Origin: Mobula birostris
Taxonomy: Eukaryota
NCBI RefSeq assembly: GCF_030028105.1
Contig: NC_092374.1
Coordinates: 156,636,432 to 156,700,431, forward strand
Direction of reading: 5' to 3'
Length of the DNA: 64,000 nt
A program made the position numbers and the translations under genes. This document shows positions 1-64,000 of this stretch, piece by piece. The notes beneath the pieces are model-generated. The model searched no databases. It was not told where the DNA came from and worked only from the letters and a program-made list of their open reading frames with translations. Numbering within the stretch: position 1 is the first letter of the stretch; the number at the start of each line of letters is the position of its first letter.

Positions 1-115
1 TGGTTATGGGGAGAAGGCAGGAGAATGGGGTTGAGAAGGATAATAAATCACCCATGATGGAATGGCAGAGCAACTTCGATGGGCCAAATGGCCTAATTCT
101 CCTCCTATGTCTAAT
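1..115 (+). mobile_element. CR1-type LINE 3' tail fragment
   Basis: GGTTATGGGGAGAAGGCAGGAGAATGGGG...GATGGGCCAAATGGCCTAATTCT matches the 3' UTRs that follow CR1 RT ORFs elsewhere in the window (~18630-18740, 41690-41810). Confidence 0.75.
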
Positions 116-259
116 TGCCCTCATGGATCATCTTCTGCTTTAACAGTAGATGGCAACAAAGTGCCAGGGACATGGTATACTCATAGCAGCATACAATTTC
201 AGGTGTATTGAATGCTCTGTAATTTTGCATTGATAAAGGTTTTTATTATTTGACATTTA

Positions 260-495
260 ATAACATAAGAAGCTACAGGGCGTAATGGACTCAGGCCAAT
301 GTATCGCAAGCACATCCCTCCCCACCATCAATAGAATCTACATGAGTCGCTGTCTCAAAAACACAACATCTATCATCCAAGATCTTCTCCATCTGGGCAA
401 ATGTGCCTTTTCACATCTATCATCAGGCATAATGAGCAAAAACCTGAAGTCCCACACTACCAGATTCTAGAACAACTTCTTCCTTTCAACCATTT
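260..495 (+). mobile_element. Degenerate Rex1/Babar-like LINE 3' relic
   Basis: Translates to ...SLPTINRIYMSRCLKNTTSIIQD...HTTRF, which resembles the ORF2 C-terminus of the Rex-type elements at 3832-4182 and ~58300-58560. Confidence 0.6.
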
Positions 496-1029
496 TGTTA
501 TGATGAAGTTAAGAATTTTATTTTGACAAAGGCTTGACGATAGAGAGCTTGGATTTATAAAGGTGTTCTGTTTTGAACATTTTTAAGGGATGAGAGGGAT
601 AATAAAAAAAGCCAGCCTCGATGGGCTGAATGGCCTAATTCTGCTATTATGCCTTACGGTATAGCAATACCACAACCATATTGATGCTGCTGAAAGTAAG
701 TTTTTCATTGCATCTCTGCATATATACAAAAATAAACTCAATTTTGACTTTGACATTTAAAAGTCCTCACATCTCTAGTTTGCCCCGAAGCATCTTGCAG
801 TCACTGACATACTGCTGGTATTTAATGGCAGTCAATATGCATACGGCAAATTTCCACAAGTGGCAAGTTACTAATGACAAGATTGTCTATTTCAAATAAT
901 GTTATCTAATTCAATATTGACAGGGTCACCTCTTTAAATTATTGCTATAGTTTTTTTACATTCACCTGACACATCAGATAGAATCTCATTTTAGCCTCCA
1001 GCAACATAGTATTGCGCAGGGTCATTGTT

Positions 1030-1480
1030 CTCAAGTCTGTAGCATTTGATTCTGTAAATACCCGTTACAACCAAACGTTCCACCTATTGAACTACAGGAA
1101 ACACCATACGTGGTTTTAAACAGCACAAGTTCAAAGAGGGCTAGAGCAAAGACACTGTGGCTAGAAACTAACTGTGATCCATACGTTTATCTTCAGATGC
1201 TTCCTAGCTAGTGTAACCCTGGCAACTCCTGCCAGTTGCACTGATCGATGGCAACATATGTGGAGTGAGAAACAGAGTATGTTTCATGTCTGTGATGATT
1301 CATTGGAAATAAATATCAACTACACATTGCATCTGGATGCGTCAGAGATAAGGAGGGTACTTTGGAGTCGAAGTTTCATTCTGAGTACACTTGCTGAAAT
1401 TGCTAGACTAGCTCTTGTTCAAATTCTGTTTGATGTATTTCCCCTCAAACTCATCTGCATATTGTCAGGTGCAAAATCTA
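1030..1480 (-). pseudogene. PKD1-like exon relic: distal GAIN / GPS
   Basis: HTLFLTPHML (1252-1281), KINVWITVSF*PQCL, then W-[N]-TFGC (frameshifted, 1067-1082) followed by VFTESNAT. This resembles the W-x-x-x-G-C start of the GPS motif. Confidence 0.5.
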
Positions 1481-1993
1481 CCTTAAACAGTGCTATTGGA
1501 CAGCTTTAAAATATGACTTGTTTAACAAAGGCAGGCTCTGAAGTGTCAGTTCAGAAACAAGGATATTTTGCTTGAAGCAATCTGTCTTGATACTGTTAGG
1601 ATGTGTAAGATTCAAGACTATTAATAATGTTGAATTAGACTGATCCATTTTTAATCAGAGCCATGAGAAAACTAATTTTAAATTACTCAGAATGTTATTG
1701 GAAATACTCATCCATCTACTAACTATATTGAGTCAACACTGCTGTAAAATTAATAGTATACGCTCAAAATCTTCTAGAATGCACTCGCTCCAAAATAAAC
1801 ACATATAATTTTTAATATGTAATTGTAGGACTCCAAATTGATATAGTTAGCAGAAACTACCAATGATGATTTCTTCAGAGAGGTTTTAATCATTTTGGAG
1901 ATGAGTCTAACTCTACTGCAATATTTTTTATAGACAAATGCAAAATATCTTGGAGTTGCAATATGTGCTGGAAATAATTTAACTTTTTTTTGA

Positions 1994-2320
1994 TCAGTTG
2001 CACAAGTTATGTTGACAACAGTTACATTGGATTAAAATTCTAGAGCAGATGAGTGGAAATGTTTGGTTACTATGGGATTTTATACTGTCAGTTATGGTTA
2101 AATTGTCAGCATATTTAGCTGTGGGGTTTAATCCCCAAGCAAAGGTCTGAGCACAGAAGTTTAGGCTGAAACCCCCAGTAAAGTGCTTAGGGAAATCCTT
2201 AGGATGAGACAGTCTTTGAGGTGAGTCACTAGAATGGTCCCATCCACGCTCCACTGCACTATTTTGAAGGACAGCAGCAAAGTATCCTCTGTGATCCTGC
2301 CAATACTTGTCTGTCAATAT
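1994..2320 (-). pseudogene. PKD1-like exon relic: GAIN region
   Basis: ORF 1994..2317 contains AQTFAWGLNPTAKYADNLTITDSI, similar to the NP...N-x-T-[VI] segment of the polycystin-1-family GAIN domain. Confidence 0.5.
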
Positions 2321-3689
2321 TTACAAGAAATAAGTGTAGCTGTTAGCTGTTAGTGGCATCAATTATATGAAAATCAACAGTGTATTTTCTATTTTACAAC
2401 AATGTCCATGTTTAATATCACTTACTGGTGTAAAGCACTTTAAGGCATCTGGTGAACAATAAATATGCTGGCAAATGAAAATTTACTTGTGTTATCTAAG
2501 CTATGTGTGTAATGTAGTGGTGATGCAGCATGTAAACTGGCCTTTCGGCCCATCTTATCAATGCCAACCATCAAGAAACAATCTATATTAATCCATTTGC
2601 GAGCAATTGGCCCTTTGATGCCTTTAAATTCAAGTGCTCATCTATTAGTGTTGGTATTGGTATTGGTTCATTATTGCTAAGTGCATCGAGATACAGTGAA
2701 AATAATATCTTGCATGCTGTTCATGCTGATCAAATCAATGCGCAGTGCATTATGGTTGAGCAACAGAAAACAATAACAATGCAGAGTAAAGTATAGCAGC
2801 TACAGAGAGTGCAGTATGGGTAAAAGATAAAGGTTTAGGTACTTCTTAAATGTTGTGAGAATCTCCACCTCAGGGATCGCATTCCAAGTTTCAACCACTC
2901 CCTGGGTGAAAAGATATTTCCTCAAATCCACTCCAATCTTCCTACCCCTTACCTTAAACCAATGGTTTCATGTTCTGAGGCAGCTCTGGTCTGGGGAATG
3001 TTTTCAGTTTCTTACTATCTACCCTATCTAAACTCATCATAATTTTGTTCATCTGAATCTGGTCCCGCTCTCCGTCTGAAATTACCAAAGGAATTAGGGA
3101 GGAATGATTAAAGTCCAGAAAAGGTAAGTTGAAGTGCTAAAGATCTGAAATTTTAGCAATTAACATTGAAATTAGCATCTCTCGCACTCACTCACACCTA
3201 CCAGAGGAAGGTGTCTATGTTTGATCTGTCTCTCTCCATCTCTCGGTGCTGCTGGAGGATGGCACTGGAGTATTGGGTCTAGGACAAGGTTTAATCCACG
3301 TGGTTTGTGGATTGGACTCTGTAGTTCATTTTATGGTCTTTTCTGGTTTCCAGCTGCTCTCGTTTTTTTGCTATTTTGTGCGGTTTTGATTGGGGAAGAC
3401 TGGTTCTGCGGTCTGCAGTCAATGAACAACACAGCACTAGACTGCACTGAGCTGGGCTGAGCTGAACATTTCTGGACTGTTTCAATGACTTTTGTTGTTT
3501 GATATTTTATATTCTGTACCTTTCGCTCAATTGTTGCAGTTTGCATGATTTGTTCCTTTTTTGCGCTTTGGGGTTTGATTTTTTTTTTCTTTGAACGGGT
3601 TCCACGGTTTCGTGACTGTCTGTGGGAAGAAGAATCTCAGGGTTGTATACTGCATACGTACTTTGATAATTGAATTGGATTGAGTTGAC

Positions 3690-4853
3690 TTTATTTCTTA
3701 CATCCTTTACATACATGAGGAGTAAAAATCTTTATGTTACATCTCCATCTAAATGTGGCATGTGCAGTCATAGTAATTTATACTACTTTATAATAAATAG
3801 AACAGTCAATATAATATAGAGTACACCCAGATCAGTGTGAGTTCATCAGTCTGATGGCCTGGTGGAAGAAGCTGTCCTGGAGCCTGTTGGTCCTGGCTTT
3901 TATGCTGCGGTACCACTTCCCGGATGGTAGCAGCTGGAATCGACTGTGGTTGGGATGACTTGGGGCCCCAATGATCCTACAGGCCCTTTTTACACACCTG
4001 ACTTTGTAAGTGCCCTGGACAGTGGGAAGTTCACAATGACAGATGTGCTGGGCTGTCCGCACCACTCTCTGCAGAATCCTGTGATTAAGGGAGGTACAGT
4101 TCCCATACCAGGCAGTGATGCAGCCAGTCAGGATGCTCTCAATTGTGCCCCTGTAGAAAGTTCTTAGAGTTTGGGGGTCCATACCAAACTTCTGAGCTGG
4201 AAGAGGTGCTGTTGTGCCTTTTTCACCACACAGCTAGTGTGTACAGACCACGTGAGGTCCTCGATGATGTGGATGCCGAGGAACTTGAAGCTGTTTACCT
4301 TCTCAACCCCAGATCCATAGATGTCAACAGGGTTAGCCCATCTCCATTCCTCCTGAAATCCACAACCAACTCCTTTGTTTTTGTGACATTGAGGGAGAGG
4401 TTGTTTTCTTGACACCACTGTGTTGGAGAGATGACTTCCTTCCCTGTAGGCCACCTCATTATTGTTTGTGATTAGGCCAATCAATGTAGTGTTGTTGGCA
4501 AATTAAATTAGCAGATTGGAGCTGTGGGTGGCAATACAGTCATGGGTATACAGGGAATAAAGGAGGGGACTCAGTATGCAGCCCTGAGGGGCTCCTGTAT
4601 TGACAGTCAGAGGGGTGAAGGTGAAGGAGCCCATTCTTACAACCTGCCGGCAATCTGACAGGAAGTTCAGGATCCAGCTGCACAAGGCAGATTCAAGGCC
4701 GAGGTCTCTGAGCTTCTTGTTCAGCCTGGATGGAATTATGGTGTTGAATGCTGAACTGTAGTCCAAGAACACCATTCTCTCATAAGTATCCTTCTTCTCC
4801 AGATGTGTAAGGATGGTCTGTTGATCAGTTGTGTCAGTAGGCGAATTGTAGGG
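3690..4853 (-). mobile_element. Rex1/Babar-clade LINE, 5'-truncated RT/3' end; continues at 7376-7460 after the hAT insertion
   Basis: ORFs with [40 protein letters not shown] and TFYRGTIESILTGCITAWYG; frameshifted. Confidence 0.9.
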
Positions 4854-5309
4854 TAGTGGTTGCCAACCTTTTTAAGCCCAAGATCCCCTACCTCAGCCTT
4901 AGTGAAAAGCAAGATCTACCCACTAAATCGTTTAGAGAAAAAACAACTCAGATTGTACTTCCAACTTGAGGCCTTTTATTTTGGCTAATTGTATTTGAAT
5001 TACATAAAACGCTTTCGTCAAACTTTCAAATTAATTCAACCAAGAAAACACTGTAACTAGCATATCAAACAGGCCATAGCTGTCTTTCTTTAAGAAAATT
5101 ACTACACTTCATACCTTTTGTAATAACTTCTACTTTGAAAAAGGACCACTCGACCAAAGGAACAACTTTATCTGGGACAGCAAAACCAATGCAGCGAAGG
5201 GGCTTATACACACATGCGCAGAAAAGACCGGAAGCAAAACCCCGCAACCCCGGAAACAACCTCTGTTTTCAAACAGCTTTCCATAGCGGGAGTATTGCTA
5301 TATTACCTT

Positions 5310-5985
5310 TATTAGATTAGATTATGAGGACACGCAGTCCTCTTTTATTGTCATTTAGTAATGCATGCATTAAGAAATGATACAATGTTTCTCCAGTATG
5401 ATATCACAGAAACAAAGACAGACCAAGCCCGAAAAACTGACAAAAACCACATAATTATAACATATAGTTACAACAGTGCAAAGCAATACCATAATTTGTT
5501 AATGAACAGACCATGGGCACGGTAAAAAAAAGTCTCAAAGTCTCTCGAAAGTCCCATCATCTCACAGAGACGGTAGAAGGAAGAAAACTCTCCCTGCCAT
5601 GAACCTCCAGTGCCACAAACTTGCCGATGCAGCACCCTGGAAGCACCCGACCACAGCCGACTTTTGAGTCCATCCGAAAACTTTGAGCCTCTGACACCGA
5701 GCACCGAGCACCATCTCTGCCGAGTGCCTCGACCCCGGTCCCAGCAACAGGCAATAGGCAAAGCCGAGGATTTGGGACCTTCCCATCCAGAGATTCTCAA
5801 TCGCACAGTAGCAGCAGCAGCGAAGCGGGCATTTCAGAAGTTTCTCCAGATGTTCCTCTGTGCTTGTCACTTCTGTCTCCATCAAATCAGGATTGTGCAC
5901 GGCCCCTACTTAACAAATACAGATATCATTTCGGAGTGGCTGCGCACGCTGCGTCGCGCCGCCATCTTCTGCTCCTCCTCCTCAT
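5310..5985 (-). mobile_element. Short LINE-derived non-autonomous retroposon inserted in an LTR fragment
   Basis: The minus strand starts GGAGGAGCAGAAGATGGCGGCG and ends in a (TCTAA)n tail (plus strand TTAGATTAGATT at ~5312). It interrupts sequence that is contiguous in the 7140-7290 copy. Confidence 0.55.
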
Positions 5986-6307
5986 TGGTATTCAATTAAT
6001 CCTGATTGGTATTACCTTATCTTTATAATGCTCACATTACAACACTTCTCCCCCTTTAAATTCCAAAATTTCCCAAATGTAAAAGAACTGGGAAACCAAA
6101 AAACAGTGGTGTCATTATCTTGCGTACCTCTGAAACTTATACTAGTGTCTCAGTAACAGTTTACCAATACAAAACGTGGCAGATTCAACATTCAGTCTAA
6201 CAAAGGAAACGGTCCATTCAAATATTCAGTCTTTCAGGAGGTTTGCGAGGGTGCTGTGCTGCAACAGATGAAAATTATGAAATCTAATACAGGAGCTTTC
6301 TTACTGA

Positions 6308-6850
6308 TGGCGTTGCCAACTTTCTCACTCCCAAATAAGGGACTAAAGTAGCAGTCAAATACGGGACACTTGTGTTTACCCCAAGAAAGACTACCATGAC
6401 CATGAAGCCTTGCGTGGGCACCTGTGTGCGCATGCATGACGTGCGCATGCAGTACATGCCGATTTTTTTCTACAAATCTGTTTTGGCTTAATCTTCCGGA
6501 TTCTGTTAAGTGAAACTACACTGTACATGCATTATTTCTACTTTATATAGGCTGTGTATTTATCATATCATTCCTGCTTTTACTATATGTTCGTGTTATT
6601 TTAGGTTTTATGTGTTATTTGGTATGATTTGGTAGGTTATTTTTTGGGTCTGGTAACGCTCAAAAATTTTTCCCATATAAATAAATGATAATTGCTTCTT
6701 CGCTTTACGCCATTTCGGCTTATGAACGGTTTCACCGGAATGCTCTACCTTAGTGGGGGAAATACGGGACGAGAGCTGTCCCATATGGACATACCAATTT
6801 AGCCCAATATATGGGATGTCCCGGCTAATATGGGACAGTTGGCAACCCTA
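6308..6850. mobile_element. Nested hAT MITE carrying a Tigger fragment
   Basis: Termini TGGCGTTGCCAAC / GTTGGCAACCCTA with an 8-bp TSD CTTACTGA (6300-6307, 6851-6858). Segment 6516-6760 is highly similar to 31446-31680. Confidence 0.85.
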
Positions 6851-7032
6851 CTTACTGACGGACACCTCACAGACTGTCTCAAACTGGCTGTCTGTAGTTA
6901 TGAGCCAAATTTCAGGGAACTAGCAGAAAGTATTCATACCCAGTAATCACACTGAGTGCAACAGTCAATTTTTATTCATTTATTTTTCATGTTGAAATAA
7001 AATTAAATAATGAAACATAGAATTAAAGGTTT

Positions 7033-7290
7033 TGTAATGTGAGCATTATAAAAATAAGTAATACTAATTATGATAGTATTTCTGGGTTGTGGGGTTTTAC
7101 TTCCAGTCTTTTCTACCACGGTGCATGGTGTAGGAGCTACACACATGCGAACTGGGCAGAAAGAACGGAACTAAAACCCCCCAACCCAGAAACAATCTCT
7201 CTTTACAAAGAGCTTCCAGTAGCGTAAGTATTGCTATATTACAATTATCCTAATTAGTGTTACTTATTTTTATAATGTTCACATTACAAC
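7033..7290. repeat. Inverted pair of LTR-like fragments (fold-back)
   Basis: TGTAATGTGAGCATTATAAAAATAAGTAA...TTACTTATTTTTATAATGTTCACATTACA. The same LTR start occurs at ~6043 on the minus strand, preceded by a polypurine tract GGGGGAGAAG. Confidence 0.65.
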
Positions 7291-7524
7291 AGTATTTGTG
7301 TATTTATCTTTCTTTTTTTTGGAATCTACTGGGAAAGTCTCAAAAATCGACCAGTTGGCAACCACTATTGTAGGGGGTCCATTTTGGGTGGTAGCATGCT
7401 GCAGATGTAATCCTTGACCAGCCTCTCAAAGCATTTGCTTATTGTTGAGGTGAGTGTGACATAAGTGTACTTTGAATCGTTGATTTTTTTGAGTCCCAAA
7501 CACTGTAATATGCCCGCTTAGAAA

Positions 7525-7957
7525 ATGTGCCTGCTTAGAAAATTTGCTGATGACACTGAACTGAGTGGAAAAGCAAGTTGTACAGAGGATGTGGAGAGTC
7601 TGCAGAGGGATATAGATAGGTTAAGTGAGTGGGCCAAGGTCTGGCAGATGGAATGCAACGTTGGTAAATGCAAGATCATCCACTTTGGAAAGAATAATAG
7701 AAGAGCGGATTATTATTTAAATAGTGAAAGATTACAGCATGCTGTTATGCAGAGGGGCTTGGGAGTGCTTGTTCACGAATAAAAAGTTGGCTTGCAGGTA
7801 CAACAGGTTATTAAGAAGGCAAGCGGAATGTTGGCCTTCATTTCTAGAGGGATTGATTTCAAGAGCAGGGAGGTCATGCTGCAACTATACAGGGTACTGG
7901 TGAGGCCGCACCTGGAGTACTGTCTGCAGTTCTGGTCTCCGTACTTGAGGAAGGATG
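7525..7957 (+). mobile_element. CR1 LINE RT fragment
   Basis: KFADDTELSG...LQRDIDRLSEWAKVWQM and LYRVLVRPHLEYCLQFWSPY. Confidence 0.9.
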
Positions 7958-8180
7958 GGGGGGTGGGTGAGGTCTGGGCCTGATGTCCCGCTCACCCAGG
8001 GAAAGTGAACGCGTACTACATTGCAGTGTAGTGATCGCCACGTGGTCACTATCTGGCCTACTATGCAGGAGGCCACTGCAAATGGCCTCTCCTACATTAC
8101 TGTGTCCATAGCAACACCTTCTCGCCGGTGCCCCCCGTTTCCACTGACCTTGCTACGTCATGGCATGACCGAGTGTCTGG
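7958..8180 (+). ncRNA. Candidate HDV-like self-cleaving ribozyme at the RTE 5' end
   Basis: P1 GGGGGGU (7958-7964) pairs with GCCCCCC (8130-8136). P3 is ACC/GGU (8116-8118, 8127-8129), L3 is UUCUCGCC, and G8137 is available for P1.1. CNRA occurs at 8144 or 8169; P2 is imperfect. Confidence 0.55.
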
Positions 8181-9105
8181 CGGTATAACTGGATGGGTAG
8201 GCTGGGCTTGTTAGCCTTGGTTGGCAGCCAGCCTGAGAGAAGGACAACTCTGACTCCAAACCCGGGCAGGTGGGGCTCGGTAGCCTTGTCACTCCTATGA
8301 CCCAAGGACATCGCTGTTACCGTCCCAGCTTGCTAGGCTATGGCAGATGATCCCTGGGTGTAAAGGGTGGGGCCAGTACCGTGCACATTGTACTCCACCT
8401 AAAATACCATTGCGCAGGCCGAAGGACATGCCCACGTCAACGACCATCCTCCCCAACCGTTCATCAAGCCCTGCAGCGATGGGAAAGGGGCGAAAACGGC
8501 AGGTGGAAGATGACGCTGGAAGCCGCAGTTCTGATCCTGCATGCAGGCGGTTCAGGTGTGTGGGTTGTCTGATGTTGACCCCGGAGACGAAGATATCATT
8601 CGGCAGCACCCTGAACGACCAAACAGCCTTCTCTAGGGACAGCACTGCTTGCTCCACACAGAGAGGGGCCTAGGAAAGGTGGCCTAACTAAAGCCCGTTT
8701 CCATTTCCTCCAGTTGGCTAGCCGCAGTCAACTGGCATTCTCAAATCTGGTCGGACAACAACAAAAAAGAAAAGGTGCACACCTGCCTCACAAGGAGTGC
8801 AAGGACTAAAGCTCGCATGCTGGAACGTCAGAACCATGCTCGATTCAGCGGACAGTGGTCACCCAGAACGACACTCCGCTCTAGTTGCGCATGAACTTTC
8901 AAGACTGAATGTCGACATCGCTGCTCTCAGTGAAGTCCGCTTCCCAGAGGAAGGCAACCTTCAAGAACATGGCGCCGGCTACACTCTCTACTGGTCGGGC
9001 AAGCCAGAGACTGAGAGATACCTTTCTGACATTGGCTTTATGGTCAGGAACTCCATTGCCTCCAAGCTTGAAAAATTGCCAACGGGTCACTCCGACCGCA
9101 TCACC
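7958..9105 (+). mobile_element. RTE-clade LINE: 5' UTR plus start of the APE endonuclease, 3' part missing
   Basis: ORF 8797..9117 LKLACWNVRTML...ELSRLNVDIAALSEVRF...GAGYTLYWSGK is a typical RTE endonuclease N-terminus. The RTE-type UTR motif GTTGGCAGCCAGCCTGAGAGAAGGACAACTCTG lies at ~8220. Confidence 0.88.
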
Positions 9106-10359
9106 AAGTTAGAGTGAAAAGCTTTTGTTTTGCATGCCAGTCAGAAAGATCATGCCACACATAATTACACTGATGTACTAAGAAGAATACAGAATGCTGA
9201 AATGATGTTGCAGTTATAGAGAAAGGGCAGTCTAGGTAGACGAATAAAGTGCAAGGGCCACGATGAGGTAAATTGAGAGATCAAGTATTCGAGAGATCAT
9301 CATTCATCACAGGAATCGTTCAGTCAAGAATTTGATAGCAGCAGGATATAAGCTGCGCTGAAGTTTGGTGTTTTGTGCCCTCTCTTGGGGTATCTGCTTC
9401 TCATTTGGAGAGGGACGAAGGGAGATTGACCAGAGTGGGAGGGGTCCTTTACAGTGTTTGCTATATTCCCAAGGCGGAGAATAAAAATACTTCAGAAATA
9501 CCGTATTCTTTATTTATTATTTAAAAATATTGGAGTGGGAATGACATAGACAATTAATGTAGTGGTTGATTTGAAGTTCAGATCATTCTTGTGCACTGAA
9601 TAGAAATCTTCTGTGATACTATCATCCATCCAGCACATGTCCTCCCTGTTGTAGAGAGGACCACATCATGAGCACTGAATAGGAACACTAACACGAAAGG
9701 AATATAGGTAACTGCTGTTTCACCTGAAAGAAAAGTTGGGGCCCAAATCATGGTAAAAGGGCAACCATGCAGCTCTTGCAGTTGGGTGTGAACATGTCCT
9801 GGGATAGCGAGTAGGTGTGAATTCTTGGGTACAGAATTTTTGGTTCAGTTTGTCAGGGTGAAAGGGAAAGAGGGGGGAAGAAGTGTCCGGTAGTGACAAC
9901 ATGGTGGAGATGTCGGAAATTTCAGGATCCATTAAACAGGGAGTCTGGTGAAGTGAGAAGTACGATGGGGTGGACCTGTCTAGTTCTGACAGTGGATCAC
10001 AGAAGAAGAAAGGGAGAGGCCAGAAGTGTCTGCTCCATTTCCTGCACTGATATATGAACACTGACTTCACAAATTCAGCTTAATCATGGTTTCCAGGTAT
10101 GTTTGCTCATTGAATTAAACACCCCAGCATTCAGCACTGTCAGTCCTGTGGTTTCTAGAGAAGCCTCCCAATGCTGCTTTGTTTCCGTGTGAGCTGTGGA
10201 ATGCCAACTAAGGAGGAATTGACTTTTATGCTCTAACACAATTATTTATGCGGGTTGTAGGAATTGAGGTACTGAAACATCGTGCTTTAAACACATGCAT
10301 GTGTATGTGAGAGTAAGTGTTTAATATTCTATATAAAGGACAGAAATTCTTTTAGGTTG

Positions 10360-10640
10360 TTCTGACCACCACATTTGAATTCAACATATATCTCCCTACA
10401 TATATTTCAATATCTTTTTGTGAAGTTTCTTGCTGCATTGGCTGTAGTGCAATTTTAATATGGTTTCTGCACATTCATGCTGGGGGCAATTCTCTCAGCT
10501 GCTTTATGTTCAGCACAGAAGGAAATCCACGGTGCTGAGCTGTTTTGCAGACTACCACATCAAAGAGATAAATAAATCCAACCTATTCTGTGCTGGACAC
10601 CAATGTCTGCATGGCTCGCAAATCCACCAGCCTGACAAAA
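10360..10640 (-). pseudogene. PKD1-like exon relic: distal REJ
   Basis: TE*VGFIYLFDVVVCKTAQHRGFPSVLNIKQLRELPPA* (GFIYLFDVVV at 10550-10579), then EIYVEFKCGG (10365-10385). This parallels PKD1 GEGYTFTLTV...G.ASI...RPP...KVHFECTG. Confidence 0.6.
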
Positions 10641-10849
10641 TAATCTAGGACTGATAAAAATGACCGTCAAATTAGTCCCATTGTAAGGGAGAGGAGGGGA
10701 AATTGGTATGGGTTATTATTGGCACATGTACCGAGACACAGTGAAAAATGTAGGCCGTTTCAAAATATAAGTACTTTGAGGCCGCACATGGGAAAAGCAA
10801 TAACAGAAAGTAGAAGGGCAGCACAGTATGGCACAGTATGGCACAGTGC

Positions 10850-11130
10850 ATCACTTTAGAGCAGCAGCTTTCTCCGATCAGGGTTTAAATTCCCGTCGCT
10901 GCCTGTAAAGAGTTTGCACATTTTCTCTGTGACCGCGTGAATTTCCTTCGGGTGCTCCAGTTTCCCCCCACAGTGCAAGTATGTACAGTTAGGACTAGTG
11001 AGCTGAGGGCATGCTAGTTGGCACTAGAGGTGTGGCAACACTTGCACATCCTTGCGGACTTGATTCAGCACGAGCGACAGATTTCACTGTCTGTTCCGAA
11101 GTACATGTGACAAGCAAAGCTAATCTTTAA
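10850..11130 (+). mobile_element. tRNA-derived SINE (HE1-like)
   Basis: GGGTTTAAATTCCCG B-box-like motif, conserved core GGGTGCTCCAGTTTCCCCCCACA, and tail GTACATGTGACAAGCAAAGCTAATCTT. Related copies at ~18825-19070 (+), 19840-20140 (-), 28117-28425 (+). Confidence 0.7.
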
Positions 11131-11478
11131 TATAGTGTGACAATTAGTTACAAGTAGAAGACAGTGCAGATAGACGTACAAGAGGTCTGTTCAAAAGTCT
11201 TGTAACAATGGAATAGAAGCTGTCCTTGAACCTGGTGGATGTGGTGAATAGGAGTGAGAATGGAGGTAGCATGCAGTTCATGAAACCAAAACTCAGATAA
11301 CTAAGGGGTAAATGTCAAGCAGCAAAAAGAACAGAAACTAGGAAAAGCTACACATATTAGGGAAGGGTCTTGTCCTGAAAGGTTGATGCTAACTACTTTG
11401 GCACAGATATTGACCGGTGTGCTGTATACTCCAAGCATTCTATGCTCTTACATATTTAGTTTAACTTAAAGATACGGT

Positions 11479-11786
11479 GTGGGCAGGTGGCCAAGTGGTT
11501 AAGGCATTGGACTAGTGACCTGAAGGTCGTGAGTTCGAGCCCCAGCCAAGGGAATGCGTTGTGTCCTTGAGCAAGGCACTTAATCATACATTGCTCTGCA
11601 ACGACACTGGTGCCAAGCTGCATGGGTCCTAATGCCCTTCCCTTGGACAACATTGGTGTCGTGGAGAGGGGAGACTTGCAGCATGGGCAACTGCTGGTCT
11701 TCCATACAACCTTGCCCAGGCCTGCACCCTGGAGAGTGAAGGCTTTCCAGGCACAGATCCATGGTCTCGCAAGACTATCGGATGTC
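11479..11786 (+). mobile_element. tRNA-headed SINE with RTE-type body
   Basis: A box TGGCCAAGTGG and B box GTTCGAGCC, followed by GTGTCCTTGAGCAAGGCACTTAA; no tRNA 3' acceptor arm. Confidence 0.75.
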
Positions 11787-12450
11787 TTTTTTAAGGATGC
11801 CCTTCCATCCCAGCGAGCCATGACAATAACCAATTAACCTACTGTTATGACTTTGGACAGTTGGAGGAAACTGGAGCACCTGGAGGAAACCCATGCACTC
11901 GCGGGAAGAATGTGCTCACCCCTTACGGAGAGTAGTGGGGAGTGAACCCGCTTTGCTGGCTCTGTTACAGCGTTATGCTAAACGCTACACTACCATGCAG
12001 AAAAAGACAATGAAAAATATCATTTTGAATGGCTGTACAGTACATGCTTGGAGTTAAGTTAATGTCAGACTGGCCTTTAACCTCTATGTAGTTATGTTGT
12101 TAGTTTCAGAAAGTTGTGAAAGATGTGTTTTCAATTTCCGTTGCTTTATTTGAGATTTTAGAGCTGAGAGTGGATAAAAGTGCTCTCTTGTTCCAGGGTT
12201 ATGTTTAGTGGCACAGCAACAGAGTGGTTAAATTACCAAAGAAGTTTGTACTGTACTTACATACACTAATAATCTGGAAGCATGCTCTCAAATCCCATTA
12301 TGGCAACTGGGGAATTTAAATCCAGGTAATTAGAATAAGTCTATATAGCTAATTAAAGAGCAGTATCAATAATGCTAACCACTAATTTTCAATTGATCAA
12401 TTAGCTCCTTATCACAACAACCGGGAAGGAAACCTATGTAACTTGACCTC

Positions 12451-15400
12451 TGCACAGTGGAGCGAGAACCGTATCACAGTGGAGCCAGAGACCGGGGTTC
12501 AAATCTGACCTTGGGCCCAGTCTGCATGGAGATTGCCCATTCTTCATGCGACCACCTGAATTTCCCCTGGGTGCTCCGGTCTCCTGGCAAACCCCGAAAA
12601 TGTGAGGATTAGTCAGCTGATTGGCCACTGTTTATTCCCCTTGTAAATGCATGGGGAGTGGGGAGTGGAATCTGGGGTTTTGATGCATGGGGAGTGGGGT
12701 GTGGAATCTGGGGTATCGATGCACGGGGAGGGGGGTGTGGAATCTGCGGTTCTGATGCCCGGGGAGTGGGGTGTGGAATCTGGGGTATCGATGCACGGGG
12801 AGGGGGGTGTGGAATCTGGGGTTCTGATGCCCGGGGAGTGGGGTGTTCAATCTGGGGTTCTGATGCACAGGGAGTGGGGTGTGGAAACTGGGGTTTTGAT
12901 GCACGAGGAGTGGGGTGTGGAATCTGGGGTATCGTTGCACGGGGATTTGGGTGTGGAATCTGGGGTATCGATGCACGGGGAGGGGGGTGTTGAACCTGGG
13001 GTCTTGATGCACGGTGAGTGGGGTGTGGGATCTGGGGTTTTGATGCACGGGGAGTGGGGTGTGGAATCTGGGGTTTTGATGCACGGGGAGGGGGGTGTGG
13101 GATCTGGGGTATCGATGCACGGGGAGTGGGGTGTGGAATCTGGGGTCTTGATGCACGAGGAGGGGGTTTGGAATCTGGGGTTTTGATGCACAGGGAGTGG
13201 GGGGTGTAGAATCTGGGGTTTTGATGCACGGGGAGGGGGGTGTGGGATCTGGGGTATTGATGCCCAGGTAGTGGGGTGTGGAATCTGGGGTTTTGATGCA
13301 CGGGGAGTGGGGTGTGGAATCTGGGGTTTTGATGCCCAGCAGTGGGGTGTGGAATCTGGGGTATCGTTGCACGGGGAGTGGGTGTGGAATCTGGGATATT
13401 GATGCACAGGGAGTGGGGTGTGGAATCTGGGGTTCTGATGCTCGGGGAGTTGGGTGTGGAATCTGGGGTTTTGATGCACGGGGAGTGGGGTGTGGAATCT
13501 GGGGTTTTGATGCACGGGGAGTGGGGTGTGGAATCTGGGGTTTTGATGCACGGGGAGTGGGGTGTGGAATCTGGGGTATCGTTGCACGGGGCGGGGGGTG
13601 TGGAATCTGGGGTTCTGATGCCCGGGGAGTGGGGTGTGGAATCTGGGGTTTTGATGCACGGGGAGTGGGGTGTGGAATCTGGGGTATTGATGCCCAGGTA
13701 GTGGGGTGTGGAATCTGGGGTATCGTTGCACGGGGAGTGGGTGTGGAATCTGGGATATTGATGCACAGGGAGTGGGGTGTGGAATCTGGGGTTTTGATGC
13801 ACGGGGAGTGGGGTGTGGGATCTGGGGTATTGATGCCCAGGTAGTGGGGTGTGGAATCTGGGGTATCGTTGCACGGGGAGTGGGTGTGGAATCTGGGATA
13901 TTGATGCACAGGGAGTGGGGTGTGGAATCTGGGGTTCTGATGCCCGGGGAGTGGGGTGTGGAATCTGGGGTTTTGATGCCCAGGTAGTGGGGTGTGGAAT
14001 CTGGGGTATCGTTGCACGGGGAGTGGGGTGTGGAATCTGGGGTTTTGATGCACGGGGAGTGGGGTGTGGAATCTGGGGTTTTGATGCCCAGGTAGTGGGG
14101 TGTGGAATCTGGGGTCTTGATGCACGGGGAGTGGGGTGTGGAATCTGGGGTATCGTTGCACGGGGAGGGGGGTGTGGAATCTGGGGTTCTGATGCCCGGG
14201 GAGTGGGGTATGGAATCTGGGGTTTTGATGCACGGGGAGTGGGGTGTGGAATATGGGGTATCGTTGCACGGGGAGTGGGGTGTTCAATCTGGGGTTTTGA
14301 TGCACGGCAAGTGGGGTGTGGAATCTGGGGTTCTGTTGCACGAGGAGTGGGGTTTGGGATCTGGGGTATCGATGCATGGGGATTTGGGTGTGGAATCTGT
14401 GGTATCGATGCATGGGGAGTGGGGTGTGGGATCTGGGATTTTGATGCACGGGGAGTGGGGTGTGGAATCTGGGGTATCGATGCACGGGGAGTGGGGTGTG
14501 GAATGTGAGGTATCGTTGCACAGGGAGTGGGGTGAGGAATCTGGGGTATCATTGCACAGGGAGTGGGGTGTGGAATCTGGGGTTTTGATGCACAGGGAAG
14601 GGGCTGTGGAATCTGGGGTATTGATGCCCGGGGAGTGGGGTGTGGGATCTGGGGTTCTGTTGCACGAGGAGTGGGGTTTGGAATCTGGGGTATCGTTGCA
14701 CGGGGATTTGGGTGTGGAATCTGGGGTATCGATGCATGGGGAGTGGGGTGTGAAATCTGGGGTTTTGATGCATGGGAAGTGAGGTGTGGAATCTGGGGTT
14801 CTGATGCCCGGGGAGTGGGGTGTTCAATCTGGGGTTTTGATGCACGGGGAGGGGGGTGTGGAATCTGGGGTTTTGATGCCCGGGGAGGGGGGTGTGGAAT
14901 CTGGGGTTTTGATGCACAGGGAGTGGGGTGTGGAATCTGGGGTTCCGATTCCTGGGGAGTTGGGTGTGGAATCTGGGGTATCGATGCACGGTGAGTGGGG
15001 TGTGGAATCTGGGGTATCGATGCACGGGGAGTGGGGTGTGGAATCTGGGGTTTTGATGCCCGGGGAGTGGGGTGTGGAATCTGGGGTTCTGATGCCTGGG
15101 GAGTGGGGTGTTGAATCTGGGGTTTTGATGCACGGGGAGGGGGGTGTGGAATCTGGGGTATTGATGCCCGGGGAGGGGGGTGTGGAATCTGGGGTTTTGA
15201 TGCACGGCGAGTGGGGTGTGGAATCTGGGGTATCGATGCACGGGGAGTAGGGTGTGGAATCTGGGGTATCGATGCACGGGGAGTGGGGTGTGGAATCTGG
15301 GGTATCGTTGCACAGGGAGTGGGGTGTGGAATCTGGGGTATCGATGCATGGGGAGTGGGGTGTGGAATCTGGGGTATCGATGCACAGGGAGTGGGGTGTG

Positions 15401-16430
15401 GAATCTGGGGTATCGTTGCACAGGGAGTGGGGTGTGGAATCTGGGGTATCGTTGCACGGGGAGTGGGGTGTGGAATGTGGGGTATCGTTGCACAGGGAGT
15501 GGGGTGTGGGATCTGGGGTTTTGATGCATGGGGAGTGGGGTGTGGAATCTGGGGTTTTGATGCACGGGGAGCGGGGTGTGGAATCTGGGGTATCGATGCA
15601 CAGGGAGTGGGGTGTGGAATCTGGGGTATTGATGCCCGGGGAGTGGGGTGTGGAATCTGGGGTATCGATGCATGGGGAGTGGGGTGTGGAATCTGGGGTA
15701 TCGATGCACGGGGCGGGGGGTGTGGAATCTGGGGTATCGTTGCACGGGGAGTGGGGTGTGGAATCTGGGGTATCGATGCATGGGGAGTGGGGTGTGGGAT
15801 CTGGGGTTTTGATGCACGGGGAGGGGGGTGTGGAATCTGGGGTATCGTTGCACGGCGAGTGGGGTGTGGAATCTGGGGTATTGACGCCCAGGGAGTGGGG
15901 TGTGGGATCTGGGGTTCTGATTCCCAGGGAGGGGGTGTGGAATCTGGGGTATCGATGCATGGGGAGTGGGGTGTGGAATCTGGGGTATCGATGCACGGGG
16001 CGGGGGGTGTGGAATCTGGGGTATCGTTGCACGGGGAGTGGGGTGTGGAATCTGGGGTATCGATGCATGGGGAGTGGGGTGTGGGATCTGGGGTTTTGAT
16101 GCACGGGGAGGGGGGTGTGGAATCTGGGGTATCGTTGCACGGCGAGTGGGGTGTGGAATCTGGGGTATTGACGCCCAGGGAGTGGGGTGTGGGATCTGGG
16201 GTTCTGATTCCCAGGGAGGGGGGTGTGGAATCTGGGGTTTTGATGCACGGGAAGTGGGGTGTGTGATCTGGGATATCGATGCACGGGGAGAGGGGTGTGG
16301 AATCTGGGGTTTTGATGAAAATGTGAAGCGAGAAAAACTATTGAGATTGAAACTAGATTAGTGTAAATGGATGAATGGTTCGCATGGAACCAGTGGGTAG
16401 AAGGGGATACTTCCCTGCTATATGTCTCTG
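12451..16430 (+). mobile_element. SINE split by an internal minisatellite expansion
   Basis: SINE head and core at 12451-12646 (GGGGTTCAAATC, GGGTGCTCCGGTCTCC); CR1-like SINE tail at 16318-16430 (...CAGTGGGTAGAAGGGG...CTGCTATATGTCTCT). Confidence 0.7.
12647..16317. repeat. G-rich 36-bp minisatellite, ~100 variant units
   Basis: Unit GATGCACGGGGAGTGGGGTGTGGAATCTGGGGTTTT with recurring variants; accounts for all the long ORFs between 12609 and 16361. Confidence 0.97.
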
Positions 16431-16459
16431 TGCACCTCTATATCTACAGTATCTCTTCA

Positions 16460-16950
16460 GTTTAAGAGACATGGGGGATGGGCAATGCCAGCACTTTTGA
16501 AATCCCCACAGAGTATTTGCTTCAACAGGGAGATGAACCGAGGAAAGTGAGAATGTTAAAATGCCTGTCTTAACCATTGCATGGACCTGTACTTCACTTT
16601 CTGAGAAAGCTGAAGCTTTATGAGGCTTTTTTGAAGCACAGTTAAAATATGAAAGGAATTAGTTATTGGAACAGTAGAATCTAAATCATATCTGTGTTGG
16701 TGTTATTTGTGTAACATACAGGCACTTTATGGTGGAAAGAAAATAAGGCCACATTGATGCCGGATTTAGACTGGCCCCACAACCAACCAGCTTCTCCCTA
16801 GCATTTGAGCGTACAACAACGAATCAAGAGCTTTCCTCCTCATATTCTCCATTATAATAAAATACACAGTTGCAACCTTTATCACACAAGTATCAAGTAG
16901 AAACAAATCTTTGCAATGGCACATGAAGCTGTCGGACTTTCAACACATTC
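16460..16950 (-). pseudogene. PKD1-like exon relics: mid REJ
   Basis: ECVESPTASCAIAKICF (~16900-16950) and VQVHAMVKTG...LWGFQKCWHCPS (CWHCPS at 16476-16493) parallel PKD1 WACVAS...C and LEGRCLNCSS. Confidence 0.5.
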
Positions 16951-16984
16951 TTTATATAATTCCCTGGTTAATATTTCTACTGCT

Positions 16985-17811
16985 ATGCTGTGAGGGAGTT
17001 TATGTTAGCAGTTTTTTGTAAAAGCAGTGTGACATGCCGGAAAGAGTGTCTTGGCTTCAGCTAAAGATAATGAGCCATGTTGTCCAACTTAGGAATGTGT
17101 GCCAGCCAATCAGGATTGTGGGATGTGAGAGAAGGTTCCAGAGAGCTGTGGGGAAGAGTTTTCAGAAGGACAGTAGTCTGGTTTGGGGTCTTTTAGTGGG
17201 AACTGTTGAGCGGGGCACAAGGGAAAGTGCCGCAGAATGCCGTTGGAAGGAGAGCCCCTGTTGGAAGGTACTTTGTGCCCATGAATGGTTCCAAGGACAA
17301 AGGGTCAATAGTCCTGAGACAGCCAGTTCATTTGAGATGGTCTTCGACGGGAGTTCAGAATGTGGCGGGTGCTTTCACGCAGACCATGGGTCCAGCGTGT
17401 GTGTAACAGATACACCCCTAAATACTCCAGTATGAGCTCCAACTGTTATGCGCACATTGGACTGGTTTAACTGTAATGGGCCCTTTTTTTTTTCTTTTCT
17501 CTTAGTGTAATTATCAGTTAAAGTTGAAAATTTGATGAATATACTTTCTTTATAATTCTATGCCGGTGTACAATCTGTCATTTCTGGACTACCGATAACT
17601 GTGTATGTGAAGTATTTACACAGCATTCACTCAAATCGAGGTTCCTTTAATCAGAACATCACAATGCTCCTGTTCGGTTGAATCCTAAATCATACTAACC
17701 CTAGACGTATGTTGTTTATGGAAGGTGGCCTTCTCCCCACTGAGTCCTGTGGCTGTTAGCAGCGTTAGCTAACGAGCCAAGTTTGCATACGAGCCCAGTG
17801 AGAGGGCGACA
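16985..17811 (+). mobile_element. Probable solo LTR-like element
   Basis: CCAATCAGGA box, LTR-like composition and an end at ...GAGGGCGACA; termini and TSD not cleanly resolved. Confidence 0.35.
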
Positions 17812-17979
17812 TTTATATGAGAGAAAAATACATTTCACAGCCTTTATCATCTTTGCACCAATTGCTGCTAACCTAGTAACAAAAGACAAATCGAGTCATA
17901 GAGTCATACAGCACAGAAGCATGTCCTTCAATGCACCATGTCCATGCAAACAATTAAGTACCCACCTATACTGACCCTG

Positions 17980-18745
17980 TTTTTGTTTCCTGTTGTGGGG
18001 GGGTGTTCTAAGACCAGAGGACACAGCCTCAGAATAGAGGGATGTCCTTTTAGAATGGAGATGAGGAATTTCTTTAGCCAGAGCGTGGTGAATCTATGGA
18101 ATTCATTGCCACAGGCTGCTGTGGAGGCTAGGTCATTGGGTACATTTAAGGCAGAGGTTGATAGATTCTTGTTTATTCAGGACATGAAGTGATAGTGATT
18201 TGGGTAGTGGGTAGTGGCTCCATATGTCACTACTACAGGGTGTGACGACCCTGCCTTACATGAGTCCCAGGCTCAGATGGCTCTAGCTGACAGTACCCGG
18301 TATGGGCCCCTATCCAGGGCTATGGATTCCACTACCTTGTGGGTATCTTCGGGAGAAGAGAAGGCTAAGGAGTAAACCCTACACAAATCCGGAGTGGAGC
18401 CCCTAAGGCGGTTGGATGACATGTCACGTCACCTCCCGGCAGCTCCTGCAGCCAAGCTGATGCCAAATGTGCTGCTTTGCATTCCTTTGGACCACATCCG
18501 CGAGGCCGAGAGGGCGATCTTGATGTCTGGGCAGCCCAGGATCTCCATATTCATCGCTCAGGTCTGCGCCCCGGAGAACCAGGCGTATCCATTGTCTGCT
18601 TAGACAGACGGAGCCATTGCAGGAAGTGATACAGGGAGAAGGCAGGTGATTGGGGCTTAGAGGGAAAATGGATCGGCCATGATGAAATAGAGGAGCAGAT
18701 TCGATGGGCCATGTGACCTAATTCTGTTCCTATATCCTATGGTTT
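17980..18745 (+). mobile_element. CR1 LINE 3' end, interrupted at 18195-18622
   Basis: SKTRGHSLRI...RNFFSQSVVNLWNSLPQ followed by a CR1 3' UTR. Confidence 0.85.
18195..18622 (+). mobile_element. Non-autonomous RTE-related short element
   Basis: 9-bp TSD GAAGTGATA (18186-18194, 18623-18631); RTE-like UTR motif GGAGTAAACCCTACACAAATCCGGAGTGGAGCCCCT. Confidence 0.6.
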
Positions 18746-19179
18746 TATTTACCAGCAACTGGTTTATAGCCTTCTCTACTTAAGCAAATCAAGAGCTTGG
18801 CTAAATGCTACCTAAATATGTGTAGGCAGCGTGGTAGCATAACGGTTCACGTAACATTATGACAGCAACCCCAGTTCAATTCCACCATGTGTGAAGAACA
18901 TACTGTATAAACTGTCTGTAATGACTCGTGACTGGGTGGGTTTTCTCATGGTGCTCCAGTTCCCTCCCACATTATTAAGATGTATAGGTCAGTAGATTAA
19001 TTGGTGACATGGGTATAACTCACAGCATGAGCTTGTTGGGCCAGAAAAGCTGTATATTTAAATAAAATAACACCTACGGCTGCAGCACCCTCATGCGGAT
19101 CCATTCCAGATTCCAACCACCCTCTGAAGGGTATTTCCCCCTCAGATCCTCTGTTGACCTCCTATCTCTCATGATATGC

Positions 19180-19440
19180 CAGTGCTCTTTCACCAAGTGA
19201 AGACCGAGGAATTTCAAAACACTTATTAAGAATTGGATTTTTCTCCTACTGGTGGCTTTGTAATCATATGATTGTGAGATTTTCTTCTGTTTTCTTCTTG
19301 GATGCTCATTAGCCAAAATATCTTTCACAGATTTCCACCTATTGGAAAAGACACATGAGCATCGGGGGACAAGAAAGAGTTTTGTTTCAGAAATTAGGGG
19401 TCAAGGGTGGCTGCACGTAAACATTTCTGTTTGATGATCA
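19180..19440 (-). pseudogene. PKD1-like exon relic: REJ start
   Basis: NVYVQPPL..., NRWKSV and EIPRSSLG (19192-19215) in shifting frames, parallel to the C.(E/Q)P...YRW...LVLPRLAL segment of REJ. Confidence 0.45.
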
Positions 19441-21054
19441 TCTACTTGTAATGGCTTAGAAGGTAGCCAATCTGCCAAGAAAACATCCCATTAGTCCCGT
19501 TTGCTATGTCCTTAGTTCCCTGCAAAACCTGCATTTTATTCTTGGTCATACATGCCAACCTACTCCCCTTTGTTTCTTCTTGACAAATGGTATTTACAGT
19601 CATAGATTAACCTGCCAGCACACCATGTGGGAAGTAGAAGGAAACCAAAGTACTCAGACAAAAAACAAAGGGGTCACACAGAGAACTTGCAAACTCCACT
19701 GAAGGATCACTGGATGACGACAGTGAGCTGTGAGGCAGCAGCCCTAACTAAGACACTACTAAACCCAATTTGTATTGATGAAGTATTTCATTAGATCCTG
19801 AGGGGTAGATATGGCGACAATGTTTGAGAATCTAAAAAGATTCGCTTTATTTGTCACGTGTACATCAAAACATAGAAATGTACAGTGACATGTGTCATTT
19901 TGCATCAGTGACCAACACAGTCCAAGGTTTGTGCCGGGGACTGCCCGCAAGTGTTGCCTTGCTTCCAGCGCCAATAGCATGCCCACATCTTACTAATCCT
20001 ACCTGTACGTCTTTGGATTGTGGGAGGAAGCCAGAGCACCACACAGTCACAGGAAAAGCATACAACCTCCTTACAGACGGTGGTTGGAATTGAATTCTGA
20101 ATGGTGATTACAGGCACTGTGAAGCAATCATGCTAAACACTGTCATTCAGCCCAACTGTGTGTGTGTGTGGGGGGTGGGGTTGGCGGTCAGCGTTTAATA
20201 ATGTCACTCATTAACCATGCTAACTGCTAACATCTACACTACCATTCAGTAGAGGGGATCAGTGTTTAAAAATATCACTCATTTAAGACAAAGATTTTTT
20301 TCTTGCAGAGGTTTGTGAGTTTTTGGAATACTCTTCCTCGGAGGATGACAGAAGTTGAGTCCTTGACTATTTTTAAGACAGAGTTAGACTGATTCTTGAT
20401 GAACAGGGAGGTGAAAAGGTTATAGGGATTGGTGGGAATGTTGAGCACAAGCGACAGTTACATCCGCCATAATTTTAATAAATGGGAGAAAAAAAGGTCA
20501 ATAGTATGAATGAGCTACCACCATGTATAATATGTGCATGTTCATTAGTATGAGAGATATTTGTGTTCCTATAGAGCTCCGATTAACTATCAGAGCATCT
20601 GGATGCTTAAACTTCTGACCTTCCAGCCTTCGGCACTGCTAGTCTGTAAGGATACTGATGACCTTCAATTTCATTGTGTTCCAGTATTATTGGTGGTTCT
20701 AAGCGGGGTTGCTGAATGAATGAGTGATTGCCCACAGATGGTGAAAATGATAAAATTAAGTTTGAAGACTGGCACAACAATCAGACAACGCTGAAGAAAG
20801 TGCAGGGGTCAGAATTTGGGAATAAAGCAATAAGGAAATAGCCTTTAGAAATAATTTGCTCTTAAAATAATGTTTTTACAAAAACAGAATTATTTGGAAG
20901 ACTGGAATTTCATAATTATTTTGTACCTTAATATTAAAACTGTATGGTCATATTGCTAAATAGGCAACAAAATAGGCCTGACATGTTCTCTGCATCTGAA
21001 TTAGGTTGCAAGCAAATTAATAAAATAGAATAGAATATAAATAGTAGTATTTAC

Positions 21055-21430
21055 TATCATCATCACCATGATTATGTGCCATGTCATATGACTTAGGCGA
21101 TCATGGTCTTTCCATGACTATGATTGTTCTTGGCCAAATTTTCTATAGAAGTGGTTTGCCATTGCCTTCTTCTGGGCAGTGTTTTTACAAGAAGGGTGAC
21201 TTCAGCCATTATCAATACTCTTCAGAGATTGTCTGTCAAGCTCTAGTATCACATAACCAGGACTTGTGATATGTGCCAGCTGTTCATATGACCATCCATC
21301 AACTACTCCCATGGCTTCACATGACCCTGATCAGGTGGTTTAAGCAGATGCTATACCTTGCCCAAGGGTGACCTGCAGGGTAGTGGAGAAAAGGAGACTC
21401 CTTTGGTAGAGACGTATCTCCACCCTTCCA
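21055..21430 (-). mobile_element. Non-autonomous RTE-type retroposon
   Basis: Short (ATG)n-type tail on the minus strand (plus strand ATCATCATC) and AGAAGTGGTTTGCCATTGCCTTCTTC, the reverse of the RTE motif GAAGGCAATGGCAAACCACT. Another RTE-type element lies at ~50955-51315. Confidence 0.6.
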
Positions 21431-22924
21431 CACAAGTATTTACTATAGACTGCATTTAATATCATGATTTGAAGATGTTTACCTGATCTAAAAATCCACG
21501 ACAAAGTAAATACAAGATTATATGCGAAACAAGAAAAAATCTGCAGGTGCAGTCCTGCCAAAGGGACTTGGTCCGAAATGTCAAAGGTACTTTTTTTTCC
21601 ATAGATGCTGAGTTCCTCCAGCATTTTGTGTGTGTTGACAGAATTATACATATATATTTCTTACGAGTGTTTTCAAAAATAATAAATGTATTGAATTTTC
21701 TTCAAAGTATGAAAAGCTCTATTTTGGATCTTAGCGTTTTACTTTATGGAAGGCCTGTTTATGTAAGTGCATTAAATGTATTAAAGAAATTTATTTCTGA
21801 CATTTTCTAGCTCTGATGAAAGCATTATCTCTGCTTCTCTCTCCTCAGATGCTGCCTGAGCTGATGAGTTATTGTCACATTTTCAGTTTAAATCGGTGCT
21901 GTTCTGTGCAAATGAAAAATAATAATTGATTACTGATTTATGGTGTAAATATATTTCATGCTGGCTTTAATAACACTACAATAACACAGCTCTGCCATAA
22001 TTAAAATTACTGGATTTGACTCCCAGTCTGAAAATCCAATGCATCAGGCCTTATGCAATTTACTTCAATGATTCATGATCAATAGGTGGAATTTCAGAAG
22101 AAATTAACTACAAAGTCATGGATATAATGTTTGATGACATAATTTAGCTCTTTTAAGTATCTTTATATCTGGAAAATAATGAATGGAAATAAATCATTCT
22201 TGTAATGTAGAACCATGAGTGTTTTCATTGCAGCCAAATGCCTCAGTTACATCCACAGCAGAGAAAGCTATACAATGTAAACCCATCAGTGAAAACAAAA
22301 TACAGAGCAAGGATTGTTATCTTACATCTCAAAGCAACGGTACCAGAGGATGCATACTATCTATTTGTAATGGAGTTGCAGCTGTTAAGAGAGGCAAAGA
22401 ATATTAAGTTGAAAATCAAGTGTATTAAAAACTATATTTTTTTGCTAAAATATGTTCTCAGTATAATGAGGATTGCTGATGTATTAGTTGATTTGATGGC
22501 CTGTGCTGAGCTCTATTTATTTTATTTATTTAGTAATACAGAGTGGAACAGGCCCTTCAGCTGCACCACAGCAGCCATCCATCGATTTTATGCTAACCTA
22601 ATCACAGAGAATTTATAATGACCAATTAACATACCAACTGGGATGTCTTTAAACTGTGGGAGGAAGTTAGAGCACCCAGAGGAAACCCACACATTCATGG
22701 GGAGATCGTGCAAGCCACTTACAGTTTGCATGGGAATTGAACTTTGAACTCTGATGTCCCAACCTTTAATACGTTGTGTTGACTGCTACACTTCCGCGGC
22801 ACCCCAAATTTTTCTGAAAGTTCAAAACATCCACCACCTCTGTAGAAATATTCATGCCTTGGCAGAAGTTTATTCCTCAGCCAGCAATTAAAAAGCAGAT
22901 TATTTTGTAGTGTATATTTGTATT

Positions 22925-23450
22925 AGATGATGGTGAGGGCTAATTGGGAGCATTGTGTTGGTCACTGACTACAGAAAAGATGTAAATAAGATTGAAAGAG
23001 TGCAGAGGAAGTTTACAAGAATGTTGCTGGGACTTGGGGACCTGAGTTATGGAAAAATATTGAATAAGTTTGGACTTTATTCCCTAAAACATAGAAGATT
23101 GAGTGGAGATTTGATAGAGATATACAAAATTATGAAGGGTTTAGATAGGGCAAATGCAAGCAAACTTTTTCCACTGAAGTTGCATGAGATTAGAACTAGA
23201 GGTCAGAAGTTAAGGGGAAAAAGTGAAATATTTAAGGGGAACAAGAAGGGGACCTTCTTCACTCAGAGAGTGTTGGGAGTGTGGAAGAAGCCACCAGTGT
23301 AACTGTGAATGCAGGGTCGATTTCAGCATTTAAAAGGAATTGGATACATGGATAGGAGGGTTGTAGAGGGCTCTGCTCCGGGTGCAGGTCGATGGGACTC
23401 AGCAACTTAATGATTTGGCACAGACTAGATGGGCCAATGGGCTGTTTCTG
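22925..23450 (+). mobile_element. CR1 LINE 3' end
   Basis: YRKDVNKIERVQRKFTRML...RTRGQKL...FFTQRV plus a 3' UTR. Confidence 0.88.
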
Positions 23451-23705
23451 TGTTGTAGGCATTTGCTTTGTAACTCCAAAACATAAAACATAATTGAAAG
23501 AAAAACAAGAGAGCCAGGAATGTGAGTCCAACTTTGTTATTTGCTTTAAGCAAGGCACGTATGTATTATATAGTGGCATGATAACATATGTCACTTAGGT
23601 ACTTTTAGAGATAACTCACAATGCATTACGTAAACAACAAAGAATACTTAATCAGACAATATATTTGCATTACTCAAATATTACTGAGATATTAAAAACA
23701 CAGCA
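23451..23705 (-). mobile_element. Short solo-LTR-like repeat; opposite-orientation relative at ~32438-32686
   Basis: About 250 bp; its reverse complement resembles 32438-32686, which begins TGTTATG. Confidence 0.5.
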
Positions 23706-24039
23706 GTACTGTCCTATGTCTCAGTAACTCTGACTCTTGCTGTGTATAAATTAGAGCTTGCTCTGTATAAACTAGTTGATGCATTTCCTAAATTAGAACT
23801 ATGGTTATACTTTCAAATGCATTGGTTGCTACAAAGTGTTTTGGAATATTCAGAGATTGTTGAAATTTTTATATAAATGCAAATATTTAATATCTATTTT
23901 CCTTCAGACATAACACCTCCAGCCACTTCTGTATAGGTACAAATAGGTGAATGCTTGTGAACTGAATTTCAAATGATTACACAAAATATTCATTATCTCA
24001 GAGTAGCTATTTGTTTTTAAATAAATTCAATAACATAAC

Positions 24040-24570
24040 TGTTTACACAGTCTTCTGACTAAATGCAAAATATGCCCTGGAATTTTTATTAAAACTGTAA
24101 ATACAACAAGTAACATCATCTGCATTTGTCTGGATTATATTCTTGTCAAAGAAACCTGAAAAACTCAAACAGCACACTGCAATGTGGTCTGAGACAAAGA
24201 GATAGGGGTCCAGGCAAACTCTTTCAAATTGTTTTAAATATGTGGCCATTTTTGGAAGATAGCTTGTTCTCAGTAACTTCTCACCGAAATGAAGTTTAAC
24301 CATATGTTCTGGAAAATAAACAGATGTTTTCTGCAATATATTTTTCAAAAAGGCGGCAGAACTGTACAGTATCTGTGGTCACATTTAAATAAACACTCAG
24401 TTTCCAGTTAGTGACAAATGCTTATATCTGTACGATATTTCCATAGTGAGAGAATGCATTTCCTCAATTAAAATCACTGAGGCACTACTGCTGAGATTTG
24501 TCAATGCAGGGGATGGTGAAGGACAACATCCAGTTAAACTTTTGTGGTCATGGCTATAGGCCTGCATTCA
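24040..24570 (-). pseudogene. PKD1-like relic: PKD (Ig-like) repeats
   Basis: YSHDHKSLTG...ALTNLSSSASVILIEE resembles the H-x-Y...G...N-x-[VL]S...V-x-E end of a PKD domain; several frameshifts follow. Confidence 0.4.
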
Positions 24571-24842
24571 CTGTGGATTATGAAGAAAGTTCATGTAGAG
24601 ATCCTTTGTTTTATAGATACATTGCAGAATAGCCCTCTTGAACCCAGGTCTCCTAGCAATCCCGGTCAACCCCCAATTTTCCCCCTAACCTAGTCACAGG
24701 ACAATTTACAATGAACTAATTAACCCACTAACCCATGCATCTTTGGACTGCGGGAGGACACCAAAGGAACCGCACACATTCCATGGGAGGAACATACAAA
24801 CTCCTTACAGAGGACACTAGGATTGAACTCTGAACCAATACC

Positions 24843-26286
24843 TGTCACAATGGGGTGCTGGGAACAGACCCAAATGCAAGACACAGACACAGAAGTACAA
24901 GGAACAGGACTTGACTAGAGTAGGGACGTCACAAGATTCAGACCATTAGCAGGGACAAGAACGCAGACTTGGGCTATGGAAAGCAAGACCAGGACAAGAA
25001 ACCATGGACTAGGAACAAGGCTTGGACTCCAAGCCCGAGACTGGACAAGGACCCAGAACCTGGGTATTGCCTCGGGCTTGGACCGCAGAACCAGGCAAGG
25101 ACATGACATGGCTTCAGGACAGGATGTGGCTGGGGTCTAGAGGCCTGAGCTTGGCTTGAGCCTGGGGTCTTGGGTCCTTGGAGCTTGGCTTGAGACTGGG
25201 GTCTTGGGTCCTTGGAGCTTGGCTGCGGGATCCTCGAGGCTTGGGTTCTTGGAGCTTGGCTGCGGGATCCTCGAGGCTTGGGTTCTTGGAGCTTGGCTGC
25301 GGGATCCTCGAGGCTTGGGTTCTTGGAGCTTGGCTGCGGGATCCTCGAGGCTTGGGTTCTTGGAGCTTGGCTGCGGGATCCTCGAGGCTTGGGTTCTTGG
25401 AGCTTGGCTGCGGGATCCTCGAGGCTTGGGTTCTTGGAGCTTGGCTGAGGGATCCTCGAGGCTTGGGTTCTTGGAGTTCAGAGACAGACAGGGAACCGAA
25501 CATCAACGTAGAGCCAGGACTTATCCTTCAACAAGCTGGGACTCATCTTTAACACAACACTAACATGAGACAAGACAGAACATAGACATACAGCCAGGAC
25601 TCAACTTCATCTCCACACCAAGGTGGGACAGGTCCCTCCATCAAGTAATGGCAGAACAGCCAGACTTACCCAACAGAGGTGAGGACAAGACAATCCCCCC
25701 ACAGGGCAACAGCAGAACAGCCTGACTTACCCCACAGAGGCAAGGACAAGACAAGGCAGATCCTCCCACAGGGCAACAGCAAAACAGCCTGGCTTACCCC
25801 ATGGAGGCAAGGACAAGTAGAGACAAACACCAAAGAACAACAGACAGTTCCATCTCTGCTCCGGGGAAGCTCCAAGTCTCAGTTCGGCCAGCAACCTCAG
25901 CAGGCTACAGAAACAGTCAGATCCCTACCTAACTCAGAGTAGTTGGCAGCCACTCAGCTGGCCCAGGAAACAGCCAAATCCATACCACAAAGACAGCTCC
26001 GACTACCTACAGCAAGGCTCCATGAAGCAATGGTTCTCCAACACAGCCTAAGGATGACAAGTGGCCACTCTAGCCTTCCACCAGCAGATTGCTCCCAGGG
26101 GAACTGACAAGACAAACCAGCAGCTGACACTCAACCCCAAGGCTACTTATATTCCAAACCCCAAGATGGGAATCAGGTGCCTATGCTTAACTCAATCAAA
26201 CGAGGGACAGCTGGAAGACCCAGAGTCCTGAGTCCACGGACCAGACCGTGAACCGGAATGCAGACTTCACAGACTGGACCATGACA
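24843..26286 (-). mobile_element. Solo LTR (Gypsy-like) inserted in a SINE
   Basis: TGTCA...TGACA termini and a 5-bp TSD ATACC (24838-24842, 26287-26291). The minus strand has TATAAG near 26150 and ends TGCATTTGGGTC...GTGACA. Confidence 0.85.
25208..25476. repeat. 37-bp tandem repeat (~7 copies) inside the solo LTR
   Basis: Unit GGGTTCTTGGAGCTTGGCTGCGGGATCCTCGAGGCTT; GGATCC recurs every 37 bp (25228, 25265, ...). Confidence 0.95.
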
Positions 26287-26461
26287 ATACCCTGAGCTGG
26301 ACTAGAGGTGCGCTAACCATTACAATCTGCAGTATGATCAATGTTAACTGCTAGTTCTAAAGCTATGTGAAATTGGCTTAGCCAGCTGTCAAAACCGTCA
26401 AGGGATAGAAATTGTTCTGAATACTTGAAAACCTTGTAAAAATAGCTGTTAAAATCCATAA

Positions 26462-26852
26462 ACAACAGGAATTCTGCAGATGCTGGAAATTCAAGCAACA
26501 CACATCAAAGTTGCTGGTGAACACAGCAGGCCAGGCAGCATCTGTAGGAAGAGGTGCAGTCGACGTTTCAGGCCGAGACCCTTCGTCAGGACTCAGGCAG
26601 CATCTGTAGGAAGAGGTGCAGTCGACGTTTCAGGCCGAGACCCTTCGTCAGGACTCAGGCAGCATCTGTAGGAAGAGGTGCAGTCGACCTTGCAGGCCGA
26701 GACCCTTCGTCAGGACTCAGGCAGCATCTGTAGGAAGAGGTGCAGTCGACGTTTCAGGCCGAGACCCTTCGTCTCGGCCTGAAACGTCGACTGCACCTCT
26801 TCCTACAGATGCTGCCTGGCCTGCTGCGTTCATTAGCAACTTTGATGTGTGT
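26462..26852 (-). mobile_element. Penelope pLTR-derived element: four 62-bp tandem units plus an inverted copy, hammerhead-bearing
   Basis: Units start at 26532, 26594, 26656 and 26718; inverted arm ~26771-26853; 15-bp TSD TGTTAAAATCCATAA (26447-26461, 26853-26867). Confidence 0.9.
26558..26655 (-). ncRNA. Two adjacent intact minimal hammerhead ribozyme motifs
   Basis: The minus strand reads AGUC-CUGACGA-AGGGUCUCGGCCU-GAAAC-GUC-GACU at 26558-26593 and 26620-26655: core boxes, stem I AGUC/GACU and a palindromic ACGU stem III. Confidence 0.8.
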
Positions 26853-26959
26853 TGTTAAAATCCATAATTTTTCTCTAAAAATTAAAAGGATTTAAAAGCA
26901 CAAAATCAATTAGGTAAATTCAAGCAACTTCAAAAAAAATGAAAATACACTTACATCAT

Positions 26960-27360
26960 GGCCTTTCTTTTCCATTGAAATTAATGGGGGGAGCTCACTT
27001 GGCCAGTTCTAATCACATTCCCCAGTATAACTGGTGGTCAACTGTTATAATTCTGTGGCATATTGATGGATTCAATAACAAATTCAACGTTGGTATGCAT
27101 TTGGAGAAACGGCAATGAATAGGCATGATTGAGTTTTTGACCTTCACATTTTCGTAAGCATTCACAGAAATCACAAACTTGCTGACAGGTGGTAAATGCC
27201 ATCAGTTACACACAGGACTATCAACAGTAAATCAGTAACATACATGTTACCATATTTCTCCAGAACACCCAGGTTGCAAGCCATTAGAGGCAACTGTGCA
27301 ATGCAACACTGGATGATATTTTATTCTTATATAGTCAAGGAATCAATAACAGATGAGATT
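26960..27360 (-). pseudogene. PKD1-like relic: PKD repeats
   Basis: PVSKFVISVNAYENVKVKNS resembles the G-x-[YF]-x-[VI]-x-V-x-A-x-N-x-V motif of PKD domains; multiple stops. Confidence 0.45.
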
Positions 27361-28459
27361 ACCTATTATAGTGTTTTATAATTGATTAGCTATGCAAGTG
27401 GAAAATTATACGAAAAGCCAATATGTACAGCATTTTTTAAAAGGAATTTATATTAATCTGAACTGGTAGACGGATTGGAAGAGACGAATGGAATTTCATT
27501 CATTTAGAGAACAAAGGAAACAGAAACTCGAAACCTGAATGAGTGGAAGAGCTAGAAACCCTGATTATGTTTACAAAGTAAACGAAAATATATGACAAAA
27601 CAGCCGATGCCAAAATCTGAAGTAAAAACAGAGAAGGGGGAAAATTATTCAGTAGATCAGACAGCATCTGTGGAAAAGGGAACAGAGTTATGCCAAATAT
27701 CATTATTCAGAGCTGGGGAAAAGAGAAAAACTAATTCTTTTTAAGTTGCAGGTAGGGATGAAAAGCACAAAATGAATATATGTGACAGGTAAGACAATGC
27801 TTGTCATAGTTATAAATTGTAAAGTTCCTCCAGTCAGTGGGTCGATAACAGCATCTTGATGGTAGTAACACAATCAAAGTCATGTAATATGTTGTAAACA
27901 TTTAGAAAAGTACTTAGGGTGTGCTCAGAGAGGTGTAACCAGCAGGGTGACAGCCTTAGTGCTGATGGGTGAGATTAGGCTGAGTAATTCTACATTGATT
28001 GGCACAGACTCAGCACAGCAACTTTCTGTGTTATAAATTTTGTATGACTCTGTGTTGATCATTGTACTTTCTGATCAGTGTTCATGATTTCCAATTTAAC
28101 AATGAAAATGAACAAGTGGCACAGTAGCGTAGCAGTTGGCGTACCACTTTACAACACCAACAATCTCATTCAATTCCCACCACTGTCCATAAGGATGTTC
28201 TCCCTATAACAATACGGGTTTCCTCTGTGTGCTCCGGTTTCCTCCCACATTCCAAAGACATACAGTTTAGAGTCAGTAAATTGGGTGTATGCCACGTTGG
28301 CACCGGAAGCAGGCTGACACTTGCGAGCTGCCTGATCTTCACAATCTTCACCATCTTCAGACTGTGTTGTTTGTTAATGCAAATGACGCATTTCACTGTA
28401 TGTTTTGATGTGACAAATAAAGCTCTGACAAGTTGCCAAAAATGGCTTAATTAATTTTC

Positions 28460-29320
28460 TAAATTTTCGCAGCAGTGCTTTATTTGCCTATTTTCACGAA
28501 CAAATTGCCAGTGCCTTTTTCTTCTCACCAGCTACTGACATCCTTGCAAACATTAAATAATGATGACATTAATGAAATTACTTGCTACGGCAGCATCAAA
28601 GACAAGAGAGGAGGGAACATAGGAACGTTGACTGTACATAACTTTCTCTCAAACCTGCACACATCGACATTATTTCTCAGCTCTCTTTCCATCACCTGCT
28701 CTTCTCAGCAAGCCACACTTTTCTTCAAGCAAAAGCAGAATGTTGATTGCTTATCTTTACAAATTTTGCATTAAATATAGCTGCAGTGAAAGGTGCATAA
28801 CATGGTCAGCAGAATTTTTCCCTCTGTTGATCTGAACTGAATTCCAGCCTCTTACAGGAAATGAAGGTCATTGCTTTTGTTATTGGTCAAGCCTCACAGT
28901 GAGATAACAGTCTGTTATCGATAAATTTAATTTCACTGCGCAGAAATACCATGTATTCATCAACAGTCAGCAAAAGGCTCACACAGAAGGTAAACACAAA
29001 CATATCTGGTGTGTCTCAAATGGATCAGTGGGCCTGATGGTGGCTGTGGTGTCTATTACCAGAATATTCCAGTCTCATCAAGAACCATTGCTGAGACATT
29101 AATTTGCTCAGTGCAGTTTTGTTTCAATAGAAAGTGATTATTGCAACCAGCTATTCCTCCTGTTAACCATATATACTGGAAAAGATACACCTGGACCTCT
29201 GGATATAATCTGCCTGATAACAGGATTTGTACACCTGTGACAGGGAAGAAGGTGTCATTGCTTGTGTTAAACTCATTCAGAGCTTTCCCTGGAACATTAA
29301 TCACATTGGACCCATCTAAA
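28460..29320 (-). pseudogene. PKD1-like relic: PKD repeats
   Basis: DGSNVINV..., FPVTGVQI..., YVPSSLVFDAAVASNFINVIII* and KGTGNLFVKIG are beta-sandwich PKD-repeat-like segments with stops. Confidence 0.45.
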
Positions 29321-30417
29321 CTAGACCCATTTGCTCACATTTAGCCTGAGTCCTTCTTAACCCATCTTATCAAATGTCTTTCAAATGTCATTATTTTTGC
29401 CAGCCTCAATTACTTTCTCTGTCAGCTTGTTCTATATATGCACCACGCTTCATAATGAAGTTGTGCCTCAGGTCCCTTTCAGAACTCTGCCCTTTCACCT
29501 TAAACCTATGCCCCCTATATTTTTATTCTCTTTCCCTGGAAAAAAGATTGAGCATTCACCCTATTTATGCACATCATGATTTTATACGCTTTGATAAGGT
29601 CACTCCCTCAGTCCCCTACATTCCAAGGAATAATGTCATAGCCAGCCCAACATCTCCCTATGACTCAATCTGTTTTGGTTGTACTCTTACCTCTAAAGAA
29701 TGCATCCAATGCAGCTTGGTTGGTTCAATTAGCCTGCGAGGGCAGTGAGCACAGGAGTCCAGGCTGGAGCTCTATTGTGCTGCTGAGGGAGGGTTGCATG
29801 GTCAGAGATGCCTCTTATAGATGCAATGTAACACTGAAACCTTGCCTACTCTCTGAGTGAATGGAAGCAGTACTGACCTGTGTTTTTTTGTTATTCTCCA
29901 TAAGTATCATAAAAGTTAGTCTATCTGATCTCATTAGGCTCTGCAGTGAGCAGTAGACTCTACGCAAAACATCACTGACATCATCCCTCCTCACCATCAG
30001 TAATATTTACATAAGACCTCGCCTCAAGGATGCAACATCTATCATCCAAACTCAACCCCCCCGCCCCCCATCCGGGACATGCTGTCATCTCCCAGCTACC
30101 ATTGGGCAAGATGTAGAGAACACCATCATACTCAGGAAGAGCTACTTCTCTTCAACCATCCAGTTCTTGAACCCATCTGCACAACCCTAATCGCTACCTC
30201 AGTATAGCAACACCGTGACCACTTTGCACAACAATGAACAATTTTTGTTCTAGTTCAGTTCATTTTGTATAATTTTGTATACTATGTGTTTAATTCATGT
30301 TATTCTTATGAACGCAGTTTATCTGCGTCTGTGATGCTGCTGTAAGCAAGGTTTTCATTGCAGCCATACATATGCGTATATGTCCATATGTGAAAATGAA
30401 CTCATTACTTCATTATA

Positions 30418-31683
30418 CAGGTGTCCCCCGCTTTTCGAACTTTCACTTTATGACACCTCGCTGTTACGGAAGACCTACATTAGTTACCTGTTTTCACTAA
30501 CAGAAGATGTTTTCACTGTTACGAGAAAAGGCAGCGCATGCCCGGAGCAGCCAAGCTCCTCCCACAGAACTCCATTCTAACCGGCATTGCTTAAACACAT
30601 GCCTGTGAGCATCTGTGCTTTTTGTCGATTTATTTTGAGCATCTGTTCTAAGGTATCGGAAAAGCCTAAAGAACTCGTAAGGGTGTTACACTTAGCATTT
30701 TAGACGTAATTAGCAATTAGACGTAATTAAGCATTTCGATCATGGTGAACGAAGTAAGGACAAAGTGAGTTTGGCTTGTGGCAGTTGACAAAGATGATGT
30801 TGAAAAGGTTTTGGCATCCCATGACCGAGAACTGATAGATGAAGAGCTGATGCAATTGGAAGAGGAAAGGATAACAATCGAAACCGAATGCAGTAGCGAA
30901 CGGACCGAAAGTGAAGTCGTCCAGGAACTGAATGTGAAGCAACTGCATGAGATTTTCGCTGCAATGATTGCAGAAAAGCACGACTTTAATTTTGGAAGGG
31001 TACGTAGGTTTAGGGCATATTTGCAGGATGGTTTGCGTGCTTACAAAGAACTGTATGATAGAAAAATGTGCGAGGCTAAGCTGGGTGCGTCCCAGTTACC
31101 GCTGCACCTCTGCATTCTTCGCAGATCGGTATCGGTCCGCGGCCCGGAGGTTGGGGTCAAATGCACCACCCCAACCTCTGAAAACTAAGCCTAACACACC
31201 ATCATCAGTGTGCTCGGCGCTGTCTTCCCGATTCCGGTAAGTGATACTACACTGTACATACATTATTTCTACTTTATATAGTCTGTGTATTTTTATGTGT
31301 TATTTGGTATGACTTGGCAGCTTCATAGCTTAAAAGTTACTGGAGAGAGTGTTTCTACTGAGAGCACTTGCGCCGTGTTTCTGCCAAGAACGCTTGCGTG
31401 AGATTTTCGCTACGGTGGACAGTGCAGCAATGATTGTAGAAAAGTATTTCTACTTTATATAGGCTGTGTATTTATCATATCATTCCTGCTTTTACTATAT
31501 GTTACTGTTATTTGAGGTTTTATATGTTATTTGGCATGATTTGGTAGGTTATTTTTTGGGTCTGCGAACGCTCACAAATTTTTCCCATATAAATAAATGG
31601 TAATTGCTTCTTCAGTTTACGACATTCCGGCTTACGAAGCGATTCATAGAAACACTGTACCTTCGGATGGCGGGGGAAACCTG
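30418..31683 (+). mobile_element. Internally deleted Tigger/pogo DNA transposon
   Basis: TIRs CAGGTGTCCCCCGC / GCGGGGGAAACCTG with TA flanks. ORF 30778..31188 DDVEKVLASHDRELIDEELMQLEEER is a Tigger transposase C-terminus; no DDE domain present. Confidence 0.88.
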
Positions 31684-33649
31684 TATTTATAATTTGTAAG
31701 AACTTATTGTGCACCAACTAGCATGTTATGTTGACCACATTATAAAAATGATGACATTTCAAAAGTATTTGGTTGACTCTTTTATAATTAAGTACAATCT
31801 GTAGCTGTAAGGAGTGCTCCATAAACATTATTGACAACTTTTAAAATGAAAATCTTGCTATTTGACACAGTAAAAAAAAATCAGGTTCTAGAAATCTGAA
31901 ATAGAAGAAAAATTTCTGGGGCTGCTCTGCAGGTTAGGCAACATTTGTAGAGAGAGAAAGAGAATTAATGTTCCAGGTTTTTGACATTTCATCAGAACTA
32001 GAAAAAGTTTGAAGAAAAGCATTAATAATACCTATTTCATGCATTACTGTCACAAATCGAAGTTAATCCTAAACGATCTGCAATGGGGGAGCATTAATAG
32101 AGGATAAATTAGAATAATTAGAGACAAAGTAAACAACAACATGCTGGAATGTGAATTTCAGACCATGGCCTTTATAGTCAAAGAATGATAGATGTAGCAC
32201 CAAAACAGCTCCTTTGAGCCTCTAAATCCATACTAACCATCAACCATCCTGGATAAATCCTATTTCATTCTCCTCACATTCGCGTCAAATCCCACTGGAT
32301 TCTACAACTCACCTACACAATTTACAGAGCTAATTAACCTGCCAATCTGCACATTTTTGGGATGGGGAAGGTAACCAGGATATCCAGGGGAATTCTACAT
32401 GAATGGGGAGGGGGAGTGTAAAAGCCAACAGCAAAGGTGTTATGTATTTAATATTTCAATAATACTTAATATTGTTGTGTATATATATATTGTTTGATTA
32501 AGCATTCTTGTTCATTTTGGTAATTAATTACTAGTTAAATGTATAAATACAAGAATTGCTCATGTCTTCACGCTACCACATGATACATGCGCACCTCACT
32601 TAAAGTAAACCCAAAGTTAGACCTGCATTTTGGACTCCCTCTCTTCCTTTGAATTAGTTTGATATTTTGAAGCTACAAAACATAATGAAAGATTTGAAGC
32701 TGGACATTTGGCACTGGGAGACTCCACAGTTGCTTGAAATCTGAAATAAAAGAGAACATGGGAAAATCTCAGCAGATCAGATCACAACTGTAGAGAAAGT
32801 GAAAACTTAAAATTACAGATGGATGAATCGACATCTATAATAGTTCAGCACTGATACAAACAGGAAAGGTTGTTTATCTGAAATTGTTGAATTCAATATT
32901 GAGTCCCAGGAGCTACAACATGCCTCAGTGGAAGGTCCCACAAGCTCACGTCAGTTTCCATTGGTGCGGAATTTGAGTCGAAAGGCAAAAAGTTCAGAGG
33001 TGAATTGGATGGAGAATTAAAATGATAAGAATCCTATGACCTGAAAGCGGTCCTCGGTAATGCTTTCACTTAATCTGCAGTTGGCTTCTGTAATGTAGAG
33101 AAACAGAAAAGAATGCCTGGAATGCTTGAGATGTTTGGAATGTGTTCCTCAATCAAACTGCAGAGAAAGGTTAACTGTGAAAAACCGGCTGGATTGGCTA
33201 AATTCAGATAGTAGAATGGAGGCATAAGAGATTATTGATGCTGTAACTTGGAGAAAAAAACAAACTGCTGCAAGAACACAACAGATAAGGCAACATCTGT
33301 GGAAGCAAAGAAATGGTCAACATTTTAGGTCAATACCCCACATCAGGTAGTTGAATGAACTCTAAGGAGTAGGTGAGAAAGTTGGATCAATCAAGTGATT
33401 CTGATGCCAAGTTGGAACTTCAAAAATGTACAGTTTATGATAGCAAGGATGAATGTCACCCAGTAAAATTATTTTGAACTTTGTATTCTAACTTGCTACT
33501 TTTTCAGCCAGTGGATTTCTGGATTTGACCCCAGCATCATTTTACATTCCTCGCCCTTTCCCCAGTTTCAAGGCCACTCAAATGTCTTTGACCCTGACAA
33601 TGGAATTAGTCTCTTCTTTGTTCTTTTCATTTAGTCTAAGCAATGTCAA

Positions 33650-33965
33650 GTATTATAGAGTCTTAGGGCACAGAGCATGGAAACAAGTCCTTCAACCCAA
33701 ATGGTTGACCATGCTATCCAGTGAGCCAGTCCCATCTCCACCAATTTGGTCCATTGCACTCTCAGGATCCCCTGTCCATGTAGTTATCTAGATGTCCTTT
33801 AAACACTGCCAATGTGCCCACCTCAACCTCTATTTCTGGAAGATCATTCCAAATACACAACACCCTTTCTTTGATGAAGCTGCTCTTCGTCATTTTTAAC
33901 TTTCTCACCTCTGATCTTAAACCAATTCCCCCCTGTTTTAGCACCTGCTGCTCTCTCTGGGGAAA
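33650..33965 (-). mobile_element. CR1 LINE 3' end
   Basis: ERVLCIWNDLPE...FKGHLDNYMD followed by a 3' UTR. Confidence 0.75.
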
Positions 33966-34250
33966 AAAAAGACTCTATGTTTTACGTGAGCATGTGACTG
34001 AGCAACAAATGACTATGTTTCTAGATTTATATTATGCTGAAATATGTAAATTGTTACTGTAATGAGCATCCAGAGGCAGACGCATACCTTCAGACAGCAA
34101 GATAGTTCTTTTCAGATCACCTCCAGTACAGCAGTGAGTATCAGATAGCTGAGTGATACATCTACTCTTCACATTGATGTCAAGCTTTTTAAACCATTTA
34201 TTTTCTTAATTTTCAATAGTTTAATTTGGAAAGAAATGAAAATCATAGTG

Positions 34251-34381
34251 TCCCGATGAAGTGTCTCAGCCCAAAATGTCAACTGTACTCTTTTCCATAG
34301 ATGCTGCCTGGCCTGCTGAGTTCCTCCAGCATTTTGTGTGTGTTGCTTGGATTTCCAGCATCAGCAGATTTTCTCTTGTTT
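34251..34381 (+). mobile_element. Solo Penelope pLTR with degenerate hammerhead
   Basis: CCGATGA-AGTGTCTCAGCCC-AAAATGTC (mutated core); 9-bp TSD ATCATAGTG (34242-34250, 34382-34390). Confidence 0.75.
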
Positions 34382-34603
34382 ATCATAGTGCCCTTGCGGT
34401 TAGAAAAAGAAAACAAAACTAATTCATGGCAACTAAGAGATAAATGAGAATAATTGAAGTTTGGCTTAACTTAAAAAACCTTTTTTCATTGAAACAGTAT
34501 GAATACAGTGATATCTTGCTATTGAGTTTCCTGTAAGAGATTACTAAAAGTGATTGCAAGAAAATTGTTCCATCAACTATTGAAAGCTACAAGGAATAAT
34601 TTA

Positions 34604-36711
34604 AACACGAGGAAATCTGTAGATGCTGGAATTTCAAGCAACACACATAAAAGTTGCTTGTGAACACAACAGGCCAGGCAGTATCTCTAGGAAGAGGTAC
34701 AGTTGACGTTTCAGGCTGAGACCCTTCGTCAGGACTAACTGAAAGAAGAGCTAGTAAGAGATTTGAAAGTGGGAGGGGGAGGGGGAGATTCAAAATGATA
34801 GGAGAAGACAGGAGGGGGAGGGATGGAGCCAAGAGCTGGAAAGTTGATAGGCAAAGGTGATATGAGAGGATCATGGGACAGGAGGCCCAGGGAGAAAGAA
34901 AGGGGGGGGGAAGCCCAGAGGATGGGCAAGGACTATAGTGAGAGGAACAGAGAGAGCGGAAAAAGGAGAGAGAGAAAAAAAATTAATAATAATAAATAAA
35001 TAAATAAATAAATAACGGATGGGGTACGAAGGGGAGGTGGGGCATTAACGGAAGTTAGAGAAGTTAATGTTCATGCCATCAGGTTGGTGGCTATCCAGAC
35101 GGAATATAAGGTGTTGTTCCTCCAACCTGAGTGTGGCTTCATCTTGAAAGTAGAGGAGGCCGTGAATAGACATATCAGAATGGGAATGGGACGTGGAATT
35201 AAGATGTGTGGCCACTGGGAGATCCTGCTTTCTCTGGCGGACAGAGCGTTGGTGTTCAGCGAAACGATCTCCCAGCCTGCGTCGGGTCTCACCAATATAT
35301 AGAAGGCCACATCGGGAGCACCGGACGCAGTATATCACCCCAGCTGACTCACAGGTGAAGTGTTGCCTCACCTGGAAGGACTGTCTGGGACCCTGAATGG
35401 TGGTGAGGGAGGAAGTGTAAGGGCATGTGTAGCACTTGTTCCGCTTACAAGGATAAGTGCCGGGAGGGAGATCGATGGGAAAGGATGTGGGGGACGAATG
35501 GATAAAGGATTCGCATAGGGAGCGATCCCTGCAGAAAGCAGAAAGGGGGGTGGAGGGAAAGATGTGTTTAGTGGTGGGATCCCATTGGAGGTGGCGGAAG
35601 TTACGGAGAATAATATGTTGGACCCGGAGGCTGGTGGGGTGGTAGGTGAGGACAAGAGGAACCCTATCCCTAGTGGGGTGGCGGGAGGATGGGATGAGAG
35701 CAGAAATGTGTGAAATGGGAGAGATGCATTTGAGAGCAGAGTTGATGGTAGAGGAAGGGAAGCCCTTTTCTTTAAAAAAGGAGGACATCTCCTTCGTCCT
35801 GGAATGAAAAGCCTCATCCTGAGAGCAGATGCAGCAGAGACAGAGGAACTGCAAGAAGGGGATGACATTTTTGCAAGAGACAGGGTGAGAAGAGGAATAG
35901 TCCAGATAGCTTTGAGAGTCAGTAGGCTTATCGTAGACATCAGTAGATAAGCTGTCTCCAGAGATAGAGACAGAAAGATCAAGAAAGGGGAGGGAGGTGT
36001 CGAAAATGGACCAGGTAAATTTGAGGGCAGGGTGAAAGTTAGAGGCAAAGGTAATGAAGTCAACGAGCTCAGCATGCGTTCAGGAAGCAGCACCAATGCA
36101 GTCATCAATGTTGCGAAGGAAAAGTGGGGGAGAGATACCAGTATAGGCTTGGAACATGAACTGTTCCACAAAGCCAACAAAAAGGCAGGCATAGCTGGGA
36201 CCCATACAGGTGCCCATGGCTACACCTTTAATTTGGAGGAAATGGGAGGAGCCAGAGGAGAAATTATTAATAGTAAGGACTAATTCCGCTAGACGGAGCA
36301 GAGTGGTGGTAGAGGGGAACTGGTTAGGTCTAGAATCCAAAAAGAAGCGGGCAGCTTTGAGACCTTCCTGGTGGGGGATGGAAGTATATAGGGACTGGAC
36401 GTCCATGGTGAAAATAAAGCAGTGGGGGCCAGGGAACTTAAAATCATCGAAAAAATTAACAATGTGCAAAGTGTCATGAGCATAGGTAGGAAGGGATTGA
36501 ACGGGGGGGGGGGGGATAAAACAGTGTCGAGGTATGCAGAAATGAGTTCGGTAGGAGCAAGCTGAGACAATGGGTCTACCTGGACAGGCAGGTTTGTGGA
36601 TCTTGGGTAGGAGGTAGAAATGGGAAGCGTGGGGTTTGGGAACTATAAGGTTGGTAGCAGTTGATGGTAGATCCCCTGCTACCTGGACAGGCAGGTTTGT
36701 GGTTCTACGGG
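34604..36711 (-). mobile_element. Penelope-like retroelement (RT + GIY-YIG), 5'-truncated and frameshifted
   Basis: FTMDVQSLYTSIPH, GVAMGTCMGPSYACLF, RNIDD, and GIY-YIG motif GVIYCVRCSRCGLLYIGETRRRLGDRFAEH. The pLTR has a hammerhead at 34701-34736; 13-bp TSD AAGGAATAATTTA (34591-34603, 36712-36724). Confidence 0.93.
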
Positions 36712-36857
36712 AAGGAATAATTTACACTTTTTAAAATAATGAAACAATTATTGGCATTCTCTTGTTTGGCATAACTATGAAGAGAAATTAGGTATTTGTA
36801 TATTCTAACAATTCTGTCTTCAAACACATGACTAAAAATAGCTGCAGAGGTCAAATA

Positions 36858-37390
36858 TACTCAATAGCCACTTTATTAGATACACCTGTACACCAGATCA
36901 TTAATGCAAAAATCTAATCAGCTAAAAACATGCAGGTATGGTCAGTTGCTATTCAGACCCAACATCAGAACCCAGAGGAAATGTGATCTAAATGACTTTG
37001 ACTGTGGAATGATTGTTGGTGCCAGACAGGGTAGTTTGAGTATCTCAGAAAGTGCAGATCTCCTGGGGTTTTCACGCACCATAGTCTCTTGCGTTTACAG
37101 AGAATTGTCCCATAAACAAAAAAAAAATACAATGAGTATCAACTGTGTGGGTGAAAGCACCTTGCTGATGAGAGAGGTCACAGGACACTGGTCAATCTGA
37201 TTCAAGCTGACAGGAAGACAACAGTTACTCAAATAACCATACATTACAATAGTGGTGTGCAAAAGTGCACCTCTGAATGCATACGTTGAATCTTGAAGTG
37301 GATGGGCTACTGCAACAGAAGACCTCAAAGATAGTCTCAGTAGCCATTTTATTTGGCACAGGAAGTACCTAATAAATTGGCCAGTGTGTG
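36858..37390 (+). mobile_element. Non-autonomous Tc1/mariner-type element
   Basis: TA-flanked TIRs ...GCCACTTTATTAG / CTAATAAATTGGCCAGTGTG; residual HTH-like peptide DLNDFDCGMIVGARQGSLSISESADLLGFSRT. Confidence 0.8.
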
Positions 37391-39037
37391 TATATTTCAC
37401 CAGAGTCCCGCTGAAATGAGAATAGTTGATCTGAATCACTATCAAGATATCTATTGTGCAGATTAAGTGTGTATAATTAATAAATACTATTCACTGAAGC
37501 ATTTCCTGACTATTTCCCATACACAAGACACAAAATGAAAAGTGAGCAAAATGCTGGAGGAACTCAGTATGTCAGGCGATGTTTTGGGCTGAGACTTCTA
37601 CACAATCCTCCCTCAAAAGAGTAAGTAGTTTCTGTCAAGGGTAAATGGAGGGAGGGAAGAAACTAATGTTAACAAAGTGCCAGGTTGACATTAAAAAGTG
37701 TAATGGAATTTCATTTTGGAACTTAATAATGATATAGTTTTCAAACATGTACAAATACTGCCAGATGAGGAAACACTGCAAATAAGTAATCATCAATATC
37801 TGAAATATACCCAATATTTGTTGACAGAAATGCTTTAAAAATGGAATCTATGGTCTCTAAGGACGTATTTTCCATAATTTACCCGAGTATGTCATTTCTT
37901 CCCTCATATGGACTGAATTTACTACCCATTAAAGCAAATAGAAAAAAAATCTAGCAAATAATCAAGAGTTTTACAGGAAATGAGTTAGTAGTAGAAACAT
38001 AATCATAGCATAAAATATGCTGTACGGACCTTATTATTCATTACTTACACACTATTTAGCAAGGAAAATGTTTACGCTGATTCTAGGTAGAACATATTTT
38101 ATGAATTTCTAATGTAATTATTATTCAAGCCAATTCAAATATTTTATTTGCAACTCTTTTATTTGCATTTTTATTTATCCATGCTTAAGATGAAAGCAAG
38201 TTGTTTGAAGAAAACAGTGCATTTATTAGCAGCAAGTTTAATTCTGGTAAGTGCCAAATGTTTCATTTTAGAGAGGTGGGAGTTTCACAGTAAACTGTAG
38301 TGCCCTGGGGAGTGTTTTAGATCAAAGGGATCTTGAAATTCTGATACATGCTTCCCTGAAGTAGAGCCGCAGATTGTCCGAATGGTGAAGAAAGTTTTGA
38401 TCACGATAGCCTTTATTATCCATAAAATCCAATGTGTCAGTATTTCAGTGGACTAAAGGAAATTACAATGGCATGAGAGAGGAACTGGCTGAAGTTGACT
38501 GGAAAGGGACATTTGAAGGAAAGACAGAAGAGCAGCAATGGCTGGAGTTTCTGCGAAAAATGAGGCAAGTGCAAGACAGATATATTCCAAATAAGAAGAA
38601 GTTTTCAAAGAGAAGGACACTACCATGGCTGACAAGTGAAGTCAGAGCCAAAGTAAAAGCAAAAGAAAGGGCATACAAGGAAGCCAGAGCTAGTGGGAAG
38701 ATAGAGGATTGGGGAGCTTTTAAAAACTTGCAGGAGGAAACATTAGAAAGGAAAAGATGAATTGTGAAAGGAAGCTGACAACTAATATCAAAGAAGATAC
38801 TAAAAGCTTTTTTAAGTATATAAAGGGTAAAAGAGAGTCGAGGGTAGATGTAGGACCAATATAAAATGATGCTGGAGATACTGTGATGAGAGATGCAGAG
38901 ATGGCAGGAGAACTGAATGCATATTTTGCATCAGTCTTCACAGTGGAAGACATTCGCAGTACACCAGACATTCAAGATTGTCAGGGAAGTGAAGTTTGTG
39001 CAATGAAAATTACGACTGAGAAGGTGCTTAGGAAGCT

Positions 39038-39978
39038 TTCTCTTTCTCCCTTTCTCTTCACCATTTACACCTCGGACTTCAACTACTGCACGGAGTCTTG
39101 TCATCTTCAGAAGTTTTCTGATGGCTCTGTCATAGTTGGATGCATCAGCAAGAGAGATGAGGCTGAGTACAGGGCTACGGTAGGAAACTTTGTCACATGG
39201 TGTGAGCAGAATTATCTGCAGCTTAATGTGAAAAAGACTAGGAGCTGGTGGTCTCCTTAGACCTGAGGAGAGCTAAGGTACCGGTGACCCCTGTTTCCAT
39301 CCAGGGGGTCAGTGTGGACATGGTGGAGGATTACAAATACCTGGGGATATGAATCGGCAATAAACTGGACTGGTCAAAGAAAACTGAGGCTGTCTACAAG
39401 AAGGATCAGAGCCGTCTCTATTTCCTGAGGAGACTGAGGTCCTTTAACATCTGCCGTATGATGCTGAGGATGTTCTACGAGTCTGTGGTGGCCAGTGCTA
39501 CCATGTTTGCTGTTGTGTGCTGGGGCAGCAGGCTGAGGGTGGCAGACACCAACAGAATCAACAAACTCATTCGTAAGGCCAGTGATGTTGTGGGGATGGA
39601 TCTGGACTCTCTCATGGTGGTGTCTGAAAAGAGGATGCTGTCTAAGTTGCATGCCATCTTGGTCATTGTCTCCCATCCACTACATAATGTACTGGGTGGG
39701 CACAGGAGTACATTCAACCAGCGAATCATTCCACCGAGATGCAGCACAGAGCGTCATAGGAAGTCATTCCTGCCTGTGGCCATCAAACTTTACAACTCTT
39801 CCCTTGGAGGGTCAGACATCCTGAGCCAACAGGCTGGTCCTGGACTTATTTCATAATCTACTGGCATAATTTACATATTACTATTTAACTATTTATGGTT
39901 CTATTACTATTTATTATTTATGGAGCAACTGTAACAAAAATCGATTTCCCCCGGGATTAATAAAGTATGACTATGACT
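39038..39978 (+). mobile_element. Rex1/Babar-clade LINE, 5'-truncated, nested in CR1
   Basis: LSPFLFTIYTSDF...KFSD, MFYESVVASA; tail AATAAAGTATGACTATGAC. Same family as 56954-57833. Confidence 0.9.
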
Positions 39979-41309
39979 TAATGGTCTGAGGGTGGATAAA
40001 TCTCCTGGACCTGATGGAATTCACCCTCTGGTTCTGAAGGAAGTAGCTGGAGAGATTGCGGAGGCATTAATGATGATCTTTCAAGAATCGATAGATTCTG
40101 GCGTTGTACCAGATGACTGGAAAATTGCAAATGTTACTCCACTATTTAAGAAGGGTGGGAGGCAGCAGAAAGGAAACTATAGACCTGTTAGCCTGACATC
40201 AATGGTTGGGAAGTTGTTGGAGTCAATTGTTAGGGATGAGATTACGGAGTACCTGGAGGCACATGACAATGTAGGCCAAAGCCAGCATGGCTTCCTGAAA
40301 GGAAATTCCTACCTGACAAACCTACCGCAATTCTTTGAGTAAATTACAAGTAGGGTAGACAAAGAGAAGCAGTAGACATGGTGTACTTGGATTTTCAGAA
40401 GGCCTTTGACAAGGTGCCGCACATGAGGCTGCTTAGCAAGATAGGAGCCCATGGAATTACAGGGAAGTTTCTAGCACAGGTGGAGCATTGGCTGGTCAGA
40501 AGAAAACAGAGAGTGGGAATAAAGGGATCGTATTCTGGCTGGCTGCCAGTTACCAGTGAAGTTCCACAGGGGTCGATGTTGGGGCCACTGCTTTTTACAA
40601 CGTATATCAATGACTTGGACTATGGTATTAATGGATTTGTGGCTAAATTTGCTGATGATATAAAGATAGGTGGAGGAACGGGTAGTTTTGAGGATACATA
40701 GAGCCTGCAGAGAGACCTAGATAGTTTAGGAGAATGGGCAAAGAAGTGGCAAATGAAATACAATGTTGGATAGTGTATGGTCATGCACTTTGCTGGAAGA
40801 AATAAATAGGTAGACTATTATTTATATGGGGTCAGAATTCAAAATACAGAGATGCAAAGGGACTTGGGAGTCATTGTGCAGGGTACCCTAAAGGTTAACC
40901 TCCAGGTTGAGTCGGTTATGAAGAAGGCGAAAGCAATGTTGGCATTCATTTCTCGGGGTATAGAATATAAGAGCAGGGATGTGATGTTGAGGCTCTACAA
41001 GGCACTCATGAGACCACACTTGTAGTATTGTGTGTAGTTTTGGGCTCCTTATTTTAGAAAGGATATACTGACATTGGAGAGGGTTCAGAGAAGATTCCAG
41101 GGATGAAAGGGTTACTGTATGAGGAATGTCTGGCAGCTCTTGGGCTGTATTCCCTGCAGTTCAGGAGAATGAGGGGGGATCTCAAAGAAACATTCCAAAC
41201 GTTAAAAGGCCTGAACAGATTAGATATGGCAAAGTTATTTTCCATGGTAGGGGATTCTAGGACAAAGAGGGCACAATTTCTGGATTGAAGGACATCCTTT
41301 TAGAACTGA

Positions 41310-41539
41310 CACTCACAACACTCTGGAGAAACTCAGCAGGTCGGGCAGCATCTGGGGAAAAGATCGGTTGACATTTCAGGCCGGAACCCTTCGTCAGGAC
41401 TCTTTGTGGGTCCTGACGAAGGGTTCCGGCCCAAAACATCGACCGATCTTTTCCACGGATGCTGCTCGATCTGCTGAGTTCCTCCAGCGTGTTGTGAGTG
41501 TTGCTTTGACCCCAGCATCTGCAGATTATTTTGTGATTA
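41310..41539. mobile_element. Palindromic (inverted) Penelope pLTR pair with two hammerhead cores
   Basis: Inverted arms around ~41400-41410, each containing CTGACGAAGGGTTCCGGCC; 13-bp TSD CTTTTAGAACTGA (41297-41309, 41540-41552). Confidence 0.88.
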
Positions 41540-43169
41540 CTTTTAGAACTGAGATGTGGAGAAATAACTTTAGTCAGAGGGTGGTAAATCTGTGGAATTT
41601 GTTGCCATGAGCGGCTGTGAAGGCCAAGTCATTGGGTGTATTTAAGGCAGAGATAGATAGGTTCTTGATTAGCCATGGTATCAAGGGGTATGGGGTGAAA
41701 GCAGGGGAGTGGAGATGACTGGAAGAATTGGATCAGCCCATGACTGAATGGTGGAGCAGACTTGATGGGCCGAATGGCCTACTTCTGCTCCTATATCTTA
41801 TGGTCTTATGGTTTTATCAGTGCATTAAGTATGGAAGTTGGGAGGTTATGTTGCAATAATATAGGACCCTAGTGAGGCCAGACTTGGAGTATTGTGTTCA
41901 TTGTGGTCACTCTGCAATAGGAAAGATATTATTAAACTGAAAAGAGAGCAGAAGAGATTTACAGTGTGCCTTCAGGACTCAAGAGACTGAGTTATAGGGA
42001 GAGGTTGGTACTTTTCTCATTGGAAAGTAGAAGACTGAGTGGTGATCACTCTGAGGTATATAAAATCACAAGAGCATAAATAGAATGAACAGTTTTTCCC
42101 CCAGAGATGGGGTATCAAAACTAGAGAACATAGATTTTGGGTGACAAGGGAAAGATTTAACAGGAACTTAAGGGACAACTTTTTACATAGATGGTGACAT
42201 ATACTGTATATTGAGTGAGCTGCTGGAGTAAATGGTTGAGTAAGGAACAAAAACAACTTTGAAATGACATTTGGACAGGTACGTAGATAGGAAAGGTTTA
42301 GAAGATATGGGCCAATCATGGGCAACTGGGACTCGCTTGGGCAAAAGGGTCTATTTCCCTGTTGTATGACTCAATGAGATAAGTATTGGGTGTTCAAAGT
42401 TGTCAAAGCTCTCTACCATACGAGATTTCCAAAATGTACTGTCAATAAGTCCACATAATGGACTCATTTGCAATGATTGTTTACAAGTGGTACTATAGGG
42501 ATGTGCCGGCTTGTTGGCTCCATTATTCTAAGACTCGTGAGAGCAGGGAAACTTGTACTGGCATAAGTGGATATCTTGGTCAGCATGGAGAAGTTGGGCC
42601 GAAGGGTCTGTCTGCCTATTATATTACTCAATGACTCCATGATGTTGATGGCCAGAGATCAACCCACCATTTCACCTGCCACAGCAACCCCTCCACAACT
42701 CCAATTACACTCCAGTTCCCACCCCTTTGAGGTACCTAGGACCAATACCACTCAGGCAAGAGTCCTAACTACACTCATCAGCTGCCTATGAAAGTGCAGT
42801 AGATCTCAATTTACTAAAATGAGTAGTGAGACCCAGTTTTAGGTGAGCTCAGGGCCAAGAGCTCCAGCATTGCCTGAGACTTTGTACCTACCTATACTGG
42901 GACCAAATACAGGTTAGAATAAACTCTGACTCACTGCTTTGAAAGCACATAGTAATGCACAGGTCAGAAATAAATCAGAGTATGTTGGAAATAGCATCCA
43001 TAAAGAGTGAAAAAGAATTCACGCATCAGCTCAATTAATCAATGCCCTTCTGATGAAAGACATGGGCATTACTTCTTTTATCTTGGATGTTAGCTTGCTA
43101 AGTATATCCAACACTTTCTGCTTTGGTCCAGAATTTCGTCAGCTGCAGAATTTTGCTTTTTGGTTAAAA

Positions 43170-43360
43170 GGAGCAAGGTTGGATCTTCAGGAAGAATTCT
43201 ACATAGCTCAAGACAGTAGGGACTTCTGAGATATATTGTTCACCAGGCTGTAGTGGGCTGGAATGTCCATTCATATTTTCACAGACAAAATCGTTCACAA
43301 GCGGAGCTCTTCCAGTTACCAAGAAAGAAGAGAACCTACAAAGCTCCTCAATATGCAAAA
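43170..43360 (-). pseudogene. PKD1-like exon relic: C-type lectin C-terminus
   Basis: EELC...[frameshift]GNWKSSACE (43294-43320)...[frameshift]FVCE (43278-43289)...PLQPGEQYISEVP, parallel to PKD1 EHC...C...YVCE...PVQDAENLLVGAP. Confidence 0.65.
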
Positions 43361-43777
43361 CAAATTGTATCATGGCTATAATCAAGCTCCCACTACAGTA
43401 TAACCAGATTAAGCTAGGTGGTCAGGAAGGTGACATCCATCATCAGGGACCCCACCAACGAAGGCCATGTCCTCTCCTTCAAGCTGCCATCAGGCAGGAG
43501 GCTGACAACTGACATCTCAAGGTTCAATAACAGCTTTTTTTTTCACTTCCATCAGATTTTCAACTGACCTGAAAAACATAACACCACCTCAGACCATTTT
43601 TTGCTTTCCTTCTCAATCTAGTAATGTAACTAGTAATGTTACATTTGTTTTGTTGTTTATTTTTGCACACATGTAGGTTATATATGATTTATATTAACTT
43701 AAGCTGATGTTTTTCCTCGACTAGTCACATACTGTGCTACTGCAAAAAGTTAATTTACATGGCTTTTATACCCTATT

Positions 43778-44001
43778 TGTCCCACGTGGTAGCGCAATAA
43801 TATCAGCGCTGGACTCCAGAGCAAAGGTTCCCAGTGCGAATCCAAGTCGGGTTGAGCGTCGAGCTAGCAACTCGGCCTCGTAAAAACAAGAATAGCTTGC
43901 TATGGAAACACCGTCAAAAGGCGGTGCCCCGATAACTCCACTGCTGAGTTAAGGGTTCTTCTTCTTCTTCTTCTTCTTCTTCTTCTTCTTCTTCTTCTTC
44001 T
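43778..44001 (+). mobile_element. tRNA-derived SINE with (CTT)n tail
   Basis: tRNA-like head, GAGCTAGCAACTCGGCCTCGTAAAA body and a (TTC)n run at ~43956-44001. Confidence 0.7.
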
Positions 44002-45043
44002 TTCCTACTTATGCATGCCTATGACAACTGTAAATTTAAACTTGAAATAATTCCATTCCTTTAAATCATGTTTTGTGTAACAGGTTTATTTCAGTATCAG
44101 AAAGTAATTTTTTATGATGTGCTAAAACCGTGTAGCCAGAAATTACTTCTGGAAGAAGTGCTTATCATGTGATTTACACTGCCTTTTATTATGATAGAGG
44201 GCGTTACCCATTTCTTTCAACGTTTGACATAATTGCAAAAAGAAGATGACATAAATGCTTCCTATTTTTTCTTAAGTGTTCAATAGTGGCTATTTCTAGT
44301 TTTTAGGTTTTAACAGTAGATTTTTCTAGATTTTAGCTTTCAAGCAAAATGCACAGCAGATTAAGTGATGCCTAAAAGACAAAGGGAAAGTAAATGAATA
44401 TTTGGTTGAGACTTATGTCAAGATTTTCTTTTGTGACTTGCACTCATCACTCCTACAACAATAAAGAATGTAACTTTAATTAGTTGTAACGAGATAACTT
44501 CAATTCACATTGTTCCATATGCTTTTAATATGCATTTTTAAGTTAAAATTGTTTGTGAATGGATGTGGGAAGTACATCCATAGGGGCTGGAAATGGTTTC
44601 AGTTTCTTGATGAGTGTTATGCTTTGGAGGTTTCTCAGGCATTTCCTGAAGACGTATCAAAAAACAATAGATGGAGCCTGAGGGCTGGGAGAAGAGAACG
44701 TAATTAGATGGACATAATGTAACTGGAAAAGAAAAAGGGTGGCAACAATTGGGAAAGGATAGGTGAGCAGAAAGCAAAAGAGGGAAAGGCCGGTGATTCC
44801 AAAAGGGAAGTGGGTGGGGAGAGAGAAAAGAGCTGTGATCAGAGGGAGAAGGTCCAGCATTCAGAGGTGGAAAAAAGGCTGTGATTGGATAGAAAAAGTG
44901 AGGAAGACACAGGAAAAGGGCAATGATTGGCAAAGGAAAGAAAGGCAGAAATATAGTCTGATACAGCTATTCAAATGTGCAGGGACTTAAGGAGCCGCAG
45001 GGAGTAGTGGACTCTGCCCAATACATTGTAAGCACTTCCTTCA

Positions 45044-45496
45044 CGACCAGCGGTAGTAACTGCAGGAGGTAGCGCTCGACCAGCGGTAGCACCTGCAGGA
45101 GGTAGCGCTCGACCAGCGGTAGCACCTGCAGGAGGTAGCGCTCGACCAGCGGTAGCACCTGCAGGAGGTAGCGCTCGACCAGCGGTAGCACCTGCAGGAG
45201 GTAGCGCTCGACCAGCGGTAGCACCTGCAGGAGGTAGCGCTCGACCAGCGGTAGCACCTGCAGGAGGTAGCGCTCGACCAGCGGTAGCACCTGCAGGAGG
45301 TAGCGCGCGACCAGCGGTAGCACCTGCAGGAGGTAGCGCGCGACCAGCGGTAGCACCTGCAGGAGGTAGCGGGCGACCAGCGGTAGCACCTGCAGGAGGT
45401 AGCGCTCGACCAGCGGTAGCACCTGCAGGAGGTAGCGCTCGACCAGCGGTAGCACCTGCAGGAGGTAGCGCTCGACCAGCGGTAGCACCTGCAGGA
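45044..45496. repeat. 33-bp minisatellite (~13.7 copies) inside a Rex-type LINE 3' relic
   Basis: Unit CGACCAGCGGTAGCACCTGCAGGAGGTAGCGCT; the flanks (44985-45043, 45497-45640) are contiguous LINE ORF2 end. Confidence 0.95.
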
Positions 45497-46099
45497 ACTC
45501 TGCCTCAAATGGACAACATCCATCACCAAAGGTCCCCACCATCCAAGCCATGTCATCTTTTCAGGGCTATCACCAGGCAGGAAGTACTGAAGCCTGAAGT
45601 CCCACATCACCAGCTATCCTTTAACCATTTCCTTCTTCAACCAATGGACAGGACCCTAATCTCTAGAGTTTAGCAACACAAGAACCACTTTAACCACTTT
45701 GCTCTCTAATGGACTTACTTTTCTTTCATTCTAGTTTTGTTCTTTCTTGTAAAAACTGTGTATAATTTATGTTTCTCTTGTTACTGCTGCTTATATGATA
45801 TTACTGTATGTGCCTGTGATGATGTAAATAAATTTTCCTTTGCAACTGTGCTTACTTTTACTTGCGTATGTAACAATAAATCCAACTTTAATGTTTTCAT
45901 ATTTCCTTAAATAATCCTTTGATCATCAGTCCTAATATATGCTTAACTCTGCAGTAATATTCTGGTGAGGTGCCTAGTTAGACAACTTCCATGTGTTGAA
46001 GGTGCTATATAAATACAAAGTTGTTGTTGTGATACTTTTCATGTAAGATCATTCTGACTACATTTAATATGCATCTGAAAAAGAGACATATTCACACCA

Positions 46100-46330
46100 A
46101 ATGAGATTTTCTAATCTTGGAAAATAAAGTAGTCTTGGTTTGCCAGGCAAATGTAAAATTTGCATTTCATTCACTCTATTCAAATCACCAAGCCAGTTTG
46201 ATGTAAGATTCTGTCTGACTGAATGGGTTGGATCGCATCTGTGAGAAGCCACACCTCATGTTTAGTTTCTGTGAGCTGCAGATGATCGCATTAATGTTTT
46301 GCAACTGCACAGCTCACTGTTTCTTGCGCG
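46100..46330 (-). pseudogene. Possible PKD1-like relic: C-type lectin middle
   Basis: TKHEVWL... and LTSNWLG in different frames, parallel to DVWIG...QNWLPG; position fits the domain order. Confidence 0.35.
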
Positions 46331-47244
46331 CTGTGAAGATGCAATAAGTCACTACATGGCGGACGGTACACCACCCTGGATTTGACCTGGAGACTACCCT
46401 AACGACCTAAAGATTCAAAGATTTTCCACCTATTTCTAAATTACTCTGATCAGTGACATCCAGAAAGAGTTGAAAAATATGCAAATAATCAGAAAACCTA
46501 CTCGTCTGGCACTACTAATGCCCCAGGATTGGCAGATTACTGTATACTGGGATCTTGATGCGGCTCCTAGCAACTCCGTTGCAATGACACAGCACCACTG
46601 CACACAGAACAACCCCTTACAAAACAGCAGCAGCAGTGAATTAATGGGTCAAATTTTACTGACACACACCTAGTGCCTATACATATATAGCACCTGGGGT
46701 CTCAGGTCCTCAAATTTAACGAGCAGATTCCAAAAGCCAATCTCTCTTGTTCAACTAACTATTATATATGAAGTATTTTTTAAAAAAACATTAAAAATCA
46801 ACAACTCACCCAGATAATTAAAAAGCCTAAATAGACCCATGCAAACTAAGCAGTAGCATGACCAGTTGTACCTTCCCCAGCTCGACAATCCTATTGAAAC
46901 AGAATAACTTGTAGATCCCGTAACAGAAAGCATTTGGGAAGTAAACAGCAGAGCTTGGCTAATCAACTTGGGACCTCTCTGTTCAAACAGTAGTTCTGAA
47001 ACTCAGCACCGCTTAGAATAAGGCTGGCAACTGATAACTGGTAATAGGTTTATTATTGTCACATGCACCAAAGATACGGTAAAAATATACTGTTTTGCAT
47101 GTCATCTTTACAGATCATTTCAAAACATCAAGGTAGTGCAAAAGGAAATACAGAATCTTGTGTTATGGTTACAGACAAAGAGCAGTGCAGATACAAGGGC
47201 CATGATGAAAAACAGAGTGAAATGAAGAGTTCAAAAATCTTCTA

Positions 47245-47570
47245 ACAGTGGGACAGAAGCTGTCCTTCAGCCAGATGGTGTGTGTTTTCAAGTTTTGTAT
47301 CTTCTTCCCAAAGGAAGAGGGAATGACTGGGGTGGGAAGGGTCTTTGATTGTGTTGGCTGCTTTCACAAGACCACAGGAGGTGTAAACAGAGTCCATGAA
47401 GGGAAGTCTATGAACGGACCGAGCTGTGTCCACAAATCTCTGCAATTTCTTGCGATCTTGGGTAGATTACCATACTAAACTGTGATGCATCCACATCGAA
47501 TGCTTTTCTGTGGTGTACTCTAAAATTTGGGGAGGGTCAATAGGAACATGCCAAATTCCCTTCGCCATCT
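47245..47570 (-). mobile_element. Rex-type LINE 3' relic
   Basis: QRFVDTARS...KAANTIKDPSHPSHSLF. Confidence 0.7.
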
Positions 47571-47579
47571 TGCCAGGCT

Positions 47580-48630
47580 AGTCTGGAAGGTTAGATAGAA
47601 TGTGATCCAGGGAATATAGTGGATTGGATTGTTAATTGTCTCAGTGATAGGAAGCAAAGAGTGAAGCACATGGGTGGCTTCTCAGACTGCAGGCCTGTGT
47701 TTAGTGGTGTGCCACAGGGGTCGGTGCTGGGATCTTTGTTGTTTGTAATTTATATCAGTGATTAGATGTGAACGTACAAGGCATGGTAAGTAAGTTCGTG
47801 GATGATGCTAAAATATGTGCTGTTGATAGCATAGAAGGTTATGAAAAATTAGAGGGGCATCTTGATCAGCTAGATATGTGGGCCTAGGACTGGCAATGAG
47901 CTTTCAATCCAGATCAGTGTGAGATATTTTATTCTGGGAGGCAAGAATATAACTTACACAGTGAATGGCAGGGCCCGGGAATGTTATGGAACTGAGCAAG
48001 CTAGGAGTGCAAGTGCACAGCTCACCAAAAGCACCATCACACGTAGACCGAACAGTGAAGGAGGCTTGTGGCACATTGGCTTTCATCAGTCAGGGCACAG
48101 AGTATAGGAGTTGGGAAGTTATGTTGCAATTGCATCAGACGTTGTTGAGGCTGTACTTGGAGTATTGTGGACAGTTTTGTTCACTCTGTTTTTCAGTAGG
48201 AAAGAGGTTATTAAACTAGAAAGAGAGCATAAAAAGATTTTCCAAGATGTTGCCTGGTTGTGGGAGCCTGAGTTACAAGGAGAGATGTCAAGGAACGTAG
48301 GAGAGTGAGGGTTAACCTGATAAAGGTATATAAGATCATGGAGGACATAGACAGGGCAAAGCACAGTCTTTACCCCAGGGAGGGGGTACTAAAATCAAGA
48401 GGGTTTAAACTCAGGGGAATTTTAAAAGGATATCAATGGGGATTACATATTTGGAGTGAGCAGCCAAAAATTGTGGTTTAGCCAAGCACATTAGCAACAT
48501 TTAAAACCTGTCTGGATAGGTACAAAGAGATTAGAGGGTTATGGACCAAATGTGGTCAGATAGGGCTAGCTTGCTGGGAACACAGTCAGCATGAATTATT
48601 TGGGCCGAAGGGCCTGTTAGCTATGACTTT
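47580..48630 (+). mobile_element. Degenerate CR1 LINE RT/3' end
   Basis: GGTGTGCCACAGGGGTCGGTGCTGGG (GVPQGSVLG), KFVDD, LYLEYCGQF. Confidence 0.85.
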
Positions 48631-48699
48631 ATGACATCTGAGGAAGTAGAGGCGCTAGTGTGCTTTCTTGGCCATAGTCTCCACATGGTTGGACCAGAA

Positions 48700-49730
48700 C
48701 ATGTTAAAGGTGAAGCAGCCTCATGTGTGGCACCTTGTCAAAGGCCTTCTGAAAATCCAAATACACAACATCAACCAATTCTCCTTTGTCTAGCCTGCTT
48801 GTTATTTCTTCAAAGAATTCCAACAGATTTGTCAGGCAAGATTTTCCCTTGAGGAAACATGCTCACTACAGCTTACTTTGTTATGTGCCTCAAGTACCCC
48901 AAAAACACATCTTTAACAATCAACTCCAACTTCTTCCCAACCACTGAGGTCAGACTAACTAGCCTATAAATTCCTATCTTCTTTTTCTCTTCCATCTTGA
49001 AGAGTGGAGTGACATTTGCAATTTTCCAGTCTTCCAGAACATAGAACATAGACTAGTACAGCACATTACAGGCCCTTCGGCCCACAATGTTGTGCCGACC
49101 CTCAAACCCTGCCTCCCATATAACCCCCCCCACCTTAAATTCTTCCATATACCTGTCCAATCCAGAATGTAATGATTCTTGAAAGATCATTACTAATGCC
49201 TCCACTATTTCTTCAGCCACCTCTTTCAGAACCATGGGGTGTACACCATCTGGTCCAAGTGACTTATCTACCTTTCAGTTTCCCAAGAACCTTCCCTCTA
49301 GTAATGGTAACTTCACGCACTTCATGAGCCATGACACCTGGAACTTCTACCACACTGCTAATGTTTTCCACAGTGAGGACTGATGCAAAATATTTACTCA
49401 GTTCATCCACCATTTCCTTGTCCCCCATTATTACCTCTCCAGCATCATTTTCTGATGGTCTGATATCCACTCTTGCCTCTCTTTTACATTTTATGTATCT
49501 GAAAAAACTTTTGGTATCCTCTTTAATATTATTGGCTCGCTTACTTCCATATTCCATCTTTACCTTTTTAATGATTTTTTGAGTTGCTATCTGTTGGTAT
49601 TTAAAAGCTTCCCAATTTCCCAGCTTCCCGCTACTTTTTGCTCCATTATATGCCTTCTCTTTGGGCTCTTGTTGGCTTTGGCTTCCCTTGTTAACCATAG
49701 TTGTGTTATCTTACCTTTAGAATACTTCTT
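48700..49730 (-). mobile_element. CR1 ORF2 internal fragment with a short CR1 3'-end insertion at ~49040-49160
   Basis: KEDTKSFFRYIK...YFASVLT, VLKEVAEEIVEAL; AGAACATAGAACATAG tail inside. Confidence 0.85.
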
Positions 49731-51619
49731 ACCATATTACCATTTGCAGTGGGTAAGGTTGCCTGAGAGGAAGAACTTGATGTGTGTCATAACCAATCTG
49801 CAAAGTATTTCATAATGGTGGATGTCAGTCATTAAAGTTCAAAGTTCAGTTTTATTATCAAAGTATGTATACCATGTACAAACTTTAGATTATGGCATTT
49901 TACCTTATTTTACATTTTACCAAGATGATATTTGGTCATCCTAAAGCAGGTGGGGACTCTTGCACTAGAGTAGAGAGAGATGAAAAATGTCTCCATATAC
50001 TCCCATCAGCTGATCTGTGCAGGATCTGGTGACAAGACTGGGACCCGGATCAGGCCAGATGCTTTCTATGCATTAACTCTCAGGAAGACTAATCTTCTGT
50101 GTGAAACATTAACTCCTGTTACTCTCTCCACATCTGCTACCCAGTCTTTTGAGAATTTCCAGCTTTGTTCTCTTTTTATTTTAAATCTATTTCATCTTTT
50201 AACAATTTTATTATTTTTTTAACATATACATAGCATTTGCTCTTTATCTTTTTATTTAAATAAGGTCTTTGTCATGGATGTCCTTAACTGCAATCTAAAA
50301 AATGCCAACACTGCTGGAATTAGAATAAAGTAGCTAAATCTTGTTTGCCCCTTTAATGTCTTCTGCACATATTCCTCTGAGCTGCACTGAGTCCTTGGAG
50401 ATAATTGAGTTGAAGTCGAACACATGCTCCAATTTAATTTGCCAAGCAGAAGACCCATAGGATGGGTTGAAATACCAATGTTATGCTGCACCTCAAATAC
50501 TCTTTATTGATTTCAATTATGCCCTGGCAGGGTACAACTCTAGAGCTGATCCTAGTCCTAATCTTGAGATTAAAACTACTCCCCACCTTTCAAAACAAAT
50601 ACAAGAGACAAAACTCCAACATGGTACATGGAGCTTAGAAAAATAGAGAGCTACGGGTAACCCTATGTATTCCTTAAATAAGTACATGTTCGGCACAACA
50701 TTGTGGGTTGAAGGGCCTGTATTATGCTGTAGGTTCTCTATGTTTCTCTATTTATCTGCGAAAAACTGCACTGTGATCACTTTGCAGTAAACTACATTTT
50801 GTTTTACTGTTCTAGTTTTGTTCTTTCTTGTAAAAATCGATGTATGTTTAATTTTTTGTTTTTCTTGTCGCTGCTGCTTCTATGATGCCATGTACCCGTG
50901 ATGCTACTGCAATTAAGTTTTCCATTGGAACTCTACATACATATACTTGTGTCTGAGGCCTCCGTCGGTCAGGGTTGACCGTGAATGTTGTGTTCCGGCT
51001 GTCTAGATATGCAAGCCAGGGCAGTACAACATGGAGAGCAAGCTGTTGCCCATGTCGCAAGCTCCTCCTCTCCACACATCTGATGAACCCAAGGGAATAG
51101 CAGAGACCCATACAGTTTGGCACCAGCAGAGTCACAGGAGTTGCCGGTCAATATTGAAGTCAGTGTAGGACTGCTTTAGGGACTCTAGCTCTGGATTTTT
51201 CCCTCAGGGTTTTACCCCCAAAGCATTCCCCTCGAGTGGGTATGGCCACAAGGCAGCACAGGTTTGAGGTCTCTTAGATGAGCTGCCAACCATGGCTGAC
51301 GAGCTCCATCTTCCCAATGTACTTGTGTATTTGACAAATAACTCAACTTCAGCTGATACAAATTGAACCAAGATTACTATTTTTCAGGTGAATTATAATA
51401 ATTATATAATTCAAAAGCAGTTTCCCAATATATAATTTGTTATTTTCCATGTCCATGATCCTCTATAAATTGACATAAGTGATAAGGAATATTATAAAAT
51501 ATTCTTAATATTATAGATATAATAAAGAATATTATATAATAACATGAGGCAACTAGTTCTGCCATATGTGTAACTCACTTGTCTGTTTATTTTTATTCAA
51601 TTTTGATCTTTCAATCCCA

Positions 51620-51990
51620 GTCTTTGAGCATTGCTATTGATCTGAGATCATTACAGATGTATTTCTGTGTCTGAGAATTGCATAACAGCTGGTACCTGCA
51701 TAGTTGTTTACTGTTGGAGCAGTGTCACAAGGGACCAATGGTGTTTTTGCATTATGACATGATTTTACATTGAAGTAAAATTGCACGGCAGAGTGCTCTG
51801 TACATGAAAGGAAAACCACAAGAGTCAGTAATTTGAAACAGAATGTGCTTATTGCACTTACCGAATACTGTACATGTTTCTTGTCTGAGGGCCAATTTAA
51901 GACAGTATACCATGAAGTGATGCTGGTGTTGAAAGCTCAGTCACAGCAGGCATAATTTTAGTCCCCTCATAATGGCTGACAGAAATCTAT
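51620..51990 (-). pseudogene. PKD1-like exon relics: LRRCT and WSC, separated by a 64-nt GT-AG intron
   Basis: TPASLHG (PASLHG at 51909-51926)...ETC; donor GTAAGT at 51861 and pyrimidine-rich acceptor AG at 51798; then TSCYAI...ISDQ*QC. Parallel to PKD1 GPGSLAG...SGC|...ACSAFC...LSEQGWC. Confidence 0.6.
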
Positions 51991-52358
51991 GACTGATGTA
52001 TTCAGCTGTCAGAGTATTTGTATTTGTGTGTGTGTCTATATCTATATGAATAAAGAATATATATATATATATATATGAATAAAGTATTTTTCTGAAATTA
52101 ATAAATGTCTGATCATAGCAATTCTACTTTTTCTGTATGAATCATGATTTCATTGAAGTGAAATCATACTACTATGGAGATTTGACAGGAAACTTCCTGA
52201 TACAAGTCCTCTTGCACAAACTAGCTGTTTTCCTAATCAGATATGTAAAATGATTTTTGAACCAGAGAGGTGTGTTTGTTACAATTCTGTGAAAATGAGT
52301 CAACCATCCTGATCAAATTTAAATTGCTACCACCCGCAGAGGTACAACTGGAGGTATG

Positions 52359-52583
52359 AGGGGGGAGGGGAGGGGGAGAGAGGGGTAGGGGAGAGTGGGA
52401 GGGGTAGGGGAGGGAAGAGGGAGGGGAGGGGGAGGGAAGGGAAAGGGAGGGGAGAGGGGAGGGGGAGAGGGGAGGAGGGGGAGAGGGGGAGGGGAGAGGG
52501 GAGAGGGGGAGGGAAAAGGGAGGGTAGGGAAAGGGGAGGAGAGAGGAGGAAGGGAAGGGGGAGGGGGGGAGGGAGAGGGGGGA
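52359..52583 (+). repeat. Polypurine (G/A) low-complexity tract
   Basis: About 225 bp of almost exclusively G and A with many G4-G8 runs. Confidence 0.95.
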
Positions 52584-54144
52584 TGAGGACTTCCTCATCC
52601 TATTCCATCACATTTCCTCTTCAAATCATGCACTCACAGCACTTCATCCAATAGCATAGAGAAGGTAAGAAGAACACAATAAAACAGGAGCAGGTGTAGA
52701 CCACCTGGCCCCTGATATCTGCCCCACCATTCAATATTAAGGCCCCAGGCCTTTATTCCTTGGAGGAGCCAGAGGCCAACTCTCACTGGGAGGGTAATAA
52801 ATAAAACGGAATGAAGATAATGTGCTCCTGCCATTAAATGCATGAGGACATCTGCATCCTGAGCAATTCTGGGATGCAAATTACCCTCCCTCTGCAAAAC
52901 ACAATCTCTTTTTCCTTCATTGCAAATATTAAGTATTATAATCGCAGCCAGCAGGCACCTGGAATAAGGCAAGCAATTATTCATACTTTCAAATAAAGTT
53001 ATTTTGATCCAAGCCTATATGAGGTGATCTCCCAGTGAAAATATGGGAGGTAAAAATTTATGTTCGCAATTGTTTTTACTGTTAAACTTCAGGGGAAAAA
53101 ATGTGACATCCTAATAATGAAGTTATGCCATGAATTACTACCATCAGTGAGGAAGTACAGGAGCCTGAAGACCCACACTCAATGCTTTAGGAACAGTTTC
53201 TTCCCCTCCGCCATTAGATTTCTGAAAAGTCGATGAGTTCATGAACATCACCTCACGATTTATCTATTTTTTATAACATTGTAATTGGTTATGCCTGCAC
53301 TATACTGCTGCCACAAAACAATAAATTTCACAACTTTTGCCAGTGACAATATTTTGATTCTAATTCTGAATAATTAACAGCTTACAAAGCAAACTAAGGT
53401 TTTAAGGAAGCGGTAAAAATAATATGAAATTTTCTTCATTAACCTCATAATTGATTAATCATGGTTTATTATAATAAGCACATTTCTATAAAATGCAATA
53501 TAAAATCACAGTATTTATTTCATCCTGATGGCAATATTCAGAATGCAATGTGAGCATAGCATTTTCCAGGTTGCTGGGTGAATGTTGACACAGGCTCGCT
53601 CATCAGTCAGAATCAGTCACAGAACTGCCTTATGGTCAATTTCAGATCCCCTCTGTGAAATCTTAGGGCACTGGGACTCCATCTCTTACCTGTATGATAA
53701 TCCTACCGGTATGAACACCCTTTGGTTCTAGTGGCAAATGCTTACTCATTAATCGCACAATCATGATTCCTCGTCTTACGTTGTTTCTACTCATTGTATA
53801 TTAAACAGTTAAATTAAAAATAGTGCAAAAATAGAAATAGTTTTTTTTAAAGTGAGGTGGTGTTCATGAGTTCAGTATCCATTTAGGAATCGGATGGCAG
53901 AGGGGAAGAAGCTGATCCTGAATAAGCTGGTTGAGTGGAGTTGCAACAACAACATTGCACTCAAAGTCAGCAAGACCACTGAACTGTTTGTGGACTTCAG
54001 GAAGGGGAAGTCAGGAGAGCACGCACTAGTCCTCATTGAAAGATTAGTGGTGGAAACGGTGAACAGCTTCAAGTTCCTGTGCACCAACACAAAGATTTGG
54101 TATGTCACCAAAGACACTTGCAAGGCAGGTCAGGTGTGTAAGGT

Positions 54145-54649
54145 GTATCTTCTGTCAGGGTAGCCTCCAACCTGATGGCATGAACATTGACTTCTCTAAC
54201 TTCCGTTAATGCCCCTCCTCCCATTCTTACCCCATCCCTTATTTATTTATTATTTTTTATTTTTTCCCTTTTTTCTCTCTCTGTCCCTCTCACAATAACT
54301 CCTTGCCTGCTCTCCATCTTCCTCTGGCGCTCCCTTCCCCCTTTCTTTCTCCCTAGGCCTCCCGTCCCATGATCCTCTCCCTTCTCCAGCCTCGTATCCC
54401 CTTTGCCAATCTTTCCAGCTCCTGGCTCCATCCCTCCCCCTCCTGTCTTCTCCTATCATTCTGGATCTCCCCCTCCCCCTCCCACTTCCAAATCTCTTAC
54501 TATCTCTTCTTTCAGTTAGTCCTGACGAAGGGCCTCGGTCCGAAACATCGACTGTGCTTCTTCCTATTGATGCTGTCTTGCCTGCTATGTTCCACTAGCA
54601 TTTTGTGTGTGTTGCTTGAATTTCCGGCATCTGCAGATTTCCTCGTGTT
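54145..54649 (+). mobile_element. Penelope 3' end with pLTR hammerhead
   Basis: QPDGMNIDFSNFR* as at 35045; AGTC-CTGACGA-AGGGCCTCGGTCC-GAAAC-ATC-GACT at 54518-54553. Confidence 0.88.
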
Positions 54650-55524
54650 AGTGCTCCTCTGTTTTGCTGATATTAAGGGAAAAGTTATTGTCATGACTCC
54701 ATCTCCTTCCTGTACTCTGACTCATCCTTCTGTGAGTTCAGCCCACTGCAGAGATGTCCTCTGCAGACCGTAGAATCTGGCTTCACAATTATGAATGTAT
54801 AGTGAGTAATGGCTACACAGGATCATAATAAGCTGCAGAGAGTTATAAAACTAGTCAGCTCCATCATGGGCACTAGCCTCTGTAGTATTCAGGACGTCTT
54901 CGAAGAGCAATGCCTCAGAAAGGCAGCATCCATCATTAAGGACCCCCATCGCCCAGATCATGCCTTGTTCTCAGTGCTACCATGAGGAAAGAGGTACAGA
55001 AGCCTGAAGGAATACACTCAGTGATTCTGCAACAGCCTCTTCCCCTCTGCCATCAGATTTCATGACATATTAAACCTGATTCTGATTCTGACTCTAAGTA
55101 GAGTTGGGGCTGAGAATGTAGCCTCGTGCAGCAAAGGTGTTGAGAGTAATCGTGCTGGAGGTGCTGCTGACTGTATTCTGTTAGTCAGGAATTCAAGAAT
55201 CTAGTGGCAAAGGAAGGTGAGTCCCGGGTCTAGGAGATTGGAGATGAGTATTCTTGGAATTATAGTATTGAAGACAGAGCTGTGGTCAATAAACAATAGT
55301 TTAACATACACTCAGTGCTGCCACTTTATTAGGTACTTCTTGCTCATTAATGCAAATATCTGATGTGGTAGTATAAAAGCATGCACACATGGTGAAGAGG
55401 TTCAGTTGTTGTTCAGACCAAACATCAGGATGCAGGAGAAATGTGATCGAGTGGCTTTGATTATGGTACATAAAACAAAAAAAAATGCAGTGGGCAGAAG
55501 CTCTGTGGGTGAAACTGTCCTGTT

Positions 55525-58500
55525 TGCTCATTACAGCCGGGGACTTTAACCAGGCCAACCTCAGAAAGGCGCTGCCAAAGTTATACCAACATGTCTCCTG
55601 CCCCACTAGAGGCCCTAATATACTTGACCACTGAAACACAGCTGTCAAGGATGCCTACCATTCCGTCCCACGACCTCACTTCGGAAAATCGGACCATCAG
55701 GCCGTACTCCTCCTCCCGGCTTACAAACAGAAACTGAAGCGGGAGGTCACGGTGTCAAAAGTGGTGTCACGTTGGACGGAGGAAACAGATGAGGTCCTCC
55801 GTGACTGCTTTGAATCGGTGGACTGGTTAGTATTCAATGACTCGGCAGCTAACCTCGATGAGTATACCTCAGCTGTCACGGAGTTTATCTGGAAATGCAT
55901 AGAGGACTGTGTGCCTCGCAAAACAATCCGGGTATTCCCTAACTGGAAACCTTGGATGAATAATGAGGTCAAGTCCCTTTTGAAGGCTAGAGCTGCGGCT
56001 TTTAGGTCCAGGGATACCAGTCGCTACACGGAATCCAGGCATGAACTCTGGAAAGCCATTAAGGGCGCCAAGAGGTAATATCGAGCCAAGTTGGAAGCCC
56101 AGGCTAACCAGAGGGATGCTGGTAGACTATGGCAGGATCTAAATGAAATCACTGGGCGCAAAGAAAAGGCTGGGAATATCAATAACTGTGGTGCTTCTCT
56201 TCCTGACGAACTTAATGTATTCTACGCAAGATTCGAACAGAAGAGGAGTGTCCCGCTCCCTCCGGATGAACCGGACCTGGTGGCATCGAGATTCGTCGTC
56301 ACCGAGGAGGATGTTAGAAGGGCCTTCCTGAAGATAAATCCAAGGAAGGCGATGAGGCCAGATGGCATCCCGGGACGGGTTCTCCAGGCCTGTGCAAGCG
56401 AGCTAGCTGGAGTGTTTGCTGACATCTTCAACTGCTCCTTGCTTCAGTCTAAGATCCCGTCGTGTTTTAAGAAGGCAACGATAATCCTAGTGCCGAAGAA
56501 GAGCAAGGTGGCATGCCTGAATGACTATCGACCTGTGGCTCTGACATCAATTGCTATGAAGTGCTTCGAGTGATTGGTTATGGCACACATCAATCACAGC
56601 CTACCGGTCAACCTCGATGCTTTGCAATTCGCCTACCGGAGCAACAGGTCAATGGCAGGTGCCAACTCTCTGGCCTTACATTCCTCCTTAGAACACCTGG
56701 AGAATAAAGATGCATGTGTAAGGCTCCTTTTCATTGACTACAGCTCTGCCTTTAATACTATCATTTCAAATAAACCGATTCCTAAGCTCCGGAACCTGGG
56801 CCTTAGCACTCAGATCTGCAGCTGGATCTTCAACTTCCTCACAGACAGGACCCAGGTTGTAAAAATAGGGGACAAACTCTCCTCTACGATCACTCTGAGC
56901 ACCGGTGCCCCACAAGGCTGTGTACTCAGACCCCTGCTGTACTCACTGTACACATAGTCATAGTCATACTTTATTGATCCTGAGGGAAATTGATTTTCGT
57001 TACAGTTGCCCCAACCAAGAATAGAGTATAAATATAGCAATAGAAAACCATAAATAATTAAATAGTAATATGTAAATGATACCAGGAAATAAGTCTAGGA
57101 CCAGCCTATTGGCTCAGGGTGTCTGACCCTCCAAGGGAGGAGCTGTAAAGTTTGATGGCCACAGGCAGGAATGACTTCCTATGACGCTCTGTGTTGCATC
57201 TCAGTGAAATGAGTCTCTTGCTGAATGTACTCCTGTGCCCAACCAGTACATTATGTAGTGGATGGGAGACATTGTCCAAGATGGCATGCAACTTGGACAG
57301 CATCCTCTTTTCAGACATCACCATCAGAGAGTCCAGTTCCATCCCCACAACATCACTGGCCTTACAAATGAGTTTGTTGATTCTGCTGGTGTCTGCTACC
57401 CTCAGCTTGCTGCCCCAGCACACAACAGCAAACATGATAGCACTGGCCACCACAGACTCGTAGAGCATCCTCAGCATCGTCTGGCAGATGTTAAAGGACC
57501 TCAGTCTCCTCAGGAAATAGAGACGGCTCTGACCCTTCTTGTAGACAGCCTCAGTGTTCTTTGACCAGTCCAGTTTGTTGTCAATTCGTATCCCCAGGTA
57601 TCTGTAATCCTCCACCATGTCCACACTAACCCCCTGGATGGAAACAGGGGTCACCGGTGCCTTAGCCCTCCTCAGGTCCACCGCCAGTTCCTTAGTCTTT
57701 TTCACATTAAGCTGCAGATAATTCTGCTCACACCATGTGACAAAGCTTCCTACCGTAGCCCTGTACTCAGCCTCATCTCCCTTGCTGATGCATCCAACTA
57801 TGGCAGGGTCATCAGAAAACTTCATCAGAAAACCCATGATTGTGTAGCCAAGTTTCCATCGAACTCAATATATAAGTTTGCTGATGACACCACAATTATA
57901 GGCCATATCTTGGGTAATGATGAGTTTGAGTACAGAGAGGAGATTAAGAACCTGGTGGCATGGTGCGAAGACAATAACCTATCCCTCAACAACAGCAAGA
58001 CGAAGGAATTGGTTGTTGACTTCAGAAGGAGTAGCGGACCACATGACCCCATTTACATCGGTGGTGCGCAAGTGGAACAGGTCAAAAGCTTTAAGTTCCT
58101 CAGGGTCAATATCACAAATGACCTGGCTTGGTCCAACCAAGCAGAGTCCACTGCCAAGAAGGCCTACCAGCCTCTTTACTTCCTGAGAAAGCTATAGAAA
58201 TTTGGCCTGTCCTCTCAAACCCTCACTAAGTTTTATAGATGCACCGTAGAAAGCATTCTTGTAGGGTGCATCACAACCTGGTATGGAAGTTGTCCTGTCC
58301 AAGACCGGAAGAAGCTGCAGAAAATCGTGAACACAGCCCAGCACATCACATAAACCAATCTTCCATCCTTGGACTCATTTCACACCGCACGCTGTCGGAG
58401 CAATGCTGCCAGGATAATATAGGTCACGACCCAACCAGCCAACACACTTTTCGTCCCTCTTCCCTCTGGGAGAAGGCTCAGGAGCTTGAAGACTCATACG

Positions 58501-58785
58501 GCCAGATTTGGGAACAGCTTCTTTCCAACTGTGATAAGACTGCTGAACGGATCCTGACCCCGATCTGGCCATACCCTCCGAATATCTGGACCTGCCTCTC
58601 GGTTTTTTTGCACTACCTCACTTTCTCCTTTCTATTTTCTATTTATGATTTATAATTTAAATGTTTAATATCTACTATCGATTTGTACTCCAGGGAGTGC
58701 GAAGCGCCGAATCAGATATCACTGTGATGATTGTATGCTCTAGTATCAATTGTTTGGCGACAATAAAGTAAAGTAAGTTAAAGTA
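55525..58785 (+). mobile_element. Rex1/Babar LINE ORF2 (distal endonuclease + RT), disrupted
   Basis: [51 protein letters not shown]; (TAAAG)n tail. Confidence 0.92.
56954..57833 (-). mobile_element. Second Rex-family LINE nested antiparallel in the first
   Basis: 243-aa ORF 57106..57837 KFSDD...YRYLG...MLYESVVASA; (TATGAC)n tail at ~56954-56970. Confidence 0.92.
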
Positions 58786-59999
58786 ATGAGAGAGGTCAGA
58801 GGGGAATGGCCAAACTGGTTCAAGCTGACACAAAGGCAACAGTAACTCAAACACATTACAACAGTGGTGTGCAGAAGAGCATCTCTGAATACACAACATT
58901 TCAAACCTTGAAGTTGATGGACTACAGCAGCAGAAGACCATAAACATGGTCTGGTTTTGTCTCTTGGCATTCTTGATATTTTTACAGAGATTGTATGTCA
59001 ATACATGTTGTGAGCTTCCTGCAGCTGAAATATCTTTCCCATGGTTTGGACTCTAAATCAGCCAAGTACTCCATATATTGACTTACAATGTCTTTCTTAG
59101 ACCATAAAACACAGAATTAGGCCATTCAGCCTATAGAGTCTGTTCCATCATTTGATCATTGCTGATTTATTTTCCCTCTCAACTCCATTCTCCTGACTTC
59201 TGCCGATAACATTTGACGCCTTTAGTCATCTAGAACCTATCAATCTCCACTTTCAGTGTACCCAATGACTTGACATCCACAGTCATTTGTGGCAATGAGT
59301 TGCACAAATTCTCCACACTCTAACTAAAGAAATTCCTCCTCATCTTTGTTTTAAAAGGACATTCTTTAATTCTGAGACTGTGCTGATTCACAGCTCCATC
59401 TCAAACTTAATTTATAAACGTCTTCTCATAAAAAACAGTATTCCATCAGCTTTTTACAATTCTATCCGCTTGAGATATTGCTTTTCAGATCCTGTAAACA
59501 TGATCCTCTGCCTTCATCTGTAAGGTTGAAATGTAACTTTGTTTATGAATGTGCTATCAAACAATGCTTATTGGGTCCATTGAATTATTTTCTATGCCTC
59601 CTATTGAAGAATAACCTCCAATCCCCCAATCACATTTATATTTTCAGCCGAGCTATGTTTCTTCACGGTGAAAGCCGTATCTTCAATGTTCACAACAAGC
59701 TCATTAGTTAGTACCTCAGTTGGATTTTACTGCTACTTAATAGACTGTGGAATTATCGAAGAAATTCTATGAGAAGAAGACTGTAGAGTTTACAAGGGAT
59801 TTATCAAAAGAGAAGCCCAGGAAAGTGTTAGAAGAGCAGGTTGAAATGCTATTGATTCCAATAAAGAGAAAGGGAGTTAGGAAAGACATGAGGAAAAAAC
59901 ATTTTATACAGCATGTGTTTGGAATCTGGAACACACTGTCTGTAGATGTGCTGGGAGACAGGTTGCCTTGAGGCCTTCTCGAGGGGAATGGATAAATAT

Positions 60000-61318
60000 A
60001 GAAACCATAGAAACCATAGAAAAACTACAGCACAGAAACAGGCCTTTCGGCCCTTCTTGGCTGTGCCGAACCATTTCCTGCCTAGTCCCACTGACCTGCA
60101 CAGGGACCATATCCCTCCATCCCATCCATGTATCTGTCCAATTTATTCTTAAATATTAAAAAAGAACCTGCATTTACCACCTCGTCTGGCAGCTCATTCC
60201 ATACTCCCACCACTCTCTGTGTGAAGAAGCGCCCCCTAATGTTCCCTTTAAACTTTCCCCCCCTCACCCTTAACCCATGTCCTCTGGTTTTTTTCTCCCC
60301 TTGCCTCAATGGAAAAAGCCTGCTTGCATTCACTGTCTATACCCATCATAATTTTATATAGCTCAATCAAATCTCCCCTCATTCTTCTACACTCCAGGGA
60401 ATAAAGTACTAACCTATTCAACCTTTCTCTGTAACTGAGTTTCTCAAGTCCCGGCAACATTCTTGTAAACCTTCTCTGCACTCTTTCAACCTTATTAATA
60501 TCCTTCCTGTAATCTGGGGACCAAAACTGAACACAATACTCCAGATTCGGCCTCACCAATGCCTTATACAACCTCATCATAACATTCCAGCTCTTATAAT
60601 CAATACTTTGATTAACAAAGGCCAATGTACCAAAAGCTCTCTTTACGACCCTATCTACCTGTGACGCCACCTTCAGGGAATTTTGTATCTGTATTCCCAG
60701 ATCCCTCCGTTCTACTGCACTCCTCAGTGCCTTACCATTTACCCTGTATGTTCTACCTTGGTTTGTCCTTCCAAAGTGCAATACCTCACACTTGTCTGTA
60801 TTAAACTCCATCTGCCATTTTTCAGCCCATTTTTCCAGCTGGTCCAAGTCCCTCTGCAGGCTCTGAAAACCTTCCTCACTGTCTACTACACCTCCAATCT
60901 TTGTATCATCAGCAAATTTGCTGATCCAATTTACCACATTATCATCCAGATCATTGATATAGATGACAAATAACAATGGACCCAGCACTGATCCCTGTGG
61001 CACACCACTAGTCACAGGCCTCCACTCTGAGAAGCAATTCTCTACTACCACTCTTTGGCTTCTTCCATTGAGCCAATGTCTCATCCAATTTACCACCTCT
61101 CTATGTATACCTAGCGACTGAATTTTCCTCACTAACCTCCCATGCGGGACCTTGTCAAAAGCCTTACTGAAATCCGTGTAGACAACATCCACTGCCTTCC
61201 CTTCATCCACTTTCCTGGTAACCTTCTTGAAAAACTCCAATAGATTGGTCAAACATGACCTACCACACACAAAGCCATGTTGACTCTCCCTAATAAGTCC
61301 CTGTCTCTCCAAATACTT
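60000..61318 (-). mobile_element. Relatively young 5'-truncated CR1 LINE
   Basis: Open 354-aa RT stretch (QHGFVCGRSCLTNL, DFSKAFDKVPH, GVPQGSVLGP, KFADD); minus-strand (TTTCTATGG)n tail. Confidence 0.95.
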
Positions 61319-62199
61319 GTAAGTGTGTGGTGAAGTAAATGTTATAAAGTGTCAGAGCAAGGTCTATGGATGGAACTAGTGTTTGCTGCTCTAACAGAGA
61401 GCCAGGATGAACATGAAAGGCCAAATGGCCTTCTTCTGAGCAGTTGTTGTTCTCAGAGTCAGAATTAAGTTCATATAAGTGAGATGATCAGGGTACGAAA
61501 GAAGCACAAGCTGCATCATTCAACTTATTTTGGATGCCTGAATTTTTTTTCAGGATATGGTAAAGGAAAACGGAGGGGTTTGCTGGATTAATCAAGAAAA
61601 TTCATGCAAGATTCAGTGGGAGATTAAAAAATAAATGCAGGAAATAGCTTGAGGTAAATAGTAGCAAGTTCACTGTAACAGACTTGAATCTTCTTGCTCA
61701 ATTCAGTAATCAATGCTCCTTTCTTTAAAGTTTATTTAAAGCAGATGATAGATCAACTCATTAAAAATAAGAATTTTATGTCTGCACCTGAAATAATCTA
61801 GTTACTATTCAAGAGTTTAGCTATTTGAATTACAAAGGACATTGCAATTATTTTGTTTCTAATGGTTATAGTTTTATTGAATCTATACTGTTTACAGTGC
61901 AAACATGGTTAAATTAGTTATGGAGCTAACCTGAACTTGGCACGTTAGACCACAATATGTTTACATAGTTTCAGCTATTAGCTTCCATTTTGCTCATCAA
62001 AGCCACAAGTAAACATAAAGATGCAAATTTCAACTCCGCGCACATCAGATCATTACTGGCAATGATGCTAAGCAGTTAAGTGGTAAGTACTTGTGAGACG
62101 CGTGGTGGTGGAGACAGTAATCGTGTTTAGAAAAAAAATAAGGCAGTAGCTTTTAAGTGGTTAAACCACAAACTCAGGACTAGCTCTTGGTTAAAGAAC

Positions 62200-62760
62200 T
62201 TGTTTGAGTGGTTCTGCAACAACAGCCTCTCACTCAACGTCAGTAAAACTAAAAAACTGATCATTGACTTCAGGAAGAGGAAGGAGGGTGATCATGTGCC
62301 AGGCTACATTGAGGAGGACTAGCAGTGAAGCGGGGGGGGGGGGGTGGTCAGCAGCTTTAAATTCCTGGGCGCTGTCATATCAGATGATCTGTCCAGGACC
62401 CAGCACGTAGATGCGATCATCAGGAAGGTGAGCCAGTGTTTTACTTTCTTAGAAGTCTAAGAAGATAGAGTTTATCACCAAACATCCTAACAGACAAAAC
62501 AGATGAAACATTGAAAGTATCCTGACTGGTTTAGTATGGCACTCTAATGTGCAAGAATGTAAAAAGCTGCAGAGAATAGTGGACTCGGTCCAACACATCA
62601 CGGGCACAACTCTCCGCATCACCAGTGGTATCTACATGAGACACTGCCTCAAGGATACAACATCCATCATCAAGGATCCCATCTTTTCACGGTTACCATC
62701 AGACCTGGAGTCCCACATTACCAGCTTCAACAACAGTTACTTCCTTGCAACCAGTCTGCA
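62200..62760 (+). mobile_element. Degenerate Rex-type LINE relic
   Basis: Segments encoding SLNVSKTK, FKFLG and KKLQRIVDS. Confidence 0.7.
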
Positions 62761-63559
62761 CAACCCTAATCATCTCCTCAATATTGCAACGCTATGACGT
62801 CTTTAAATATTTTGCATTACAAAGAATTTCGTTTCTAATTGTGTTCTTTTTTGTATAATTCATTTACAATTTACATAAAATATGTTAACTTTGTTTACTC
62901 TATTTTTCTTCCAAATTTTGTGCCTCTGATGTTACAGTCTGTGTCTGTGATGTTGCTGCAAGTAAGTTTTTCTTTGTACCTGCTCTGCATGTACTTGTGC
63001 ATCTGACAATAAGCTCGACCATTCTCAGGCTGAGTTTTCACATTGCTCTAAGTTTTTTGAAACTTGGGTCCTTTACTATTTTATTTTCCATCTATCTTCT
63101 CACCTTCACATCTAATCACAGTGACCAAACTAAATTATGGCCCTGTGGACACCATATTGCACTGCAGCTTTTCCAACTAATCAAGCTGAATGAGAGAGTC
63201 TTAAATGTGAGGACACTTTCCATCAATGTGAAGGGGAACTGGAACATTATGGCATGTCTGATTCTCCTTACTGAGGAGCTATTAGAGCCCACCTCACTGG
63301 ATAGGTATAGTCACGGGATCAGATGGATTGAGAGATTCACTTTCCTCCAAAAATTCCTTTCCATTGACTTCCCTGAGATCTTAGAGTCTGCGCAGCATGG
63401 AAAATGGCCCTTTCCTCCCTTTCTGGTCCAAGTTGACCATCAACAGCCATTTGACACTAATCCTATTTTTATTTTTGCCCTTTCCCCCTTCAACTCCACC
63501 CAGATTTTTCCTCTCATCTGCCTGGGGTATTCTGCACAAGTTTTATCTGCCCTGTCAAT

Positions 63560-63925
63560 GGGAAAGACATCATTAAACTAGAAAGAGTGCAGAAAAGGTT
63601 TACCAATCTGCTCCCAGGACTTGAGAGAGGTTTGGGCTGGTGAACATAGTGGATTCGAGCACAGGAGATTGAAGGGTGACCTTACAGAGGTGAATAAATA
63701 GAACGAATCAATGATAGAATGAATGCATTTATTCTTTTTTTCTCAGGAAAGAGAAGCTAAACACAAGAAGGCATAGGTTTAATATAAGAGGGGAAAGATT
63801 TTAAAGTAACCTAAGAGGTAATTTCTTCATGCAGAGAATGTTGTATATATGGAATGAGTTGCTCGAGGAAGTACAATGACAACATTGAAATTCATTTGGA
63901 TGAGTAGATGGATAGGAAAGGTTTA
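63560..63925 (+). mobile_element. Degenerate CR1 3' relic
   Basis: KLERVQKRF..., GDL.EV, NFFMQR...IWNEL. Confidence 0.7.
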
Positions 63926-64000
63926 GAGCAGGAGTTCCCAAGTCTTTTTTATTCCAAGAACCAATACCATTAAGCAAGGGGTCCATGGACACCATGTTGG

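Follow-up and report, generated by a model that had tools for sequence, protein, structure and literature searches.

The stretch at 26447-26867 of the 64-kb window (the whole of the DNA that was analysed) is a single element, bounded at each end by a target site duplication (TSD). The 391 bp between the TSDs all correspond to the 3' pseudo-LTR of a Penelope-like element (PLE), arranged as two arms in head-to-head orientation, and one of these arms contains a tandem array of 62-bp units with two intact minimal hammerhead motifs. Insertion of the PLE end primed from two strands, with local tandem expansion of one segment, is the best reading of this arrangement and is probably correct. The sites in organisms B and C are empty and the insertion therefore postdates the split between organisms A and B.

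Structure of the insertion and its hammerheads

The TSD, TGTTAAAATCCATAA, is an exact 15-bp repeat at 26447-26461 and 26853-26867. The sequence has just two occurrences in the window, and the first-pass annotation of this DNA was right to place a 15-bp duplication around the whole element. Both copies border the site that is empty in the orthologous sequences, where one copy is present (run X5). The left arm starts with a 35-bp tail on the minus strand (26462-26496), which is the extreme 3' end of the pseudo-LTR and has no counterpart in the inverted arm. Between this tail and the array is an interval of non-repeated pseudo-LTR (26497-26531, minus strand) that is colinear with the PLE 3' end at 34610-34736. 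In total, the sequence inside the TSDs has 70 bp of non-unit pseudo-LTR at its left end and 34 bp at its right end. The inversion centre (26766-26773) is made up of a 5-nt loop and a 3-nt overlap, GTC (26771-26773), that is common to both arms.

The second arm (26771-26852, plus strand) is inverted, 5'-truncated and tail-less, is without a hammerhead core, and has a downstream context that is parental and array-free. That an inverted arm closes the array had been seen before and is confirmed at these positions. Over 48 nt this arm is perfectly complementary (100%) to each of units 1, 2 and 4, and comparison with the left arm shows differences at 3 of 83 positions; within the 391 bp there are five internal differences, two of them in unit 3 and three between the arms. 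As a DNA hairpin the 48-bp palindrome is predicted to be stable (-66.9 kcal/mol). The first-pass annotation had also made the link to Penelope, which is right, although it overlooked that the element body between the TSDs is itself the 3' pseudo-LTR of a PLE. Identification as a MITE or another DNA transposon was rejected, as the 3' end of a retroelement, present twice, makes up the inverted repeats, and the outer ends are unequal.

The array was delimited by TRF at 26532-26773, with a period of 62, 3.9 copies and 97% matches. It consists of three full 62-bp units and a fourth of 56 bp, where four units of 62 bp had been annotated. Units 1 (26532-26593) and 2 (26594-26655) are identical and each has an intact minimal hammerhead on the minus strand, at 26593-26558 with a predicted cut after 26562 and at 26655-26620 with a predicted cut after 26624. 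Unit 3 (26656-26717, minus strand) has private changes at 26689 and 26692, the previously noted replacement of GAAAC by GCAAG, which disrupt the GAAA box and the stem III palindrome. Unit 4 (26718-26773, minus strand) is without the AGUC-CU of the hammerhead 5' end and keeps GACGA, which makes the annotated loss of CUGA at the inversion approximately right. Since units 1, 2 and 4 are identical and the changes in unit 3 are private, the units carry no signal of the order of duplication. The three array junctions are identical and in register. The unit boundary is the first base of stem I, and the whole ribozyme is thus contained in each unit.

The minus-strand sequence of units 1 and 2 is AGUC-CUGACGA-A-GGGU(CUCG)GCCU-GAA-ACGU-C^GACU. 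Sequence and descriptor scan agree that these are complete hammerheads, and the earlier description of them as minimal type I hammerheads of the Penelope kind, in which stem III is a loopless ACGU palindrome, stands. The minimal-hammerhead descriptor finds exactly two sites in the 64-kb window, units 1 and 2, and none in 100 random windows of matching dinucleotide make-up. Compared with the published consensus, the core, the unpaired base before stem II, the loopless palindromic stem III and stem I are all present. Stem II is short, with 4 bp of which two are G-U pairs, and the G10.1-C11.1 closing pair is absent, there being a G-U pair in its place; the closing-pair position is a C in three other arms of the window. 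This is not disqualifying, because the G-U closing variant also occurs in published families, and the part of the PMC4209133 supplement that was available gives it for several families of fish and frogs. The 36-nt motif has an MFE of -10 kcal/mol, which is not in the active fold and is no better than shuffles. Rfam gave no matches at gathering level in the 64-kb window, and in an E-value scan of 26300-27000 no hammerhead family was among the 10 sub-threshold matches. The miRNA matches in that interval were rejected, as they reflect the perfect hairpin and are all below the gathering score.

The parent family and the empty orthologous sites

A BLAST comparison of the left arm with the window identified the family five more times. 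The best match is 34610-34736 (91.3% over 127 bp), and the others are 54518-54643, 34250-34379 and a pair at 41330-41401 and 41410-41525. The best match lies in a decayed, 5'-truncated PLE of the same family on the minus strand (34602-36721), about 8 kb from the insertion. It has an RT part (36083-36721), a thumb/Zn-linker/GIY-YIG part (35048-36079) and a 3' pseudo-LTR with a hammerhead remnant (34602-34736), all on the minus strand. This copy can be taken to represent the family, and it is at most a candidate for the donor.

RT and EN motifs are readable on the minus strand of this PLE, and the hammerhead is on its sense strand. A default Pfam run on it gave no match; GIY-YIG (E=2.6e-4) and RVT_1 (E=0.019) match below threshold, both falling short of the curated cut-offs, and the best Atlas match is a GIY-YIG family cluster (0.97). 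There were no matches in a PDB sequence search with the RT part. A zinc-finger-like linker, CX2-5CxxC, is located at residues 211-219 of a 344-aa frame, before the endonuclease. Such a linker is reported as common to Neptune and Nematis in the available sections of PMC8557442, and it points to assignment to one or the other; the element is probably an endonuclease-bearing PLE of the Neptune type. Literature searches, including those for Penelope-like hammerheads in elasmobranchs and for MER6/Penelope in sharks, found no paper on this specific PLE family. To judge by this repeat family, the host would be a cartilaginous fish, probably a ray.

The other family members include an array-free, one-tailed head-to-head pair (41309-41527) with a 13-bp TSD and a solo arm (34250-34381) with a 9-bp TSD. 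These three arms end at, or within 1-2 bases of, stem I, which identifies this boundary as a truncation hot spot of the family. The pair (41297-41552) is of an older subfamily, has an 8-nt spacer and two decayed hammerhead cores, and is within LINE-like sequence. The solo pseudo-LTR (34242-34390), 5'-truncated at stem I, is tail to tail with the PLE at 34602. At 54146-54649 there is a 5'-truncated copy of the same PLE of about 500 bp, 80% to the 34.6-kb copy, in which the hammerhead has kept the G-C closing pair and has a CpG-type change in stem III. A pyrimidine tract, CAG/TAG and a possible branch motif are present directly before stem I at 34737-34762 and 54490-54517, in the manner of a 3' splice site. 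The intron of Drosophila virilis Penelope likewise ends at helix I, according to the text available of PMC4209133.

The public contigs of 4 of the 24 listed runs were compared with a 1.4-kb stretch around the insertion. For run X5, from a related species (organism B), record 23 joins 26446 directly to 26853 and has one TSD copy; this contig covers 26259-26446 followed by 26853-27400, with 18 other letters in 736 (2.4%). For run X9 (organism C), record 28 has 20 letters between 26425 and 26853, a spacing that fits the 21-bp flank without the insert. It is clear from an empty site with one TSD copy in two related species that the insertion is real and lineage-specific. The five internal differences in 391 bp are compatible with a young age, after the split of A and B.

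Run X1 (organism A) has both outer junctions with no differences, although X1 may be the source sample and so is not independent. It contains 0.88 of the sampled words, and among the contigs listed none spans the array. There are 54,263 contigs of X1 on the 1.4-kb stretch, a figure that is divided between the PLE family and the left-flank repeat and is not a copy number; it indicates that the PLE family is very abundant. Among the 15 joints listed of 180 in contigs, 12 connect the left arm to an inverted arm, with varied breakpoints, and inversions are thus routine in this family. Family contigs of run X19, for which the RNA type is a guess, extend over 26502-26593 with no depth on most flank bins and are uninformative on the locus. 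No RNA run was listed as containing the sequence, and contigs do not display RNA ends, strand or circles. A further high-copy repeat forms the left flank (26000-26286) and stops abruptly at 26286. One row for X5 is a joint of the go-back type, leading from 26589 to 26503 through three extra letters, at a depth of 209.6 compared to 6.9 for the single-copy flank contig, depth not being copy number. This joint suggests that a different head-to-tail pseudo-LTR repeat, of about 90 bp, is present elsewhere in the genome of organism B.

Origin of the array

The array junction, GGACT/CAGGCAGC, links a point in the middle of the pseudo-LTR with the base at which stem I begins. Microhomology with the parental contexts is absent, and the predicted cut is 30 nt away. 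The junction was not seen in any of the five other family arms of the window, and the multimer of 62-bp units is present at one locus within these 64 kb. Pattern searches for the junction in metagenome contigs, and for the family in metagenome and viral contigs, gave no match, but these collections contain no sequence of the family and such blanks are uninformative. Back-splicing was considered as the origin of the junction because both PLE copies have a pyrimidine tract and an AG before stem I. It was rejected, as the upstream side is without a GT donor and the junction retains the AG.

Under two-strand priming with local expansion, the locus would be a dead-on-arrival insertion of the 3' pseudo-LTR from an abundant endonuclease-bearing PLE. 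By analogy with PLE biochemistry, an AT-rich site would have been cut by the endonuclease on both strands, with an offset of 15 bp. Uncleaved element RNA would have been the template for cDNA primed by each 3' end, starting at one or the other of two sites that are 35 nt apart, and a join in the middle would have linked the two cDNA products. In vitro, the anole PLE protein cuts and extends both DNA strands, its cDNA starts at two sites bounding the tail, and unprocessed (uncleaved) RNA is its main insertion substrate (PMC11167929). More tentatively, a 62-bp segment, from an internal point to the usual 5' stop of the family at the first base of hammerhead stem I, may have been duplicated once at the locus. 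A template switch in cDNA synthesis or replication slippage in the long palindrome could be responsible for this. The duplicated segment would then have expanded as a minisatellite, and the final 6 bp of unit 4 would have been lost at the tip of the hairpin. The hammerheads would be passengers in this process; a weak in-cis cut by units 1 and 2 may be possible, in minus-strand read-through of the locus before the arm rearranges, and would be required by nothing.

Local slippage had been one of the options of the first-pass annotation and is favoured here, although this falls short of proof and the orthologous sites are empty rather than occupied by a single unit. Some observations tell against local expansion. 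The three identical junctions are equally explained by a source RNA that was already arrayed, and a first duplication by simple microhomology slippage would not typically leave a blunt junction. The explanation of the boundary at stem I rests on a truncation hot spot seen in only three other arms, and the junction is unique as far as the 64-kb window goes. An argument that the array followed the inversion, taken from the array-free state of the inverted arm, was dropped, as an independently primed arm ending inside unit 1 looks alike.

The main rival, possible though on balance doubtful, is that the array formed earlier at a source locus and was copied as linear, uncleaved RNA by the PLE enzyme, making it part of a small, multi-locus, non-autonomous subfamily. 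The first cDNA would then comprise the tail, the flank and 3.9 units, and the second the flank and 48 nt of unit 1 before a stop. Three identical junctions and an array-free inverted arm are explained by this without extra steps, and the units equal the arm over 48 nt with no differences. Non-autonomous PLE derivatives with multicopy head-to-tail insertions have been described (in the available sections of PMC8557442), and the X5 go-back joint, the depth of which is not a copy number, hints at arrayed pieces elsewhere. However, the junction is absent from five of five other family arms in the window, a second locus was not found within the 64 kb, and the cDNA would have to read through four cleavage sites, so that little ribozyme activity is implied.

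Far less probable is the origin by dimeric self-cleavage, in which a 62-nt monomer is released, forms a circle and is reverse transcribed by the rolling-circle route, as a minimal retrozyme. In the modelled structure, units 1 and 2 can be drawn as a nested double hammerhead with both cuts 62 nt apart, and the in-cis dimer of adjacent copies proposed in the first-pass annotation would be topologically possible. During minus-strand transcription the arm is predicted to pair first with the defective unit 4 (P=1.0 for transcript ends from 26718 to 26532), so that units 2 and 1 would be left free for a time. The locus also shows the features that serve as operational retrozyme criteria in the available text of Li, Clavereau and Pollet 2026 (bioRxiv 10.64898/2026.07.22.740005): a tandem by TRF and two consecutive complete hammerheads, each with an MFE below -5 kcal/mol. 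These were applied here to the TRF and descriptor results and not through the pipeline of those authors.

Against the circle, cutting and religation at GUC^GACU restores the parental sequence, 30 nt from the new junction; a circle therefore cannot create the junction and a prior array is needed. The insertion starts and ends in linear, non-unit pseudo-LTR that is colinear with the parent element, whereas a circle-templated insert is expected to consist of unit sequence. The circular MFE (-8.7 kcal/mol) is no better than that of 300 shuffles (-10.3 +/- 3.3 kcal/mol). It is for these reasons, a junction 30 nt off the cut, linear ends and a circle that folds no better than shuffles, that the earlier suggestion of a rolling-circle origin from a mini-circle is poorly supported. 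The double-hammerhead fold is 21.7 kcal/mol above the ensemble, compared to 23.0 +/- 4.4 for shuffled linkers (n=200) and 15.9 +/- 1.3, about 6 lower, for idealised stems (n=200), with no sign of tuning. Such a penalty is weak evidence, and of the absence of tuning only, because the model penalises all such folds. It was rejected as proof of inactivity, since the controls put about 16 kcal/mol down to the model itself.

In the full-length minus-strand RNA, the inverted arm is predicted to pair with unit 1 at P of at least 0.96, which would leave one intact unit. This equilibrium pairing with an intact unit bears out, within the folding model, the earlier proposal that the arm can sequester one unit. 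Published minimal dimers and trimers cut poorly in the data available from PMC4209133, one of nine Xenopus dimers cut in the available text of bioRxiv 10.64898/2026.07.22.740005, and the anole PLE hammerhead required protein to cut (PMC11167929). Equally improbable is that the 62-nt unit is a newborn minimal retrozyme, the circle of which was taken up by template switching in PLE cDNA synthesis and so seeded the junction elsewhere, with dimeric cleavage, perhaps aided by the PLE protein, made possible when a first duplication brought two minimal hammerheads together in cis. If this were true, it would be a retrozyme caught at birth and dated by the empty sites, and far smaller than the circles of 150-450 nt shown so far.

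That the unit number or the changes in unit 3 are an assembly or sequencing artefact of the long palindrome, within a real insertion, is the least probable explanation: tandem and inverted PLE insertions are known to trouble assemblies (PMC8557442, in its available sections) and no listed contig of X1 spans the array despite its 0.88 of the sampled words, but such high-copy repeats interrupt short-read contigs in any case, the three junctions agree in sequence and register, and X1, which may be the source sample, has the outer junctions with no differences.

Comparison with published elements

Head-to-head pseudo-LTR arms with one 30-40-bp tail and a TSD are a described form of PLE insertion, in what was available of PMC8557442 and PMC3846280, and the 30-40-bp tail is also described in PMC11167929. 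The locus is like the insertions of EN+ PLE (Craig 2021, Arkhipova 2013 and Frangieh 2024, from their available sections) in having a pseudo-LTR-only insert, an inverted and truncated head-to-head copy, a one-sided tail of 35 bp, a TSD, an AT-rich target and a hammerhead on the sense strand. It is unlike them in that one arm has a 62-bp internal segment present 3.9 times. Its TSD is 15 bp, compared to 8-10 bp in the rotifer EN+ PLE examples of those sections.

The minimal hammerheads of PLE pseudo-LTRs, and the dimer model for them, were described by Cervera and de la Pena 2014 (PMC4209133). As far as the available text of that paper goes, units 1 and 2 share with these metazoan type I hammerheads the CUGANGA core, the extra unpaired A before stem II, the GAAA, the loopless palindromic C-G, the UC end of the cleavage triplet and a 4-bp stem I. 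They differ from the consensus given there in a short stem II with G-U instead of G-C closing, and from the hammerheads themselves in that the tandem is natural, with a spacing of 62 nt.

Pseudo-LTR-derived tandem hammerhead arrays have been reported by Li et al. 2026 across vertebrates, including one chondrichthyan; the units measure 51-972 bp, and the authors propose that inserted PLE ends were amplified locally. In the terms of the available text, the array is like these retrozymes in being tandem, with two consecutive complete hammerheads, a PLE pseudo-LTR origin and a unit within the size range. It is unlike them in being near the short end of that range, inside an inverted insertion and known from only one locus. 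With the retrozymes of Cervera and de la Pena 2020 (PMC7229834) it shares type I hammerheads in tandem, from which a monomer could be released. Those retrozymes, in the sections available, have canonical ribozymes, monomers of 150-450 bp, a GC content under 45% and highly self-paired circRNAs, whereas here the ribozyme is minimal, the unit is 62 bp with 58% GC, and the predicted circle is unstructured. The locus is thus outside that strict description of a retrozyme in ribozyme type, size, GC and self-pairing. The available parts of PMC9977147, PMC2837043 and PMC544870 contained nothing decisive for the locus.

Tandem hammerhead arrays from PLE pseudo-LTRs are, going by the available published text, already in print, and the locus is ordinary in kind, one more insertion of a very abundant PLE. 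Its value is modest, as a clean and datable case of a Penelope pseudo-LTR becoming a hammerhead-bearing minisatellite, the route that has been proposed for vertebrate retrozymes. With two intact units and one mutated unit it also offers a natural in-cis substrate for the question of whether minimal PLE hammerheads are dimer-cutting or protein-dependent. In addition, the locus can be classed as a retrozyme by a criterion of 'two consecutive hammerheads' although its anatomy suggests a linear origin.

There are four other, unrelated arrays in the window, with periods of 33-67 bp, which is in keeping with a local minisatellite expansion at the insertion. These minisatellites are located at 12647-16317 (period 36, 102 copies), 25169-25476 (period 37), 25651-25817 (period 67/33) and 45044-45496 (period 33). 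Decayed LINE fragments of several kinds, with putative RT-like or endonuclease-like frames, are found at 55635-57864, 60251-61351, 39353-40339 and 8722-9114.
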